This document shows positions 1 through 64,000 of a stretch of 64,000 nt of DNA, one piece after another. Each line of letters opens with the position of its first letter. The first letter of the stretch is position 1. A program made the translations under genes and the position numbers. Below the pieces are notes generated by a model that saw only the letters and a list, made by a program, of their open reading frames with translations, made no database searches and was not told where the DNA came from. The stretch covers positions 64,001 through 128,000 of the forward strand of contig JAXMOL010000002.1 in NCBI GenBank assembly GCA_034669905.1, in the 5' to 3' direction. Origin of the DNA: Candidatus Hydrogenedentota bacterium. GTDB taxonomy: Bacteria; Hydrogenedentota; Hydrogenedentia; Hydrogenedentales; JAEUWI01.

Positions 1-319
1 TCCATCCATCGGTTGGTAAGCCGTGCAACACCCGTGTCAATACGTGCTTCCGCCCGATTCAACGTCACGCTCCTGCCTGTTTTCGGTAACTCCTCTAGCC
101 CATAGTATAGGGGTAACGGGCCATCCGGCGCACCTTTCTCCCCAATCAGCCGCGCTACCTGTGCAACAACTTTTCCCAGGGAGCTCGGCGGCGGGTGTAG
201 AGGCTGTCCCAACCCGGGAGGTCCGAGGCGTCTCGTGGCTTTGCGGCACATAAAGCGCGCGCCCCATCGCCCGAGCCCCCTTCCCAGATGGCAATCTCCA
301 TTCGTTCGTCATGAACCGC

Positions 320-353
320 AAAAAAGCCCTTGCAGGCGAACCTGCAAGGGCTT
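320..353 (-). terminator. Rho-independent terminator of the porin gene
   Basis: Stem AAGCCCTTGCAGG-cgaa-CCTGCAAGGGCTT, followed on the minus strand by a T run, just downstream of the stop at 381. Confidence 0.85.
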
Positions 354-380
354 CATAGGGACTAAGCTAATGTCTGTAAC

Positions 381-1871
381 TTAGAAGCTGATTTCAGCTT
401 CCCAGTACAGGTAGTTGTAGTCGGCATCGTTGCTGTCGTTGTTGCCGAAGATGTTGGCAAACAGACCGCGGTTGCGTTCTACGTGGAAGAACTGACCAAG
501 ACCGTTGGCGGTAACGAAGTTGCCGCTGTCGAGGCCGTCATCGCCGAAGAAGTGGGCGTAGCCAGCGCGGAAGACCAGGTCTTCGCTGTACTGGTAGTCA
601 GCATAGAGGCCAACTTCCCAACCTTCGGTGTCGTCGTCGTCATTTTCGAAGAAGTCGAAGATGCCGAGTCCGAAGTTGTTCAGGTTGTTTTCTTCATCAG
701 CTTCGAAGTAGGTAAGCGCAAGGAGCAGGCTGATTTTCTCAGTCGGCATGGCGCTCACACCAGCACGGTAGATGATGCTGTTGGAAAGAGCGGTGTTCTC
801 AAGGAACTCGCTGTATTCCCAGTTGCTGAACAGACGGTTGAAGGCCAGGTCGTTTCCGTCGCCACCGAAGATACGGTCGATGAGGTTGTTGTCATCGTCG
901 TCGCCGCCTTCAAAGAAAGCAACGCCGAGGTAGACGCGGGGCGTCCAGGTCATGTCAAACGTGTAACCAGCTTCGAGGTTGAACGCCCATGCGTCGTAGT
1001 CGAGGTCCTGGTTGTTGTTGAAGAAACGGAAACCGGCGCGCGTGCGGTCGATTTCACCAAACTGGAAGGCTACTTCTGCTTCAAGGTCAAATGCACCATA
1101 AGTGCCAGCTCCGCGGAGGCCGATGGTGTGGAGGTCGGCGTCGTTCGACACCGGAAGGACGGGAAGAAATCCGCCCGCTACTGCGCCGGCAATACCGGAG
1201 CCATTGAGGCCGGGGTTACGGCTGTCAAGGTCTTCCTGGACGAACAACCAGTAAAGGTCGAACTGCCAGTCTTCAAGACCGATGTAGCTACCATAGAGAC
1301 CCCAGAGGTTGACGTCTTCGTCACCGAAGTCACGGAAGGTCTCACCCAACTTGAGGGAGAGGAAGTCAACCGAGAAGCTGTCGGTCGCGTAGGTGGTGCG
1401 GAAGCCGTCGAAGGAAAGGCCGGTGAAAACCGAGGACGCGTCCTGGTTACCGATCAGCCATTCGCTGCCGAGTTCGATTTCCTGACGACCAATGCGGCTA
1501 CGGATCGGAAGACCCCAAGCGTTGTTGATCTCGATGTAGGACTGGTACAGTGCTACGTCGTCGGAAGCACCAGCACCGTCGATACCGGTGATGAAGTTGG
1601 AACGGAAGCTGTCGCCCCAGTTGTTGTAGGCATCGAATTCGATGTAGACGGACACGTCGTCGGTGAAGTCAGCCTTCACGCCAAGACGGGTGCGCTGCTC
1701 AACGTTGGCAATGTCTTCGCCGGCGTTGATGGCAAGGTTGTCATCAAAGTCGAACCAGTTGCCGCGGATGCGGAGGCTACCGTCGAGTTCGACGTTCTGG
1801 AGCTCTGCCTGGGCGGCCGTAACCGTACCCAGCGCGAGCGCTGCAATCGTGAGTACTTTAAGTGAACGCAT
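381..1871 (-). CDS. Alginate export family outer-membrane beta-barrel (porin)
   Basis: Signal peptide; EQRTRLGV, LYQSYI and IGRQEIELGSEWLIG..FDG motifs typical of alginate-export barrels; C-terminal Phe. Confidence 0.75.
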   Translation of the reverse strand: MRSLKVLTIAALALGTVTAAQAELQNVELDGSLRIRGNWFDFDDNLAINAGEDIANVEQRTRLGVKADFTDDVSVYIEFDAYNNWGDSFRSNFITGIDGAGASDDVALYQSYIEINNAWGLPIRSRIGRQEIELGSEWLIGNQDASSVFTGLSFDGFRTTYATDSFSVDFLSLKLGETFRDFGDEDVNLWGLYGSYIGLEDWQFDLYWLFVQEDLDSRNPGLNGSGIAGAVAGGFLPVLPVSNDADLHTIGLRGAGTYGAFDLEAEVAFQFGEIDRTRAGFRFFNNNQDLDYDAWAFNLEAGYTFDMTWTPRVYLGVAFFEGGDDDDNNLIDRIFGGDGNDLAFNRLFSNWEYSEFLENTALSNSIIYRAGVSAMPTEKISLLLALTYFEADEENNLNNFGLGIFDFFENDDDDTEGWEVGLYADYQYSEDLVFRAGYAHFFGDDGLDSGNFVTANGLGQFFHVERNRGLFANIFGNNDSNDADYNYLYWEAEISF

Positions 1872-2446
1872 TGTGCGTTATCTCCGTAGTTTGGTCGATT
1901 CAACATCGACCCTGTTAAAGGTGTTTCGCTCAGACCACATCGTGTCTGGCGCGGCGTCTCGACCCCGAAACAAACTCAGGGGAAACTGCCAGAATATTTA
2001 TGCGTGTTCAAATCGGATTTGTGCGCGATCCCTGAAGGTAGGCTATTCACTAGCGCTCTACCATCCCTCCTTTCGCCTTCGAATTTGGAATCGGTCCCGA
2101 TGGTGTTTTCGGCAGGGGCCTTGTTGATGTAGCAATCGATAAGCACATATCGACACTACCTACTTCCTCAACAATACTCCCATGCAATTCACGGCACAGT
2201 ATAGCAGTCCGGATCCCCCCCGTCAAGTAAATTCTTTCTTTTTTGTAAATAATTTCTTCTGCCCTATCTAGTGCCCCACCTTGACCCACCCACCCTATAG
2301 AGGGGCGGCATGAAGGATTGGACGCCAGGAAATCAATATACGCAGTATTATTAGAGGGTATTTTTCGCCAGGGCGACCCCCTGCCCCATCCCAGAAAACA
2401 GCAACCGAATAGCTCGAAACCGTGTCCGGGACAACCCTTTGCCGCA

Positions 2447-4468
2447 CTAAAACAGCATCATCTGGTCGGGCTGGTCGTCACTTTCTGCCGCTACACTGCG
2501 TCGCGGGCGGGGAAGGGGCTTCTTCTCCGCACCCTTATTCCGTGCCGGACGGGGCGCCGGAGCGCTTTCTTCCGTCTTCTCCGGGGCAGGATCGGCCGAT
2601 GCCTCCGCTTCGGACACCTCGGAGGCCGCTGCTTCGGTGGGCTGCACAGGTTCGGACTCGGGTTCGGGCTCCGGCATCACATCCGGCACCCCCTTATTCA
2701 CCGTTGCCTGCAACTCCGCCGCAGGACGGGAGGTCCGCACCCGCACGGCACCCGCGCCACTCGCTTCCGTATCATAGAGCAGCCCCGAGTCATAGCGGGA
2801 CGGCAGCATGGCCGCAATTTCTTTCTTGGTCTGATCGATCCCTGCCAACGGGGCGCCCGTAAAGAAATCATCGTCTTCTTCGACTTCCGCGACGGGCCGG
2901 TAGGTCGGCCTGTCTTCGACGGGAGCGGCTTCCGAGGTCAAGTCCCAGCGGTTGCGCATGGGAGATTCCATGGCCGCCGCCCGCGGGGATTCGGAGCGAA
3001 TCGCTTCCGGCGAACTTTTCCACGGCGAATCCCCCACATCAATGGGCGCCGGAGCCTCTATCTGTGCCACTCCGCGAATCCCCTGAAGATGCAGGTCAAA
3101 AATCTTGTGAAAGGCATTGTCACAACGAAGGCTGTATACGGCATAGAGGTTTTCCATATCCTCCGTATCAAATTCCCCCTCCAGCCACTTGCGCTCCGCG
3201 CCCCGTTGGGTGGCCATCACCTTGTGAATCAGGCACGTGAGCTTGGAAGGACTGTTGGCACTCTCAATCGCATCCCCATAATCCATCATGGCTTCGAAAT
3301 AGGGACGAATGGCTTCCCGGCGGTGGGTTTGAATGGCGATCCGACGGCGGCTACCCACAAAGTGGACGACACTTGCCAAACAGACGACCCCGGCCAGAAA
3401 GAAGGAGAGAATCTCAAAGCGATCAGAGGAAATCGGATCGTGCCGCGTATAGTAGGCCTCGGCCGCCGCATGGAGGGGCAGGTGCAAGGACGCCTGGGCC
3501 ACCTCTTCGTTCAAGTCGGTCAGACGGGCCATCTTGAGGAATGGCCCACTGAAAATTTCTTCGAGCACCGCGTATACCTGGCGGTCCGGCAAATCACTCT
3601 GGCACACCAGCAGCGTATTGACCGCGACGGTCTTGAAGTCGCCATCCTCTGGTCGGGGGATACTGCGGTCGGGGCCATAGAGAAAAGGCGGCAGGGTTTC
3701 CACAAAGGCGCCAGGCAAATAACGGGCCACGGCGTCGGCTTCCGGAATGGGGATCAGGCGATACCATCCCGACGCCAGCAAGTCTTCCATGGCTGGCGCA
3801 AAGAGGCCATAGACGGTAAAGGCCGCATCAATATCGCCGTCGAGAAACGCTTCTGCGAGATTCGGATTGTGATCCTGAATTAATTCGGTGCTTTCACCAA
3901 AAGAGAAAAAGCGAATCATCTTCCGCGCCAGGGCATCCGCACCGCCCCCCGCAGGCCCGACCCCCAAACGCTTTCCAGCCAGGTCTCGAAAACGCTGAAT
4001 GCCCGAATCGGCGGGCACCACGATGTGCACATATTCCCGCCCGAGGTTGGCGAGGGAAACCAGTTTATCCCCCTCTCCCACGAGCCCACCGGTCCAATCG
4101 CTGGAACTCACATTGCGCTCGGCCGCCAGACCCCCTTGAATCAGGGCCAGATCAGCGCTACCCTCAGTGAGGAGGGTGAGGTTTTCCATGGAGCCACGGG
4201 TCGCCTGCACAGCGAGCTGATAGGACTGGGAGGCATCCAGGTGCATCCGCAGTTGATGGCCCAGTTCGAAGTAAGCACCTTCTTCCGCCGCGGTCGCCAA
4301 CACCAGCGGTTGCTCTCCGCTGGCAAAATAGCGGTTGGCGAGATGTGCGGTCACACGGCTGGCCTGGTAGGGCGCCAGCACAAAGAAGACGCCACCCGCC
4401 GCAAGCACCAGCAGTAGGCACGCCGAGGCAATCTTAATCAGGGTTTTCCGTTCAGGAATACGCGACAT
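2447..4468 (-). CDS. TAXI-family TRAP solute-binding protein with extra TM helix and long low-complexity C-terminal tail
   Basis: ATRGSMENL, ADLALIQGG, DLAGKRLGVGPAGGG and LPLHAAAEAYY motifs; start placed at MSRIPE. Confidence 0.75.
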   Translation of the reverse strand: MSRIPERKTLIKIASACLLLVLAAGGVFFVLAPYQASRVTAHLANRYFASGEQPLVLATAAEEGAYFELGHQLRMHLDASQSYQLAVQATRGSMENLTLLTEGSADLALIQGGLAAERNVSSSDWTGGLVGEGDKLVSLANLGREYVHIVVPADSGIQRFRDLAGKRLGVGPAGGGADALARKMIRFFSFGESTELIQDHNPNLAEAFLDGDIDAAFTVYGLFAPAMEDLLASGWYRLIPIPEADAVARYLPGAFVETLPPFLYGPDRSIPRPEDGDFKTVAVNTLLVCQSDLPDRQVYAVLEEIFSGPFLKMARLTDLNEEVAQASLHLPLHAAAEAYYTRHDPISSDRFEILSFFLAGVVCLASVVHFVGSRRRIAIQTHRREAIRPYFEAMMDYGDAIESANSPSKLTCLIHKVMATQRGAERKWLEGEFDTEDMENLYAVYSLRCDNAFHKIFDLHLQGIRGVAQIEAPAPIDVGDSPWKSSPEAIRSESPRAAAMESPMRNRWDLTSEAAPVEDRPTYRPVAEVEEDDDFFTGAPLAGIDQTKKEIAAMLPSRYDSGLLYDTEASGAGAVRVRTSRPAAELQATVNKGVPDVMPEPEPESEPVQPTEAAASEVSEAEASADPAPEKTEESAPAPRPARNKGAEKKPLPRPRRSVAAESDDQPDQMMLF

Positions 4469-4661
4469 ACAGCCCGTCAGTTTCTTCCCGCAGCACACAT
4501 GGAACGCTAACACCGTCCCGTCATGCGCCGTTTCAATTCCGTGTTCAGGACACGTCCATTTCAAGGCACCGACCGATAGATACACCGGTCACCACCTTCC
4601 CAAGTACCCCCTTTCTAACAGGCCCGGTCCCTGCGATGCAAACGCAGACACCCCATGCCCC

Positions 4662-5726
4662 CTATTCTTCCGCGAGCACGGCCTGGTGTTTTCGGTAGAG
4701 GCCGCGAAATTGATGGTAGGTCAAACCCAGCATTTCTGCGGCCTTCCGCTGATTAAAGCGCGCCGCCGTGAGGCCCGCCCGCAGCAACTGCTGTTCGAAA
4801 AGCTCCACCGATTCGCAAAAGGGCCGCTCAAAGGCCGAACCCGGCAAACCCTGTGCCTCCCGGGGCGGCGACACCACCCCGACGTCATCACCTGTCGGGC
4901 CTTCCGGGGCCTGCCCGGCTTCCGGCAAGGGGGCATAGGGCGAAACAAAGGGATCAAAGACCACCTCGTGGATGCGGGCATCCGTTGCCTGGTACACAGC
5001 CCGCTCGATCACGTTTTTCAATTCCCGCACGTTGCCGCGCCAGGGATGACGGGTCAGGGCCTCACACATCGCCGCGCTGAATTCCGGTAACTCGCGACGT
5101 CCCAGCTCGGAAGCCATTCGGGACGCAAAGTGATTGGCCAGTAAAAGAATGTCTTCCTGTCGCTCTCGCAAGGGGGGTAAGTAAAGCACCTCAAAGGAAA
5201 GACGATCCAACAGATCCCGCATGAAGCGCCCCGCCGCCGCCTCCGCCCGCAAATCCGCGTTGGTCGCGCCCACAATCCGCACATCCACCGAGATCTGTTC
5301 GGTCCCCCCTACGCGCTCAAAGCGGCCGTATTCCACCACCCGCAAGATCTTCTCCTGCACCGGCAACGGGATATTGCCCAGCTCATCCAGGAACAGGGTG
5401 CCCCCATGGGCCATTTCAAAGCGGCCCCGCCGCTGGCGATTGGCCCCCGTGAAAGCCCCGGCCTCGTGGCCAAACAACTCAGACTCAATAAGGGTCTCCG
5501 AGAGCGCCGCACAATTTAACTCCACCAGGGGCTCCTGCCAGCGCCGGGAAAGAAAGTGTACCCGGCGGGCCGCCAACTCCTTGCCCGTACCCCGCTCCCC
5601 GACGATAAGTACGGGACGCTCCACCCCCGCCACGCGGCTGAGACGATCCTGGAAGTCCAGAAAGACCTCTGACTCCCCCAGGGCCTCGGGCATGGACTCG
5701 GAATAATTGTCCGGCGTGTCATACAT
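4662..5726 (-). CDS. pspF: Phage shock operon sigma54-dependent activator PspF
   Basis: GERGTGKE, GAFTGA, LFLDE, WRGNVRELKN and a C-terminal HTH (FNQRKAAEMLGLTYHQFRGL); no receiver domain; divergent from pspA. Confidence 0.92.
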   Translation of the reverse strand: MYDTPDNYSESMPEALGESEVFLDFQDRLSRVAGVERPVLIVGERGTGKELAARRVHFLSRRWQEPLVELNCAALSETLIESELFGHEAGAFTGANRQRRGRFEMAHGGTLFLDELGNIPLPVQEKILRVVEYGRFERVGGTEQISVDVRIVGATNADLRAEAAAGRFMRDLLDRLSFEVLYLPPLRERQEDILLLANHFASRMASELGRRELPEFSAAMCEALTRHPWRGNVRELKNVIERAVYQATDARIHEVVFDPFVSPYAPLPEAGQAPEGPTGDDVGVVSPPREAQGLPGSAFERPFCESVELFEQQLLRAGLTAARFNQRKAAEMLGLTYHQFRGLYRKHQAVLAEE

Positions 5727-5810
5727 CGTATCGAAGTCCTCCCGGCAGGCTGGATCCTGATTGGCTCTCCGTGCGGCCCCAACGGCACGCCCGCGTATAT
5801 CCTACCACAA

Positions 5811-5849
5811 GATGGTAAATTTCCGTAAGAGATGGTAAATTTCACCATC
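5811..5849. promoter_or_regulatory. Putative PspF upstream activating sequences
   Basis: GATGGTAAATTT twice at 20-bp spacing; the second copy is part of the near-palindrome GATGGTAAATTTCACCATC; about 100 bp upstream of the sigma54 site. Confidence 0.65.
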
Positions 5850-5922
5850 CCGCTCAACGGGCCGACCATCAACATTTCGCGTAACCCATTTGTAAATAAC
5901 CCCTTACGGATACGCCCGGTCT

Positions 5923-5938
5923 TGGCACAACCATTGCA
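5923..5938 (+). promoter_or_regulatory. Sigma54 -24/-12 promoter of the psp operon
   Basis: TGGCAC-AACCA-TTGCA, a perfect consensus match. Confidence 0.9.
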
Positions 5939-5985
5939 TTACTCCGTTCATGAACACTGAGGCAATCAACACAGGGGTACAGACC

Positions 5986-6420
5986 ATGAACACCAACACC
6001 ACGGAGCACCGGGAATTACGCCGTCGATTAAACGGCGCCCTGGGCTATCGCACGGGCTGCGGCAACAGGGGAAAAGCCACCTGGCTCAACATCAGTCGTA
6101 CGGGCGCTTCCGTCCGTCTGGGGCGCTACTTACGACCGGGCCGCCGCATCTATCTCGAGGCCCAAGACCGCGGCCCCGTGATTCCGGCAGCCATCGTCTG
6201 GTGCGTGCCGGTGGCGGGCACCCTCCAGTTTCGGGCCGGCCTCCAGCTCGTTCGGACCGACCCGGAAATCGCCCTTTTGATCACCAACCTGGGGCAACGG
6301 GCCCTGGGAGAGAATAAAAACCCTTCGAACACAGTAGTAGATGCAGTGTGGCCGTCCTTCCATGAGGTGACGCGCCCCCTGCCCAACGCCGACGTGACTT
6401 CGCTCACGCACGCGGTATAA
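5986..6420 (+). CDS. PilZ domain protein
   Basis: RxxxR (RELRR) and NxSxxG (NISRTG) motifs, IVWC..AGLQL beta strands; start chosen downstream of the promoter, after a GGGG RBS-like run. Confidence 0.7.
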   Translation: MNTNTTEHRELRRRLNGALGYRTGCGNRGKATWLNISRTGASVRLGRYLRPGRRIYLEAQDRGPVIPAAIVWCVPVAGTLQFRAGLQLVRTDPEIALLITNLGQRALGENKNPSNTVVDAVWPSFHEVTRPLPNADVTSLTHAV

Positions 6421-6431
6421 AGGAGCCTGTC

Positions 6432-7097
6432 ATGGGTATTTTTACACGGGTACGCGACATCATCAGTTCCAACATCAACGCCATGCTGGAAAAGGCCGAG
6501 GATCCGGAAAAGCTGGTCAAGATGATGATCCGCGAAATGGAAGACACGCTCGTCGAAATCAAGGCCAACTGCGCCAGCGGCATGGCCACAAAGAAAAAGA
6601 TTAAGCGCGAGATGGAAACGGTCCTCGATCTGGCCAAGTCCTGGGACAGCAAAGCCCAGCTCGCCATCAACAAGGGCCGGGAAGATTTGGCCCGCGAAGC
6701 CCTCATGGAAAAGCGCCGCCACGTAGAGCGCGCCGAAGCCCTGGAGGAAGAGCTGGACCAGGCCAAAACCCTGGTGACCCAGTGCCAGAGCGACATCATG
6801 CAGCTGGAAGACAAGCTGAGTGCCGCGCGCGAAAAGCAGCGGGTCCTCGTGCAGCGTCACACCAACGCCACCACGAAGAAAAAAGCCCAGCAGCAGATTC
6901 GCCGTTACGACACGTCGGATGCCCTCGAACGCTTCGACAACTTCCAGCAGCGCATTGACCGCATGGAAGCCGATGCCGAGTTGGTGAACTATGGCCGAAA
7001 GACCTCGCTCGCCGACCAGTTCAAGGAATTGGAAGTCGACGAGGACATCGAAAAAGAACTCGCCGCCATGAAGGCCAAGAACACGGCCAACCACTAA
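6432..7097 (+). CDS. pspA: Phage shock protein A
   Basis: MGIFTRVRDIISSNINAMLEKAEDPEK N-terminus; coiled coil; AGGAG RBS. Confidence 0.95.
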   Translation: MGIFTRVRDIISSNINAMLEKAEDPEKLVKMMIREMEDTLVEIKANCASGMATKKKIKREMETVLDLAKSWDSKAQLAINKGREDLAREALMEKRRHVERAEALEEELDQAKTLVTQCQSDIMQLEDKLSAAREKQRVLVQRHTNATTKKKAQQQIRRYDTSDALERFDNFQQRIDRMEADAELVNYGRKTSLADQFKELEVDEDIEKELAAMKAKNTANH

Positions 7098-7166
7098 CCG
7101 CGAATGGGATTACCCCGGGTCCACCCGGACCCGGGGTATGGAATGAAACCAAGGGAGGATGTCCAG

Positions 7167-7565
7167 ATGAGGAAGGCAATCGGAATCACACTGGCCCTGT
7201 TGCTTGTCCTGGGATGCCTGGGATTCTTGCGGGGTATCGTGTATGCCGCAGAAGTGCCGTTCCTGATGGGCAACGCCATGTGGTACAACGCCCAGGCATT
7301 TATCATGACGCCCTTCGGCCCCCTTTCATCCGTCCCCTCTTGGTTCGCCTTGCTCTGTTCGATCGCCGTGGTGGCATTGCTGCTGAAGTGGGCCTTTGGA
7401 CGGGACCACATACCGACACCCCGTACCAGCACGGGCGAACGCCCCGGGAGCGACGACGTGGAACTGGAAGTGCTCGCACGGGATTTGGACCGCGTAGCGC
7501 GGCGTATGGAAGCGCGCATTGATGCCCTGGAAACCATCCTGCTGGACCGCGACCGCACCCCTTAA
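7167..7565 (+). CDS. PspB-like membrane protein with N-terminal extension
   Basis: TM segments, then RRMEARIDALETILLD resembling the PspB C-terminus; GGAGG RBS. Confidence 0.65.
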   Translation: MRKAIGITLALLLVLGCLGFLRGIVYAAEVPFLMGNAMWYNAQAFIMTPFGPLSSVPSWFALLCSIAVVALLLKWAFGRDHIPTPRTSTGERPGSDDVELEVLARDLDRVARRMEARIDALETILLDRDRTP

Positions 7566-7585
7566 GCACACAGGAGACATTCGTT

Positions 7586-7846
7586 ATGATAAACGGTTAC
7601 GTATTTACACTCATCCTTATCTTCGGCTCCCTCTATTGGCTTTATGTCATGGGGCGCAATGGGGTCTGCCGTAAGGACCAGCGCTACAACGCGGAGGACA
7701 CGGAAATCATCCAGGAGCTCCATCGTGGCATGGAGCGCATGGGCCAGCGCATCGAATCCCTGGAAACTATCTTACTCGACCAGGGCGAACATTACCGGAA
7801 GTCACCGCCGCCCATGCCGGACCACGTAGCCTCGGAACGTTATTAA
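7586..7846 (+). CDS. pspB: PspB-like protein
   Basis: N-terminal TM; IIQELHRGMERMGQRIESLETILLD. Confidence 0.7.
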   Translation: MINGYVFTLILIFGSLYWLYVMGRNGVCRKDQRYNAEDTEIIQELHRGMERMGQRIESLETILLDQGEHYRKSPPPMPDHVASERY

Positions 7847-7869
7847 AGAATCACGGGAGACCCACTACC

Positions 7870-8253
7870 ATGAACACCTCATATGCTCGACCGCAGAGCG
7901 GTCCCTACCGCAGCCGCAAGGGTATGTTTTTCGGCGTGTGCCGGGGACTGGCCGACTACTTCGATTTTTCCGTATGCTGGATCCGCGTCCTTGCGATCCT
8001 CACGTTTATCTTCACCGGCTTCACCGTGGGTGTCGTCTACATCGTGGCGGCCCTGGTGATGAAACTGGAGCCCGTGTTGCCCCTCGAGAATGATGGCGAT
8101 CACGAGTTCTATAATAGCTATACGACCTCACGGCCCATGGCCCTCCGTCGACTCCAGTCCACCTTCCAAAGCCTCGACAAACGCATCCAGCGCATGGAGA
8201 GCATCGTCACGGCACGGGATTATGACTGGGACCAACGGCTCCGCAACAGCTAA
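7870..8253 (+). CDS. pspC: Phage shock protein C
   Basis: YRSRKGMFFGVCRGLADYF PspC domain, TM, RIQRMESIVT. Confidence 0.9.
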   Translation: MNTSYARPQSGPYRSRKGMFFGVCRGLADYFDFSVCWIRVLAILTFIFTGFTVGVVYIVAALVMKLEPVLPLENDGDHEFYNSYTTSRPMALRRLQSTFQSLDKRIQRMESIVTARDYDWDQRLRNS

Positions 8254-8318
8254 CACGAAACACTAACGGCCCAGGCGAAGTGGCCGCTCAGACCCGCACG
8301 GGAAGGAAATAGAACACC

Positions 8319-8546
8319 ATGGATGAAACCGCCGTCGCCATTGTCGCCATCGTATTTGGCTCCGTATTGGCCGCCCTCTTTCTCCTTACGAATATGATCT
8401 CAAAAATGTTAGGCGCCCGCGGAGGCAGCCGACTGAGTGATGAAGAATCTCAACTCATGCAGGAAATATTCTACGGCATGAAAAAAATGGAGGAACGGGT
8501 CGAGTCGCTGGAAACTATCTTGTTGGATAAGGGGCGTGGCGAATGA
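8319..8546 (+). CDS. pspB: PspB-like protein
   Basis: N-terminal TM; LSDEESQLMQEI..MEERVESLETILLD. Confidence 0.75.
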   Translation: MDETAVAIVAIVFGSVLAALFLLTNMISKMLGARGGSRLSDEESQLMQEIFYGMKKMEERVESLETILLDKGRGE

Positions 8547-8557
8547 GTGGAGTTTGT

Positions 8558-8657
8558 GTGGGACAGGTGGGACGGGTGCGACTTGTGGGACAACATTCCT
8601 ACGCGGACTCGAATGACACCCACTTCACCCTTCAAACTTCAAATTTCCCCCTTCTCA
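8558..8657. repeat. Degenerate 9-mer (GTGGGACnn x4) and 7-mer (CTTCAnn-like x5) tandem repeats
   Basis: gtgggac-ag-gtgggac-gg-gtgcgac-tt-gtgggac at 8558-8591; cttcacc-cttcaaa-cttcaaa-tttcccc-cttctca at 8623-8657. Confidence 0.65.
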
Positions 8658-8676
8658 CATTAGAAAGGTTGATTTC

Positions 8677-9069
8677 ATGAACCATCCCAACACCCAACAC
8701 CGCCCCGGCGGCCCCTACCGCTCCCGCAACACGACCCTCTTCGGCGTATGCCAGGGCCTGGCCGATCACCTGGAAATCCCCGTACTCGCCGTGCGCGCCA
8801 TCGTCGTCATTGCCACGCTGGTCCTTTGGTTCTGGCCGGGCATCATCGCTTACATCATCGCGGCCCTCGTCATGAAACCCGAGCCGCTGGTGGAATTCGA
8901 CTCGGAGAGCGATGCCGAGTTCTACAACTCCTACACCGGCTCCAGCACCATGGCCCTCCAGCGGCTGAAGGACACCTTCGACAACCTGGACCGCCGCATT
9001 CAGCGCATGGAAAGTATTGTCACGTCGACCAAATACGATTGGGACGAACGACTGAAAGACAACCCGTGA
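8677..9069 (+). CDS. pspC: Phage shock protein C (second paralog)
   Basis: YRSRNTTLFGVCQGLADHL; shares EFYNSYT and RIQRMESIVT..YDWD with the first copy. Confidence 0.9.
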   Translation: MNHPNTQHRPGGPYRSRNTTLFGVCQGLADHLEIPVLAVRAIVVIATLVLWFWPGIIAYIIAALVMKPEPLVEFDSESDAEFYNSYTGSSTMALQRLKDTFDNLDRRIQRMESIVTSTKYDWDERLKDNP

Positions 9070-9160
9070 AGGAACCTATCATGGAAGAGGTATCGCCCAG
9101 ACACCTGGCCCTACTCGCCGCCATCATCAGCATCACGTTGTTACACGCGTTGTTAACTTC

Positions 9161-9394
9161 ATGAGCGCAGCCCCGTCGGAAACCCGCCACGGACGCTGGT
9201 ATTTCTGGCCCGTGCGCGCACTCTGGCACGTGGTGTCCGCCATGGAGACTCGGCTCGGCATCGTGCGCAGCCTGCTCATCGGTGCCGGCCTCATGCTTTT
9301 GGGCCTCGTCTTCTGCCTGACCTTTGTGGGCATCCTTATTGGAATACCCACCGGAATGCTCGGGCTTTTTCTCGTATTACGCGCCCTCTACTAG
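9161..9394 (+). CDS. Small membrane protein
   Basis: 77 aa, hydrophobic (LGLVFCLTFVGILIGIP), at the end of the psp cluster. Confidence 0.65.
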   Translation: MSAAPSETRHGRWYFWPVRALWHVVSAMETRLGIVRSLLIGAGLMLLGLVFCLTFVGILIGIPTGMLGLFLVLRALY

Positions 9395-9459
9395 TGGTGC
9401 GAATTAGAATTCCAGACATTTACGTTCGCTTGAACCCGTGAGGAAATTGGTAATGAATT

Positions 9460-9558
9460 CCCCTCCTGGGAGGGTCGCAGATGCGCCGTGGCGGATTAGG
9501 GGTGGGTTGGGTCTTCTTTCGGGCATTGACCCACCCCCGGCCCCTCCAAGGAGGGGAG
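9460..9558. repeat. REP-like palindromic element (CCCCTCC..GGAGGGG type)
   Basis: cccctcctgggaggg...ggggtgggt and the inverted acccacccccggcccctccaaggagggg; a related copy lies at about 33410-33440. Confidence 0.55.
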
Positions 9559-10082
9559 CAATCCTCCGTAACTAAGGTAATTCAGGTTGCCGTAATAGTG
9601 GCCCAGCTGCTTGAATCAAACTACTAGCTTTTGATTACCGCGCTCTCGGCAGGGCGGCCCACCTCCCTCGGGCCGGCCCTGCTCCTTCCCAATCCGCGTC
9701 GTCTTCGCCTGGACGGCGCGGATTACTTTTTTGGGGGAAGCCGAGGTCAATTACCTTTTGGAGTTCCGCCCAGTATCGCGGACCAATTGCTCGGTCGTGC
9801 CGCGCGATCCGGTACTCCGGTTCGTGCCTAAACTCATCCCCTACGCGCATATTCGCTACCGGCCTCGATGGTATGCAGGCGTCACGCGCACGGACTTCAT
9901 CGAACGCGCTCAGGCTCATGTGCCGAAGATCGCGCGGCACGGCCAGGACGTCTCTTTTCACGGTCGTACGGCAATTCTATTTCCGCGAAATCGAATCCTA
10001 TCGCCCAGATTCCCCACCCCAAACCCCATTGACTGTTTTACAGTTTTATGGCATCATGGCAATGAAGGAGCTGTGATTCCCT

Positions 10083-11186
10083 ATGAAATTTCTCGCGTTC
10101 TTGGGCAAAAGCGCCCTTGCCACCACCGCCGTCGCGGCTGGGCTCGGTACAGGAAACTGGGTCAATGAGCAGGTACACACCCCCCAGACCCACCTGTCCA
10201 CCGCCCACATGGAAGAAGACACACCGGAGAGCCCCCTGGGCGAACCCGCTTCGGCTGAGTCCCTCTTTCACTACCAGTTTATCCCGGGCGAGACCCTCTA
10301 CTATGCCCTGGATGCCACCGTGGGCGGCTCCGGCATCGAATCCCTCACGGGGCCCGGCAGTGTGGCCATGGAATTCACCAGCGACATGCACGTGCACACC
10401 GAGAGCATCGACCTGCTGGGCAACGGGACCATCGAAATCGCCTTTGACCAGGTGCAGATGAACGGCAGCTTCATGGATGCCCCCGTCAACCTGACCCACT
10501 CCATGGCCGGCACGGAATTCAGCCACGGCAACGACTCCCTGAGCACCGCCCAGGGCGATTCCACGGCGGGCATCCCCCAACTCGACTTTTTCAACACGCC
10601 CACCCGCGCCCTGGTTTCCCCGGCCGGAGAGGTGCTGCAGGTCTATGGCGCCCCTGGCATGGACCAGCTCCTGTCGCCCCAGGAAATTGTTACCAGTGTG
10701 GAATTCCCTGCGGGGGACCTGGACGCCGGTGCCCAATGGACCTCCGACTTCGCCATGCCCGTGCCGGGGCTGGGCGCTGGGGTGGCCTCCACGGCGACCA
10801 ATGTACTGGAGGGCTTCCAGCTCTTTCGCGGGCGCTATTGCGGTGTGGTGCGCCAGACCATCCTTTCGAGCCAGGAAGACGGCACCCTAGCCTCTCCCGA
10901 GAGCGCCCTGGGCGAAGAGATGAACTTCAGCCTGCCCGAGTTCAAGTTGCGGGGGGAAAACCTCATCTACTTCGATGTGGACAATGGGCAGCTGGTCCAG
11001 GCCGAGATGAACCTCGATTTCACCATGCGCATCGGCGACCAACTCAAGCCCATGGCCGACATGATGAACCTTTACGGCAAGCTGCTCAACGAAATCGAGG
11101 GCAACGCCCCCGGCGAATCAGACGGCGAGGACCTCCTGGACCTCGGCATCAACATTCAGGCCACCCTGGCCCTCCTGACGGAATAG
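10083..11186 (+). CDS. Exported hypothetical protein
   Basis: AGGAG RBS, N-terminal hydrophobic segment, typical codon usage; no confident family. Confidence 0.7.
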   Translation: MKFLAFLGKSALATTAVAAGLGTGNWVNEQVHTPQTHLSTAHMEEDTPESPLGEPASAESLFHYQFIPGETLYYALDATVGGSGIESLTGPGSVAMEFTSDMHVHTESIDLLGNGTIEIAFDQVQMNGSFMDAPVNLTHSMAGTEFSHGNDSLSTAQGDSTAGIPQLDFFNTPTRALVSPAGEVLQVYGAPGMDQLLSPQEIVTSVEFPAGDLDAGAQWTSDFAMPVPGLGAGVASTATNVLEGFQLFRGRYCGVVRQTILSSQEDGTLASPESALGEEMNFSLPEFKLRGENLIYFDVDNGQLVQAEMNLDFTMRIGDQLKPMADMMNLYGKLLNEIEGNAPGESDGEDLLDLGINIQATLALLTE

Positions 11187-11461
11187 TGGCGTAACTCCCG
11201 CAGCTGGAACACGCCCCCGAAAGGGAGGCAGCACCCCAGAATCCCGGACGTTCCTGCCCACGGCAGGGCCCGCCCGCAGACCAAAGGGCACGACAACGGG
11301 AAAATTGGAGAGAGGCGCAACCAAGGGCACGCCCCATGGAGGCGACCATGGCCCCCTTGTATGGACGGGCTTCCCTGCTCCCCGACCCGGCCTGCGATAT
11401 CGATGACGGGGGCGACCCGGCAAGGAAACAAATACGGCCCGCATTTTCCCGGGTCAGTTTA

Positions 11462-11491
11462 TTGACACAAAACACTGCCATAGGCTACAAT
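11462..11491 (+). promoter_or_regulatory. Sigma70 promoter of the tRNA pair
   Basis: TTGACA-18 bp-TACAAT, about 20 bp upstream of tRNA-Gln. Confidence 0.7.
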
Positions 11492-11510
11492 CTTTGCCTA
11501 CTACCTCTGC

Positions 11511-11586
11511 AGCCGTATAGCCAAATTGGTAAGGCACCAGATTCTGATTCTGGGTATTCTAGGTTCGAGTCCTAGTACGGCTGCCA
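11511..11586 (+). tRNA. tRNA-Gln(CTG)
   Basis: Acceptor stem AGCCGTA/TACGGCT, anticodon arm CCAGA-TTCTGAT-TCTGG, GGTTCGAGTCC T-arm, encoded CCA. Confidence 0.95.
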
Positions 11587-11629
11587 TTTTCAAATTTAAC
11601 GGTGTTCAGCCGTTTTTGCCACTTTCGGT

Positions 11630-11704
11630 GGCCCGTTCATCTAGGGGTTAGGATGCGGGATTCTCAGTCCCGTCACAGGGGTTCAAATCCCCTACGGGCT
11701 ACCA
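11630..11704 (+). tRNA. tRNA-Glu(CTC)
   Basis: Acceptor stem GGCCCGT/ACGGGCT, anticodon arm CGGGA-TTCTCAG-TCCCG, GGTTCAAATCC T-arm, encoded CCA. Confidence 0.95.
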
Positions 11705-12183
11705 TTTTTTAAGTCACCACATATCAACGACTTACAATACGTGCAGACAAGACACCGCCAACGGAAACCCCTTCCGAGGCGCTGACAATCTGCCCTGCTT
11801 ATGCGCTGGATGACCTGTTTTCCCGGCGTATTTCCAGAGGGCAGCGAATATATACGAAAAAGGCCAGGAAGCAGCACACGCTGCTACCTGGCCTTTTGAT
11901 AATCTGTGTATGCGTCAGCCGGGGCTGATGCGAATCGTCGCGCCCTTGAAGCCTTCAAGTGCCCAGTACTTCCAACACCTTCCGTAGCAACCCCGCACCA
12001 TAACGCTATATCGGAGAGTCCGACCGACTTTCCACCAAGCCTATCGGAAATTACGCAATATAAGGTGTATGTTGCAGTATGTCGTCATCGACGATGCGAT
12101 ATATCCATTGTGCCGACGGGCGGCGCCGATATACCCACACGATACACGGATTAAACTGACAACGGTATTGCGCGAACTCGAAA

Positions 12184-12384
12184 CTAGGCCGAACGCACTT
12201 CTTTGGCTTCGGGTCCCTTGCGGCCCTGTCCTACTTCGTAGGAGACCTTCTGGCCTTCCGAAAGAATACCTTCGGAGGGATCCACATTGGAAATGTGGAT
12301 GAACACGTCATCACCACCTTCGTCCGGGGTGATAAATCCAAAACCTTTTGCTTCATTGAAGAATTTGACGGTACCTGTGGGCAT
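12184..12384 (-). CDS. csp: Cold-shock protein (CspA family)
   Basis: [28 protein letters not shown]1/RNP2 motifs; 66 aa. Confidence 0.95.
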
Positions 12385-12644
12385 TTTCTGTTCCTTTGTA
12401 CTCTTGTGTTTGTAACCTTGAACCATAGTCAGTGAGGTGGTGGAACCTGTCCACTGACCCGTTGGATAAATAGTGTAGCAACAATCCTCCTGGGTTGCCA
12501 GCATAATAATTCCTGAACATTCCCCCCCCTGCTCCCCGCGGGAACCCCCGCGTGTGGCTTGCATCCCGCGACACCGTCCAGTATGGTTTAGCCCGACCCC
12601 ATAACCGGACCCTATCCCCTTACTGTGAGCTACGATACGCGCCC

Positions 12645-13427
12645 ATGACTGCCACTGAAGCCGCCAGACCCCGCGAAGCGCGCCGGGTCATCATCGTCCT
12701 TCCCACCTATAACGAAGCGGGGGGCCTCGGACGTCTCCTGGAGCGAATCGATGAGGCCATGTTTGATGCGGGACAGCGGTACGAAGTCATCGTGGTGGAT
12801 GATGGCAGCACCGACACCACGCGGAGCATTGCGGAAGATTACGCCACGCGCTACCCCATCTCCCTGGAGCGCCACGCCGAAAACCAGGGACTGGGCGCCA
12901 CCATCCGCGATGGCATCGTCGCCGCCGCGAAACGGGCCGGTGACCGGGACATTATCGTGACGATGGATGCGGACGACACCCACACGCCAGGGCTCATTCT
13001 CCGCATGGTGCGGATGATCCAGGAAGGCCACGATGTGGTCATTGCCTCGCGCTATCAGCCAGGGGCCCAGGTGCGCGGCCTTTCTTTCGCACGCCGCTGC
13101 ATCAGCTATGTCGCGTCCATCGTCTTTCGGGTGCTCCTGCCCATACCCGGGGTGAAAGATTTTACCTGCGGCTTCCGGGCCTATCGGGGACAGGTCATCC
13201 GCGAAGCGCTGGAGGAATATGGCGACGACTTTGTGGATCAGGAAGGCTTCCAATGCATGGTGGACATCCTCCTCAAGCTGCGCCACCTCAATCTTCTCTT
13301 TGGCGAGGTCCCCCTCGTGCTCCGCTATGACTACAAAGAAGGCAGCAGCAAGATGAATGTGACCAAGACGATTCGCAACACCCTGGCCCTCATCGTGCGC
13401 CGCCGCTTTCTGGGAAATCGCGGATGA
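12645..13427 (+). CDS. Glycosyltransferase family 2 (DPM1-like polyprenol-phosphate sugar synthase)
   Basis: [25 protein letters not shown] and DFTCGFRAY motifs. Confidence 0.9.
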
Positions 13428-14116
13428 CGGCACCGGAACACAACGTCTGGGATCAGGGACGCTGGGCAGGGGTCGAGGTGGTCGACATCGATTTCATGAC
13501 CCGCTACATCATTGAGCGGCTGACAGGACAGCGGGACCTCACCGGAAAACACCTGTTGGAGTTGGGCGCGGGCACGGGGCGGCTGAGCTATCTGTTGCTT
13601 CAGGCGGGCGCGGCCTCGGTCACCCTGGTGGACAACTCGCGGAAGGCCCTGGAACTGTCAACCCAACTTTTTCAAGACGTGGCACCAGAACGCTTCGACA
13701 TTGTGGACGCGGATGTCTTCGACTTCGAAGCCACGAAGCCCATCGATGTCGTCTTTTCGTCGGGACTTATCGAACATTTCCAGGATGGCCCGCGCCAACA
13801 GATTGTCGACGTCCACCTTCGACACGCCCGGGAAGACGTGCTCCTGCTTCACCCCTCTAACCGGTTGTACAACCGCCTATTTGATGTGACGCCCATGGCG
13901 AAAAAGCGCTATGGCTTTGCCCGCACCTTTTCAGGAGCGGAATTGGACAAACGTATTCGCGTGACCCGGCCAGAGGCCACGATTCACCACAAACGTTTCC
14001 ACCTGGCCTACACCATGCCCCTCCTCCACAATTGGGAAGCCCTCAATCGGGCGGTGACCGACACGGCTATCGAGCGTGCCTGGGGCGGCCTGTGTTTGAC
14101 CCATGTGGAGCTCTAG
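13424..14116 (+). CDS. Class I SAM-dependent methyltransferase
   Basis: LLELGAGTG and DVVFSSGLIEHF motifs; ATGA overlap with the GT2 gene. Confidence 0.85.
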   Translation: MTAPEHNVWDQGRWAGVEVVDIDFMTRYIIERLTGQRDLTGKHLLELGAGTGRLSYLLLQAGAASVTLVDNSRKALELSTQLFQDVAPERFDIVDADVFDFEATKPIDVVFSSGLIEHFQDGPRQQIVDVHLRHAREDVLLLHPSNRLYNRLFDVTPMAKKRYGFARTFSGAELDKRIRVTRPEATIHHKRFHLAYTMPLLHNWEALNRAVTDTAIERAWGGLCLTHVEL

Positions 14117-14123
14117 GCGTGCC

Positions 14124-16154
14124 ATGACGCCACCGCCCGAAAAGACCCTCCAGCCCTTTCGTCCGCCCCGCTGGGCCTGGGCGCTCATCATCGGATTGGG
14201 CCTCATCGATCCCCTGTCTCACGTGCTGATTCAGGCTGCTCCCCCGGCAGGCACGGTGCCCACCCAGGGCCATGTGGTCGATACCTTCAACTACCTCACG
14301 GCCATGGAGTACGCCCACCCGCCGTGGTACTCGCCCTATAACCTGTGCGACAGCCCCTATGCCGAAGGGGACCCCACGCTGTATGCCATCCCCCACCACC
14401 ACCTTTTCGGCGCCATCGGAAGCGTCGGTACCTGGCTCCACATTCCGCCCTTTTACATGATGTCCCTCGCCAACGGCCTGGGACTGGCATTCTACCTCTT
14501 CGCGGTCTACGCCTTTCTGGTTTCTGCCGTCCCCCACCTCGCCCACCGGGCCTTCGTGCTGTTTTGTCTGGGCGGCGGACTCGGCGGCTTGCTCTATGTG
14601 TTGACGGGCCCCTTTGGGGTGCACACCCATCCCCAGTTTGGCGAATATTTTCTGCGCTACTTTCTCTATGAACTCAGCGAAGGCCCCCGCTTCCAACCCT
14701 GGCTCATGGCCGCCCGACTCTACTACACCCTCGCCTTCGGATTTGGCTTCCTCGCATTGACGGCCCTGTGGCACGCCATGGCAAAGGATAAGAAGGGGCT
14801 GCTGGTGTTGGCCGCCGTGCTCTTTGCCTGCACGACCCTGGCCAACTTCCGCGTGGGCCCCATGCTGTGGGGTGCCGCTGCGATCATTGTTTTCTGTCGC
14901 GCAGAATGGCCCTGGATACGGCGCATCGGCTGGACGGCTGCGCTCCTCAGTGGCGTCACGGTCGGGGGAGCTATCGCCATTGCCATGGTTTCCCGCAACC
15001 CGGAATTGCTGGAGACCGTCGCCCGGAGTGCCCGCCTCGCCCTCTGGTTTTCCCCCTTCGTGAGTGCCACCTTTTTTTACTGGGTTCTCATCCCGGGCAC
15101 TGTGCTCCGCGCGGTTAACCAGGCCCCCCAATGGCTCCGCTTTGCAGGATGGAGCGCCGTGGGTTATATCAGCGCCTACGCCGTGCTCTATGGCCTCTAC
15201 CAGACCTATTACGGAAACTTTCTGCGCACCGGTGAGTTTCAGGTGGCTGTGACGATGACCGACTACGCCCTGCTCCTCGGCGTGCCGCTGGGGTGTATTG
15301 TCGCGTGGTGGAAAGGCCCCCATGGAGATGCTTCAAGCAGCAAGGCCCATGCCCCGTCCGCAACTCCTATCGAACAACTGGGAGCGCAGGCGGCCCGCCT
15401 GCACTGTAGCGCAGACCAATCGGAGGTCGCTGCGGAAGTGCCAAACAGCGTCATGACGCTGCCCCCCGCTGCCGCCCCACCCTGGGCCGCACTCTGGCTC
15501 CTCGCCTTCTTCGCCCTTTCCTTCTCCGCCTGGGGACAAGGCTGGTTTCTCAAGTACACCCCCGACCGCTTTATTATTGTTATTGGGGTGCCCCTCGCCA
15601 TCCTCGGTGCCGCGGCAATTCAGCGGGGGCTGGGCTGTTGCCCCCGAATCTTCCGCGGCCTACAGGGCTGCATCATCGGCTGCGGCGTGCTCTCCATCCT
15701 CGTCACCTGGCTCGTGAGCTATGGCCCCCTGGGATACCACAGCCTCCAGCAACACTACAGTTGGACGCGCAACGCTTTCATGAATCAGGCCGACGCCGAC
15801 ACATTGGCCCACCTCGAGGACGGTGTCGTGCTGGCCCCCTCGCTGGGTGCGCCCCTCATGGGTGACCTCGCCGTCATGCGGGGCAATGCCACTGTCCATG
15901 GGATCGGTAGCGTGGACTACACCCGCCACATTGCCAACGACGTGCGCGCCCAGGTGGCCGACTTCTACCACCCCGACACGCCCAATGCGCTGCGCCGGGA
16001 ATGGGTGGAAAAATGGTGCGTGCGCTACGTCTATTGCCCCGACACCGACCCGGTAGACCCGGCGACGGTGGCGCAGCTGCGGGCGTCTGAATGGCTGGTG
16101 GAAGTGGCCACGAATGGAGATGCCGTGTTGTTTGCGGTGCGTGGAGAGGACTAA
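14124..16154 (+). CDS. Polytopic membrane protein, possible GT-C glycosyltransferase
   Basis: More than 10 hydrophobic segments; C-terminal soluble domain (WCVRYVY); in an operon with GT2. Confidence 0.6.
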   Translation: MTPPPEKTLQPFRPPRWAWALIIGLGLIDPLSHVLIQAAPPAGTVPTQGHVVDTFNYLTAMEYAHPPWYSPYNLCDSPYAEGDPTLYAIPHHHLFGAIGSVGTWLHIPPFYMMSLANGLGLAFYLFAVYAFLVSAVPHLAHRAFVLFCLGGGLGGLLYVLTGPFGVHTHPQFGEYFLRYFLYELSEGPRFQPWLMAARLYYTLAFGFGFLALTALWHAMAKDKKGLLVLAAVLFACTTLANFRVGPMLWGAAAIIVFCRAEWPWIRRIGWTAALLSGVTVGGAIAIAMVSRNPELLETVARSARLALWFSPFVSATFFYWVLIPGTVLRAVNQAPQWLRFAGWSAVGYISAYAVLYGLYQTYYGNFLRTGEFQVAVTMTDYALLLGVPLGCIVAWWKGPHGDASSSKAHAPSATPIEQLGAQAARLHCSADQSEVAAEVPNSVMTLPPAAAPPWAALWLLAFFALSFSAWGQGWFLKYTPDRFIIVIGVPLAILGAAAIQRGLGCCPRIFRGLQGCIIGCGVLSILVTWLVSYGPLGYHSLQQHYSWTRNAFMNQADADTLAHLEDGVVLAPSLGAPLMGDLAVMRGNATVHGIGSVDYTRHIANDVRAQVADFYHPDTPNALRREWVEKWCVRYVYCPDTDPVDPATVAQLRASEWLVEVATNGDAVLFAVRGED

Positions 16155-16248
16155 GAATAGCTGCGGGTGCTACGGACAAGGCGCGTTGGTGCCTTGCCCG
16201 TGCTTAAATCGAAATACCACTTCGCAAACGACAGGCGGGCGGCATGAA

Positions 16249-16769
16249 TCAGGGACTGCCTCGCCACACGTCGATACGTATTCTTCTCGACGACTGTGCG
16301 AACACCATTGCTTGAAGCACCCACAAGAACGAAGACGGCGGGGGCTGTCCCGTCGTTGGTAAAGCTGACCCCTAGCCTACCTCGCAAATGACGGGACATT
16401 CCTACTCAGGGACTGCCTCGCCACACGTCGATGCGTATTCTTCTCGACGGCTGTGCGAACACCATTGCTTGAAGCACCCACAAGCACGAAGACGGCGGGG
16501 GCTGTCCCGTCGTTGGTAAAGCTGACCCCGAGCCTACCCCGCAAACGACTGGACATTCACGCCCGTTAGAGACATCTTCCCCGGCCACAACACACGAACG
16601 GTCCCAAGGCGCCTACACCACCAAACGCCTTCGGGGGCGAGCCTGTCCCTACTCAGGGACTGCCTCGCCACACGTCGATGCGTATTCTTCTCGACGGCTG
16701 TGCGAACACCATTGATTGAAGCACCCACAAGAACGAAGACGGCGGTGGCTGTCCCGTCGTTGGCAAAGC
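16249..16769. repeat. Three direct copies of a ~115-155-bp structured repeat
   Basis: TCAGGGACTGCCTCGCCACACGTCGAT...GGCTGTCCCGTCGTTGG starts at 16249, 16406 and 16653. Confidence 0.9.
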
Positions 16770-16802
16770 GGGCCTCTCTTTGTGGTTAAAAAAGGTGCCC
16801 GT

Positions 16803-18074
16803 CTACCCCCGCGAATACACGGTCTTTCCGTCGCAAATCGTGTGCTTCACCAGGCCCTTGAGCGTCTCGCCAATAAACGGTGAGTTCTTACTGCGGGAAC
16901 CAAACTCCGACTCCTGCACTTCCCATTCTGCCTTGGGGTCAAAGATGCAGATGTCTGCTGCGCCGCCTTCTTTCAGTTCACCCACGCCCAAATCGCACAG
17001 GCGGGACCCGGCGATGGTCATGAGTTCAATGGCCCGCTCAAGGGTGATGTGTCCCGGCTCCACGAGATCGGTAATGACCCGCGCCAGCGAAGTTTCCAGC
17101 CCGATGATACCGAAGGGGGCATCGGCGAATTCGACCGACTTTTCCGTCGCCGTGTGGGGCGCATGGTCGGTGGCGATGCAATCCACCGTGCCGTCTTTAA
17201 TGCCTTCAATGATGCCGTCGCAATCCACTTGTTCGCGGAGGGGCGGATTCATCTTGGCGTTGCTATTAAAATCGCGAACAGCCTCGTCGGTGAGGGACCA
17301 GTGGTGGGGCGCGGCCTCGCAGGTCACCTTGACGCCTTTTTTCTTATAGCGCCGAATGATGTCGATGCCTTCGGCGGTGGTCACGTGCTGGATGTGGATG
17401 TGGGCCCCAGTGAGCCAGGCCAACCGCGTATTACGGGCGATGGCGATTTCTTCGCAGGCCTTCGGGATACCGGGAATGCCGAGGGTCGTGGCCGTGTAGC
17501 CTTCGTTCATGGCACCACCACCGGAAAGGTCGTGGTCTTCGCAGTGGGCCATATAGGGCAGGTCCACCATCTTCGCGTACTCCAACACCCGACGCATCAC
17601 GTTGCTGTTGGGGATATCCTTGCCATCATCCGTCACCGCCACGGCACCCACATCTTTCAACTCGGCCATCTCGGTGATTTCTTTGCCCATCATGCCTTTG
17701 GTGGCACAGGCCGCAGGGCGGATTTTGATGCAGGCCGTCTCCCGGGCGCGCCGGTTCACGAACTCAACCATGCCCGCGTTGTCGATCACGGGGTTGGTGT
17801 TGGCCATGGGTACGACCGTGGTGAATCCCCCCCGGGCCGCCGCGCGACTCCCGGTTTCGATGGTCTCTTTCGACTCAAAGCCCGGCTCGCGAAAGTGGAC
17901 GTGAATGTCAACCAGGCCGGGGCAAACTACGCAGCCCGTCGCGTCGATCGTGTCATCGCCGCTCAGGTCTTTTCCAATTGTGACGATGGTGTCGCCGTCG
18001 AAAAGGACATCCAATTTTTCAGACACGCCGCTGGCGGGGTCGATTACGTGGCCATTCTTGATTACGGTGCTCAT
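16803..18074 (-). CDS. pyrC: Dihydroorotase
   Basis: PGLVDIHVHFREPG, KMNPPLR and IATDHAPH motifs. Confidence 0.95.
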   Translation of the reverse strand: MSTVIKNGHVIDPASGVSEKLDVLFDGDTIVTIGKDLSGDDTIDATGCVVCPGLVDIHVHFREPGFESKETIETGSRAAARGGFTTVVPMANTNPVIDNAGMVEFVNRRARETACIKIRPAACATKGMMGKEITEMAELKDVGAVAVTDDGKDIPNSNVMRRVLEYAKMVDLPYMAHCEDHDLSGGGAMNEGYTATTLGIPGIPKACEEIAIARNTRLAWLTGAHIHIQHVTTAEGIDIIRRYKKKGVKVTCEAAPHHWSLTDEAVRDFNSNAKMNPPLREQVDCDGIIEGIKDGTVDCIATDHAPHTATEKSVEFADAPFGIIGLETSLARVITDLVEPGHITLERAIELMTIAGSRLCDLGVGELKEGGAADICIFDPKAEWEVQESEFGSRSKNSPFIGETLKGLVKHTICDGKTVYSRG

Positions 18075-18150
18075 GATGATTCCTTGTAGCTGCAGCGCGG
18101 ATGCGCTATGCATCAATACGCGCGGTGTCGGGTATGGCGTTTATTTCTTA

Positions 18151-18323
18151 ACCACAAAGAACTCAAAGCGCACAAAGACGAGCGGTCGGAGGCTTTGATT
18201 GTGCCTAATGGTCGTGCTGAAACTATTCCGCAGGAGCGGAATGGTATGCATCGCTACGGAGGACCGTAGCGACGAGTGACTCGTTTTTATATCTGTTTTT
18301 GAGCTCTTTGCGTTCTTCGTGGT
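18151..18323. repeat. 27-bp inverted repeat built from 9-mers between pyrB and pyrC
   Basis: accacaaag-aactcaaag-cgcacaaag (18151-18177) versus the reverse complement of 18297-18323 (accacgaag-aacgcaaag-agctcaaaa). Confidence 0.65.
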
Positions 18324-18362
18324 CATGACATGCCTCACACGGCACGCATTCCGGGAAGCAAT

Positions 18363-19343
18363 CTACTTTTTCCCGCGCTTCCCATTGACCAGCAGGTGCA
18401 TGACCGCCATTCGAATTGCCACACCGTTACTCACCTGCTCGAGGATGACGCTCCGGGGGCCATCGGCCACGCTGGTGGAAAGTTCGATGTCGCGGTTGAT
18501 GGGGCCCGGGTGCATGATAATGGCCTCGGGCTTGGCATGGGCCAGCGCGGCCGTGTCCACCCGAAAGAGGCGAATATATTCACGGAGGCTCGGAAACAGT
18601 CCGTCCTCCTGTCGTTCCAGTTGAATTCGCAACGAGTAAATGATGTCGGCCCCGTCGATGGCCTCGCGCAGATTGTGGGTCACGTCGACACCCATCCGCT
18701 CGATGGCAGTGGGCATGAGCGTGGAGGGGCCGCACAGGGTCACATCGGCACCGAGTTTTTTCAGGCACATGATGTTACTACGCGCCACCCGGCTGTGCTC
18801 GATGTCGCCAATCAAGGCCACCCGCACGCCATCCAGGCCCGCCGTGGGGTCTTCCCGCAGGGCACGGATGTGGTTGCGCATGGTAAAGGCATCGAGCAGC
18901 GCCTGGGTCGGGTGCTCGTGCCGTCCGTCCCCCGCGTTGATGATGTGGGAATCGTGGCGGGCCGCCAATATATGGGGCGCGCCCGCCGCGCCATGGCGCA
19001 GGATGATGACATCGGAATGCATGGCCTCAATATTGGCCAGCGTATCGTGGAGCGTTTCCCCTTTGACGGAGGACGACGAACTTGCCGCAATCGCCAGGGT
19101 ATCGGCCGACAGGCGTTTGGCCGCCAATTCGAAGGAGGTACGGGTACGGGTACTGGGTTCGTAGAACCAGTTCACCACCAGGCGGCCCTGCAACAAGGGC
19201 ACCTTCTTGATGCCGCTCTCGCGCTCGGAGACCGCCACAAACTGGGGCGCCGTATCGAGGATCAACTCGATTTCTTCCCGGCTGAGTTCTTCAATACCGA
19301 GCAGGTCTTTGCGGGACCAATTTAGTTCACGGGACGTGGGCAA
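18363..19343 (-). CDS. pyrB: Aspartate carbamoyltransferase catalytic subunit
   Basis: FYEPSTRTRTSF, NAGDGRHEHPTQALLD and MHPGPINR motifs. Confidence 0.97.
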   Translation of the reverse strand: MPTSRELNWSRKDLLGIEELSREEIELILDTAPQFVAVSERESGIKKVPLLQGRLVVNWFYEPSTRTRTSFELAAKRLSADTLAIAASSSSSVKGETLHDTLANIEAMHSDVIILRHGAAGAPHILAARHDSHIINAGDGRHEHPTQALLDAFTMRNHIRALREDPTAGLDGVRVALIGDIEHSRVARSNIMCLKKLGADVTLCGPSTLMPTAIERMGVDVTHNLREAIDGADIIYSLRIQLERQEDGLFPSLREYIRLFRVDTAALAHAKPEAIIMHPGPINRDIELSTSVADGPRSVILEQVSNGVAIRMAVMHLLVNGKRGKK

Positions 19344-19349
19344 CGGCGT

Positions 19350-19928
19350 TTATGCTCCTTCTTCCAGGTCGGTGCGGCGGGTTAACAACACCGCATCTTC
19401 CCCATCAATCTCATGCAGGCGGGTGGTCACCCATTCATTGGGCGTGGTCGCCATGGAATGGCCCAGATAGTCCGCCTGGATCGGCAACTCCCGTCCTCCC
19501 CGATCAACCACACAGGCCAATTGAATACGGCGGGGACGACCATAGTCCATCACTTCATCCATGGCCGCGCGAATCGTGCGTCCTGCCGCCAGGACGTCGT
19601 CCACCAGCAGGATGGTGCGTCCATCCACATTAAAGTCAAAGTGGGTATTGCCCTTGTCCATGGTGGAGCCAATCCCCCCACGGAAGTCATCCCGATAGAG
19701 GGTGGTCGCCAGCGAACCCACCGGCGGGGCAACCCCGGTCAACTCTTCGATCAGGTCAGCCAGACGGTCAGCCAGGGGCCTTCCCCGTCGGAGTATCCCC
19801 AAGAGCGCCAGATCTTCGAGCACTTCATTGCCATGCACGATCTCACGGGCCATCCGGCGGAGCGTCTCTGCCAGGGCGGCCTCGTCCATCACTATCGTGG
19901 CTTCATCGGGCGGTGTCATTTCGGTCAT
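19350..19928 (-). CDS. pyrR: Pyrimidine regulatory protein PyrR / uracil phosphoribosyltransferase
   Basis: TLYRDD, LVDDVL..GRTIRAA and VDRGGRELPIQADY motifs. Confidence 0.92.
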   Translation of the reverse strand: MTEMTPPDEATIVMDEAALAETLRRMAREIVHGNEVLEDLALLGILRRGRPLADRLADLIEELTGVAPPVGSLATTLYRDDFRGGIGSTMDKGNTHFDFNVDGRTILLVDDVLAAGRTIRAAMDEVMDYGRPRRIQLACVVDRGGRELPIQADYLGHSMATTPNEWVTTRLHEIDGEDAVLLTRRTDLEEGA

Positions 19929-19942
19929 CGCGGTGTCCAGAC

Positions 19943-19975
19943 AAAAAAATTACCCTCTCGTAGGATGGAGAAGGT
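19943..19975 (-). terminator. Candidate attenuator terminator in the pyrR leader
   Basis: Minus strand ACCTTCTC-catcctac-GAGAGGGT-aa-TTTTTTT, ending about 15 bp before the pyrR start. Confidence 0.5.
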
Positions 19976-20320
19976 GGGCTCGTTCATCGTGAGGGCGACC
20001 CTTATACGTGATTCGGGTGCAGCCTTATGCGTACACCGGAGCAATTGTAGCAGGGACCCGGCGGCGATGTAAACCAGCGCTAACGACTCAAGCGCCGCCA
20101 GGGTGCATGACGTTACTACGCGTTTTCCCCTTGGCTGAATGGACGATGTTATACGGTAATTGTTAAACATGGGCATTTACAGGCCTGTTTTTCGGTCTCT
20201 CGTCTAGCGGCCTTCCAGAGGGAACGGTTCGATGAAATCGATTTAGCGCACGCGATGCGGATGATCATAGTTTTCGAAAACAGACATTCCTCTACTGGAG
20301 CTTGAGTTTCACGTAACAAA

Positions 20321-21766
20321 ATGGGATTTCGGATCATGAAAAGGGAGCGAATTCTTATTCTTTCGCTTTCGGCGGCCGTCGTAATCGTGTGTGCCGTCGT
20401 GGGCTACGGGTTTTACCTCGGCGAACAGACCCGGGCCCTCCGCGCCCACCATGCGCCACCCCCCGCAGTGGAGCGCTTCGCCCGAATTCAGGAAGCCCTT
20501 CAGTCCGAAACAACCGTGGTGACCATCGGGGATAACACACCGCCGCCTGCCCCCGATATAGCGACCCGGGAGCTTGTGGAAAGCGTAAAGACGGCGGAAG
20601 CCATACTCACCCGCGCTGAAACTATGTTTAGAGAGAACACCGCCTGGAACGAAGTCTACGACGACCTCTTCAGCCGACCCCAATCGACCTGGAGCAACGC
20701 CGATTGGGCACGTCTCAACCGGGTGTTGGGCGAGAACCGCGATGTTCTGGCGGAAGTCTATGCCCTCGCGAATGGCAGCGGCCCCCTCTACCCCCTGGAT
20801 TTTTCGCAGGGTTACAAGCTCCCCCTGCCCCATCTGAGTACCATTCGGGCAATGGCGCGCCTCCTCCAGGCCAGCGCCATTTCACGGGCCCATAGCGGCG
20901 ATGGGGCGGGCGCATCGGCCGACATCCTCGCGGGCGTACGCCTGGCCACGCGGCTGGAGGAGGAACCCCTCATCATCTCCCAGCTGGTACGGGTCGCCAT
21001 TGATGCCATCATGTATCAGGGCGTAGCCGAAGCCTTTCCCCCCGGGAAGGTCCCCCCCGAACTCCTGGCCCAACTTTCCGAACATTACGCTGCCCGCGAC
21101 CTGCCGGAAACACTGACCGCCATGTGGCAGATGGAAGGAAACATGGGCGTAGAGTTCATGTCGGGCATCATGAACGGCGACTGGCAATCGGGCCAGGCGC
21201 AATTGCAGGAGTTCTTTCCACACAGCGAGTTTCCCGGTGGTGATTGGGCCGCCACTGTCTACGCAAGTCCCTTCGCACGACCGTGGCAACACCTCGACAT
21301 GATCGCTTTCGGGCAAGCCATGGACGCCTTCGAACCGACCCTGGCCCTGCCCTTTTATGAGGCCCGGCCCATCATTGAAGAGATACAAGGGCATATTGAT
21401 AACCTGCCCCGAACCCGTGCGGTTACCCAGGGATTGGTCCCGGCCATGATGGCCATCCACCGCATGATGGCCCGCGCCCAAACCTACCAGCACCTCTTGT
21501 CCGTTGGAGCCGCTGTAGAGACTTACGGCAACCACAACGGCACCTACCCACCGAGCCTCAGTGACCTGCAGGGCGATACCAGCATCATCGATCCCCACAC
21601 GGGTGCTCCCTTTCAGTACCGCACTGACGGAGACACCTTCCAGCTCTACAGCGTTGGTCCCGATTTGGAAGATGACGGCGGTGAACACGATCTGCGACAG
21701 GGCGATATCGTATGGCGGGGCGTACGGAAACCCACGGGAGCCATGGGGACCGTCCCAACACGGTAA
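20321..21766 (+). CDS. Hypothetical membrane-anchored helical protein with a pseudopilin-like C-terminus
   Basis: N-terminal TM; C-terminal YPPSLSDL..DPHTG.PFQY..FQLYSVGPD..DDGG. Confidence 0.7.
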   Translation: MGFRIMKRERILILSLSAAVVIVCAVVGYGFYLGEQTRALRAHHAPPPAVERFARIQEALQSETTVVTIGDNTPPPAPDIATRELVESVKTAEAILTRAETMFRENTAWNEVYDDLFSRPQSTWSNADWARLNRVLGENRDVLAEVYALANGSGPLYPLDFSQGYKLPLPHLSTIRAMARLLQASAISRAHSGDGAGASADILAGVRLATRLEEEPLIISQLVRVAIDAIMYQGVAEAFPPGKVPPELLAQLSEHYAARDLPETLTAMWQMEGNMGVEFMSGIMNGDWQSGQAQLQEFFPHSEFPGGDWAATVYASPFARPWQHLDMIAFGQAMDAFEPTLALPFYEARPIIEEIQGHIDNLPRTRAVTQGLVPAMMAIHRMMARAQTYQHLLSVGAAVETYGNHNGTYPPSLSDLQGDTSIIDPHTGAPFQYRTDGDTFQLYSVGPDLEDDGGEHDLRQGDIVWRGVRKPTGAMGTVPTR

Positions 21767-22036
21767 TCCCAAACCGTTTATTCATATGGCCTTACGACAC
21801 ACAGCGGCCCAACGGGGCGCTTTATTGGCTTCGCAGCGATATCTTTTGCTTTACCGAATCGATTGCGTCATAATACGAGGATATTTGGTCTACAGGATTT
21901 GCGTGCTATACTCCTTGATTAGCGGGTTTCGCCTCTAATGCGGATGGAATTCGGTGGGGACAATCCGGCAGTAGCACCTCAATTGCGGCCGGTAGATCGA
22001 CGGGCACATACCATTTTCAAGTGATTATTCCTCCCT

Positions 22037-25000
22037 ATGAACGCTGACGCCGATCTCCTCATCAGCCTGGCCGGAATCCACGTGGGGCTTTTTCAATCCT
22101 CCAGCATTCCGGTGGGTGAACCGCACTTGATCGCCCCATTGCTCGCTGAGCGCTGCGAAGAGACCGCCCTCGCCCGCTTGCGGGAATCGACCCGCGCGCG
22201 GCTGGATGATCCCGCCTGCTCGCTGGAACACACCCTCACGGCCCTTATCGATGAGTTGGGCACCCTGAATTTCAACAGTTCCGCGGCCCCGACCCTGCCG
22301 GGTGCCCGGCCCCGTGGGATTGACAGTGCCTTCACGAGCGGTTCTATCTCCACCGAAGAACCCGGGCGCTATCGCTTCCCCAAGGAACATGCCCGGGGCG
22401 GCATGGGGCGCATTCTGGTGGTGCACGATGAATTCCTCGACCGCCGTATTGCCCTGAAGGAGCTTGTCCCCCAACGCTCGGAGATAACAGACGACTCCAC
22501 GATAAACGCGGCGGATCCGGCTTCGGATCCCACCAGCCAGCAGCACCGGGATCGCTTTCTCTACGAAGCCCGGATCACCGGCTACCTGGAGCACCCGTCC
22601 ATCGTGCCGGTATACGAACTGGGCCAACGGGCCAACGGCGCCCTGTATTACACCATGCGCCTGGTAAAAGGGCGGAGCCTGCGCGTTGCCATTAAAGAGG
22701 CCGCTACGACCGAGCAGCGCCTTCGCCTCTTGTCCCACTTCCTGGACCTCTGCCAGGCCATCGCCTTCGCCCATGATCGGGGGGTACTCCACCGGGACAT
22801 CAAGCCGGGCAATGTGATGGTGGGCGAATTCGGTGAGACGGTGGTCATCGACTGGGGCCTCGCTCGCCTGGTCCAGGAGGGTGAGCCTCCTGAAGATGCG
22901 CTGTTTGAGCCCGATGGTGGCTCCGAAGCGCTGGCCATCGGTACGCCGGCATACATGGCTCCCGAGCAGGCCGCCGGCGATCTCAACCGGGTCAACGCAC
23001 GCTGCGATGTCTATTCGCTGGGCTCCGTGTTGTACGAATTGCTCACGGGCCGTGCCCCCTACACGGACCGCACGTCTGCCTCCGTATTACGCAAGGTCTT
23101 GACCGGACCGCCGCCACCCGTTTCGGCGCTGGCCCCGGAAATCCCCGATCAACTGGCCGCCATCTGCGAACGCGCCATGGCCCGCGCTCCCGAAGCACGC
23201 TATGAAAGCGCCAAAGCCCTCGCCGACGACATCGAGCGCTTTCAGTCGGGCCACCTGGTCGGCGCCTACAATTACACGATCCGTGAACTGGTCACCTTTT
23301 TTGTCCGGCGTTTCAAGGGTCCCCTGATTGTCGGTGGGGTCGGCGTATTGGGCATTGGCGCCAGCCTCTTTCTGAGCTACGAGCGCATTCAGGCGGAACG
23401 GGACCGGGCCATCGCGGAGTCAGAACGGGCGGTTACGGCCGAAAAGATGGCCCGCGACGCCCAGAACTTTGCGGAGCAGGAGTTTTATTTCGCCGCGATT
23501 GCCAGCGCACGCAAGTACATCAGCGATGGCCGCTATGATCGTGCCATGCGCCAACTCGATGCGTGCCCACCCCGTTTCCGCCACTGGGAATGGGGCTATC
23601 TGCTCTATCTCTGCAACCAGGACCAGCAGACGCTGCAGGCCCACGAGCCCGAAACCCTCTGGTCGCTGGAATACCTTCCGGGCGGACAACAACTGGTCAG
23701 TTCCGGATTTGACAATGCCGCCCGCATCTGGCCGGAAAACGGCAACGAAGCGACCCAGACCTACACAAGCCCCCATGGTGCGGTCATTGAAGTCAGTCCC
23801 CACCCGACCGAGCCGATTATCGCCTGTGCGGAAGAAGAGGGCTATCTCACCTTCTACAACTATGAACAGGGCACCGTGGTCCATTCCCGCCAGTTCGCGG
23901 ACTCGGATGTGAATTGTGTCCAGTTCCACCCCGATGGCACCCGCTACCTGACGGGCGATGACGACGGAAACATACGCCTCTGGGATTACCCCGCCCACAC
24001 CGAACGCTATGCCGTCCCGGTCACGAAACCTGGTGTGGAGTGCCTCGCCTTTAACGCGGCGGGCGACCTCTTCGCCTCCTGCGACCGTACTACCCATGTT
24101 GAAATTCGGGAAACGGAAACGGGCGCGGTCCGTTTTACCCTGGCGGGTCACGAGGGGCGCAACACGTCGCTGGCTTTCAATCCCCAGGGCACCCTGTTTG
24201 CCAGCGCCAGCCGCGACGGCACCGCGCGGATCTGGGACCTGAAAACCGGGGCAACGGTTAAGGTCTTGACTGGACATGTATCCGCCGTGTGGGCCGCACG
24301 CTTTTCTCCCGACGGCTCCCACCTTGCCACCTGTGGATCCGACCTGACCGTCCGCGTCTGGGAGACGAAGGATTGGCAGGTAGAACGTATCTACCGCGGA
24401 CATCAACGGCAGGTCGACGCCCTGGCCTACAGCCCCGACGGGCGCACGCTTCGCTCGGGAGATGATGTAGGCACGATGAAGCAGTGGGATACCGTCTTCC
24501 CTGGCCCCCACGCCGACATGTGGGAGCTCCGAGGGCACACCGGCACCATCAATCATGTCGCCTACAGCCCGGATGGCAGCGTGCTGGTGTCTGCGGCCGG
24601 AGACTGGAAAACCAGCGATGACACCACCGCCCGGGTCTGGGATGCCGAAACGGGCACCCTCCTGAATACGCTGGAGGGCCACCAGGCGTCCGTTCGCCAC
24701 GTATCCTTTCAACCCACGGAATCCGTGCTGGCCACCTCCAGCCACGACAAGACCGTCCGTATCTGGCAAGGCCCGGACTGGGCAACCTCCCATGTGCTTG
24801 GCCCCTTTATCGCCGAAGTAAATGTGACCGCCTTTTCAACCGCCTCCCCCGACGTTATCGCGGTCGGCCTCCGGGATGGTCAACTCCGCCTCGTCAACTG
24901 GCGCGACGGCACCATCCTCCATGAATGGATGGCCCACCAAAAAGAAGTCCTGGATTTGGCCTTCAGCCCCGATGGCGCCGTGCTGGTATCCAGTAGCGCG

Positions 25001-25495
25001 GATGAGACTGTCCACATATCCGACGCACACTCGGGGGAACTGCTCCACACCATCGCAGGACATGCCTCCCGAATCCCGGCAGTTGCCTTCTCCCCCGACG
25101 GAACGCTATTGGCCACAGGCGGACACGACTGGCGTATCAACCTCTGGGAAACGACGTCGTGGTCCCAGGTCGCTTCGATGGAGGGCCACACCCAGGGGAT
25201 TTATACGCTCAGTTTCAGCAATGACGGCCGACGCCTCCTCTCGTGCAGCAGCGATGGCTCCTCCATCCTGTGGGATATGGAAACCCATCGCGACGTGCTG
25301 ACCATTCTGGGAAGAGTCGGTGCCCTGCGTCCCGGGAGTCGGGATTTGGCCACCGGGATGCCGGACGGTACGACGTATATTTGGCCGTCTCTTCCCTGGG
25401 ATGCGACAACCTATGCCGACGACTCGGGGGCCCCGCTCCACCTGCGGTGCGAAGCCGAGAAACAACGTTTCTGGAAGGCCCGCAACCCCCACTGA
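22037..25495 (+). CDS. Ser/Thr protein kinase with WD40 repeats
   Basis: RGGMG, HRDIKPGN, DWG and GTPAYMAPE motifs; many GH...FSPDG...WD repeats. Confidence 0.93.
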   Translation: MNADADLLISLAGIHVGLFQSSSIPVGEPHLIAPLLAERCEETALARLRESTRARLDDPACSLEHTLTALIDELGTLNFNSSAAPTLPGARPRGIDSAFTSGSISTEEPGRYRFPKEHARGGMGRILVVHDEFLDRRIALKELVPQRSEITDDSTINAADPASDPTSQQHRDRFLYEARITGYLEHPSIVPVYELGQRANGALYYTMRLVKGRSLRVAIKEAATTEQRLRLLSHFLDLCQAIAFAHDRGVLHRDIKPGNVMVGEFGETVVIDWGLARLVQEGEPPEDALFEPDGGSEALAIGTPAYMAPEQAAGDLNRVNARCDVYSLGSVLYELLTGRAPYTDRTSASVLRKVLTGPPPPVSALAPEIPDQLAAICERAMARAPEARYESAKALADDIERFQSGHLVGAYNYTIRELVTFFVRRFKGPLIVGGVGVLGIGASLFLSYERIQAERDRAIAESERAVTAEKMARDAQNFAEQEFYFAAIASARKYISDGRYDRAMRQLDACPPRFRHWEWGYLLYLCNQDQQTLQAHEPETLWSLEYLPGGQQLVSSGFDNAARIWPENGNEATQTYTSPHGAVIEVSPHPTEPIIACAEEEGYLTFYNYEQGTVVHSRQFADSDVNCVQFHPDGTRYLTGDDDGNIRLWDYPAHTERYAVPVTKPGVECLAFNAAGDLFASCDRTTHVEIRETETGAVRFTLAGHEGRNTSLAFNPQGTLFASASRDGTARIWDLKTGATVKVLTGHVSAVWAARFSPDGSHLATCGSDLTVRVWETKDWQVERIYRGHQRQVDALAYSPDGRTLRSGDDVGTMKQWDTVFPGPHADMWELRGHTGTINHVAYSPDGSVLVSAAGDWKTSDDTTARVWDAETGTLLNTLEGHQASVRHVSFQPTESVLATSSHDKTVRIWQGPDWATSHVLGPFIAEVNVTAFSTASPDVIAVGLRDGQLRLVNWRDGTILHEWMAHQKEVLDLAFSPDGAVLVSSSADETVHISDAHSGELLHTIAGHASRIPAVAFSPDGTLLATGGHDWRINLWETTSWSQVASMEGHTQGIYTLSFSNDGRRLLSCSSDGSSILWDMETHRDVLTILGRVGALRPGSRDLATGMPDGTTYIWPSLPWDATTYADDSGAPLHLRCEAEKQRFWKARNPH

Positions 25496-25559
25496 TACCC
25501 AAAGAAAACGGGCAGTCCACGCGTTTTGCATGAACTGCCCGAGAGGGGATTGCGAAGGC

Positions 25560-26981
25560 CTATTTTTTCTTTGGCCGGTAGATATGGGTAGCGGTTCCGA
25601 ATACCGACGCCGCTGCTTCCATCACCGATTCACTGAGGGTCGGGTGGGGGTGGATGGTCAGATCGAGGTCGCTGACCAGGGCGCCCATTTCAATGGCCAA
25701 GGTGCCCTCGGCGATCAGCTCGCCAGCACCTGCGCCCACAATTCCCATGCCCAGCAGTTGCTCGGTCTCGGGGTCGGATATGATCTTGGTCATCCCTTCC
25801 GTGCGGTTGATGGTCGTCGCACGTCCGGAAGCGGCCCAGGGGAAACGCGCCACGTTGATCGCGCGCCCTTCCTGCTTCGCTTCCTCTTCCGTCAGACCAC
25901 ACCAGGCCACTTCGGGGTCGGTGAAGACCACCGCAGGAATCGCCTGGGGCTCGAACGCGGCATTGTGTCCGGCGATTACTTCGGCCGCCACACGCCCTTC
26001 AGCAGAGGCTTTGTGCGCGAGCATGGCGCCGCCCACGATATCGCCGATTGCGAAGATATGCTCATCGGCCGTGCGCATCTGTTCGTCGACTTCAATGAAG
26101 CCCCGGTCATTGACGACCACGCCCGTGCTCTTCAGGCCCAGGCCGCTGGAGTTGGGCTTCCGGCCGATGCTGACCAGCACCTTGTCAAAGACGCGGTTGG
26201 GCTTCTTGATGCCTTCGCCTTCGAGGGTCACTTTGATGCCATTCTTCTGCTCTTTCATTTCCGCAATCTTGGTATTGAGCAGGATCTCTTTGAACTGGCC
26301 TTCCAGCCGGGCCTGCAGGGGCTTGACCAAATCGCGGTCTGCACCGGGCAGCAAGCCGGGCATCATTTCCACACAGGTCACTTCCGAGCCCAACGCGGCG
26401 TAGACGGTGCCCAATTCCAGGCCGATGTAGCCACCGCCCACGAGAAGGAGCGTTTCGGGGATGTCTTCCAACAGCAAGGCACCCGTGGAATTCATGATAC
26501 GGTCGGTTTCGATCAAGGGACCAAATCGGGCAGGACGGGAACCGGCAGCGATGATGGTGTATTCGGCACTGAGCTTTACCTGCTTGCCGTCGGCCTGCGT
26601 CACGACCAGGTTGGTCGAGTTTACAAAGTTGCCGCGGCCCTGGATGTAGTTGATTTTACGCGCACTTACCAACTGGCCGAGGCCACCGGTCATCTGCTCG
26701 ACCACGCCGGCCGTCGAGGCACGCACGCGGTCCAGATCAATTTCGGGCTCGCCATAGTTAAGGCCGAAATAGGAGGCCTCGCGGGATTCGTTAATGACCT
26801 TGGCCACATGCAAGAGGGCCTTGGAAGGAATGCACCCGCGGTAGAGGCAGGTGCCGCCGGGGTTCTGTTCTACATCGATCAGGGTGACATCCAGCCCCAG
26901 GTCTGCGGCCATAAAGGCGGCCGCATAGCCACCGGGACCACCGCCCAATACGGCGACTTGCGTGCTCTGATTGCTACTCAT
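25560..26981 (-). CDS. lpdA: Dihydrolipoyl dehydrogenase
   Basis: GGGPGGY, GGTCLYRGCIPSK and HPHPTLSE motifs. Confidence 0.97.
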   Translation of the reverse strand: MSSNQSTQVAVLGGGPGGYAAAFMAADLGLDVTLIDVEQNPGGTCLYRGCIPSKALLHVAKVINESREASYFGLNYGEPEIDLDRVRASTAGVVEQMTGGLGQLVSARKINYIQGRGNFVNSTNLVVTQADGKQVKLSAEYTIIAAGSRPARFGPLIETDRIMNSTGALLLEDIPETLLLVGGGYIGLELGTVYAALGSEVTCVEMMPGLLPGADRDLVKPLQARLEGQFKEILLNTKIAEMKEQKNGIKVTLEGEGIKKPNRVFDKVLVSIGRKPNSSGLGLKSTGVVVNDRGFIEVDEQMRTADEHIFAIGDIVGGAMLAHKASAEGRVAAEVIAGHNAAFEPQAIPAVVFTDPEVAWCGLTEEEAKQEGRAINVARFPWAASGRATTINRTEGMTKIISDPETEQLLGMGIVGAGAGELIAEGTLAIEMGALVSDLDLTIHPHPTLSESVMEAAASVFGTATHIYRPKKK

Positions 26982-27036
26982 GATTTATCCTCTTCCCCCG
27001 TTGGGGTTATGTTTTCTGCTGCTCCACCAGGGGCTA

Positions 27037-28383
27037 TCAGGATTCCAGAATCAACTTCCAGGGATTTTCCAGGGCTTCGGCGACCCAGCGCATGAAGCGG
27101 GCCGCATCGGCACCGTCAATCAGACGGTGGTCATAGGAAAGACTCAGGGGAAGCATCGTCCGGGGAACAAGCTGTCCATTCTGGAAGACCCCTTCCACGG
27201 CCGAGCGGGAAACCCCGAGGATGGCGACTTCCGGCGAGTTGATGATAGGCGTGAAGCCCGTGCCGCCCAGGCCACCAAGGTTACTGATGGTGAACGTCGT
27301 TCCCGACATATCTTCCAGGGTCAGCTTGCGATCCCGCGCCTTCTTGGCAATACCGGGGAGCTCCAAGGCCAACTCCTGTAGGCTCTTCTTGTCCACGTCG
27401 CGAATGGCGGGTACCAACAGACCGGCGGGTGTATCCACCGCCACACCGATGTTGTAGTACTGCTTCAAGATGACCTGTTCGTTTTCCAGGTCGATGCTTG
27501 CGTTGAATTTCGGGAAGCGACGCAGCGCTTCGGTGATGACCTTCATCAAGAAAACCGTCACCGTCAGGCTGCCGCCCTCGGCCTTGATGGCCGGCGCATA
27601 TTGCTTGCGGACCTGTTCCAGCGCCGTAATGTCGGCTTTTTCAAAGTGAGTCACATGGGGAATGGTCGTCCAGCAGTGGGTCATGTGGGCGGCCGTTTTC
27701 TTGCGCACGCCACTCATGCCGTCGCGGACAATTTTGCCCCAGCGGTCGTCTTCCATGGCACCGGCCACAGCAGGCGCGGCGGAGGTCACGGGGACGGGGG
27801 CCGTGGTGGCCGCCGGAGCGGCGGAAGTCGATTCGCTGGCCGGAGGCGGGGTGGCACCACTGGAGGAAGCGAAGGCCTCCACATCCTGGGCCGTAACCCG
27901 GCCACTGGGATCCGACGTGGGCACATCGGTCAGCTGTACGCCCAGGTTCCGCGCAAGTTTACGCACCGACGGCGAGGCCAGTACGCGCCCACCGACGGCG
28001 GGCTTCGCGGCGGCGGCTTTGGGTGCGGGTTTCGCGGGCGCCGGTGCCGCTTTGGCGGCAGGCGCGGGCTTCGCGGCGGCTTTGGGTGCCGGTTCGGGTT
28101 TCTCTTCCGGTGCGGCGGCCGGCTTTTCAGCCGCCCCACCCCCGGCGGATTCGTCGGCGACCAGAATCACCTGGCCCACACTCACAGAATCACCCACCTT
28201 GACGCGGATTTCTGTGATTTTGCCACCAAAGGGAATGGGGATTTCCGCCACGGCTTTGTCGGTTTCAATTTCGATGATGGACGTGTCGGCCGCCACCGTG
28301 TCACCCACCGAAGCCAGGAGGGTCGCTACCGTGCCCGAGGTAACGCCCTCGCCCAATTCAGGCAATTTGAATTCTGTCGCCAT
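27037..28383 (-). CDS. aceF: Pyruvate dehydrogenase E2 dihydrolipoamide acetyltransferase
   Basis: Lipoyl IETDKA, Ala/Pro linker, ASPSVRKLAR and DHRLIDG motifs. Confidence 0.93.
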   Translation of the reverse strand: MATEFKLPELGEGVTSGTVATLLASVGDTVAADTSIIEIETDKAVAEIPIPFGGKITEIRVKVGDSVSVGQVILVADESAGGGAAEKPAAAPEEKPEPAPKAAAKPAPAAKAAPAPAKPAPKAAAAKPAVGGRVLASPSVRKLARNLGVQLTDVPTSDPSGRVTAQDVEAFASSSGATPPPASESTSAAPAATTAPVPVTSAAPAVAGAMEDDRWGKIVRDGMSGVRKKTAAHMTHCWTTIPHVTHFEKADITALEQVRKQYAPAIKAEGGSLTVTVFLMKVITEALRRFPKFNASIDLENEQVILKQYYNIGVAVDTPAGLLVPAIRDVDKKSLQELALELPGIAKKARDRKLTLEDMSGTTFTISNLGGLGGTGFTPIINSPEVAILGVSRSAVEGVFQNGQLVPRTMLPLSLSYDHRLIDGADAARFMRWVAEALENPWKLILES

Positions 28384-28592
28384 TAATCTCTCGTCCTGCG
28401 TGGTTCCGAACCATCCCGATAAAACACCGCACAAGATGCTGCATCAGATGGTCCGCTGACCTCGGTTTCGCGCGCGATTCCACCGCCCTGGGGGACGGAG
28501 CATTCACGGTGATGTACAGTGTATAAATGCAGCGACACGCATTTCGTGTCGCTGCGCAATGAATCAATCAGGCCGTTGGCCCGGCATGGCCA

Positions 28593-31262
28593 TCAGGCAG
28601 AAGCCGGGTCGGGCTTGTTGGTTGCAATCTTCATATCTTTCATGGCCTTTTTGACCACGTCGATTTTTATCTTGCCTTCGCGGGCCAGGGAATTCAGCGT
28701 CGCCAGCACGATGAAACGGGCATCCACTTCAAAGTGGTCGCGGAGGGCCTCGCGGGTTTCACTCCGGCCAAAGCCATCGGTGCCCAGGCTCTCGATGCCC
28801 TGGGGTATCCACTTGAGCAGGCTGTCGGGCAGGATCTTCATGTAATCCGATGCGGCGACCACCACGCCCTCTTCGTTGGCCAGGCACTTGGTCACATAGG
28901 GCACGCGGGGCTTGGAACCAGGGTGAATGCGGTTCCAACGTTCCACGGCCAGGCCGTCGCGGCGAAGTTCGCCGTAGCTGGTCACACTCCACACATCCGA
29001 GGCGACTTTGTACTTCGTCTCGAGGATATCAGCCGCCTTGAGCACTTCGTTCATGATAGCACCACTGCCGAGCAGTTGGGCCTTGAGCTTGGCGCCCTTC
29101 TCTTGGGACGCGCGGAATTTGTACATCCCCTTGAGGATGCCATCACGGACCGTCTTGCCCTTGGGCATGGCGGGCATGGCGTAGTTTTCGTTTTCGACGG
29201 TGAGGTAGTAGAAGACACTCTCGCCGTTTTCATACATCCGACGGATACCGTCCTGCACGATGACGGCCAGCTCATAGGCGAAGGCCGGGTCGTAGCAGAG
29301 CATGTTGGGTACCGTGCTGCCGAGGACCAGGCTGTGCCCGTCCTGGTGCTGGAGCCCTTCGCCGTTCAGCGTGGTCCGACCGGCCGTGCCGCCGACAAGG
29401 AAGCCCTTGCAGCGGATGTCGCCCGCAAGCCAGACCAAATCGCCAATACGCTGCATGCCAAACATGGAGTAGAAGACATAGAAGGGAATGGTGTTAATGC
29501 CGTGGGTGGCATAGGCCGTACCGGCCGCCAGGAAGGACGCCATGGAACCGGCTTCGTTAATGCCTTCTTCCAGGATTTGGCCGTCTGTCGCTTCACGGTA
29601 ATAGAGCAGGTTGTCCGAGTCCACCGGCTCATAGAGCTGGCCCTTGGAGGAGTAAATACCCACCTGACGGAAGAGGCCATCCATACCGAAAGTACGGGCC
29701 TCGTCGGGCACGATGGGCACAATCAAATCGCCGAGCTTTTTATCGCGGAGCAGCTTGGACATAATCCGCACCAGGACCATGGTGGTCGAAACGGCGCGGT
29801 CGTTGCCCGAGAAGAACTCTTTGATGAGCTCGTCGCTCGGCGCCTTGATGGCAGGTGCTTTCACCTCGCGACGGGGAAGGTACCCCCCCAATTCGGCGCG
29901 ACGGGCCTGCAGATACTGCATTTCTGCCGTTTCCGCATCGGGTTTATAGAACGGCGCATAGGCCACTTCATCGTCGGTAATGGGAATGCCAAAGTTGCCA
30001 CGGAATTCACGCAGCTCGTCTTCGTTCATCTTTTTCTGCTGGTGGGTAATGTTCTTACCTTCACCCGCTTCCCCAAGACCATAACCCTTGACCGTCTTCG
30101 CCAGGATTACCGTGGGCCGCCCTTCGGTTTCTACGGCTTTCTTATAGGCCGCATAGACCTTGATCGGATCGTGGCCACCCCGTTTGATCTTTCGGAGTTG
30201 CTCGTCGCTCAGCGTATCGAGCAGGGGCTTGAGCTCAGGGTCCCGTTCCAGGAACCACTTGCGGATATAGTCGCCCGATTCCACGGTAAATTTCTGATAG
30301 TCCCCGTCTACGGCATTTTCCAACACCTGGATCAGGCGGCCGCCATATTCGGATTCAAAGACGGCATCCCATTCGCTGCCCCAGATCACCTTGATCACGT
30401 TCCAGCCGGCACCGCGGAAGATACGTTCCAGTTCCTGGATGATCTTGCCGTTACCACGCACCGGACCGTCCAAACGCTGGAGGTTACAGTTGATGACGAA
30501 GATCAGGTTGTCGAGGTTTTCCCGCACGGCCAGGCCGATAGCACCCAGCGTTTCGGGCTCGTCGCATTCGCCGTCGCCCAGGAAGGCCCACACGTGACCA
30601 CCGTTGTCGGGTTTAAGGCCCCGGTGCTCCAGGTAGCGGTTAAACCACGCCTGGTAAATGGCCATGATGGGACCGAGCCCCATGGACACAGTGGGAAACT
30701 GCCAGAACTCAGGCATGAGCCAGGGGTGGGGGTAGGAGGAAAGCCCGCCGCCCTTCGCCAGCTCACGGCGGAAATTCTTCAGGTCTTTTTCCGTCAGGCG
30801 CCCTTCCACAAAGGCACGGGCATAGATACCGGGGGAGGCGTGACCCTGGAAATAAATCTGGTCGCCGCCATGGTCCTCGGTACGCCCATGGAAAAAGTGG
30901 TTGAAGCCCACTTCATACAGGTTGGCGGAAGAGGCATAGGTCGAGATGTGACCGCCCACACCATCGCTTTCGCGGTTGGCACGGACCACCATCGCCATGG
31001 CATTCCAGCGGATGGTCGACTTATTCAGTCGCTCCAACTCACGGTCACCCGGGTACTCGGGCTCTTCATCCACCGGGATGGTGTTGATGTAGGGCGTGTT
31101 GGCCGTAAAGGGAAGACGGACACCCCGCTCGTACGCCCGGTCAGAAAGGCGATCCAACAGCTCACGCCCGATGTGTACGCCCCCTTCATCCACCAATGCG
31201 TCGAGGGCCTCCAGCCATTCCTGGACTACTTCTTCATCCAAAGATTCGGGTTCAGTACTCAC
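28593..31262 (-). CDS. aceE: Pyruvate dehydrogenase E1, homodimeric type
   Basis: GGHISTYAS, FPTVSMGLG, GDGECDE and GEGLQHQDG motifs. Confidence 0.97.
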   Translation of the reverse strand: MSTEPESLDEEVVQEWLEALDALVDEGGVHIGRELLDRLSDRAYERGVRLPFTANTPYINTIPVDEEPEYPGDRELERLNKSTIRWNAMAMVVRANRESDGVGGHISTYASSANLYEVGFNHFFHGRTEDHGGDQIYFQGHASPGIYARAFVEGRLTEKDLKNFRRELAKGGGLSSYPHPWLMPEFWQFPTVSMGLGPIMAIYQAWFNRYLEHRGLKPDNGGHVWAFLGDGECDEPETLGAIGLAVRENLDNLIFVINCNLQRLDGPVRGNGKIIQELERIFRGAGWNVIKVIWGSEWDAVFESEYGGRLIQVLENAVDGDYQKFTVESGDYIRKWFLERDPELKPLLDTLSDEQLRKIKRGGHDPIKVYAAYKKAVETEGRPTVILAKTVKGYGLGEAGEGKNITHQQKKMNEDELREFRGNFGIPITDDEVAYAPFYKPDAETAEMQYLQARRAELGGYLPRREVKAPAIKAPSDELIKEFFSGNDRAVSTTMVLVRIMSKLLRDKKLGDLIVPIVPDEARTFGMDGLFRQVGIYSSKGQLYEPVDSDNLLYYREATDGQILEEGINEAGSMASFLAAGTAYATHGINTIPFYVFYSMFGMQRIGDLVWLAGDIRCKGFLVGGTAGRTTLNGEGLQHQDGHSLVLGSTVPNMLCYDPAFAYELAVIVQDGIRRMYENGESVFYYLTVENENYAMPAMPKGKTVRDGILKGMYKFRASQEKGAKLKAQLLGSGAIMNEVLKAADILETKYKVASDVWSVTSYGELRRDGLAVERWNRIHPGSKPRVPYVTKCLANEEGVVVAASDYMKILPDSLLKWIPQGIESLGTDGFGRSETREALRDHFEVDARFIVLATLNSLAREGKIKIDVVKKAMKDMKIATNKPDPASA

Positions 31263-31580
31263 CAGGGACCTTCATCCTTTCCACTGAATCGGGCACGCAT
31301 GGACGTGCCGCGAAAGATATTGAATTGCAGATTCCGGAAACTCAATCTGTTCCATACCCGGCAGGCACCGAGTGACATGGTATTGTAAGCCACGCACCCC
31401 GCTTACATCAAGGTTAGACCGCCCGCGCTACGCTATCAATAGCGCTTCCAAGCCTTTAGCCCACCTTCGGGACCACGCCTCCCGCCCCGATTTCTCCCCC
31501 AACGGGCCCCGAAAATGGCCCGAGGATTAATGGAATTGCGCCCAAAACGCAGCGATTGTACGGAATAACGCACGCCCCCA

Positions 31581-31596
31581 TGGCATGATTCCTGCA
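31581..31596 (+). promoter_or_regulatory. Possible sigma54 promoter
   Basis: TGGCAT-GATTC-CTGCA upstream of the PRC-barrel gene. Confidence 0.45.
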
Positions 31597-31670
31597 CCAC
31601 AACAGCCAGCACAACGACTCCCCTTGAAACGCGGTCTGAGTCCCCGCACAACCACAGAGGAGTGCCTGTC

Positions 31671-32432
31671 ATGTTACGCAGTATGAATGAACAACTGAAC
31701 TACACCGTGAAAGCCCGCGACGGCGAAGCCGGTCATCTCCACGACTTTCTCATCGACGAGCGCACCTGGGTCGTCCGCTATGCCGTCGTCGACCTGGGCC
31801 ACTGGCTGCCCGGTCGCAAGGTCCTCCTGGCACGCCCGGCCATCGACGCGGCCGACTATGCCACCAGGACCCTCACCCTCCAGACCACGAAGGCCCAGAT
31901 CGAAGCCTCGCCGGACCTGACGGACGATGCGCCGGTCTCGCGCCAGTATGAGCAGTATCTCTATGAGCACTATCAGTGGGCCCCCTATTGGGCACCGGGC
32001 TTTGCCGGCGGCGGCGTCATGCCCATGGAAACCGCCACCGCCTCCGAACCCGATTCGCCCCCCTTTAAGGCGGTAAACCCCCACTTGCGCAGTCTTCGAG
32101 AGCTTACGGGCTACTCCATCTTCGTCGATGACGAACGGGTCGGCCGGGTGGATGCCTTCATGTGTTATGACGACACCTGGGAAGTGCCTTTCCTGGTGGC
32201 CAATGTGGGGGGCTGGTTCCACAAGGAGCGCCTCATGGTGCCCACGAAACGGGTCGGTGAGATTGCCTTTACGGAACACCGCCTCACCCTCAACATGCGG
32301 GCCGACACGCTGGATGACCTGCCCACCTTTGACCCGGAAGCACCGGAAGCGGGCCGCATGGAAATGTGTGTCTATGACTACCGCGGCAAGATGGTGGCCC
32401 ACGAGCCGGTGGAAGACAAACACCATCGCTAG
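31671..32432 (+). CDS. Tandem PRC-barrel domain protein
   Basis: ARDGEAGHLHDFLIDERTWVVRYAVVDLGHWLPGRKVLL; second repeat HLRSLRELTGY. Confidence 0.85.
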   Translation: MLRSMNEQLNYTVKARDGEAGHLHDFLIDERTWVVRYAVVDLGHWLPGRKVLLARPAIDAADYATRTLTLQTTKAQIEASPDLTDDAPVSRQYEQYLYEHYQWAPYWAPGFAGGGVMPMETATASEPDSPPFKAVNPHLRSLRELTGYSIFVDDERVGRVDAFMCYDDTWEVPFLVANVGGWFHKERLMVPTKRVGEIAFTEHRLTLNMRADTLDDLPTFDPEAPEAGRMEMCVYDYRGKMVAHEPVEDKHHR

Positions 32433-32645
32433 ACGCCGCCGAAACCGGCCCATTCCCCCGGGCGCCGGTCCCAGAGTCCGCTCTGTGGCCGTCGCCCGTT
32501 CCCTTACGCGTCATCCCGCTGTATAAGAACTACACGAAGCGACTGTGTGAATAGTTTCCAGCCCACCCTCTTGCGCTCACGCCACGCCCGCCTTAGTCCA
32601 CGAATTCCAGGCCTTTCCGCCGTTTTTCGCACCGGCGGGCCTTTT

Positions 32646-32661
32646 CGGCAAGACTCTTGCA
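32646..32661 (+). promoter_or_regulatory. Possible sigma54 promoter
   Basis: CGGCAA-GACTC-TTGCA about 90 bp upstream of the ORF at 32749. Confidence 0.45.
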
Positions 32662-32748
32662 CTATCCCGGTAGACCGAAGTTGTCGTGTGCCGCTCAAAC
32701 GATGTCATGGCACTCAACCGGAAAACCGGTGGAAAGAAGAGGTAACCC

Positions 32749-33243
32749 ATGAACACCCCCAAAGCCCAAACCGAAACCGTCACCTCCCTCGGACGGACCC
32801 GCCAGGCCAGCCTCGGCGAAGTCGTCCAACGGCTCATCGAGATCCACGCCCAACTCGCCGCACACTACAGCCGCATGGCCCTCCGCGTGCCCGGCGACCG
32901 CTTCGGACTCGTCCTCACCTTCCTCGCGGGCCACGAAATGGCCCTCGTGGACTACCTCCAGCAATTTATGAAGGACGCCTCCGAGACGGTGCTGCACCGC
33001 CGCTTCAAATACGTGCCCGACCTGGCCGGTGCCGACCTCTTTGAACGGCTCCTGAACCAATCCACCACCGACCTCGACGCCCTCGCCGAACGGCTCCAGG
33101 AAATCCACGACGCCATCGACGCCGTCTACGAGCCCCTCGACGGGAACCTGCTCCCCGAGGACCTGGCCGAAGTAGTCGACAAACTCCGCCTCCAGGAAAA
33201 AGAACACCTCATCGCCCAGCTCCGCGCCATTAATGATGAGTAA
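32749..33243 (+). CDS. Hypothetical alpha-helical protein
   Basis: GAGG RBS, high-GC3 codon usage, followed by a terminator-like hairpin. Confidence 0.7.
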   Translation: MNTPKAQTETVTSLGRTRQASLGEVVQRLIEIHAQLAAHYSRMALRVPGDRFGLVLTFLAGHEMALVDYLQQFMKDASETVLHRRFKYVPDLAGADLFERLLNQSTTDLDALAERLQEIHDAIDAVYEPLDGNLLPEDLAEVVDKLRLQEKEHLIAQLRAINDE

Positions 33244-33277
33244 CCGGCAGGGCGATAGCGCAGCAGGATAGCGAGCA

Positions 33278-33325
33278 AAAAGCACACCCCCACACGCCAG
33301 CGAATACGTGTGGGGGTGATTTTTG
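33278..33325. terminator. Bidirectional terminator-like hairpin
   Basis: AAAA..CACCCCCACACG...CGTGTGGGGGTG-ATTTTT between convergent genes. Confidence 0.6.
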
Positions 33326-33455
33326 ATTGAGGTGTGGGGTGGCTTAAGGGACGCCCGTGCACTGCCGGTAGATGACGCATCGAGACGCCGATTCAACAAT
33401 GCGCCTGACACTCCCCTCCTGGGAGGGGCCGGGGTGGGTTTGGCGCGAAGGGCGC

Positions 33456-34223
33456 TTACCGAAAAACATGCTCCCGGTGATAAGCCACGTATTCGGGATC
33501 CGGCAGAAAGCGATGGGGAGCGACAATGGGCTTACCGGCGACCGCCTGTATGGCTTCCGCATCGTCACGCGGCAGCGCCATCACCTCTGACGACACCACC
33601 ACCCGAGACGCCTCATCCAACGTAATAAGACCCCGGTCAAAGGCCCGGTCGTGAAGGGCGTTGAGACAGAGCCCATTGCGCGGGTCCGTGCGCGCCTCAG
33701 GACGTGCAGCCCACGGAACAATATGACTCGCGTTCAACAGCGACGGCACAGCGAGGCCGGTAATGCAACACCGGCTGTGATAGGACTCCAAAACCATCCT
33801 GCGAAAGAATCCCTGATTAACCCGCTGCTTCACCAGCGCCTCCCGCGTGGCACCCTCCGGCACCACCACCGCCTCGTCAGGACACTCCGCAGTCACTGTC
33901 TCCTCTAACGACACCTTCAAGCGCGCCGCGAGAAGCCGTTCACTCTCAAAGACCATCCCATCCCAATCTGCGAAGAACTCTTCCCACACCGCACGGTCGA
34001 GCTTGCTGGCGTTTGTGGCACCCTTTCGCGCCAAGGCGGGGTCTATACTCGCCAAGTTTGCGAGCTTATAACTCACCGAGCCGGGCGTTCGCCCAAGAAG
34101 CTCTGCCAACGCGATTATCTTGGGATTGCGGTAGTGAATACTCCCGAAGGAAATCTTACAGTAGAGGTTCATCGCGAGGATGAGTTCCTCACGCGTCCAT
34201 GCTCTGCCCCGTGCTGCGCTCAT
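33456..34223 (-). CDS. HNH endonuclease (putative restriction nuclease)
   Basis: RVNQGFFR, CCITG, ASHIVPW and NGLCLNALHDRAFDRG motifs. Confidence 0.9.
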   Translation of the reverse strand: MSAARGRAWTREELILAMNLYCKISFGSIHYRNPKIIALAELLGRTPGSVSYKLANLASIDPALARKGATNASKLDRAVWEEFFADWDGMVFESERLLAARLKVSLEETVTAECPDEAVVVPEGATREALVKQRVNQGFFRRMVLESYHSRCCITGLAVPSLLNASHIVPWAARPEARTDPRNGLCLNALHDRAFDRGLITLDEASRVVVSSEVMALPRDDAEAIQAVAGKPIVAPHRFLPDPEYVAYHREHVFR

Positions 34224-34555
34224 GCAAACTCCATCATTCGCGCCATCACGCGTCGGGTGCTCCAACGCGCCTTCCCTGCCAAAACAAAACGCGCTAGAAA
34301 CTCGCTCGCCGTTAGTTCAACCGTAGGCGAATCCTTCACAGGGCACACCGCTACAATTTCATGCCAAACATGGTCGCATTCGCGGTAGGGCAGCTCTTGC
34401 AAATCTTCCAGCCCAACCTCGGACGGCACGAAGAAATCTCCCTCGTAAAAGTGCTCTTGGAGTTGCTCTAACGTGACCTCCCCTTTGAGCACTACTTCAT
34501 TAAAAAGCTTGTAGTTGCCCCCGTCTCGGTACATATACTCGATGTGTGTATTCAC
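34220..34555 (-). CDS. Hypothetical protein (YxYRDxxNYK ... DHxWHE)
   Basis: 111-aa ORF with a 4-bp overlap onto the HNH start; GGGAG RBS. Confidence 0.7.
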   Translation of the reverse strand: MNTHIEYMYRDGGNYKLFNEVVLKGEVTLEQLQEHFYEGDFFVPSEVGLEDLQELPYRECDHVWHEIVAVCPVKDSPTVELTASEFLARFVLAGKARWSTRRVMARMMEFA

Positions 34556-35224
34556 TAGTCGCTCCCGGTTGCGCCGGACATCGCGGTCGTCTCTTGCTCA
34601 ACGTATTCCTAATACACTATCTCAAACAAACAGCCCTCTTGAATTCTTGGCATGCTTTCTATCAGGGTCCATCCCACTTCCATTCTCAGACATTTGATTG
34701 CCAATTATGCAGTAAAGTAAATTGATTCCACTTAACTTAGCACATTATTCTAGCTTGCAAACAAGCACGACATTATGTGCCAATAAACATCAGATTAGGA
34801 TTTACCAATGAGTGACCAATCCGACGAGAGTGAGTTGGAAATAGAGGACGAGAATGATGAACCCGAAGCCCGAGTCAACTATGAAATCGCGACGTACCCG
34901 TCCGATTTTACACTTTCTGGCATCGCCCAGATGTGGAAGGACGGTGATATTGACATCCCGGACTTCCAGAGAGAGTTTGTTTGGTCCATTAAACAGTCTT
35001 CGCTGCTGATTGACTCATTCTTGTGCGGCCTCCCGGTACCGCCCGTATTTTTTTATATTGATGAGAAAAATAAGAATCTTGTCATTGATGGTCAGCAAAG
35101 AATTCTTAGTATAGTCTTCTACATCTCTGAGGGTTACTTTGGCAAAGAAAGCACACATGGAAAGAGAAGTGGACCCCATAGTTTGGACACGTGATCGTGT
35201 TTCTTAAGTGTATCCGCTTTGGGG

Positions 35225-36052
35225 TTATGCCGATGCCTTTGCTTCGGCGCTGATTGATTGGTAGTAGAAGGTATCTGGAGTCATCTTTTCAAGGGCCTGG
35301 TGTTTTCTCCTATGGTTGTAGAATTCCATCCACTGTCGGATGCGTTGTCGGGCGTGGGGAATACTTTCGTAAGCGTTAAGGTAGACCTCCTCATACTTCA
35401 GGCTCCGCCAAAGGCGTTCGATGAATACGTTGTCGACCCAGCGTCCTTTTCCGTCCATGCTGATTTGTACCCCGGCGTCTTTGAGCACTTGGGTGAAGGC
35501 TTCGCTGGTGAACTGGCAGCCCTGGTCCGTGTTGAAGATCTCCGGGGTGCCGTATTTGTGTAGTGCTTCATGGAGTGCCGCCACGCAGAAGTCCGTATCT
35601 AGCGTGTTGGAGAGTCGCCAACTGAGAACCTTTCTGCTGTGCCAGTCCATGATGGCGACCAGGTATATGAAGCCCTTGCGCATAGGGATGTAGGTTATGT
35701 CTGAACACCAGACGTGATTGGCGTGATCGATGTTCAGGTTGCGAAGCAGATAAGGATACACCTTGTGGGCGTGATTGGCACGACTCGTATTGGGCCTTGG
35801 GTACAGGGTCCTCATACCCATTCGGCGCATGAGTCGCTGTACCTTCTTCCGGTTGATGACATAGCCCTCCTCGGCGAGTTCGTCCACGATACGGCGGCTA
35901 CCATAGCACGGCAAACGAAGATGAATCTTGTCCATCGCAGCCATGAGCATCTCGTCGTAGGACCGGTCCACCGTCGGCTGATAGTAGGCGGAGGAACGGG
36001 GCACCGACAACAGGGCACATCGTCGATTCAGGGGTAATTTGTGGGCCTTCAT
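35225..36052 (-). CDS. IS3 transposase OrfB (DDE)
   Basis: YGSRR, WCSDITY, NTDQGCQF and DNVFIERLWRSLKYE motifs; in the -1 frame relative to orfA, with a slippery TTTTTTA at 36100-36106. Confidence 0.93.
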   Translation of the reverse strand: MKAHKLPLNRRCALLSVPRSSAYYQPTVDRSYDEMLMAAMDKIHLRLPCYGSRRIVDELAEEGYVINRKKVQRLMRRMGMRTLYPRPNTSRANHAHKVYPYLLRNLNIDHANHVWCSDITYIPMRKGFIYLVAIMDWHSRKVLSWRLSNTLDTDFCVAALHEALHKYGTPEIFNTDQGCQFTSEAFTQVLKDAGVQISMDGKGRWVDNVFIERLWRSLKYEEVYLNAYESIPHARQRIRQWMEFYNHRRKHQALEKMTPDTFYYQSISAEAKASA

Positions 36053-36078
36053 AACGATTTCTTTGCGCTGCGCCCGGT

Positions 36079-36360
36079 CTAACGACCGAGCGCTTTGGCT
36101 AAAAAATCGTTTTCAAGCGTCAGCTGTCCAATCTTGGCGTGGAGCTTTTCCGTGTCGGCCTCGTTCAACCGACGGGTGTCCTCCGTCGAGCCAAAGACAC
36201 CAACCGCTTGCTCAGAAAGCTGCTGTTTCCACTGCTTCACCTGGTTCGGGTGGACATCGAAGCGTTCCGCCAACTCCGCCAAGGTCCCTTCCTCAGACAA
36301 AGCCGCCAGGGCCACTTTTGCTTTAAATGCCGGCGCATGATTCCGTCGTTTACGTCGCAT
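36079..36360 (-). CDS. IS3 transposase OrfA (HTH)
   Basis: [45 protein letters not shown]. Confidence 0.92.
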
Positions 36361-37174
36361 AGTTCTATCTCCTTGCTTCAAAGAATACGTCAGGAGATAC
36401 ACTTAACGCACTGTCCAGTTTTCGGGGTCCACTTCTAAGAGACAGGTTTTCCGACTAACCGGACTCGGAGACAACAGCCCGTATGACAAGAAGACCTTCA
36501 AGGAACTCAGTGAATCCGACCAAAGAAAACTAAAGCATTCAGTACTCCGCGCAGTAAATATAAGGCAACTCAATCCCGTTGGAGAGAGCACTAGCATATA
36601 CCACATATTTGAGCGCCTAAACACCGGCGGAATACCTCTTAAACCTCAGGAAATACGAAACTGTGTGTTTAGGGGAGAGCTATGTCAATTCCTAAAAGCC
36701 GCGAACACTGATCCCAATTGGAGAAAGCTCATAGGCCGAAAGCACTTGGACAAGCACCAACGTGATGTCGAATTTGTTCTCCGAGTTCTTGCCCTTACTA
36801 GCTCCTCGGGCGAGTACGAGAAGCCGATGAAGGAATTTCTCAATAGTGAAATGAGTAAGAATATTACAGGGAAGTCGCAAAGTGTTCGAAGATTCTTCAA
36901 AGCATTTCCAACAATTACACGAACTCTTGCAAATCAACTCGGCGAAAAGCCTTTTCATATACGCGGCCCGCTTAATATTTCCGTATTAGATTCCGTCATG
37001 GCTGTTCTATTGGAGCACCCTCAGAAAACAAACAAACTAAAAGGCTTGAAAGAAAAATACGAAAGCTTGATCAATGATGCAGAGTTCCTCGAGGCAGCAA
37101 CTGTAAATACAACTGACACAAAAACTGTAAATACTCGTCTAGGAATCGTCCGAAGGGCGTTGCTCGGTGATTGA

Positions 37175-37681
37175 ATGTCATACTCGGACCATTTTAAGCA
37201 TGCGGATGATATAATCACACATTGGAAGACAACAGTCCCTAAGATTTCCGACGATTTGCTGAAAACTAAATATGTCGGTTTTTCTGCTATTGCTGGGGTA
37301 ACCGTATACGAGTTGGCGATTAAGCAAATCCTTACTGAATTTGCCGCTCGCAAACACAAGGTCCTTGGCAATTATGCGGGGAGTCACTTGACCCGCATGA
37401 ATGGAAAGATAAAAATATGTGACCTACGGAAAGACTTTGTACGCAAATTTGGGGACATATATGCCAATAGGTTTGATCGTATCTTGAAGGAAAAACAACG
37501 GCTGTACCTTATTGCCCAAAAGAGAGACTTCAGAAACTCCTACGCCAATATGATTAATTGGCGAAACTCCTTTGCCCACGAAGGTAACACTAATGCGACT
37601 GCTACATTCCAAGAAGTTGTCAGTGCATACGAAGATGGCAAACAGGTAATTCACTGCCTCGCTAAGACAATGACCAGATAA
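37175..37681 (+). CDS. HEPN-domain protein (putative RNase)
   Basis: Rx4H motif RNSFAH; upstream conserved Glu helix (VTVYE); starts immediately after the DUF262 stop. Confidence 0.8.
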   Translation: MSYSDHFKHADDIITHWKTTVPKISDDLLKTKYVGFSAIAGVTVYELAIKQILTEFAARKHKVLGNYAGSHLTRMNGKIKICDLRKDFVRKFGDIYANRFDRILKEKQRLYLIAQKRDFRNSYANMINWRNSFAHEGNTNATATFQEVVSAYEDGKQVIHCLAKTMTR

Positions 37682-37918
37682 GGATACAAACGCGGCCCTC
37701 TGTCACTATCGAACTACTCCCCAAGACCGCCAGGTCCGGCAAAGAGGTCAATAATCGGAATTTTTTCGGACATGCGATAGATCTTTTCCAGGTAATAGCT
37801 TTCGAAGGAGCCCGATTATGCTACGCAACCGCCCCTGCCGCTAGGTTATGCGCCGCTCAAACCCGTCGTGTGGCATCCAGTGGTGTTAAAGAGATGTCGC
37901 CGAGCGATTGGCGCCGCG

Positions 37919-38058
37919 TTTTTGTGGGACGAGTGGGACGGTCGAATAGTGAATGATGAATTGAGAATAGTGAATTGACTGTCTCGTCTTTCGGTGCCAC
38001 ATCATCTGAACGACACAGGTCCCACAGGTCCCACAGGTCCCACAGGTCCCACAGGTCC
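37919..38058. repeat. 9-mer/7-mer repeat hairpin downstream of the four-helix-bundle suffix gene
   Basis: GTGGGAC-GA-GTGGGAC, GAAT heptamers at 37944-37976, and five perfect CACAGGTCC copies at 38014-38058 in inverted orientation. Confidence 0.85.
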
Positions 38059-38081
38059 TACAGAATCGGGTGAGCCCTGCT

Positions 38082-38660
38082 TTAATCCTCGTCGTGCCGT
38101 CGTCCCTTTTGCCCATCCCGAATTGCGAGGCGGGCCCTGGTCATGCGTTCGCGGAGGCCGCCGTGCTCGAGGAATTCTTTTTCGAGATGGCGTAGCTGTC
38201 GGTTGAGCAGGTAGGTGGTCTGGTGAATCAGACAAATCACAATATTTGCCACCGTCTCGGGCGGGCGGGTGGTGAGGAAGGGTTCGAAGGTGGCGTAGGT
38301 CACGCCCTCGCCTTGGCTCAGGCGGCGCACGTAGCGCGCTTCTTTGCTTTCCTTGTCCCAGAGGTCCCCGTCGTGGGTGCGCAGGTAGTCGAGGTAGTCG
38401 GCGAGGAGCTCTTCCAGGCTGGCGCGGGCGACGTTGGTCAGCTTGATTTCCATTTCCTTGGAGGTGCCGGCCGCCTGGCTGCCTTCGATGATGTTCTGCT
38501 TTCCCGAGCGCGCCGCCTGGACCATCTGGTCATAGGTGCGGTCCCGTTTGCTCAGAAATCGCCGACAGAAACAGACGGTGGCGTCGTAGACGATTTCTGA
38601 CTTCTGGTAGGAAAGGAGGTGGGCGTAGCCGCCGTGTTTTGGTATGAAGCCCTCGCTCAT
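38082..38660 (-). CDS. Four-helix-bundle protein with suffix domain (TIGR02436/TIGR04258-like)
   Basis: GGY..LLSYQKS, DQMVQAARSGKQNIIEG, LTNVARASLEELL.DY and GGLRERMT motifs. Confidence 0.88.
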   Translation of the reverse strand: MSEGFIPKHGGYAHLLSYQKSEIVYDATVCFCRRFLSKRDRTYDQMVQAARSGKQNIIEGSQAAGTSKEMEIKLTNVARASLEELLADYLDYLRTHDGDLWDKESKEARYVRRLSQGEGVTYATFEPFLTTRPPETVANIVICLIHQTTYLLNRQLRHLEKEFLEHGGLRERMTRARLAIRDGQKGRRHDED

Positions 38661-38734
38661 GATAACCGCCCCGCTATGCGTGTGTTGTGGTTTACTCCCT
38701 GGATGATGATAGAAACGCGGGGCGGGTTTCCAGT

Positions 38735-38977
38735 TTTTTGTGGGACGAGTGGGACTTGTGGGACCGGTGAGACAGCCGAAAAGAGAATTGATTGTCTCGT
38801 CGTGCGGCAGAGTCTTTCCGGAGTGAATTTAGAACCCCAGAAACTTTACTGGATTCCCGCATGCGCGGGAATGACAAATCGCCACCTCGAACGGGGTCGT
38901 GGGCCCGGTGAGCCTGCGTGGTCTACCTGACGTCGTCAGGCCGTCCCACAGGTCTCACCGGTCCCACTCGTCCCACA
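38735..38977. repeat. 9-mer inverted-repeat hairpin enclosing a REP-like palindrome
   Basis: tgtgggacgagtgggac..cggtgagac versus gtctcaccggtcccactcgtcccaca; CTGGATTCCCGCATGCGCGGGAATGAC at 38849-38875. Confidence 0.8.
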
Positions 38978-39006
38978 TAACTTCAAAAAGGACCCTCGGC
39001 CTTCAG

Positions 39007-39082
39007 CCTATTTCCATTTAATTTTCGCCACATACACCGAGTTATCCGAGCCATATTTCTCGATGCCCACGGGCTGCATCCA
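39007..39082 (-). repeat. Second copy of the last 76 bp of the sialidase-like gene
   Basis: Matches 39617-39692 at 70 of 76 positions; both copies encode WMQPVGIEKYGSDNSVYVAKIKWK*. Confidence 0.95.
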
Positions 39083-39619
39083 AGGGAGTACTGAATGATG
39101 AATTGAGAATAGTGAATTAATAGGACAAACTCACTTTTCTCTTCCTACTGCGCAGCTATAGAGCGCCGTTCATAAACCTTGATTCTTTTTGGTTTTCATC
39201 ACAATTACGACGAGTATACTCACAATTTCGTTGGCTTCCGTGACCATATCCTGCAGCTGCTTTTCCGAGCACAGTTCCACCGCCTGCAACAGCCGCAACC
39301 AATAGAGCGTTTCGCGGGCCTCTTTCAGTGCTATCGCCATTTTCGAAATGAAATCGGCTCTGCTTTGGCCTCCCTGCGCCTCCTCCACATTGGCACCTAT
39401 AGAGGTCCCAGCGCGCAGCAACTGGTTCGCCAAAGTCCGGGAGACACCTGGATTCTTGTCGAGAAACTGCGCCAACCTCACGACCCGGACCGCGAAGTTA
39501 AATGTCCGAGCGGTAATGTGCTCCTGAACCGCCAACTTGTCAGCCCTTCGCTATCTTTGAAACTGCGCCGCTCATTTCACAAAAATTCACTATTCTAAAT
39601 TCGCTATTCTCTACTCCCT
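39083..39619. mobile_element. Putative inverted-repeat-bounded four-helix-bundle cassette
   Basis: Arms 39083-39118 and 39584-39619 align without gaps as an inverted repeat: AGGGAGTA plus four nnGAATn heptamers. Confidence 0.55.
39170..39535 (-). CDS. Four-helix-bundle protein (TIGR02436 / 23S rRNA IVP / Avd-like fold)
   Basis: RTFNFAVRVV, QLLRAGTSIGANVEEA and SRADFISKMAIALKEARETLYWL motifs; TTG start. Confidence 0.92.
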   Translation of the reverse strand: MAVQEHITARTFNFAVRVVRLAQFLDKNPGVSRTLANQLLRAGTSIGANVEEAQGGQSRADFISKMAIALKEARETLYWLRLLQAVELCSEKQLQDMVTEANEIVSILVVIVMKTKKNQGL

Positions 39620-40787
39620 ATTTCCATTTGATCTTGGCCACATACACCGAATTATCCGAGCCGTATTTTTCGATGCCCACGGGCTGCATCCATTCGGCGA
39701 CGCTGACCCAGGTTTCGTTGTCGCTCACTTTGGTGACGGCGAAGTTACCGAGGCGGGCGCCGCGTTCGGGGACGAGGATGCGTTCGGTGCTGCGGATGAC
39801 TTGCAGCGTGTCGGGGTTGACCTGGGCCATGAAGAGGGGTGCGCGGTGACGGAAGACGTGGTCGTTGTTGGCACCACGGCGGGTGTAGACCAGGAAGAGG
39901 CCGTCGGGGTGGGTGACCCAGTGTTGCTGGGTGTTGTAGGAGCCCAGCTCTTCGCCGTCGTCGAAGGTCCAGGGCTTGGCTTCGTCGAAGTGGAGGCCGT
40001 CGCTACCGCTGGTGACGTAGCCCTTCACATCGTTGCGGAGGGTGAGGAAAAAGCGGCCCTTGTATTCGGCGAGGGAGGGCTCGGGAAAGCCGCGTTCCAC
40101 GGGCACGGTGTGCATGCTGCCGTGCTCGACGTAGGAGAGGGTGTCGCCGTCAAAGCGGGCGCGCACCACGGTGGCGCTGTATTGCTTGGTGTCTTTCCCC
40201 TTGAAATAAATGGGCAGCAGGATGTCGCCATTGGGCAGGTCGACGCGCTGGGTGCAACCGGCGCCGTTGTTGAAGAAGTAGGGCTCGTCGGGCATCTCCA
40301 TGTTCTTCCACGTGGACCAGGTGCGGGCTTCGGGATTGTAGACCGAATAGGCGGTCGTCCGGGCCCGGTTGGTGTGGATGAGCTTGTTGTCCTTGTTGTA
40401 CATGGCGGTGTGGCCCGTGCCCAGGAGCTTGCCGGTGGCGGCGTGCCACTTGGGGGTGAAGTCACAGATGACCGCCGTGCCGCCGTCACCATAGGGGATG
40501 CGCCCGAGGTTTTCGTGCTCGGTGGGTCCGCTCCAGGTCTTGCCACCGTCGTCGGTCCGCATTTCGTTGAGGGCGTAGAAAATATCCGAGCCACTCAGGA
40601 GGAGCTTCTGCATGGTGAGCACCACCGTGGGCGTTTCCCCCGGGATGGTCCCCGCACGGGGATGGACCCAGCAGGTTTCTTTGTCGAATCCCGAGCTGAT
40701 GGTCTGTAAATCGATATCGTAATCGACGGCGGTTACGGGCAGTAGTCCGATAGTCAAAGCCAATGCCGTTATATAGCGTGTAATCAT
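39618..40787 (-). CDS. Exported sialidase/BNR-family beta-propeller protein
   Basis: Signal peptide; Asp-box-like TDDGGKTWS and SDGLHF motifs. Confidence 0.7.
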   Translation of the reverse strand: MITRYITALALTIGLLPVTAVDYDIDLQTISSGFDKETCWVHPRAGTIPGETPTVVLTMQKLLLSGSDIFYALNEMRTDDGGKTWSGPTEHENLGRIPYGDGGTAVICDFTPKWHAATGKLLGTGHTAMYNKDNKLIHTNRARTTAYSVYNPEARTWSTWKNMEMPDEPYFFNNGAGCTQRVDLPNGDILLPIYFKGKDTKQYSATVVRARFDGDTLSYVEHGSMHTVPVERGFPEPSLAEYKGRFFLTLRNDVKGYVTSGSDGLHFDEAKPWTFDDGEELGSYNTQQHWVTHPDGLFLVYTRRGANNDHVFRHRAPLFMAQVNPDTLQVIRSTERILVPERGARLGNFAVTKVSDNETWVSVAEWMQPVGIEKYGSDNSVYVAKIKWK

Positions 40788-40964
40788 GTCTTCTCCTTCA
40801 GCGTTTGCGCTGTTGTCCTTTACGTCCTTGAGGTCGTTTGTGTCTTTTTTAAACTAGTCGCTCGCCTTCGGCGTTGCCGCAGTAGCGGCAAGGCAGGTAT
40901 TCCTACGGGGGACCGTAGGAACAAGGCATTTCGGTTATGCCGGCGGGCCGCCGGCGCTCCATAG

Positions 40965-41013
40965 AATTCCCAATTCTAAATTCTAAATTCACTATTCAAA
41001 ATTCACCATTCTA
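40965..41013. repeat. Heptamer tandem repeat (nATTCnn x7) directly after the PQQ dehydrogenase stop
   Basis: aattccc-aattcta-aattcta-aattcac-tattcaa-aattcac-cattcta. Confidence 0.8.
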
Positions 41014-41019
41014 ACTTCT

Positions 41020-43140
41020 TCACTTCTCAATTCGAAACGCGACGTACGCATCGCCTTCGTCGGTGCCCATCTTGCCGCCGGCGGCAGCGGTCACGACGTA
41101 CTGCACGCCGTCGACCATATAGGTGGCGGGTGTGGCGTAGCCCCCGGCGGGGAGTTTGGTTTCCCACAGGAGCTTGCCGGATTTTTTGTCATAGGCGTGG
41201 AACATCTCGTCTTTCGTGGCGCCGATGAAAATTACACCACCCTTGGTCACGAGGGGGCCGCCGTAGTTTTCGGTGCCCGTTTGTTCGTGGCCTTCTTCAC
41301 GGAGGCGGGGCGTATCGCCGAGCACGGACTTCCACACGATTTCGCCCGTGTTCATATCGATGGCATTGAGGGTGCCCCAGGGCGGCTTGATGGCGGGATA
41401 GCCCAGGTGATCGACGAAGCGGTTCCAGCCCGTGTGGCGGAAGATGGGCTTCTTATCGGCGTCCGGTTTTTCGTCGTCCGCTTTTTCATCATGGGCGGTA
41501 TCGGCCGCGTAAATATAGTCGAGGATATTCTTCATACCCTGCTCCCCCAGGTTTTTGAAGGAAGGCATGAAGCCCTTGCCCGCGAGCATGAGGGCTTCGG
41601 CATCTTCCCGCTTGAGGCGCTCGCTGATGCCCTTGAGGGGCGGGTACATGCTGAAGGGATTCCCCTCGCGCTCGACGCCATGGCAGAAGAGACACTGCTT
41701 CGCATAAATCATGGCCCCTTCACGGAGGGCCGGGTCACTGCCGAGCTGATTGATATCCACCATGGTGAGAATCCACGGCATCTCGCTGGCGTTGATGTAG
41801 AGCAGGCCCGTCTCGGGGTCCACGGCCGCACCGCCCCATTCTCCGCCGCCATCGTAACCGGGAAAGACGAGGGTGCCTTCACGACTCGGCGGGGCGAAGC
41901 GCTCGCGACGGATGACCTCCCACCGTTTCATCACCATCTCGCGCGACTCGGGAGTAATGTCGGTGATGTCGTTAAAATCGAAGGTGCTGCGCGAAAAAGG
42001 TTCCGGCTTGGTGGGCACGGGTTGGGTCTTAGCGGCCAGCTCGCCCTCCAGGTCAGAGGCGGGCGCGGGCACTTCTTCAATCGGGAAAAGGGGCTCGCCG
42101 GTTTCACGATCGAAGAGGAAGACGAGGGCCGACTTGGTGATCTGTGCCACCGCATCGATCTTTTTCCCATCGTGCTCCACCGTGAGGAGGTTGGGCGGCG
42201 CGGGGAGATCGCGATCCCACAGGTCGTGGTGCACGGTCTGGAAATGCCACTTCCGCTCGCCGGTCCCCGCGTCCAGCGCCAGCAGGGTGTTGGCGAAAAG
42301 GTTGTCGCCGTGGCGATCGCCGCCGTAGAAATCAAAGGCCGCTGCGCCCGTGGGCACATAGACAATGCCCCGCTCGGCATCAAGGCTCATACCCGCCCAC
42401 GAGTTGGCCCCACCGGTAAACTCATGGGTGCCTTCCGGCCAGGTGTCATAGCCGAATTCGCCCGGCTGGGGAATGGTGTGAAAGGTCCACGCGATCGCGC
42501 CGGTGTGCACGTTGTAGGCCCGGATGTGCCCCGGTGCCGCGGGATGGGATTCCATGGTACGCAGGCCGATGATGTAAAGGTCTTGGTAGACCACGCCGGG
42601 GGACGAGGACTCGGCATAGATTTTTTCCGGGTCACGGCCGAGTCCTTCCGACAGCCGCACCTTTCCGCCGTCACCAAAGCCCTCCACCGGCTTCCCCGTG
42701 TCGGGGTCCAGGGCATACAGAAAGGGGCCGCCGCCATAGAGCAGGCGACGCTGGGTACCATCGGTCCACCAGCCAAAGCCGCGGCAGACCGACTTCTTCG
42801 GCTCATCGGCCGTAAAGGTCCATTTTTCCTCGCCCGTGGCGGCGTTGAGGGCGAAGACCTTCATAAAGGGGGACACGCCGTAAAGCACCCCGTCGATAAC
42901 GAGGGGGTTACATTGAATCTGACCCACCTTCTTCTCGTCGGCCCCTTCACTCGAATAGCGCCACGCGACGGAGAGCTTCGAAACGTTCTCCGTGTTGATT
43001 TGATCCAAGGTCGAGTATTGACCGCTGTCCGCCCCACCGAGATAGGCGCTCCAGTTGCGGTCCTGTGCGGTGGCCTGCGCGCCCGCCAGGAGCGCCGTGA
43101 GGCCCAGGGCCATCAGTTGGTGTTTCGCATGTTGCTTCAT
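41020..43140 (-). CDS. PQQ-dependent glucose/quinate-type dehydrogenase with an inserted cytochrome c domain
   Basis: Signal peptide; YSTLDQIN, WHFQTVHHDLWD, GGGEWGG, CLFCH and PPWGTL motifs. Confidence 0.88.
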   Translation of the reverse strand: MKQHAKHQLMALGLTALLAGAQATAQDRNWSAYLGGADSGQYSTLDQINTENVSKLSVAWRYSSEGADEKKVGQIQCNPLVIDGVLYGVSPFMKVFALNAATGEEKWTFTADEPKKSVCRGFGWWTDGTQRRLLYGGGPFLYALDPDTGKPVEGFGDGGKVRLSEGLGRDPEKIYAESSSPGVVYQDLYIIGLRTMESHPAAPGHIRAYNVHTGAIAWTFHTIPQPGEFGYDTWPEGTHEFTGGANSWAGMSLDAERGIVYVPTGAAAFDFYGGDRHGDNLFANTLLALDAGTGERKWHFQTVHHDLWDRDLPAPPNLLTVEHDGKKIDAVAQITKSALVFLFDRETGEPLFPIEEVPAPASDLEGELAAKTQPVPTKPEPFSRSTFDFNDITDITPESREMVMKRWEVIRRERFAPPSREGTLVFPGYDGGGEWGGAAVDPETGLLYINASEMPWILTMVDINQLGSDPALREGAMIYAKQCLFCHGVEREGNPFSMYPPLKGISERLKREDAEALMLAGKGFMPSFKNLGEQGMKNILDYIYAADTAHDEKADDEKPDADKKPIFRHTGWNRFVDHLGYPAIKPPWGTLNAIDMNTGEIVWKSVLGDTPRLREEGHEQTGTENYGGPLVTKGGVIFIGATKDEMFHAYDKKSGKLLWETKLPAGGYATPATYMVDGVQYVVTAAAGGKMGTDEGDAYVAFRIEK

Positions 43141-43250
43141 CGTTTTCCTTCCGCGCTCCCGGGTCTCGTACCAGGCCCATGGGACGTATGGGTCTTATCA
43201 GCCCTATATATCATGGGGATTATTTGCTCCACGGGCCGACAATCGATGTG

Positions 43251-44402
43251 TTACTCGGCCGCCAGCGTACCTATCAGCCAACCATACACCGAGTCGCCAA
43301 TCTGAAGATAGCCCGTGCCCGCCGGGTGCACACTGTTATTTTGCCGCGTCACTTCCACGTCATTGCGGCTGTTCGCCGGGCCCGTGCTGGTGGGATAGTT
43401 CCGCACACAGTCCAGGTTAATATAGGCCGGGATGAGGCTGATATGTTCGCCATCACGGCCACCATAGGTCTCGGCCATGCGCTCCACGACCCGGTGCTGA
43501 TTGCGGCGATACTGCCAACGGGTCTGGTTGTTCTTGTAGTTCGCCCCAAAGGCATCCTGACTCACCGTAGGCGGTACGGGCGCGAGGAGCCCGATTTTCG
43601 TGGCCGGGTTCACGCCGTGTATCTGGGCGATGAGGGCGTCCATGTGGCCAAACATCGCGTCGATAACCCCTTCAATGTTGTCGTCTTTGGCGCTGAAGGT
43701 ATCGTTGCAGCCCAGGAAAAGGGTCACCACATCGGGCGCCACGCCACCGTTCACCTCCGCACAATAACGGCCATAGTCGAGTCCAATTTCACCGGCTTCA
43801 TTCTTGTAGACAAAGGGGCTGGGACGTTCCTTGTAGGGCGCATCGCGGGGGGCGTCGGTGTAGTGGGTGGCGAAACGTGCCGCCGTCCAGCCGCCATAGC
43901 CCTCGTGGCGATTCCGCTTGTCATCTTTCGGCGCATGGCTACCCACCAGGGTCAGGGTCGGCGTATCGTCGGTGGCACAGAAATCCACCAGCGCCTGGGT
44001 GTAAATGGAGGCATGGGTGAGGCTGTCGCCAATGACGAGGGCCGATACGGCGCGGTCTTTCAAGGTCGCCGGGTCCGTCACCACCACGGTGCTCTTGCCC
44101 TCGGCAATGACCGCGTTACTCTGATTGAAGACCCGCAAGGTCAACGCATAGCTGCCCACTTCTTTCGTCTTGGGCGTATAGGTCCAGCGCTCGGCCTGCT
44201 GGATGCCCACGCCGCAGTCCACATCAAAGGCATAGTTATTGGCATTGAGGACCAGGACCACATTGTCGAAGTAGAGATTGGCTTCTACGCCCGGAGTCGC
44301 GTAGATCGTGGTGGGCATGGCCAGCCGCACGGGCGCCGATTCGGCTCCCACCACCCCTGCGATTGAGAGAAAAGACAAGAGCAGGACACGAACAAATAAC
44401 AT
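43251..44402 (-). CDS. SGNH/GDSL hydrolase family protein
   Basis: IGDSLT, HEGYGGW, LGCND and VHP motifs; signal peptide. Confidence 0.85.
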   Translation of the reverse strand: MLFVRVLLLSFLSIAGVVGAESAPVRLAMPTTIYATPGVEANLYFDNVVLVLNANNYAFDVDCGVGIQQAERWTYTPKTKEVGSYALTLRVFNQSNAVIAEGKSTVVVTDPATLKDRAVSALVIGDSLTHASIYTQALVDFCATDDTPTLTLVGSHAPKDDKRNRHEGYGGWTAARFATHYTDAPRDAPYKERPSPFVYKNEAGEIGLDYGRYCAEVNGGVAPDVVTLFLGCNDTFSAKDDNIEGVIDAMFGHMDALIAQIHGVNPATKIGLLAPVPPTVSQDAFGANYKNNQTRWQYRRNQHRVVERMAETYGGRDGEHISLIPAYINLDCVRNYPTSTGPANSRNDVEVTRQNNSVHPAGTGYLQIGDSVYGWLIGTLAAE

Positions 44403-44640
44403 GGGAGAACCTCCAGAACGAAACGCCACACGATAGGAAGCTTCCCATGCTAGCGTTTGGCCCCGCAGATTGCAATGCCGTCGGGAGTCAGGCGGAGGGT
44501 TAGTGGTCCCCGCCTGACTAGAGACCCACGGAGGCCATCCCCGGTACGGGCTGTGGGGAAGGAGACGTAGTCGCCACACGACATCCCGCCATCCAGTGGG
44601 CTCAACAACATGCCATGACAAGCGGGACGCTTATCCCACT

Positions 44641-44685
44641 AAAAAAGCCGGGGCCATCTCCCTCGCAAGGAAGACAGCCCCGGCT
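44641..44685 (-). terminator. Rho-independent terminator after the aldehyde dehydrogenase
   Basis: AGCCGGGGC...GCCCCGGCT stem followed by T6 on the minus strand. Confidence 0.75.
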
Positions 44686-44699
44686 CCAAACTCTCTGGT

Positions 44700-46097
44700 T
44701 TACCCGGGAATTTCGGTCCGCAGGTGCATGCTCTTAAGCCGCGTAAAGCCCAGCAGGCCATAGGTCGACAGGGTCGCGCCGCGGCCCGTGTCTTTCACGC
44801 CACACCAGGGCAAGGCCGGGTCCAGGCAATCGCAGCGGTTCATGAAGAAGGTGCCCGTCTCAATCTGCTCACCAATGCGAATGGCCCGCTCCGTATCGCT
44901 GGTCCAGATGGAGGCCGTCAGGCCATAGGGACTGTCGTTCATGTATTGGATGGCCTCTTCATCGCTGGAGACCTTGCAGATGCCAATGACGGGACCGAAG
45001 CTCTCTTCCTGCATGAGGGAGCAATCCTGGGGCGCATCGGCCACCACGGCGGGCGCGAGGAAGTAGCCCTTCGACGGCGTCGTGAATTCATCGGGCGAAA
45101 CCACCAGGCGCCCACCGGCGGCCACGGCGTCTTGCACCTGCTGCTTCAAAAAGGGAATAGCGCCCTTGGAGGCCAGGGGCCCGAGGCTCGTCTTTTCATC
45201 CGTGGGATCGCCCACCACGTATTCGCGCGCTTTGGCGGCGTAGGCTTCCACGAACTTATCATAGATGGGTGCTTCCACGTAGATACGCTCCACCGCACAG
45301 CAGGACTGACCCGCGTTGTAAAAGGCGCCGTCCACGCAATTGGCCACGGCCCAGTCGAAATCGGCATCGGCGCACACATAGGCCGGGTCTTTTCCGCCCA
45401 ACTCCAGGCCCACTTCTATGAAGCGGTCGGCCGCACTGCGGTTGACCTGACGGCCACCAGACACGGAGCCCGTAAAGGAGACGTGGTCTACGCCCGCGTG
45501 TTTAATCAACAGCTCCGTCACGCTGTGGTCCGCCGCGATGGCCTGCACGAGCCCTTCGGGCGCGCCGGCGGCACGGAAGGCATCTTCAAAGGCCGTGGCA
45601 CAGAGGGGCGTCTTGCTGGAATGCTTGACGATGACTGCATTACCCGCGAGCACAGCCGGCACCACTACGTTGACGGCAATCAGCAGGGGATAGTTCCACG
45701 CGGCAATATCGAGCACGACTCCCAAGGGTTCGTGACGGATATACCGGGTGAAGCCTGCCTTCTCGGGGAGCGCATCATCGGCCAGGGTTTCTTCGGCAAT
45801 GGCGATCATGTGATTGCCCCGCTCTAAGACCCCGCCAATCTCGCCCTTCGCCTGGCCCAGGGGTTTGCCCATCTGCGCGGTAATGGCGGAAGCCACTTCG
45901 TCGCCGTTGGCTTCAAACCAGGCCAGGGCCCGTTCGCAGAGGGCTTTGCGTTCGCCCAGGGGCGAGGTGCGCCAGGCGGTGTAGGCCTCACGGGCACGGG
46001 ATACGACGGCGTCGACCCCATCGGCGGAAAGGCCCTCGACGGTGTAGACCACTTCTTCGGTGGCGGGACTGATAACTTCAATGACAGTACTGGCCAT
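44700..46097 (-). CDS. Aldehyde dehydrogenase family protein
   Basis: AWNYP, FTGS, LELGGKDP, NAGQSCC and EESFGP motifs. Confidence 0.95.
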   Translation of the reverse strand: MASTVIEVISPATEEVVYTVEGLSADGVDAVVSRAREAYTAWRTSPLGERKALCERALAWFEANGDEVASAITAQMGKPLGQAKGEIGGVLERGNHMIAIAEETLADDALPEKAGFTRYIRHEPLGVVLDIAAWNYPLLIAVNVVVPAVLAGNAVIVKHSSKTPLCATAFEDAFRAAGAPEGLVQAIAADHSVTELLIKHAGVDHVSFTGSVSGGRQVNRSAADRFIEVGLELGGKDPAYVCADADFDWAVANCVDGAFYNAGQSCCAVERIYVEAPIYDKFVEAYAAKAREYVVGDPTDEKTSLGPLASKGAIPFLKQQVQDAVAAGGRLVVSPDEFTTPSKGYFLAPAVVADAPQDCSLMQEESFGPVIGICKVSSDEEAIQYMNDSPYGLTASIWTSDTERAIRIGEQIETGTFFMNRCDCLDPALPWCGVKDTGRGATLSTYGLLGFTRLKSMHLRTEIPG

Positions 46098-46372
46098 GAT
46101 AAACCTCGTATAGTTGGCAGGCGATCACCGGGGAATTTCGACGACACAAAAAGGATGGAGCCGTGATCGCAGGCCACATCGCTATCCGCTCTGGGTGGAA
46201 GGAAGTGCACAGAACATGCGGGGTGCGGCACCCAGAAACCGTGGACCCAGTATACGGCAGCGCCCATTTTCCGCGCAAGCATGACCTGTTTGCAAAGCCA
46301 CTGTTGAAGCGTTACCATGGTGGAAGGGAATGCTGTTTTCACCGTGTACAATATCTGGAGAGAGGTATTATC

Positions 46373-47875
46373 GTGGCTGTTTTCGTAATGGGTACGGGTG
46401 CGCAGCACTCGCTTCAAAATGTCGTTGCACTCTTGGAAAAACAGCTATTGCGCACGCAGGGAATCCCCCGACGCATCAACGCCTGGAGTGGTAACTTCCG
46501 GATGGAAGCAGAGCGTGTCGACTTCGAGTCGCCCTTCTGTCGTTTCGTCGTTTTTCTGCCGGAAGATTGGCCCGACATCGCCGCACTTGAAGAAAAAGCC
46601 CGGAGTCTCGCACCCTATGGCGCGGTCTCGCACAATGAGGATAACGTCCAGTTTTCCTTCGCACCGCCCGAAGGCGAAGGACCAGAGAAAACGCTTGAAG
46701 CCTTCGATGCCTTCGCGGCCGAATTCACCCTCCCGGAAGTGTGGCGGGCAGAGGGCGACAAATACCGCCTCGACCACATCAGCGCCGAACTCCTCTTCAA
46801 GGCTATCATCCAATACCGTGCCAGTGACGTACACCTTTCCCCCGGCGTGAGTCCTGTGTTCCGCATCGACGGGGAGACGCGCTCCTCCGATCTGCTGGGT
46901 CCCCTTTCCGCCGTTCAGATTGAAAGCCTGATTCGCGAGATATGCCTCGACGAAGCCTGGAAAGAATTTGAACTGACCCGGCAAACAAGTTTTAACTACC
47001 ACCAGTCGGGCCTGGGGTATTCCCGCGTATCGGCCTTCGTCAAATCGGGCGCGCCCCATTGCACGATTCGATTCCTACCGGAGACCATCCCCAGCTTTGA
47101 GGAGCTTCACGTTCCGAAAGATACCATGGTCAAGCTGGCCGAACTCCACCGGGGGCTGCTCCTCGTAACGGGCATGACCGGCAGCGGTAAAACGACCACT
47201 GTGGCCGCCCTCATCGACTGGATCAATTCCACCCGATCCAGTCATATTCTCACCATCGAGAACCCCATCGAGTTTGTGCATACCAATAAGAAGTCTATCG
47301 TCTCCCAACGAAACCTCGGCCTGGATGTGGACTCGTTTTATGACGCCGTCACCGGCGCATTGCGCCATGACCCCGACGTCATCCTGATTGGTGAAATGCG
47401 GGACCCCGATACCATCCGGTCGGCCATCAACGCGGCGGCCACCGGCCACCTGGTGGTGAGTACGCTCCACGCCAACACGGCAGCCGAAGTGGTGAACCGG
47501 GTGCTCAGCTTCTTCGATCCCATTGAGCGCGACCTGGTGAAACTCCAGCTGCGCGACTGTCTCCAATGCGTTATCTGCCAACGCCTCGTCCCCAAACTCG
47601 GGGGTGGCCGCATACCCGCCCTCGAAATGATGCTCAACGATGTAAAGGCCATCGCCGATGGCATCATGGAAGGCAGCACCGACCACATTCGCATCGGGAT
47701 GCAGCAAACGGTTTCCCACTCCTTCCTCTTCGAGCACTACCTCCATAATCTGCTGAAGCAACAGAAAGTCGATCTGGCCCACGCCCAGGAGTTTGCCACC
47801 GACCAGAGCATGCTCGACCAGATTCGTATGGGCACCTACGCCGTACCCCGCTTGGAAGGCGTGCGCGCACACTAA
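46373..47875 (+). CDS. PilT/PilU-family ATPase with N-terminal extension
   Basis: ASDVHL, GMTGSGKTT, TIENPIE, LRHDPDVILIGEMRD and TGHLVVSTLH motifs; GTG start after GGAGAGAGG. Confidence 0.85.
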   Translation: MAVFVMGTGAQHSLQNVVALLEKQLLRTQGIPRRINAWSGNFRMEAERVDFESPFCRFVVFLPEDWPDIAALEEKARSLAPYGAVSHNEDNVQFSFAPPEGEGPEKTLEAFDAFAAEFTLPEVWRAEGDKYRLDHISAELLFKAIIQYRASDVHLSPGVSPVFRIDGETRSSDLLGPLSAVQIESLIREICLDEAWKEFELTRQTSFNYHQSGLGYSRVSAFVKSGAPHCTIRFLPETIPSFEELHVPKDTMVKLAELHRGLLLVTGMTGSGKTTTVAALIDWINSTRSSHILTIENPIEFVHTNKKSIVSQRNLGLDVDSFYDAVTGALRHDPDVILIGEMRDPDTIRSAINAAATGHLVVSTLHANTAAEVVNRVLSFFDPIERDLVKLQLRDCLQCVICQRLVPKLGGGRIPALEMMLNDVKAIADGIMEGSTDHIRIGMQQTVSHSFLFEHYLHNLLKQQKVDLAHAQEFATDQSMLDQIRMGTYAVPRLEGVRAH

Positions 47876-48182
47876 ATAAGCGAAGGTAGACCCCGATCAA
47901 ATCCAACTCGTTCGTTACGACAGCGCAGGCAAGCGCCTGCAACAGGCCAACGGACGTTCGGCTTGGCCACTATTGATTTAAAGAAGTCTTTGACATTTGG
48001 GAGCCCAGGCCCCAAATCTTTAAGATGGCAACCGAATAACTTGGAAAATGTCCGAGATGAATCTTCGCCTATTTAGGCGAAGACGGCGACCGACGACGAG
48101 AGACTACGGCGCTTCCACGGGATGGTGAGTGCTGCAAGACGTCGTGTGCGGCCCCCTTACGGGCACCGGGCTTCAAGCAGGG

Positions 48183-49703
48183 TCAGCCGGCCGACGTGAC
48201 CCCCGACCCCAAGGCCGGTACGGCATCTTCCGCGGCGGCGGGAACGGGCGGGGGCGTCGCGGCTTTCTTGCGCGCCAGATGGCGCAGACGGTGGATAATA
48301 ATCGCCTCGTTGCGAATGGAAACCGTCAGCGCAATCATGAACCAGTAGGGCTCCATGATGCGGACGATCAAGAATGAAATCGTGCCGAAAGAGTGGACGA
48401 TAAGGGCCGCCGTGGCCCCAAACATGCCCAGGGCAATACCCCGCGCCATCCAATCTTCCGTCCAGCGATACGCCTGGCGGGTCGTACGAAGCACCTGGAC
48501 CAATAAGAAGACAAACGCAACGAGCCCTACCACCCCGGTCTCGAGCAATACCCGGGCGTATTGGCTGTCCAGCACCGACTCCCACGAGACCCCGCCGCCA
48601 AAGAAAAAGAACTGGGGCCCCAGACTGAGAATAAACCCGACCTTTCGCCAGACGTGGACGCGCTCATAGGTGGACTTGTCGACGTTCACGCCGAAATCCC
48701 GGCCAGCTACGACCAAGTCACGGCCCCCGTCTTCTTGTATCGTATAGGCCACCCGCTCGATGACCTCCGCCGGCATGACCAGGGTGGATGAGGCGAGCAA
48801 AATGGCAATGCCGAGCAGTATCAGATACTTTCGGCTCATCAATGCGATAACCGTGAAGCCGACCAGCAGGGCCACGTAAGAAGCGCGCGAGAGCGTATAG
48901 AGCAGGGGAATAAACCCGATGGCGACCACGAAAAAATACACGCATTTCAGGCGTAGCTTTTTCGCCTGTAGCGCCAAGCCCAATGCCACGCAAAGACAAA
49001 TAACCAGATAGCCCCCCAACGTGTTCGGCTCCGTGCCGCCCTTTTCAAAGGGTGCACTCACGCGGGGGGTCGTCCCGATGCTGTAGATGCCATAGCCACT
49101 CACAATCAACATGACGATGAAGAACAGCAGGATCGGAGAACGAAGATCTTTGGACGCCCGTACGGAGTGGGCCACCATGAAAAAGATGAGATAGAACTCC
49201 AACATCTTTAACATGACGAAGAAGGCCGTCCGCTTATCCCACGCGGGCAAACTCCGTTCGTATGCCAGTATGGTCGCAAAAACACACACCGCAAAATAGG
49301 CGACGATGCCCGAGTTAATGGGACTTGGCTGCCAGAGGGCCAGTCGCCCCTCAAAGGTCAGCTTAATCATGACGCCAATGAAGATGACAATGATCAGCAG
49401 ATCGTCATAGCGGATATTGAGACTTCGATCGCCATTGGCCGCAGGCCGCAACTCGATCTCCGGCGACAACAACATGGCAATAATCAGGATAAACAGACCG
49501 AGTTCGACGCGGACAACCGTGCCGCCAAAGACCACCATGCTCACGGCCAGCGCCGCGGTGAGGCTGTCATTCCCCAGAATCAGGTGCTGGGCCACCAGAA
49601 TCATGCTGCTGAGGAGCATGAAGGCGGCGAAAATCGGGACTTCCAGTTGACTCTCGGCAACTTCACCACGACCGATTCCGCGCTCTGATCGGAAGAATGC
49701 CAT
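48183..49703 (-). CDS. O-antigen ligase / Wzy-type polymerase family protein
   Basis: Many TM segments; EPNTLGGYL, TLSRASY and DSQYARVLLETGVVG motifs. Confidence 0.8.
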   Translation of the reverse strand: MAFFRSERGIGRGEVAESQLEVPIFAAFMLLSSMILVAQHLILGNDSLTAALAVSMVVFGGTVVRVELGLFILIIAMLLSPEIELRPAANGDRSLNIRYDDLLIIVIFIGVMIKLTFEGRLALWQPSPINSGIVAYFAVCVFATILAYERSLPAWDKRTAFFVMLKMLEFYLIFFMVAHSVRASKDLRSPILLFFIVMLIVSGYGIYSIGTTPRVSAPFEKGGTEPNTLGGYLVICLCVALGLALQAKKLRLKCVYFFVVAIGFIPLLYTLSRASYVALLVGFTVIALMSRKYLILLGIAILLASSTLVMPAEVIERVAYTIQEDGGRDLVVAGRDFGVNVDKSTYERVHVWRKVGFILSLGPQFFFFGGGVSWESVLDSQYARVLLETGVVGLVAFVFLLVQVLRTTRQAYRWTEDWMARGIALGMFGATAALIVHSFGTISFLIVRIMEPYWFMIALTVSIRNEAIIIHRLRHLARKKAATPPPVPAAAEDAVPALGSGVTSAG

Positions 49704-49771
49704 GCCTGTCCCTTATCCTGTCCACACGGCGCACACACCAACACGGTGCGGGCCGGAATTCGCGCGATCGA

Positions 49772-52018
49772 TTAGAAGTGGTACCACTTGCGGCGGCCCG
49801 ACGACCCATCGTCATAGTAGTAGTAATAGTAGTAGTAGTGGCGGCGGGTCGTTTCCAGCCCGTTCACCACGACGCCGGCCACGGCCACCTTGGCCGTCGA
49901 CAGCAGCTTCTTCGCACGAATAACCGTTTCCCGGCGCGCATTGTTCGTCGACACGACCATCATGCAGGTGTCCACGTGGGTGGCCAGCAAGACCGGGTCC
50001 GTCACGACCAGCACCGAGGGCGCATCACAAATTACCAGGTCGAATGCCGCACCCAGCTGGTCCATCAACTCCGCCATGTGGTCCGAACCGATCAACTCGG
50101 ACGGGTTGGGGGGCACACGGCCGCTCGAAATAATCCAGAGATTGTCGATACGTGTAGGCCGGATTACGCTCTTGGAATCCACGCCCTCGCGCAACACATC
50201 AGCAAGCCCCGGGCCCCGTTCCATGCGCAACACGCGGTGCACATTGGGACGGCGCAAATCGGTGTCAACAATGAGGACCCGCATGCCCCGGTCGGCCATG
50301 GTTACCGCAAGGTTTACCGCCGTCGTCGTCTTCCCTTCACCCGGCACTGCGCTCGTCACCATTACCGTCTGGGGCTTGTCCTTAATGGTGGCAAACTGAA
50401 AATTGGTCCGCAGGGTTCGGTAGGCTTCCGAAATCGGCGACTTCGGGTCATGCTGCGTAACGATGCAGGAGTCGATTTGCTCCTCATCGACGGTACTGAC
50501 ATAGGTGGCCCGTCGTCTTCGCCCACCTCGGGGACGGCCAAAGCGCATCCGTGGAATCGTGCCGATCACCTCGAGGCCAATATACTCGTTAACATCCTCG
50601 ATACTTCGAATAGACGTATCGTTGTACTCCGTGACCATCGCAAAAACGAACATCACGATGAATCCAATAAGCCCGCCAATGGCAAAGTTGACCCACTGCT
50701 GACGGCTACCCGGCACGCCCATGGGCACCGCGGCCGCAATCGCATCTTTCCGCTCGACTGAGCCTAAGCCCCGCTCGATGTCCCGGCGAATTTCCATCTC
50801 CCGGTCGGAATACTGATTGAGGCGCTCTTCAATGTTTTCCACTTCGCGCTTCAGGCGATCCGAATCCACCTTGAGATTGGCCAACTCAGGCACGCGGGGA
50901 ATTAACTCTTCCCGCTCCTTCTTGATCGCCTGTTCCCGCAATTCCAGCCCCGTCATCTGAAGGCGGATTTCGATTTGCTGGCGGTAGATTTCGTTGCGCT
51001 TCACCCAGATATCGCTACCCCCTGGAACGCCCGAAGACTTCTGCTTCTCCGCTTCCAGGATGAGGGCCTGGGTCTCGGAAATAAGCTCTTCCAATTCAAT
51101 CAGGCGGGGCCAGCTGGGCTGATAAATGGCACTAAGGGTGAGCTTTTCTTCCAGCAGTTTATCGAGGTCCGCAAAGAGGCCGGTCACCAGGTTATCACTG
51201 GGCTGATTCAACGATTCCGAAAACTGTTCTGAAGCCAGCGCCAACTCCGCGTCCAGCTTGTTCAGCTTTTGCGTCGCCGCCACCTTGCTGACTTGAATCT
51301 CACGCAGCTCCCGCTCTTTCTCAGCCAGGCGCTGATCAATGTCTTCGTAGTCCTGGAAGCCGTGGGCCTGCATGAATTCCAGGCGCGCCTGCTCCGCTTC
51401 CGCCAGCTCATCCCGGAGAGACTGGATGATGCCTACCGCATCCTCGTGGCTATGCTGGGCCAATTCCAGATGACGGTGCCGATTCACTTCCAGAAAGGCG
51501 CGGGTCGCAATTTCGGCGATGGCGTTCGCCTCTTCGGCGGTCTCGCAGCGCTCCACCAGAATCTCAATATGCTGATCGCCCTGGGTCGCGATCCGTATTT
51601 TGCCTTGAATCGAGGCGACCAGGGCACGAAATTCGGCGGGGGAAACCACGTTGCTGGTGCGCCCTCCTGTCGCCACATCGGTCTGAATCAGGGCGCGGGC
51701 CACCTCTTCCGACAGGGCGTTCAGGCTCGTGCGCTCCACCAGACTCTCCGCCGTCATCACATATTGGGAAGGAGGCGACTTCGACATAATCCGGCTGGAG
51801 CGACCATCGGCAATCACGAGCTTGCCCGAGGTGCTGTATAAGGTTTCCGAGGTCTCCTGGGTAAACCAGGCAACGCCACCAAACGCCAACGCACCAAAGA
51901 GGGCGCCCAACAATAGGAGGAGCCAACGTTCGGAAATGACATTCCACAGAAATCGGAACTGATTGTCCTGGTTTTCCCGCGTCGTGTCTTCCAATACGGG
52001 TGCGTCTATACTCGACAT
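49772..52018 (-). CDS. wzc: Wzc-type polysaccharide co-polymerase / tyrosine autokinase
   Basis: Two TMs around a coiled coil; EAYRTLRTN, GEGKTT, DTDLRRP and DAPS motifs; C-terminal run of 8 Tyr. Confidence 0.92.
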   Translation of the reverse strand: MSSIDAPVLEDTTRENQDNQFRFLWNVISERWLLLLLGALFGALAFGGVAWFTQETSETLYSTSGKLVIADGRSSRIMSKSPPSQYVMTAESLVERTSLNALSEEVARALIQTDVATGGRTSNVVSPAEFRALVASIQGKIRIATQGDQHIEILVERCETAEEANAIAEIATRAFLEVNRHRHLELAQHSHEDAVGIIQSLRDELAEAEQARLEFMQAHGFQDYEDIDQRLAEKERELREIQVSKVAATQKLNKLDAELALASEQFSESLNQPSDNLVTGLFADLDKLLEEKLTLSAIYQPSWPRLIELEELISETQALILEAEKQKSSGVPGGSDIWVKRNEIYRQQIEIRLQMTGLELREQAIKKEREELIPRVPELANLKVDSDRLKREVENIEERLNQYSDREMEIRRDIERGLGSVERKDAIAAAVPMGVPGSRQQWVNFAIGGLIGFIVMFVFAMVTEYNDTSIRSIEDVNEYIGLEVIGTIPRMRFGRPRGGRRRRATYVSTVDEEQIDSCIVTQHDPKSPISEAYRTLRTNFQFATIKDKPQTVMVTSAVPGEGKTTTAVNLAVTMADRGMRVLIVDTDLRRPNVHRVLRMERGPGLADVLREGVDSKSVIRPTRIDNLWIISSGRVPPNPSELIGSDHMAELMDQLGAAFDLVICDAPSVLVVTDPVLLATHVDTCMMVVSTNNARRETVIRAKKLLSTAKVAVAGVVVNGLETTRRHYYYYYYYYDDGSSGRRKWYHF

Positions 52019-52021
52019 CGC

Positions 52022-53500
52022 CTAGTCCTTTCGCACTTCCGCACGGGCTTCAAGCGCGGCCAGAAACGGATCGGTATGGCCAAAGCCATCCATATCCAGA
52101 CTGCGCTCCCACCGAATATCTTCCGGCCGATCATGAATCGTCGGCGTAACAAAAATCATCAATTCGCGGCTGGTGCGCGTACGCTCTTTGTGCTTGAACA
52201 GGTTTCCGAAGATGGGAAGATTGCCCAGGCCCGGGAGCTTTTGAATCACCGTGTGGTTGTCGGCCATCACGATACCGCCGATCACCAGGGACTGACCATC
52301 CCGCACGATGCGCTGGCTGTTGCTGCTGCGCAGGGCGCGCACGGGCACCCCATTGGAAACGCCAACCGCGGTGGACACTTCGGGGGCCAACTCCACCAGG
52401 ACGTAACGTCCCCCATCTGGATCGCGGCGCACGTGGGGCACCACTTCCAACACAATACCAATCTCCAGGAACTGCACATTTTCGACGGAAGAAAAGCCGG
52501 CCGTCCCGACTTCGGAATAGGGAAACTCTTCCGTCATCCGAATCGTTGCCGGTTTGTGGTTGACCGTACCCACATAAGGGGACGCCAACAACTCGGCTTT
52601 GTCGTCGGCCACGAGGGCATCCAGCATGACCCCCAAATCGATCCCGCTGTTCATGTACCCGAGAAACATCTGGCCCGGGGCAGCGACCTGAACCGGTACC
52701 TGAAGGCGCCGATCAAAGTTTGCTTCATCCAGGAAACGACGGCTGGGCCCCCCGCCCCGATTACCGGTATCGAGTGACTCATTGAATTCAGGACCCACGG
52801 ACTGACGAATGGAGGTCAGCAGGGCATCCTGCCGCGGTGGTGGCGTGTATCCACCGCCCGCATGGTCTCCCTGGACGAACCAACGGATACCCAACTCTTT
52901 GGCGGCCGCCGTTTCCACTTCCACGATCTTGGACTCAATCAGCACCTGGGTAATCTGAGATTCCATCTGGTCCAACTCGTGGATGACGGAAATCATGTTT
53001 TGAAGAATCCCCGATTCGTCGGTCAGAATCAGGCTGTTGGTGTTGGGGTCGAAGCTGACGCTGCCACCAGCCGATGACATGCCATTCAGCGCTTTTTCCA
53101 GGCCGCCGGCGTCGGCATTATTCAAGGGGATAACCTTGGTCTGCATCGACTGGGTCCGCATGACGCCACCGGGAAGGGCCATAGCGCCCTCGATGCTTCG
53201 GGAAACGGTGACCCGCGGATTTTTCAGGATACTCTTGAATCCCATGGAGACCCGTGCTCCGGCATCATTCAGACTCAGCCCCTTCAAGGTGACGTTGCCA
53301 ATATACGGCAATTCCACGTTGCCCTGGCTGTCTATCTGGGTGGTCGTCGAAAGTTCCGGCTGACGATGCACGTTGATATACACCAGATCCCCGGGTTTCA
53401 AAAAATCCTCTTTCATCGGCTCGGCCGCAAAAGACGGCCCGCCGAGACAAAGGCAGACGAAAAGGGGAATCAGGGTGAACCGCGTTGGCAGGCTTAACAT
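52022..53500 (-). CDS. Poly_export (Wza/OPX) domain fused to secretin N and secretin domains
   Basis: LKPGDLVYINV..PELS..GNVELPYIG..LKNPRVTV; then PLNNADA..DPNTNSLIL; then QVLIESKIVEV, GIVLEVVP, DGQSLVIGG and LPGLGNLPIFGNLFK..ELMIFVTP. Confidence 0.85.
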   Translation of the reverse strand: MLSLPTRFTLIPLFVCLCLGGPSFAAEPMKEDFLKPGDLVYINVHRQPELSTTTQIDSQGNVELPYIGNVTLKGLSLNDAGARVSMGFKSILKNPRVTVSRSIEGAMALPGGVMRTQSMQTKVIPLNNADAGGLEKALNGMSSAGGSVSFDPNTNSLILTDESGILQNMISVIHELDQMESQITQVLIESKIVEVETAAAKELGIRWFVQGDHAGGGYTPPPRQDALLTSIRQSVGPEFNESLDTGNRGGGPSRRFLDEANFDRRLQVPVQVAAPGQMFLGYMNSGIDLGVMLDALVADDKAELLASPYVGTVNHKPATIRMTEEFPYSEVGTAGFSSVENVQFLEIGIVLEVVPHVRRDPDGGRYVLVELAPEVSTAVGVSNGVPVRALRSSNSQRIVRDGQSLVIGGIVMADNHTVIQKLPGLGNLPIFGNLFKHKERTRTSRELMIFVTPTIHDRPEDIRWERSLDMDGFGHTDPFLAALEARAEVRKD

Positions 53501-53564
53501 GAGTTTTCACTCCACAGGGTTATCTGTTACCGGGCCTCCCTGAGGGACGGACTCCGGTTTTTGA

Positions 53565-55622
53565 CTATTGGGTTGGACCCGGCGCTACCGGGGCAGCATC
53601 TACGGCATCTACGGCCTCCACGGCCCCGTCGGTGCCCTCAGCACCTTCCGGCACGGTAACTACTGCCGGAAACTCCGCCATAGGATTCTCTTCACGACTT
53701 TCGGCACCGGCTTCTGGCATTTCTTCCGGCATGACCTCCGGTGCTGCCTCCGGTGCGGTCTCGGCCGCCGGGCTACTATTCTGCCCCGCCGCTTCCGCCT
53801 CCGGCACCTGACCTTCCTCCACCGCCCCGGTTTCTTCGTAGCTCAGCCATTCCAGGTTCTTCTGCAACTCCGCCTTCATACTCGGCTCGATACCTGGGAC
53901 CTGGATAGCCCGTTGCCAATAGGACGCCGCGGTCTCCATAAAGGCTTCCCGGTCAGCGTCCGATGTCGCCAGATCGGCACGGACCTTAAACATCTCCCCG
54001 AGGCTGCGAAAATCCTGATCCACCGAATAGTTCCCCGGCAGGTAGGCGGCCTGAAGATAGGCGCTCTCTGCCGCGTCATACTCCGACTTCTGGCTATAGG
54101 CCCGGGCGAGATAGCGCAACATGGTCAGCGCTCCCTGGGGGTCGTTGGCGGGATCAGCCTGATCACGCAACAGGGCAATCGCCTTGTCGTAGTCGCCCAA
54201 TTCATAGTAGAGCCGACCCATAATCGTTTCCGCACGGGTCCGTTTGCGGTGCAATGGATTCTCTTCGATAAAGGTGCTGAACCGTTCGACGGCCGCTGTA
54301 TAACGGCGGCGCATTTCATCCCGTGAGCGGATGTCGCCCAGGGTCAAGGCATAGGCCGCACGGAACTGGGCGTCCGCCAGGGCCACCGGGTCTGCCCCCA
54401 CTTTGTGGGCCAGATTGTCGTAGGCCCGCGAGGCTTCCGGATATTTCCCTTCCTTCATCAAGCGGCTGGCCTTTACTTCCAGGTCTTCAGCCCGCTGCAA
54501 TACGGGAGCGACCACATAGATGTAGCCCGCGACCACCCCACCCACAACCACGAACAGCAAGGTGATCACGCGGATTACCTTGCCGGCCCGCCGTCCACCC
54601 CGCGTATGGCGCTTGGAACGGCGTCGGGCAGGGGCGGCACTGTAATCGTAGGATAAATCGGCATCCAGCTCGGCAGATGCCGGACTGGTAGCACTGTAGG
54701 TGGGCAACAAACTCGGCGCAGGCACGGGCGGTGCCGCTTCTTCCGGGGGACGTTTCCCCAGGGCCTGCATCAATTGCTCGGCTTCGGCGAGTGCATCCCG
54801 GGAAGGCGCTTTTTGTGCGGGTTCCGGTGGCGCCGTCGCAGGAGCGGGCTCCGCTTCCGGGCCTTCCTCGATGGCGTTAACCCCTTCCGCCACGGAATCC
54901 AACAGGGAATCCCAGTCATCGGTCAGGGCCTGGTCCGCAACGGGCACTTCGGGTGTCGGCGCTGCTGGCACGTCGGGGCTATGGGGAACTTCTTCGGCGA
55001 CGGGAGGCGTGTCCGGTTGGGCATTAACCTCCTCGATCTGTTCCAACAGCGCCAACAAATCCGCTGACGGTGAGGAGGTTTCTTCCGGCTCAGGAGGGGC
55101 TTCCAGGGCAGGACGATAGGGTGCCGTGACACGCGTATCGTCCGGCACCTCTGCGAACCCCGACTCGAGGCCCGCTACAATATCCTTAAAGGCGTCTACC
55201 GACGAGCCCGTGACCGGAGCATCGCTGCGGAGGGTATCTCCCCCCCGATCCGGCACCAGATTGGCATCCAGGGTAACATCCGACAAGCCGCCCACAGCCC
55301 CATCACCCCCATCATCTACGTCGGCCACACCCTTCTCATAGAAACTCAGGGGAGCCGAGGGATTCAGGTCGTCATCGCTTGCCGTGTCTTCGGCAGGTGG
55401 GGCGGCCGGGGCGCTCTCGCGAACGGGCGCCCGAGTAAGCCCGGACATCTGAATAAAGTCGAGGGGATTGGCACGCTGCCCATCGGGCACGCCGCTGCCA
55501 AAGCGATCGTCGTCGGGCATCCCGGCAAGCAGATCACCATCGATCGCCTCCACGGCATCCGGTGCAAAGGGATCGTTCCCCTCACCCGAAAAACCATGCT
55601 CCTGTTCGGCACCTGGCGCCAT
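53565..55622 (-). CDS. Single-pass membrane protein: acidic disordered N-terminus, TM, TPR domain
   Basis: Asp/Glu/Pro-rich N-terminal half, basic patch then TM, TPR-like helices (MGRLYYELGDYDKAI); ATG immediately after the upstream stop. Confidence 0.75.
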   Translation of the reverse strand: MAPGAEQEHGFSGEGNDPFAPDAVEAIDGDLLAGMPDDDRFGSGVPDGQRANPLDFIQMSGLTRAPVRESAPAAPPAEDTASDDDLNPSAPLSFYEKGVADVDDGGDGAVGGLSDVTLDANLVPDRGGDTLRSDAPVTGSSVDAFKDIVAGLESGFAEVPDDTRVTAPYRPALEAPPEPEETSSPSADLLALLEQIEEVNAQPDTPPVAEEVPHSPDVPAAPTPEVPVADQALTDDWDSLLDSVAEGVNAIEEGPEAEPAPATAPPEPAQKAPSRDALAEAEQLMQALGKRPPEEAAPPVPAPSLLPTYSATSPASAELDADLSYDYSAAPARRRSKRHTRGGRRAGKVIRVITLLFVVVGGVVAGYIYVVAPVLQRAEDLEVKASRLMKEGKYPEASRAYDNLAHKVGADPVALADAQFRAAYALTLGDIRSRDEMRRRYTAAVERFSTFIEENPLHRKRTRAETIMGRLYYELGDYDKAIALLRDQADPANDPQGALTMLRYLARAYSQKSEYDAAESAYLQAAYLPGNYSVDQDFRSLGEMFKVRADLATSDADREAFMETAASYWQRAIQVPGIEPSMKAELQKNLEWLSYEETGAVEEGQVPEAEAAGQNSSPAAETAPEAAPEVMPEEMPEAGAESREENPMAEFPAVVTVPEGAEGTDGAVEAVDAVDAAPVAPGPTQ

Positions 55623-55623
55623 A

Positions 55624-56643
55624 TCAGCCCAATCCCTGATCGTGTCTGGCCCGCGCGGATCGCAACAGCAAATCGGCCGCGCGCTGGTCACGCGACTGCT
55701 GGTCTCGCACATTACGTTCCCGCATTCCGCCGGGTGCCACCGGTGCTACCGGGGCCGGTGGTCGAACGGATGCCCCGACAGCAGCGGCCACACGGGCACG
55801 CTTCTCGGGATCGGGCAACGTTGTCTTTTCAATCGTATGTAACACTATATCGTGCGTTATACGCTTGGTCTTTAGCTGGGCCGCCAACAGGAGGGAATTG
55901 CGGCACAGGGTCACCATGACCCGGGGGCTGCCCTCGGCATAAGCGTGAATCGCACGCAGGGCGCCCTCTTCAAACTCCGGTCCGATGCCTTCCTGGCTGC
56001 CTGCCTGACGCAATCGAAACGCAATAAACTGCTTGGCTTCGTCAAAATCGATGGGTTCCAGCGTATAGGTCAGGTTAATACGCTGCTCAAAATTCGGAGC
56101 CGCCTGGAGCACCTGCATCCACTCTAGCTGCGCGAAGAAGACCAGATTCAACAGCTTCTGCTGCTGGGTTTCCAGGTTCTGCACCAGCCGCAATAACTCC
56201 AGCTGGCCCCGCTTGTTCAGATTCTGCGCATCGTCGATGATAAGCGTACAAATCCGATTCCGGTTCTCCAGAAGGTGCTGGTTCAACGCTTCCATGTAGG
56301 CCACAAAGGATTGTTCCGCCGGACGCAATCCAAATTGCGCTACGATACTCTCCAGCAGGGCAAAGCTGGTCCAGGAAGGTATGGGCGACCCAATCACGGC
56401 CGTGAGATAGCGCTCGGGATCAGCGGCCATGCCGGTCATCAGCTTCCGCAACAAGGTCGTCTTGCCCGTACCATAATTTCCGAGCACCACCGCGATGCCA
56501 TGGGAGGCATCAATCCCATTCCAAAGGCGGTAAAGGCACTCTTTATGGCCCCGGGTGGCGTAGAAATACACCGGGTCCGCCGTGGGAGCAAAAGGTTGCT
56601 CCGCGAGACCCAGCTGCCTTAAATAGGTTTGCGTTCCATCCAT
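55624..56643 (-). CDS. ExeA/GspA-family AAA ATPase
   Basis: LGLAEQPFAPTADP, GNYGTGKTT, LIIDDAQNL and EGSPR motifs. Confidence 0.88.
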   Translation of the reverse strand: MDGTQTYLRQLGLAEQPFAPTADPVYFYATRGHKECLYRLWNGIDASHGIAVVLGNYGTGKTTLLRKLMTGMAADPERYLTAVIGSPIPSWTSFALLESIVAQFGLRPAEQSFVAYMEALNQHLLENRNRICTLIIDDAQNLNKRGQLELLRLVQNLETQQQKLLNLVFFAQLEWMQVLQAAPNFEQRINLTYTLEPIDFDEAKQFIAFRLRQAGSQEGIGPEFEEGALRAIHAYAEGSPRVMVTLCRNSLLLAAQLKTKRITHDIVLHTIEKTTLPDPEKRARVAAAVGASVRPPAPVAPVAPGGMRERNVRDQQSRDQRAADLLLRSARARHDQGLG

Positions 56644-57118
56644 GCGCGTATGCCTGTTCCAATCGGTGTAGATTCACCAAGCCCTCTGCTCGGCGGACAA
56701 TACGGACCCACGTTCAGAGCGCCCCCAAATTCAGAGGGGACCACAGCGAAGGGGGCATCCCTGCACCCTGCGACGTAATCTTGGCCATTGCGGGCAGACC
56801 TGCTGCCACTGCGCACCACGACGAAAGCGATTCGCCGCAAAATTCGGGTCCATGACGGGCCCGCAAATCACACCCACGCAGCAGCTAAGCGATTGATTTC
56901 AATCGATCTAGCCACTCCTAATAATACTCCTGCAAAACAGGACTGTCAACCGATTACCGGGACCTGTCCGATTTTGAGCCAGAGATCCGAAACCCCGCAA
57001 GCTGCGGAAAGGACGAATTTCAGCGTTCCATCGCTGAGACGACGCAGATCACAGGCCCGGTCCCTTGCTATACTGCGGCCCGGAAACGCCCCAAACCACC
57101 CCCCAACAGGAGTTTTTT

Positions 57119-60787
<3,669 letters not shown>

Positions 60788-61018
60788 AATCTCTCACCAT
60801 AGACGGGGGCTGTATGGAGTGCGGGTTTTCGTACCCACAACACGGCCCAGGAGGGACGTGGTGGGCATGTTTTGCGGGGGATAGCCGTTGCTGCCCACCG
60901 GTCTCTAATTCGAAATAACCCATAATCCAACTTGCCCAAGCCCACGGAGTTGGGAACGAACGCCCAATCAGGCTAGAATGAGGGTGGCAATCACCGCAGG
61001 GGAAATACGGACGGCCCA

Positions 61019-61897
61019 TTGGACAAATCAGAAGCAAAGAAGGTCTTTCAAGAGGCGGATACCCTCTATCAACAAGGCCAATACGATGCCGCACTACACC
61101 TGCTGCAACGGTTGAACCGTGAATTCCCCCGCCAGAAGCACATCATGTATTCCGCCGCACTCTGCCTGGAGCAACTGGGCCGTGCCCAGGAATCCATCGC
61201 CCTGTGTGAACAACTCATTGAGCGCTTTCAGGATGACCGCGCCGAAGTGATTCTCAGCCGCTTCGCCGGAGAAGAGGCCCCTGAGCCGCCGGTCATCACC
61301 CCGAGCGGCTCCCGACGCCTCACGACCGATGACCACCGACTCATCGCCATGCTCATGCAAGACCCGGAAAACATGACGCCCCTGCCTGCGCAACGGGGCT
61401 CCGACCGCATCCTGCTCTATAGCATCGGCGTCATCGCGCTGGTAGTCACTTTTCTTTTCGCCGCCAGTGCCTTTGTGTTCTATGCCCCCGGCGCGGGCCC
61501 CTCCACCGGTATCTCGCTCAGCACCAACGGCGACACCCTCACTCTCGGGCAGGTCTTCGTCATTTTCCTGGCCACCAGCTTCGCCGCCAACACGGTGGCC
61601 ATGTTTGTCCTCCTGGCCCTCATGGGGCACCAGCGTTACGAATCCCCGGTCGACAATGTTTTCGATGTCATGCAGTACGCCTTCTACGTCAGCATTCTCC
61701 TCTGCGTCCCCGTAGTCGGCTGGATTGTCATTCCCCTGATGCTTCGGCGACATTATTTTTTCCCCATGGGCGAACTCTTCCTCTTTCTGCTCTTACAGAG
61801 TGTCATGGCCACGGGATTCGCAATTATCTTCGGCGCCATCATGCTCCTCCTCGGCTATGGCTGGGTATTCTCCCACCTCGCCGACGCGACCGCCTGA
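61019..61897 (+). CDS. TPR plus multi-TM membrane protein
   Basis: N-terminal TPR helices, C-terminal TM segments; TTG start. Confidence 0.7.
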   Translation: MDKSEAKKVFQEADTLYQQGQYDAALHLLQRLNREFPRQKHIMYSAALCLEQLGRAQESIALCEQLIERFQDDRAEVILSRFAGEEAPEPPVITPSGSRRLTTDDHRLIAMLMQDPENMTPLPAQRGSDRILLYSIGVIALVVTFLFAASAFVFYAPGAGPSTGISLSTNGDTLTLGQVFVIFLATSFAANTVAMFVLLALMGHQRYESPVDNVFDVMQYAFYVSILLCVPVVGWIVIPLMLRRHYFFPMGELFLFLLLQSVMATGFAIIFGAIMLLLGYGWVFSHLADATA

Positions 61898-62250
61898 CAA
61901 GGCCAGCTTATAGCACTACAAGGGTGCCACCCTTACGGACGTGAGGTACGGGGACTGCCTCGACGTCGTCCACCCTGCCCCACGCATACCAACCCCGGGG
62001 CCAACCGGTCCCCCTACCCCCGTAACACGACCGCAACCGTCGGGGCCGTCCCCCTCCCCATGACGCTCGGGTTCCTTTCAGAGGGGGACAGCCTCGCCTT
62101 CCGAGATACCGCCTCCTGAAAATGACAATGGTTGAACACGACAGTTTTTACCTTACTGCGTCGCGATTGAAGTCGAGGCAGTCCCCGGAAGTTGCGCCTT
62201 GGCTCGGCCTGTCGTATTATTTGGGGTGCGCACGTCGCACGAGGATGCTT

Positions 62251-62706
62251 ATGGAACGACACATCGCTCAAAACAAGTTCGGGCAGGCGGATCTTCTTTT
62301 TCAGCAAGGACGCTTCGATGAATCGCTGTCGCTCTTAGATGAATTGGACCAGGCCTTCCCCAATTCGCCCAACGTCATGTTTCCCCGGGCACGGTGCCTG
62401 TTGGAGATCGGGGAGACCAACGAAGCTCTCGACATCCTTGATGAGCTGGCACTCCAGCACCAGCATCAGGGAGCCATCGAATTGAAAAGCGAAGTCGCCG
62501 ACGCCCTGATCACCTTGACCCAGCCGGCTCAGTCCGAGGCCCGCCACCGCGACGGCCCCACCCCCGATCAGGTAAGAGCCATGCGCTCATCGAGTCACGC
62601 CGGCAGTGTGCCGGAAATCACCGGCAACAAGATTGTCTTTGTCATCGTCGGCCTGATCCTGTTGGTGGTACTGCTCGGCATCGTGCTCCTGATCGTTGCC
62701 CAATAG
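62251..62706 (+). CDS. TPR protein with C-terminal TM anchor
   Basis: QADLLFQQGRFDESL..FP..ARCL, paralogous to the N-terminus of the gene at 61019. Confidence 0.7.
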   Translation: MERHIAQNKFGQADLLFQQGRFDESLSLLDELDQAFPNSPNVMFPRARCLLEIGETNEALDILDELALQHQHQGAIELKSEVADALITLTQPAQSEARHRDGPTPDQVRAMRSSSHAGSVPEITGNKIVFVIVGLILLVVLLGIVLLIVAQ

Positions 62707-62712
62707 CCCCCG

Positions 62713-64000
62713 CTATTGCACCATGGCCTTGATGGCGTCGATGCGTTCGATCTTCTCCCGCACGTCCTGCAAGACCGCTTTTTCTTCCTGAAAGGCCAGA
62801 CGCGGCGCCAGGAAAGCCGTCTTCAAATCCTGAAGACTGCCCTGTCGGGCCATCCAGGCCACAGAACGGATGGCGAAAGACAAAATCACCAGTTCCACCG
62901 TCGTGATGATGGCCAGCACCGTGGCGGAATGAATCAAGAAGGACACATCCAGGAAGCGGGCTTCCAGATAGGACTTCACGACAATAAAGGCCGTGTAGCA
63001 CAGGAAGGCCACCGGCGGTGCATCCAGCACGACAGTCGTCAACCACCGGCTCAACCGCCGGGCGCCCTGTTGCACCCGCTCCCGGGCCGGCCCCTTAATC
63101 ACCGAGACCAGCCGCCGGTCCAATTCTTGTTGGAAGGCCGCTTCGCCGGCGCCTTCGCGCACTTCAATACCGGCGCGCACAAAGGTCAGGGCCAGTTCGC
63201 TCTGTTGGGTGCGGTAATATTCCAGGACCCGCTCCGGCGCGATGGTTTCTTCGTGGGGCATGAGGTCATCGCTCGTCAGCAACTCTGCCGCACGCCGTCC
63301 CTCGCTGTTTTTCAGCCCGGCCAACGACAGAAAACTCGGCATCCGCATGGGCAAACTACGCAGCGCATCGACCACGCGATAGCAAATGCCGATATAGCCT
63401 TTGGAGCGCACGCTCGTCTCCCGGCCCACGGCGTAGGTCCAGAGATGGGGCTCGGCAAACAGGTGATTGCTCACAAAACCGAGGCTCTCGCGGGCAAGGG
63501 CTTTGTCCGATTCCTGAATCCCTTTTTCCAACTCCGCCAGGGCGGGCCTGATTTCTTCCGCGATCTCATCGAGGCGCTGTGTCGCCTTCTGGAGGAGTCC
63601 CGCCACGTTGGACCGCTTGATACGCGCGATGCGTTCGCGGTTCAACTCCTGGCGCAAAAACTGGTCCAGGGCCGGGCCGTCGTATTCTTCTTCCTCAGGC
63701 GCACCACCCGCCATCTTGCGATCCAGCGTGCGCAGGGCGTTCACCCGAAAGTAGGGGCCCGTCTCAAAGCCCTGCTCCTTCAGCCGTTCCAGCCAATGCG
63801 CCTTGACCGAAGGATGGGGCCCCGCCTTGGTCTCCACACAGATCATGGCCCGCTGTCCCCGCAATGGACGCAAGAGGGACCAACTGGCTTCGTCCAGGTA
63901 TTTTTCCGTGCTCGCACACAACACGATCAAATCACATTGCTTCAAGACCTCGACGGTGCGCTCCCGGTGAATGTGAGCGATGCTGTCCGAGTCGGGTGTA
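62713..64000 (-). CDS. Membrane-associated GTPase-like protein, 5' end outside the window
   Basis: Open to the window edge: TPDSDS..DLIVLCASTEKY..ETKA resembles G3/G4 regions; coiled coil and two C-terminal TMs. Confidence 0.6.
   Translation of the reverse strand, partial: TPDSDSIAHIHRERTVEVLKQCDLIVLCASTEKYLDEASWSLLRPLRGQRAMICVETKAGPHPSVKAHWLERLKEQGFETGPYFRVNALRTLDRKMAGGAPEEEEYDGPALDQFLRQELNRERIARIKRSNVAGLLQKATQRLDEIAEEIRPALAELEKGIQESDKALARESLGFVSNHLFAEPHLWTYAVGRETSVRSKGYIGICYRVVDALRSLPMRMPSFLSLAGLKNSEGRRAAELLTSDDLMPHEETIAPERVLEYYRTQQSELALTFVRAGIEVREGAGEAAFQQELDRRLVSVIKGPARERVQQGARRLSRWLTTVVLDAPPVAFLCYTAFIVVKSYLEARFLDVSFLIHSATVLAIITTVELVILSFAIRSVAWMARQGSLQDLKTAFLAPRLAFQEEKAVLQDVREKIERIDAIKAMVQ

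Follow-up and report, generated by a model that had tools for sequence, protein, structure and literature searches.

The locus studied here lies in a 64,000-nt stretch of DNA (hereafter the window; positions 64,001 to 128,000 of contig JAXMOL010000002.1) from the Candidatus Hydrogenedentota genome GCA_034669905.1. Its host gene (39618..40787, minus strand) encodes a protein of 389 aa that had no sequence match in Pfam, NCBIfam or PDB. The ESM Atlas neighbours of this protein at 0.97–0.98 are named BNR-repeat/sialidase, and PF13088 is found on 18%–24% of the top-cluster members; it is thus probably a BNR-repeat sialidase-like protein. The 3' end of the gene is present twice, as 76-nt direct repeats spaced 610 nt apart and 92% identical. 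The first copy (39617..39692, minus strand) is the working end of the gene, comprising 24 codons, TAG and 1 nt, and the second (39007..39082, minus strand), hereafter the orphan, encodes the same 24 residues and stop (WMQPVGIEKYGSDNSVYVAKIKWK-stop in both). Their likeness ends at the very first base on both sides, and the repeat matched the rest of the genome at no place other than these two. The six mismatches (GAG/GAA, TAT/TAC, AAC/AAT, GCG/GCC, AAA/AAG and ATT/ATC) are all synonymous and lie downstream of the first 23 nt, which are free of mismatches.

The 534 bp between the copies have a GC content of 49% (genome, 59%) and contain a single gene-like ORF (39170..39535, minus strand), encoding a 121-aa four-helix-bundle protein of TIGR02436 (E 5e-28) and PF05635 (E 5e-23) that also matched PDB 2rld (E 8e-25). 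This gene is single-copy in the genome, and its near relatives are in records titled Candidatus Hydrogenedentota. It is enclosed by an inverted repeat of 36 nt (83% complementary), whose left arm (39584..39619, minus strand), built of 7-nt units, begins at the A of the host stop codon, and whose right arm (39083..39118, minus strand) ends at the base before the orphan, which it abuts. Both arms were identified by repeat search and folding, and their terminal stem was present in the minimum-energy and centroid folds; the 581-nt stretch as a whole folded no better than shuffled sequences (z −0.99, 12/100). No Rfam match was found at E ≤ 1 across 37600–41200, and of three weak promoter-like sites in a promoter and terminator scan (0.7 ± 0.9 in shuffles), none was usable. 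The repeats, their spacing, the six synonymous mismatches and the identical upstream 23 bp given in a preliminary description of this DNA were all confirmed by alignment, as was its account of a sole four-helix-bundle gene within an inverted repeat that is flush at both borders.

On the far side of the orphan lies an older cassette (37919..38980, minus strand), delimited by its repeats, family matches and comparison with the related genome G007, with which it is shared. It carries a second four-helix-bundle gene with a TIGR04258 suffix (38082–38660) between 9-nt and 7-nt repeat arms, and its arm at 37944–37976 is 94% identical to 33 nt of the right arm of the 610-bp unit. On the other side of the host gene, a repeat search found a lone left heptamer arm (40965..41024, minus strand), at a site where G007, G006 and the metagenome contig L061 have another four-helix-bundle gene (proteins 76%–79% identical). 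This spacer 5' of the sialidase-like gene held a four-helix-bundle cassette in three relatives compared (L002, L005 and L061), whereas in the window it holds the lone arm and a palindromic repeat only; the first ~30 codons of the host gene differ as well, which suggests a second recombination tract. All six four-helix-bundle genes of this genome lie among short-unit repeat arms, with 7- or 9-nt units that differ per cassette, and in 18 called genes a heptamer arm lies no more than 45 nt from the stop codon. The left arm often begins at the upstream stop codon itself (e.g., C14:124200-124800, C52:17600-18250, C97 and C12).

Further along the window, a GmrSD/DUF262-type gene interrupted by an IS3-type element (35225–36402) is followed by a RiboL-PSP-HEPN gene (34808–37681 in all). 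Both halves of the interrupted gene match PADLOC NsnA and PD-T4-2_A, and the two genes are a probable defence pair disrupted by the insertion sequence. A stub of 19 codons followed by a stop (MSEKIPIIDLFAGPGGLGE; 37714–37773, minus strand) lies beyond the stacked cassettes; it resembles the start of a cytosine methyltransferase gene and may be a stranded 5' end. A small gene without a Pfam family (34220–34555, minus strand) has a similar ORF downstream of the sialidase-like gene in G006, at a short distance, and in G005, at a longer one, which suggests that the intervening 5 kb in the window is a variable array. A further gene (33456–34265, minus strand) encodes an HNH endonuclease resembling phosphorothioate-DNA-binding restriction enzymes (NF045808, below the cut-off).

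Comparison with relatives clarified the nature of the 610-bp unit. In G007, whose host protein is 97% identical to that in the window, the DNA immediately after the stop codon is that found beyond the orphan in the window, with 97% identity on both sides, and the four-helix-bundle gene was not found in this 94% complete genome. Given this contiguous empty site, of the kind that the preliminary description had proposed to look for, the 610-bp unit is evidently an insertion. The left junction, from gene to arm, was also present in the metagenome contigs L061 and L062, which both end 103 nt after the stop and may not be mutually independent. The right junction, from arm to orphan, was seen in this assembly only, and its motif had no match in viral contigs.

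For these codons and a transition bias of 1 to 10, the chance that six of six random substitutions are silent is 5e-5 to 4e-4. The silent-only pattern is therefore improbable by chance, as the preliminary description had argued, although its figure of (1/3)^6 was larger than this codon-based range. The gene body likewise differs between this genome and G007 at 23 of 315 codons, 22 of them silently. An ordinary allele in G004 differs from the working end at nine of 24 codons, all silent, and contains two of the four codons private to the orphan (TAT and AAC; both comparisons read by eye). The silent differences are thus evidently ordinary divergence between alleles, and the earlier term "recoded" overstates them. 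The single end in G007 matches the working copy at four of the six mismatch sites and the orphan at two; it differs from the former at three of 24 codons and from the latter at five (P ~0.03 for five or more at the divergence of the gene body). This closer likeness to the working copy implies that it was the orphan that came in, or else that G007 has secondarily lost the unit.

The same gene has an independent orphan in G005, where the gene is followed by an ORF-less heptamer hairpin, the orphan, a DUF1016 gene and a second short orphan. The first orphan shows 10 differences in 22 codons, all 10 of them silent, and encodes the residues of G005 itself; it has three mismatches in its first 12 nt, and the second orphan begins 28–30 nt before the stop. 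Together with the six of six silent differences in the window, this supports the earlier view that both ends derive from coding alleles and not from a decayed target duplication. The G005 hairpin folded better than shuffled sequences (z −3.0, 0/200), and its orphan begins 2–3 nt from the stem base, compared with 0 nt in the window. Three of the four orphans of this gene (window, G005 first and L074) start within ~6 nt of one another. That of L074 has decayed (five silent and eight replacement differences; L003 was left out of such counts, its rows being out of register). L124 is the donor-like counterpart of L074, having cargo and no orphan, and this nearest donor-like pair is too diverged to resolve a microhomology of 3–10 bp at an illegitimate junction. 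Overall, four of 106 sialidase-family loci with the stop in view (flanks of 0.05–3 kb) had a downstream orphan.

A paralogous gene provided more examples. It was accompanied by orphans in five of the eight genomes fetched, including the single-contig genome G008, where four of the eight loci had been picked because a second match was already known; the orphans start 30, 78, 135, 213 and 253 nt before the end. In G003 and G006, the orphan (frameshifted in the latter) precedes the neighbour or cassette that other genomes have behind the working gene; the old ends thus appear to have been pushed downstream. The earlier proposal that an incoming end displaced the old one thus finds support at the paralog, whereas at the present locus G007 is compatible with either direction. 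In G004, the paralog is followed by toxin-antitoxin-like cargo without an orphan, which is a donor-like arrangement. Furthermore, this genome and G007 have in common the cargo, the right junction and the first ~14–20 nt of the orphan, whereas the orphans are 98% (this genome) and 72% (G007) like the respective genome's own gene and lead into different genes. Such a common cargo and junction with differing orphans and flanks points to a crossover at the orphan start, most simply one in which its opening bases recombined with the working end of another allele.

How common such stranded gene ends are was surveyed among the called genes of at least 100 aa in this genome. The 92 raw matches were reduced to 12 rows by three filters (host of at least 190 aa, copy of at least 45 nt and not a full paralog). 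These correspond to ~10 loci among 4,942 called genes, as two pairs of rows represent one locus each. Summed over the 12 rows, 43 differences were silent and 33 were replacements; the corresponding counts were 25 and 4 for a post hoc choice of the five least decayed loci, and 18 and 24 for four of the loci. The loci on C24, C26, C28 and C41 were used by counts alone; that on C28 might be a paralog repeat, and that on C12 a tandem duplication. The repeats are 51–280 nt long, which argues against a fixed att length, and the cargo seen between gene and orphan included a Gp49/HTH toxin-antitoxin-like pair, an ankyrin protein and non-coding DNA. Gene starts gave ~2 clean mirror cases among 13 rows. 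At C54:20781-21730, a 280-bp duplication with 10 silent differences and one replacement spans the ends of two convergent genes around a 390-bp insert; such a duplication is more readily accounted for by a circle that recombined through a single crossover than by homology-facilitated illegitimate recombination (HFIR), which joins one homologous and one illegitimate end. G007 has an empty allele of this locus that is too diverged to tell which copy is native, and three other loci of this genome had only fragmentary or distant matches in five relatives.

In contrast to this variety of cargo, few four-helix-bundle genes were associated with a stranded host end. A profile-based survey yielded 135 distinct matches from this genus, its order and many phyla, of which 118 had sufficient flanking sequence; two of these 118 loci had such an end, namely the present locus and an hsdS-like array in G005 (L048). 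In the latter (G005:C446), an hsdS-like 3' end occurs four times (84 nt, 81%–93% alike), and its copies separate three units, two of them ORF-less remnants and one a whole four-helix-bundle gene with a suffix domain; the junction is 7 nt past the stop and not at a stem. The idea that the duplicated end is a footprint of how four-helix-bundle genes spread is therefore not supported: one of the two loci is the present one, and many other types of cargo carry the scar. The scar is evidently general and not tied to four-helix-bundle genes.

No enzyme that might have moved the unit was found nearby. Integrase, recombinase and transposase families were absent from 137 ORFs within 2.2 kb behind 87 related loci (the best one or two ORFs per locus, trimmed to 330 aa). 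A genome-wide scan for the tyrosine type gave nine matches, the nearest 127 kb away, and the IS3-type element 2.6 kb away lies inside another gene. The sole reverse transcriptase (RT) found in the genome is of the retron type (C70:9485-10531; best NCBIfam match retron St85, below the cut-off). The preliminary description was thus correct in that no integrase, transposase or RT is encoded in or next to the unit. comEC is present in the genome.

Taken together, these results suggest that the 610-bp unit is probably a hairpin-bounded cassette with a second gene end that was inserted through homologous recombination of the host with DNA from a related allele rather than by a self-encoded enzyme. 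A donor allele would have carried the cassette directly behind its stop codon without a duplication, as do the alleles in G004 and L124. A donor fragment ending at the hairpin base would then have been joined inside the recipient gene, leaving the gene whole and the end of one allele stranded, either through HFIR or through circularisation followed by a single crossover. Once present, the first bases of the orphan could act as a second homology arm, so that the cassette might be swapped with working alleles by double crossover irrespective of the downstream flank, and the orphan would continually be refreshed with coding sequence. The four-helix-bundle gene would be a passenger and the silent differences would reflect allele divergence. 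That the same scar flanks many unrelated passengers in this bacterium and its relatives and is rare at four-helix-bundle genes makes an ordinary scar of host recombination likely. Both routes have precedents in the available portions of the literature. In Escherichia coli, 56 of 60 clones acquired a gene-end duplication via a single crossover of degraded, recircularised DNA, the duplications being 109–950 bp in 14 sequenced clones (PMC3240628), and HFIR has been put forward to explain orphan 3' ends within T6SS and Rhs arrays (PMC5361080). HFIR is, however, rare in experiments and mostly gives deletions, according to the same portions of these reports (PMC3240628; PMC5361080).

Two features are not predicted by random joining, namely that the orphan begins at or within 2–3 nt of the stem base at both loci with a hairpin and that three of the four orphan starts cluster within ~6 nt; these keep a hairpin-directed break and a recombinase acting in trans in play. 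If the hairpin set the junction, a nuclease acting on single-stranded DNA or RNA would stop or cut at the stem base, and heptamer-armed cassettes would form their own right end and acquire the end of the upstream gene for use in targeting, a dedicated route of spread. Apart from the flush junctions in the window and next to the ORF-less hairpin of G005, such a route would be consistent with the duplication of two of the 18 arm-bearing gene ends of this genome (this one included), as against ~10 of 4,942 genes overall, and with the cleavage by RNase III of rRNA intervening sequence (IVS) stems that contain this ORF family, as stated in the part of PMC4990558 that was available. Nevertheless, we consider it unlikely, given that most orphans have no hairpin, that stranded ends were so rare among the four-helix-bundle loci, with the L048 junction away from any stem, and that among 30 heptamer-pattern loci only two had an orphan, both covering this site. 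The single RT, retron-like and on another contig, offers it no help either. A broader version, in which heptamer-armed four-helix-bundle cassettes are recombinase-free homing units that capture the upstream gene end at a hairpin-set break, use the stranded end as a homology arm and need only host RecA to enter any allele across species, is likewise doubtful. Somewhat harder to reconcile with the data is the leftover of an integrative element, in which a site-specific recombinase supplied in trans acted near W-M-Q-P, brought a replacement 3' end and left the 23 identical bases as an att core. The identical upstream bases do resemble attL/attR, the three clustered starts would fit a preferred site, and the genome has nine tyrosine-recombinase matches; however, the nearest of these is distant, no recombinase family was found behind the related loci, the first G005 orphan is mismatched at its very start while the second begins elsewhere, and the starts of the paralog orphans vary from 30 to 253 nt. 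We therefore regard a trans-acting recombinase as quite improbable here.

The remaining explanations are weaker still. The genome appears to be metagenome-assembled (102 contigs) and the right junction is known from this assembly alone, so that the gene ends of two strains might have been joined in one contig. Such an artefact is very improbable, because the arm and the part of the gene upstream of TGG have no sequence in common, so that an assembler would have needed a real path across the arm-to-orphan join; a false switch within the 23 identical nt would itself presuppose the duplication. Moreover, the left junction recurs in L061 and L062, the same design exists in G005 and in the single-contig G008, and contamination is estimated at 0.85%. 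The order of gene end, hairpin, Avd-like gene and copy resembles that of a diversity-generating retroelement (DGR), with the gene end as variable repeat, the four-helix-bundle protein as Avd and the orphan as template repeat. A DGR remnant was rejected as scarcely credible: only one of the six mismatches lies on a template adenine (four of 10 in G005), no residue is changed and no RT is linked, despite the resemblance of PF05635 to Avd noted in the portion of PMC10053308 that was available. Least credible of all is an orphan that is translated or often swapped in and so kept under protein-level selection as a switchable gene end. The absence of amino-acid changes among six and 10 differences and an in-frame ATG at the orphan's second codon would fit, but a switch between ends that encode the identical peptide changes nothing, the G005 orphan has no ATG, and older orphans decay, as in L074, the frameshifted G006 orphan and the four loci with 18 silent and 24 replacement differences.

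Insertion of the kind seen here belongs to a class that is already known. Some integrative elements regenerate the 3' end of the gene they target and displace the old end. They share with the present unit the replacement end, the displaced old end and serial stacking (G005, G006 and L048), but here the repeat lengths vary and integrases are absent from the unit, its surroundings and the DNA examined downstream of the 87 loci. The closest parallel is insertion with long target duplication, described for restriction-modification genes as recombinase-free, with repeats frequently extending over a start or stop site (PMC2853133). As in the portion of that account covered, the insert is <20 kb, the repeats are >30 bp, an empty site exists and no mobility gene is present; repeats across the stop codon keep the target intact, and the copies are not fully identical. 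The cargo here is a TIGR02436 cassette, which differs from the restriction-modification genes on which that screening was based, and the role given there to restriction cuts does not apply to a four-helix-bundle cargo. Neither an analysis of silent-site divergence nor a role as a homology arm occurs in that portion (PMC2853133). HFIR and recircularised single-crossover integration, in the parts of PMC3240628 and PMC5361080 available, likewise leave a whole gene, foreign DNA and a stranded end; the stranded tips there are variable toxin ends or laboratory constructs, whereas here the end is that of a conserved enzyme. The 23S rRNA IVS with an S23p/PF05635 ORF has the same family inside stem-forming terminal inverted repeats; the present cassette lies behind the stop codon of a protein gene, outside rRNA, and has a duplicated target end, which the accessible text on the IVS does not describe (PMC4990558). 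DGRs also place an Avd-like gene beside two near-identical repeats (PMC10053308, in part), whereas linked RT, adenine-specific change and amino-acid variation are all lacking here. No account of this arrangement around a four-helix-bundle gene, or of the homology-arm reading, came up in a literature search that covered few subscription papers, and four-helix-bundle proteins are not mentioned in the available part of a report on heptamer repeats (PMC4679880).

Taken by itself, the locus is a clear though unremarkable example and leaves the general spread of four-helix-bundle genes unexplained. Its wider interest lies in the fact that accessory genes at bacterial hotspots mostly have no adjacent recombinase, and how they are added, as opposed to swapped, has been poorly tested. 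The genus offers a small natural series in this respect, with donor-like alleles without duplication, filled and empty alleles, stacked orphans and one cassette common to two genomes with differing orphans. Should the orphan work as a homology arm that can be used repeatedly, a single illegitimate joining event would be enough to let any cargo spread by ordinary recombination.

Follow-up and report, generated by a model that had tools for sequence, protein, structure and literature searches.

A Secretin Fused to an OPX Docking Domain Beside a Wzc-Type Co-Polymerase: A Probable New Pathway of Polysaccharide Export in Uncultured Bacteria

Introduction

Known exporters that depend on a co-polymerase cross the outer membrane through a Wza-type helical pore, a small barrel of the PslD type, or an OPX protein combined with a separate porin. 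Secretins form large pores in the outer membrane whose main cargoes are proteins and pili, and some secretins serve DNA uptake. In Wza and PslD, D1 is the part that binds the co-polymerase, and four Wzc arms appear sufficient to hold the Wza ring (PMC12881504, PMC13434223). A double charge reversal of the twin Arg of WzaB made WzcB binding tenfold weaker and blocked secretion (PMC12819527). Published evidence for secretins as exopolymer gates comes from slime nozzles, where the secretins are ordinary T2SS/T4P proteins without an OPX domain or a known inner-membrane partner (PMC12475490).

Here, we analysed a locus in a 64,000-nt stretch of DNA from a Candidatus Hydrogenedentota bacterium (the window). 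An earlier note on this DNA had proposed a five-gene polysaccharide export machine and stated that no characterised example was known. The novelty claim stands in part: no description of an OPX-D1/secretin fusion was found in the literature searched, while the slime nozzles are a precedent for secretins as exopolymer gates (PMC12475490).

Gene Organization of the Locus

The ORF listing of the window contains five co-oriented minus-strand ORFs at 48183..56643 (Table 1), in agreement with the earlier note, and 3 bp separate the stop codon of the fusion from the start codon (ATG) of Wzc, as it had reported. The ORF coordinates give gaps of 64 bp between the TPR and fusion genes and of 68 bp between the Wzc and Wzy genes. 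Since Met31 of the TM-TPR protein is invariant in 40 aligned homologues, its gene more likely starts at 55622, which places it 1 bp downstream of the stop codon of the ATPase gene. Two sigma-70-like sites were found against 3.3 expected in shuffled sequences, and the candidate promoter depends on how good a single match is and where it lies.

Table 1. Features of the locus and their positions in the window.
Feature	Position	Strand	Description
ExeA-like AAA+ ATPase	55624..56643	-	339 aa; PF13401 64.7 bits
Bitopic TM-TPR protein	53565..55712	-	715 aa from first ATG; likely start 55622
OPX-D1/secretin fusion	52022..53500	-	492 aa
Poly_export (OPX D1, PES)	53201..53407	-	residues 32-100; PF02563 59.3 bits, cut-off 28
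Single secretin N domain, KH-like, N3 position	52955..53140	-	residues 121-182; PF03958 50.3 bits, cut-off 28.2
Secretin core, Pfam part	52136..52618	-	residues 295-455; PF00263 117.2 bits, cut-off 27.5
Wzc-type co-polymerase and tyrosine autokinase	49772..52018	-	748 aa; TIGR01007 179.9 bits
Wzy_C-family membrane protein	48183..49703	-	506 aa; PF04932 21.9 bits, under cut-off
Candidate operon promoter, sigma-70-like	56921..56949	-	11/12 match, ~280 bp upstream of the ATPase gene

Neighbouring genes were annotated for the families that occur in more than one of 60 fusion loci. Among these recurrent neighbours, no glycosyltransferase, flippase or priming transferase was found in the operon, and GT4 appears in just 2 of the 60 loci. 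Families of pilins, pseudopilins or assembly ATPases do not recur in the operon in the same orientation, and neither a beta-barrel partner nor a hydrolase or importer family is recurrent in this set. The flippases and transferases of the genome are located elsewhere, none of them at the fusion operon. The same genome has separate PilQ and GspD operons, as well as two ordinary OPX-Wzc loci, and the OPX proteins of both match SLBB. The lack of sugar genes in the operon and the presence of these two ordinary loci are points against reading the locus as a glycan exporter.

Domain Composition of the Fusion Protein

The fusion protein was searched against Pfam. PF02563, PF03958 and PF00263 are the only families matched at E <= 0.1 on the 492-aa chain, each above its cut-off, which confirms the combination suggested previously. 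No match to SLBB (PF10531, PF22461), Wza_C, STN or GspD-N0 was obtained at the same threshold, and the described lack of SLBB repeats and of a Wza C-terminal helix is thus borne out. The secretin domain, said to be complete, starts near residue 185, ahead of the Pfam part, and its core is indeed complete and conserved. The TM scan indicated a hydrophobic segment (residues 8-26) compatible with a candidate signal peptide; a crude lipobox-like pattern occurs in 1 of 110 aligned homologues.

A comparison of the fusion profile with solved structures gave matches to GspD and PilQ chains (E 1e-51 to 1e-35). Against NCBIfam, the protein scored 185.6 for TIGR02517 (GspD; cut-off 351) and 179.3 for TIGR02515 (PilQ; cut-off 284), both under the cut-off, and the HofQ matches were also under it. 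The single N domain has fold matches to the N domains of XcpQ, GspD and PilQ (Z 9-11), and the model, a monomer with pTM 0.52, shows long beta-hairpins in the secretin part. The protein thus has the C-terminal secretin domain after an N3-type domain that is characteristic of the secretin superfamily, and in a quick-version tree it is placed outside the sampled PilQ and GspD clades.

The D1 domain of the model superimposes on WzaB (9N9A) with Z 14.3 and rmsd 1.1 Å over 73 residues, and on E. coli Wza (7XFD) with Z 11.8 and rmsd 1.5 over 75. An 11-residue loop of E. coli Wza is absent from the fusion D1, and likewise from WzaB. An ordinary N0/STN domain at this place, which the earlier note had named as a ground for abandoning its proposal, was rejected on the Pfam content and on these fold matches. 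The fusion carries the OPX docking domain D1 in place of the usual secretin N0. Position 93 is Lys or Arg in 110/110 aligned homologues, and Pro95 is invariant. In the alignment, position 93 falls on the first of the two Arg in the twin-Arg loop of WzaB, the WzaB numbering having been matched in this analysis to Arg103-Tyr104 and Arg106-Arg107 of the paper. The conserved loop may be a family-wide structural trait. We infer that D1 of the fusion docks on Wzc.

Wzc Co-Polymerase and Wzy_C-Family Protein

The cut-off of TIGR01007 is 108 bits, well below the score of the Wzc protein. All traits of a PCP-2a co-polymerase are present in it: two TM helices (32-50 and 445-463), a long arm corresponding to a periplasmic part of ~394 aa, a BY-kinase with Walker A, and a C-terminal cluster of eight Tyr. 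The profile of the periplasmic part matched PslE best (E 6e-11), and a single-sequence search of this part against solved structures gave no match. The arm-tip segment, placed by a sequence motif, is variable among homologues. In 56 of the 60 loci the Wzc gene directly follows the fusion; the other four are at contig ends, and it is absent from none with room for it.

The Wzy_C protein has ~12 TM segments. Its PF04932 match in hmmscan remains below the cut-off in the window and rises above it in a homologue, and 18 of 38 family members match TIGR03097 (O-glycosylation ligase family) far under the cut-off. On this basis, a putative polymerase and a putative ligase or O-glycosylation enzyme cannot be told apart. 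The gene is present in 47/60 fusion loci (12 contig ends, 1 absent), and its orthologue was detected in 66 of 135 genomes: all but one of the 67 fusion-bearing genomes have it, and none of the 68 others. These counts cover the linkage of the architecture to wzc and wzy, a survey of which had been advised; such linkage among relatives is not independent evidence.

ATPase, TM-TPR Protein and Flanking Genes

The 339-aa ATPase scored 156.6 bits for TIGR03015, under the cut-off of 324.5. Neither a TM segment (TM scan) nor a peptidoglycan-binding match (Pfam) was found in it, so the ExeA/GspA set of ATPase, TM helix and peptidoglycan-binding domain is incomplete; an ExeA with PG_binding_1 is encoded separately in the same genome. 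Its profile gave a sole, weak match to Cdc6 among solved structures. The TM-TPR protein starts with a conserved N-terminal peptide; a long linker, acidic and rich in Pro, leads to its one TM helix (382-400), and TPR Pfam matches follow (469-555). An atlas search with the TPR region returned generic BamD/YbgF-like TPR clusters only.

The TM-TPR gene adjoins the fusion in 60/60 loci; its N-terminal part is also found where the fusion is missing. Orthologues of the ATPase are present in 88/135 genomes versus 67/135 for the fusion, and 22 genomes with the ATPase lack a fusion match. The idea of five genes forming one indivisible machine was rejected for the ATPase on the latter count, and the ATPase is also missing from the two second-clade loci read. 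The same 22 genomes lead us to regard fusion-Wzc-Wzy as the core. The ATPase, together with the N-terminal part of the TPR protein, is probably not a core part of the pore machine.

Distribution and Second Clade

The same three Pfam families were found in 119 of the 120 best homologues, the exception being a 314-aa fragment. This result and the orthologues in 67/135 Hydrogenedentota genomes rule out a one-off fusion produced by chance or by an assembly artefact. A second clade, ~33% identical, was found in one genome of the Omnitrophota sample. In both second-clade loci read, the fusion lies before a Wzz + GNVR co-polymerase, a tyrosine kinase, Wzm/Wzt and numerous glycosyltransferases. The fusion is conserved in two groups of uncultured bacteria, and its homologues adjoin either Wzc or a split co-polymerase and kinase; the two objections foreseen earlier, a fusion unique to this assembly and homologues not linked to Wzc, have both failed. 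A common origin of the clades has weak support (SH-aLRT 83, quick-version tree), and a TPR match between them (hhalign 97%) is possibly generic.

A D1+N profile was compared with 1.84 billion representatives. The best 150 matches were mostly repeat-rich secretins or multi-D1 proteins; 42 of them were scanned, and every one with both domains falls in the two clades, in a search that would miss a third clade scoring under ~100 bits. A scan of the genome collection with the full alignment was dominated by ordinary secretins, with 6 fusion-like proteins among the 79 loci listed, and is uninformative on range. Searches of 351 genomes from the phylum of a Planctomycetales-titled locus and of 301 from that of an Elusimicrobiota-titled one did not detect the fusion (both E <= 1e-21, at most 10 candidates scored per genome, without a positive control).

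Discussion

The fusion likely represents a path, not described before, by which sugar polymers leave the cell. A polysaccharide would be assembled at the predicted Wzc/Wzy inner-membrane complex and would pass through the secretin of the fusion, which is probably the gate in the outer membrane for a glycan exporter coupled to a co-polymerase. Assembly or tethering of the secretin is a likely task of the TM-TPR protein, and the ATPase likely has an accessory or regulatory part. We lean slightly towards a broader reading, a fourth OPX class. Here a secretin with N0 swapped for D1 would build, together with Wzc, a gated channel that spans the envelope despite mismatched symmetries. It would serve glycans in two phyla, in the first with a Wzy-family enzyme and in the second next to an ABC transporter. 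To our knowledge, there is no solved example of a ring symmetry mismatch of this kind.

An unlikely alternative is that the secretin ring anchors and clusters D1 at the outer membrane and controls the Wzc kinase, with no polymer in the pore and with the ATPase and an HD-GYP protein forming a c-di-GMP-linked circuit. A divergent FHA-GAF-HD gene lies upstream in 37/60 loci, with the HD-GYP pattern in 35 of 38 sequences, and class-3 OPX proteins oligomerise only when tethered to the outer membrane (PMC12819527). In genomes lacking a fusion match, 12 of 19 loci still have the FHA-GAF-HD gene together with the ATPase, a link that fits the circuit, but the gene thereby follows the ATPase and not the fusion. 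Further points against a mere scaffold are a complete, conserved secretin core, a Wzy-family gene tracking the fusion almost exactly, and the lack of a recurrent beta-barrel partner family among the neighbours.

It is improbable that the cargo of the secretin is a protein, folded or glycosylated, e.g., an adhesin or a pilin-like subunit glycosylated by the Wzy_C enzyme, and that Wzc has been adopted as its platform in the inner membrane. Proteins are generally known as the usual secretin cargo, but N0, at which the platforms of protein secretion usually dock, is here replaced by D1, and no pseudopilin or motor is co-transcribed. The missing sugar genes of the Hydrogenedentota operon and the weak ligase-family match in 18/38 Wzy_C members agree with a protein cargo, whereas large glycan clusters surround the second clade. 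A PilT-family gene is convergent downstream in the window and in 15/60 loci; by sequence likeness it adjoins the ATPase-TPR pair in two loci without the fusion and is therefore not tied to the latter. Uptake of an external polysaccharide or DNA to the inner-membrane complex, recalling the known DNA-uptake secretins and the HofQ matches under cut-off, is very improbable beside biosynthetic neighbours (co-polymerase, kinase, Wzy_C, Wzm/Wzt, glycosyltransferases) and with no recurrent hydrolase or importer families.

If the export reading is true, a secretin pore would be a further solution for co-polymerase-dependent crossing of the outer membrane. It would show the coupling of an eightfold inner-membrane ring to a 12-15-fold gated pore, and secretin N-terminal domains would be exchangeable adapters.

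Comparison with Known Systems

The fusion belongs with the OPX family by PF02563 above the cut-off and by its place beside a co-polymerase (56/60 loci and 2/2 second-clade loci). It departs from OPX classes 1-3 in having no SLBB after D1, the next domain folding as a secretin N domain, and from class 1 also in lacking the Wza_C helix and, in all but 1 of 110 sequences, a lipobox-like pattern. The class-3 translocon (Myxococcus xanthus WzaB-WzpB-WzcB; EpsY-EpsX) shares with it a near-identical D1/PES fold, a short ungated first loop, a basic apical loop, a beta-barrel pore, a Wzc-type partner and the lack of a Wza C-terminal helix. It differs in having SLBB (D2), a lipid anchor and a separate single-chain 18-stranded barrel, whereas the fusion is a secretin, predicted to be multimeric, with neither SLBB nor an anchor pattern; wherever the contig extends far enough, its gene lies between those of TM-TPR and Wzc, with no separate adjacent porin gene.

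Wza-Wzc (class 1; E. coli group 1 capsule/colanic acid) and PslD-PslE (Pseudomonas aeruginosa) likewise have the D1 docking ring and the pore on one chain, encoded beside the co-polymerase, and E. coli Wzc has Walker A and a Tyr tail, as Wzc here. Wza and PslD are lipoproteins that form octamers, with rings of SLBB domains and a pore that is helical or 8-stranded, whereas in the fusion a secretin N domain and barrel come after D1. Wza-type loci also contain wzb, wzx and glycosyltransferase genes, which the Hydrogenedentota operon lacks.

The order of genes resembles ExeA-ExeB of Aeromonas, with an AAA_22 ATPase and then a single-pass membrane protein before the secretin. ExeA differs in its TM and peptidoglycan-binding domain, and the partner here has TPRs. 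ExeB binds N0-N1, both absent from the fusion (PMC4098917). The ATPase can also be likened, by description, to the AAA+ ATPases of EPS clusters (TIGR03015), including PrmE, the gene of which is required for EPS in Sphingomonas LM7 (PMC11340318).

GspD, PilQ and the slime nozzles of cyanobacteria and myxobacteria share the N domain and secretin core with the fusion (PMC12475490). GspD and PilQ have N0 and further N or AMIN domains where the fusion has OPX D1, and the fusion is also set apart from T2SS/T4P secretins by its family scores and by the lack of linkage to platform, pilin and ATPase genes. The 2025 slime-nozzle paper leaves open whether, and how commonly, secretins serve as the outer-membrane part of known polysaccharide pathways (PMC12475490). 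The present fusion, which is a single chain and has the gene of its partner at a distance of 3 bp, makes this question directly testable.

Architecture of the Fusion and Its Operon

The five minus-strand ORFs described in the earlier note were found at their positions, Wzc starting 3 bp after the fusion stop codon, and the three Pfam families it placed on the 492-aa fusion each scored above the curated cut-off on one chain. No further Pfam family was found on the protein at E ≤ 0.1. The same three families occur in 119 of the 120 best homologues, of which the named ones are Candidatus Hydrogenedentes/Hydrogenedentales. In the Atlas, one cluster of 57 has this architecture, and Hydrogenedentota is its commonest taxon. 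The fusion is real and conserved.

Features of the fusion, the window and other loci (G000, genome containing the window; C, contig; L, locus)
Feature	Position	Strand	Remark
PF02563 (Poly_export, D1)	fusion residues 32-100		Pfam, above cut-off
PF03958 (secretin N domain)	fusion residues 121-182		Pfam, above cut-off
PF00263	fusion residues 295-455		Pfam, above cut-off
Sigma-70-like site	~280 bp 5′ of first operon gene		11/12 matches
Conserved TPR-protein peptide (residues ~68-133)	window ~55310-55510	-	cytoplasmic; N-terminus otherwise disordered
PilT/PilU-family ATPase	window 46163-47875	+	convergent with operon; TIGR01420 above cut-off; long N-terminal extension
496-aa protein resembling an outer-membrane porin	window 381-1871	-	Asp/Asn/Gly-rich; signal peptide; terminal Phe
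Two adjacent short secretin-domain genes (374 and 364 aa)	L178:554-3919 (G000 C8)		after TPR gene; no N domain match in either
Glycosyltransferase/flippase/Wzy_C/phosphodiesterase cluster	L186:1881-17920 (G000 C2 45.9-61.9 kb)		just outside window
Second-clade upstream protein	L185:704-3385; L179:7526-9418		Schlafen AlbA_2/RecG-C cytoplasmic region, TM helix, periplasmic TPRs
Wzc-type co-polymerase and tyrosine kinase	L184:14169-18496		directly before Wzm/Wzt ABC transporter
Wzc-type co-polymerase and tyrosine kinase	L179:11631-17341		close before Wzm/Wzt ABC transporter, with a radical-SAM gene in between

Distribution and Gene Order in the Phylum

The fusion was found widely, in 67 of 135 phylum genomes (59 full-length and 8 partial or split matches), and in none of families f3 (0/23 genomes) and f8 (0/10). 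Gene order was counted in 60 of the 66 loci outside the own genome, those of G069, G089, G005, G115, G127 and G044 being left out. The TM-TPR gene precedes the fusion in all 60, and the ATPase gene lies upstream in 52 (the remaining 8 are contig ends). The proposed linkage to wzc and wzy was borne out: Wzc comes next after the fusion in 56 loci (contig ends in the other 4), and a Wzy_C gene is present in 47, with 12 contig ends and one absence. Among neighbour families recurring in at least 2 of the 60 loci, no flippase was found, and a glycosyltransferase occurs in 2 loci.

A Wzy_C orthologue is present in 66 of the 135 genomes, every one a fusion genome; the sole fusion genome without it, G075, has the most divergent fusion. 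The ATPase orthologue occurs in 88 genomes; in 22 of these, no match to the fusion was found. Nineteen of these 22 loci and one paralogue locus were examined. In the 19, a TPR-gene match (full, shortened or peptide-sized) comes next in 11, none in 7, and 1 is a contig end; since several of the genomes are incomplete and three loci lie at contig ends, not every absence is shown. As related genomes are not independent, the co-occurrence counts are descriptive only. Because Wzy_C tracks the fusion and the ATPase also occurs without it, the core unit is fusion-Wzc-Wzy. The idea of five genes as one indivisible machine fails for the ATPase, which, with the TPR N-terminal peptide, is a module outliving the core. 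This peptide is a candidate ATPase-binding motif; in L198, L205 and L209, only a peptide-sized TPR remnant (ORFs of 115-224 aa) follows the ATPase.

Three loci appear to be in decay. The fusion and Wzc are both split in G042 (L164), Wzc of G075 (L163) lacks the Tyr cluster, and Wzc of L203 (G130), a locus with neither fusion nor Wzy, has an eroded Tyr tail.

A divergent FHA-GAF-HD-GYP gene, missing from the window, lies 5′ of the ATPase gene in 37/60 loci (of the others, 12 have room for it but lack it, and 11 stop at contig ends), and the HD-GYP gene adjoins the ATPase in 12 of the 19 loci without the fusion. It thus travels with the ExeA-like ATPase, which suggests a separate c-di-GMP-linked module. 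The PilT/PilU-family gene is found at the same place in 15/60 loci; in 2 fusion-less loci it neighbours the ATPase-TPR pair.

Fold of D1 and the Predicted Docking Loop

An AlphaFold2 model of the fusion was built from 110 sequences. Its pLDDT is 91-97 at residues 31-100, residues 104-109 form a low-confidence linker, the N domain is confident and the secretin hairpins are long; with a pTM of 0.52, the domain orientation is not fixed. In Foldseek, secretins rank first for the fusion model (GspD, E 1e-17), and the first domain matches WzaB (rmsd 0.8 over 69 columns) and Wza (1.3 over 84). The D1 and N domain model was also aligned against 48,161 chains. Model residues 1-75 match WzaB (Z 14.3, rmsd 1.1, 73 residues) and Wza (Z 11.8 and 10.9), and secretin chains, XcpQ/GspD N-terminal fragments included, match model residues 84-154 only. 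By its predicted fold, the first domain is an OPX D1, in agreement with the Poly_export identity first assigned to it.

According to PMC12819527, an 11-residue loop of Wza is tied to gating, and an open channel goes with the lack of this loop; in the alignment this insertion is missing from the fusion D1, as from WzaB. The loop preceding the last D1 strand aligns without gaps with that of WzaB, and by our own matching to the numbering of PMC12819527, Lys93 corresponds to WzaB Arg106. Charge reversal of Arg106/Arg107 weakened WzcB binding from ~4 to ~40 micromolar and blocked secretion (PMC12819527). At position 93, 96 of the 110 homologues have Lys and the other 14 Arg, and Pro95 is invariant. 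This conservation fits a retained, predicted docking surface; it may instead be a trait of the whole family.

A Second Clade

A profile search with D1 and the N domain reached a second clade, one representative being 33-34% identical to the Hydrogenedentota fusions. A search with this representative gave six clusters carrying the same three Pfam families, one of them on a 75-kb metagenome contig, and a relative was found in 1 of 401 sampled genomes (Omnitrophota sample). Both loci read have, in this order, histidine kinase, response regulator, TM-TPR protein, a 181-aa ORF and the fusion. A co-polymerase (Wzz + GNVR), a separate tyrosine kinase with a Tyr tail, Wzm, Wzt, methyltransferase-like, radical-SAM and many GT1/GT2 genes follow, and the G351 locus additionally has Wzy_C and Wzz genes upstream. 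No ExeA-like gene was seen in the two stretches. The second clade supplies the glycan context missing from the window.

The architecture of the upstream protein is unusual ahead of an export gene, and a co-polymerase/kinase close before Wzm/Wzt mixes parts usually assigned to different pathways. The profile-search proteins P0121-P0269 include many of 2,000-5,500 aa with 12-34 secretin-N-like stretches; others have 3-7 Poly_export repeats, fused to peptidase M56, sigma-70 or HEAT domains.

A quick tree was computed from 105 secretin domains, with even-numbered loci of the genome-collection scan and 34 proteins of the second-clade search as outgroups. Each fusion clade has a support of 100; the node uniting the two, which also takes in a long-branch paralogue, has only 83, and both lie outside the PilQ and GspD clades sampled.

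Own Genome and Possible Glycan Supply

In the own genome, PilQ and GspD are each encoded in a separate operon, and a classic ExeA carries a peptidoglycan-binding domain. There are also two ordinary OPX-Wzc loci; exosortase and PEP-CTERM genes accompany one of them, and the other comes with priming transferase, Wzy and flippase. Across the genome, 5 matches to priming transferases, 7 to flippases and 10 to Wzy_C were counted. The L186 cluster, ~50 kb from the fusion operon on the same contig, is a candidate glycan supplier; no OPX or co-polymerase was found in it, 50 of 83 called ORFs having been scanned. The L178 gene pair is possibly a heteromeric minimal secretin.

Proposed Mechanism and Comparison with Known Systems

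The secretin would form a gated pore in the outer membrane, and the D1 domains, on flexible linkers, would dock on the Wzc arms, so that the polymer would leave the Wzc lumen, pass the N ring and exit by the gate. We regard this polymer export as probable; we infer the docking, the size of the multimer, the cargo and what the ATPase and TPR protein do. In Wza-Wzc (PMC12881504), PslD-PslE (PMC13434223) and WzaB-WzcB alike, it is D1 that touches the co-polymerase. That four arms suffice is suggested by a state in which a single Wzc octamer sits on two Wza rings (PMC12881504), which makes the symmetry mismatch less of an obstacle. A scaffold or signalling complex through which no polymer passes is an unlikely reading, and we likewise doubt that the cargo is a protein or glycoprotein. 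Uptake is very improbable.

The earlier note knew of no characterised example. The D1/secretin fusion itself was not found described in the open-access literature searched, but ordinary PilQ/GspD secretins have been published as exopolymer gates, with their inner-membrane partners left open (PMC12475490). The OPX classification paper lists Hydrogenedentes OPX proteins in 27 rows, and the word "secretin" is absent from its main text and the searched part of its supplements (PMC9603273). No such fusion appears in the accessible parts of 10.1101/2022.04.04.486985, PMC7484181, PMC12419801 and PMC13721041. In Sphingomonas, an AAA+ ATPase is needed for EPS (PMC11340318), and ExeAB assembles secretins via N0-N1 (PMC4098917).

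Unlike OPX classes 1-3, the fusion has no SLBB, no Wza_C and no separate barrel, and it falls outside them; compared with GspD and PilQ, it scores below the cut-off, lacks N0 and platform genes, and is not a member of either. It would work like a class-3 OPX with the porin fused on.
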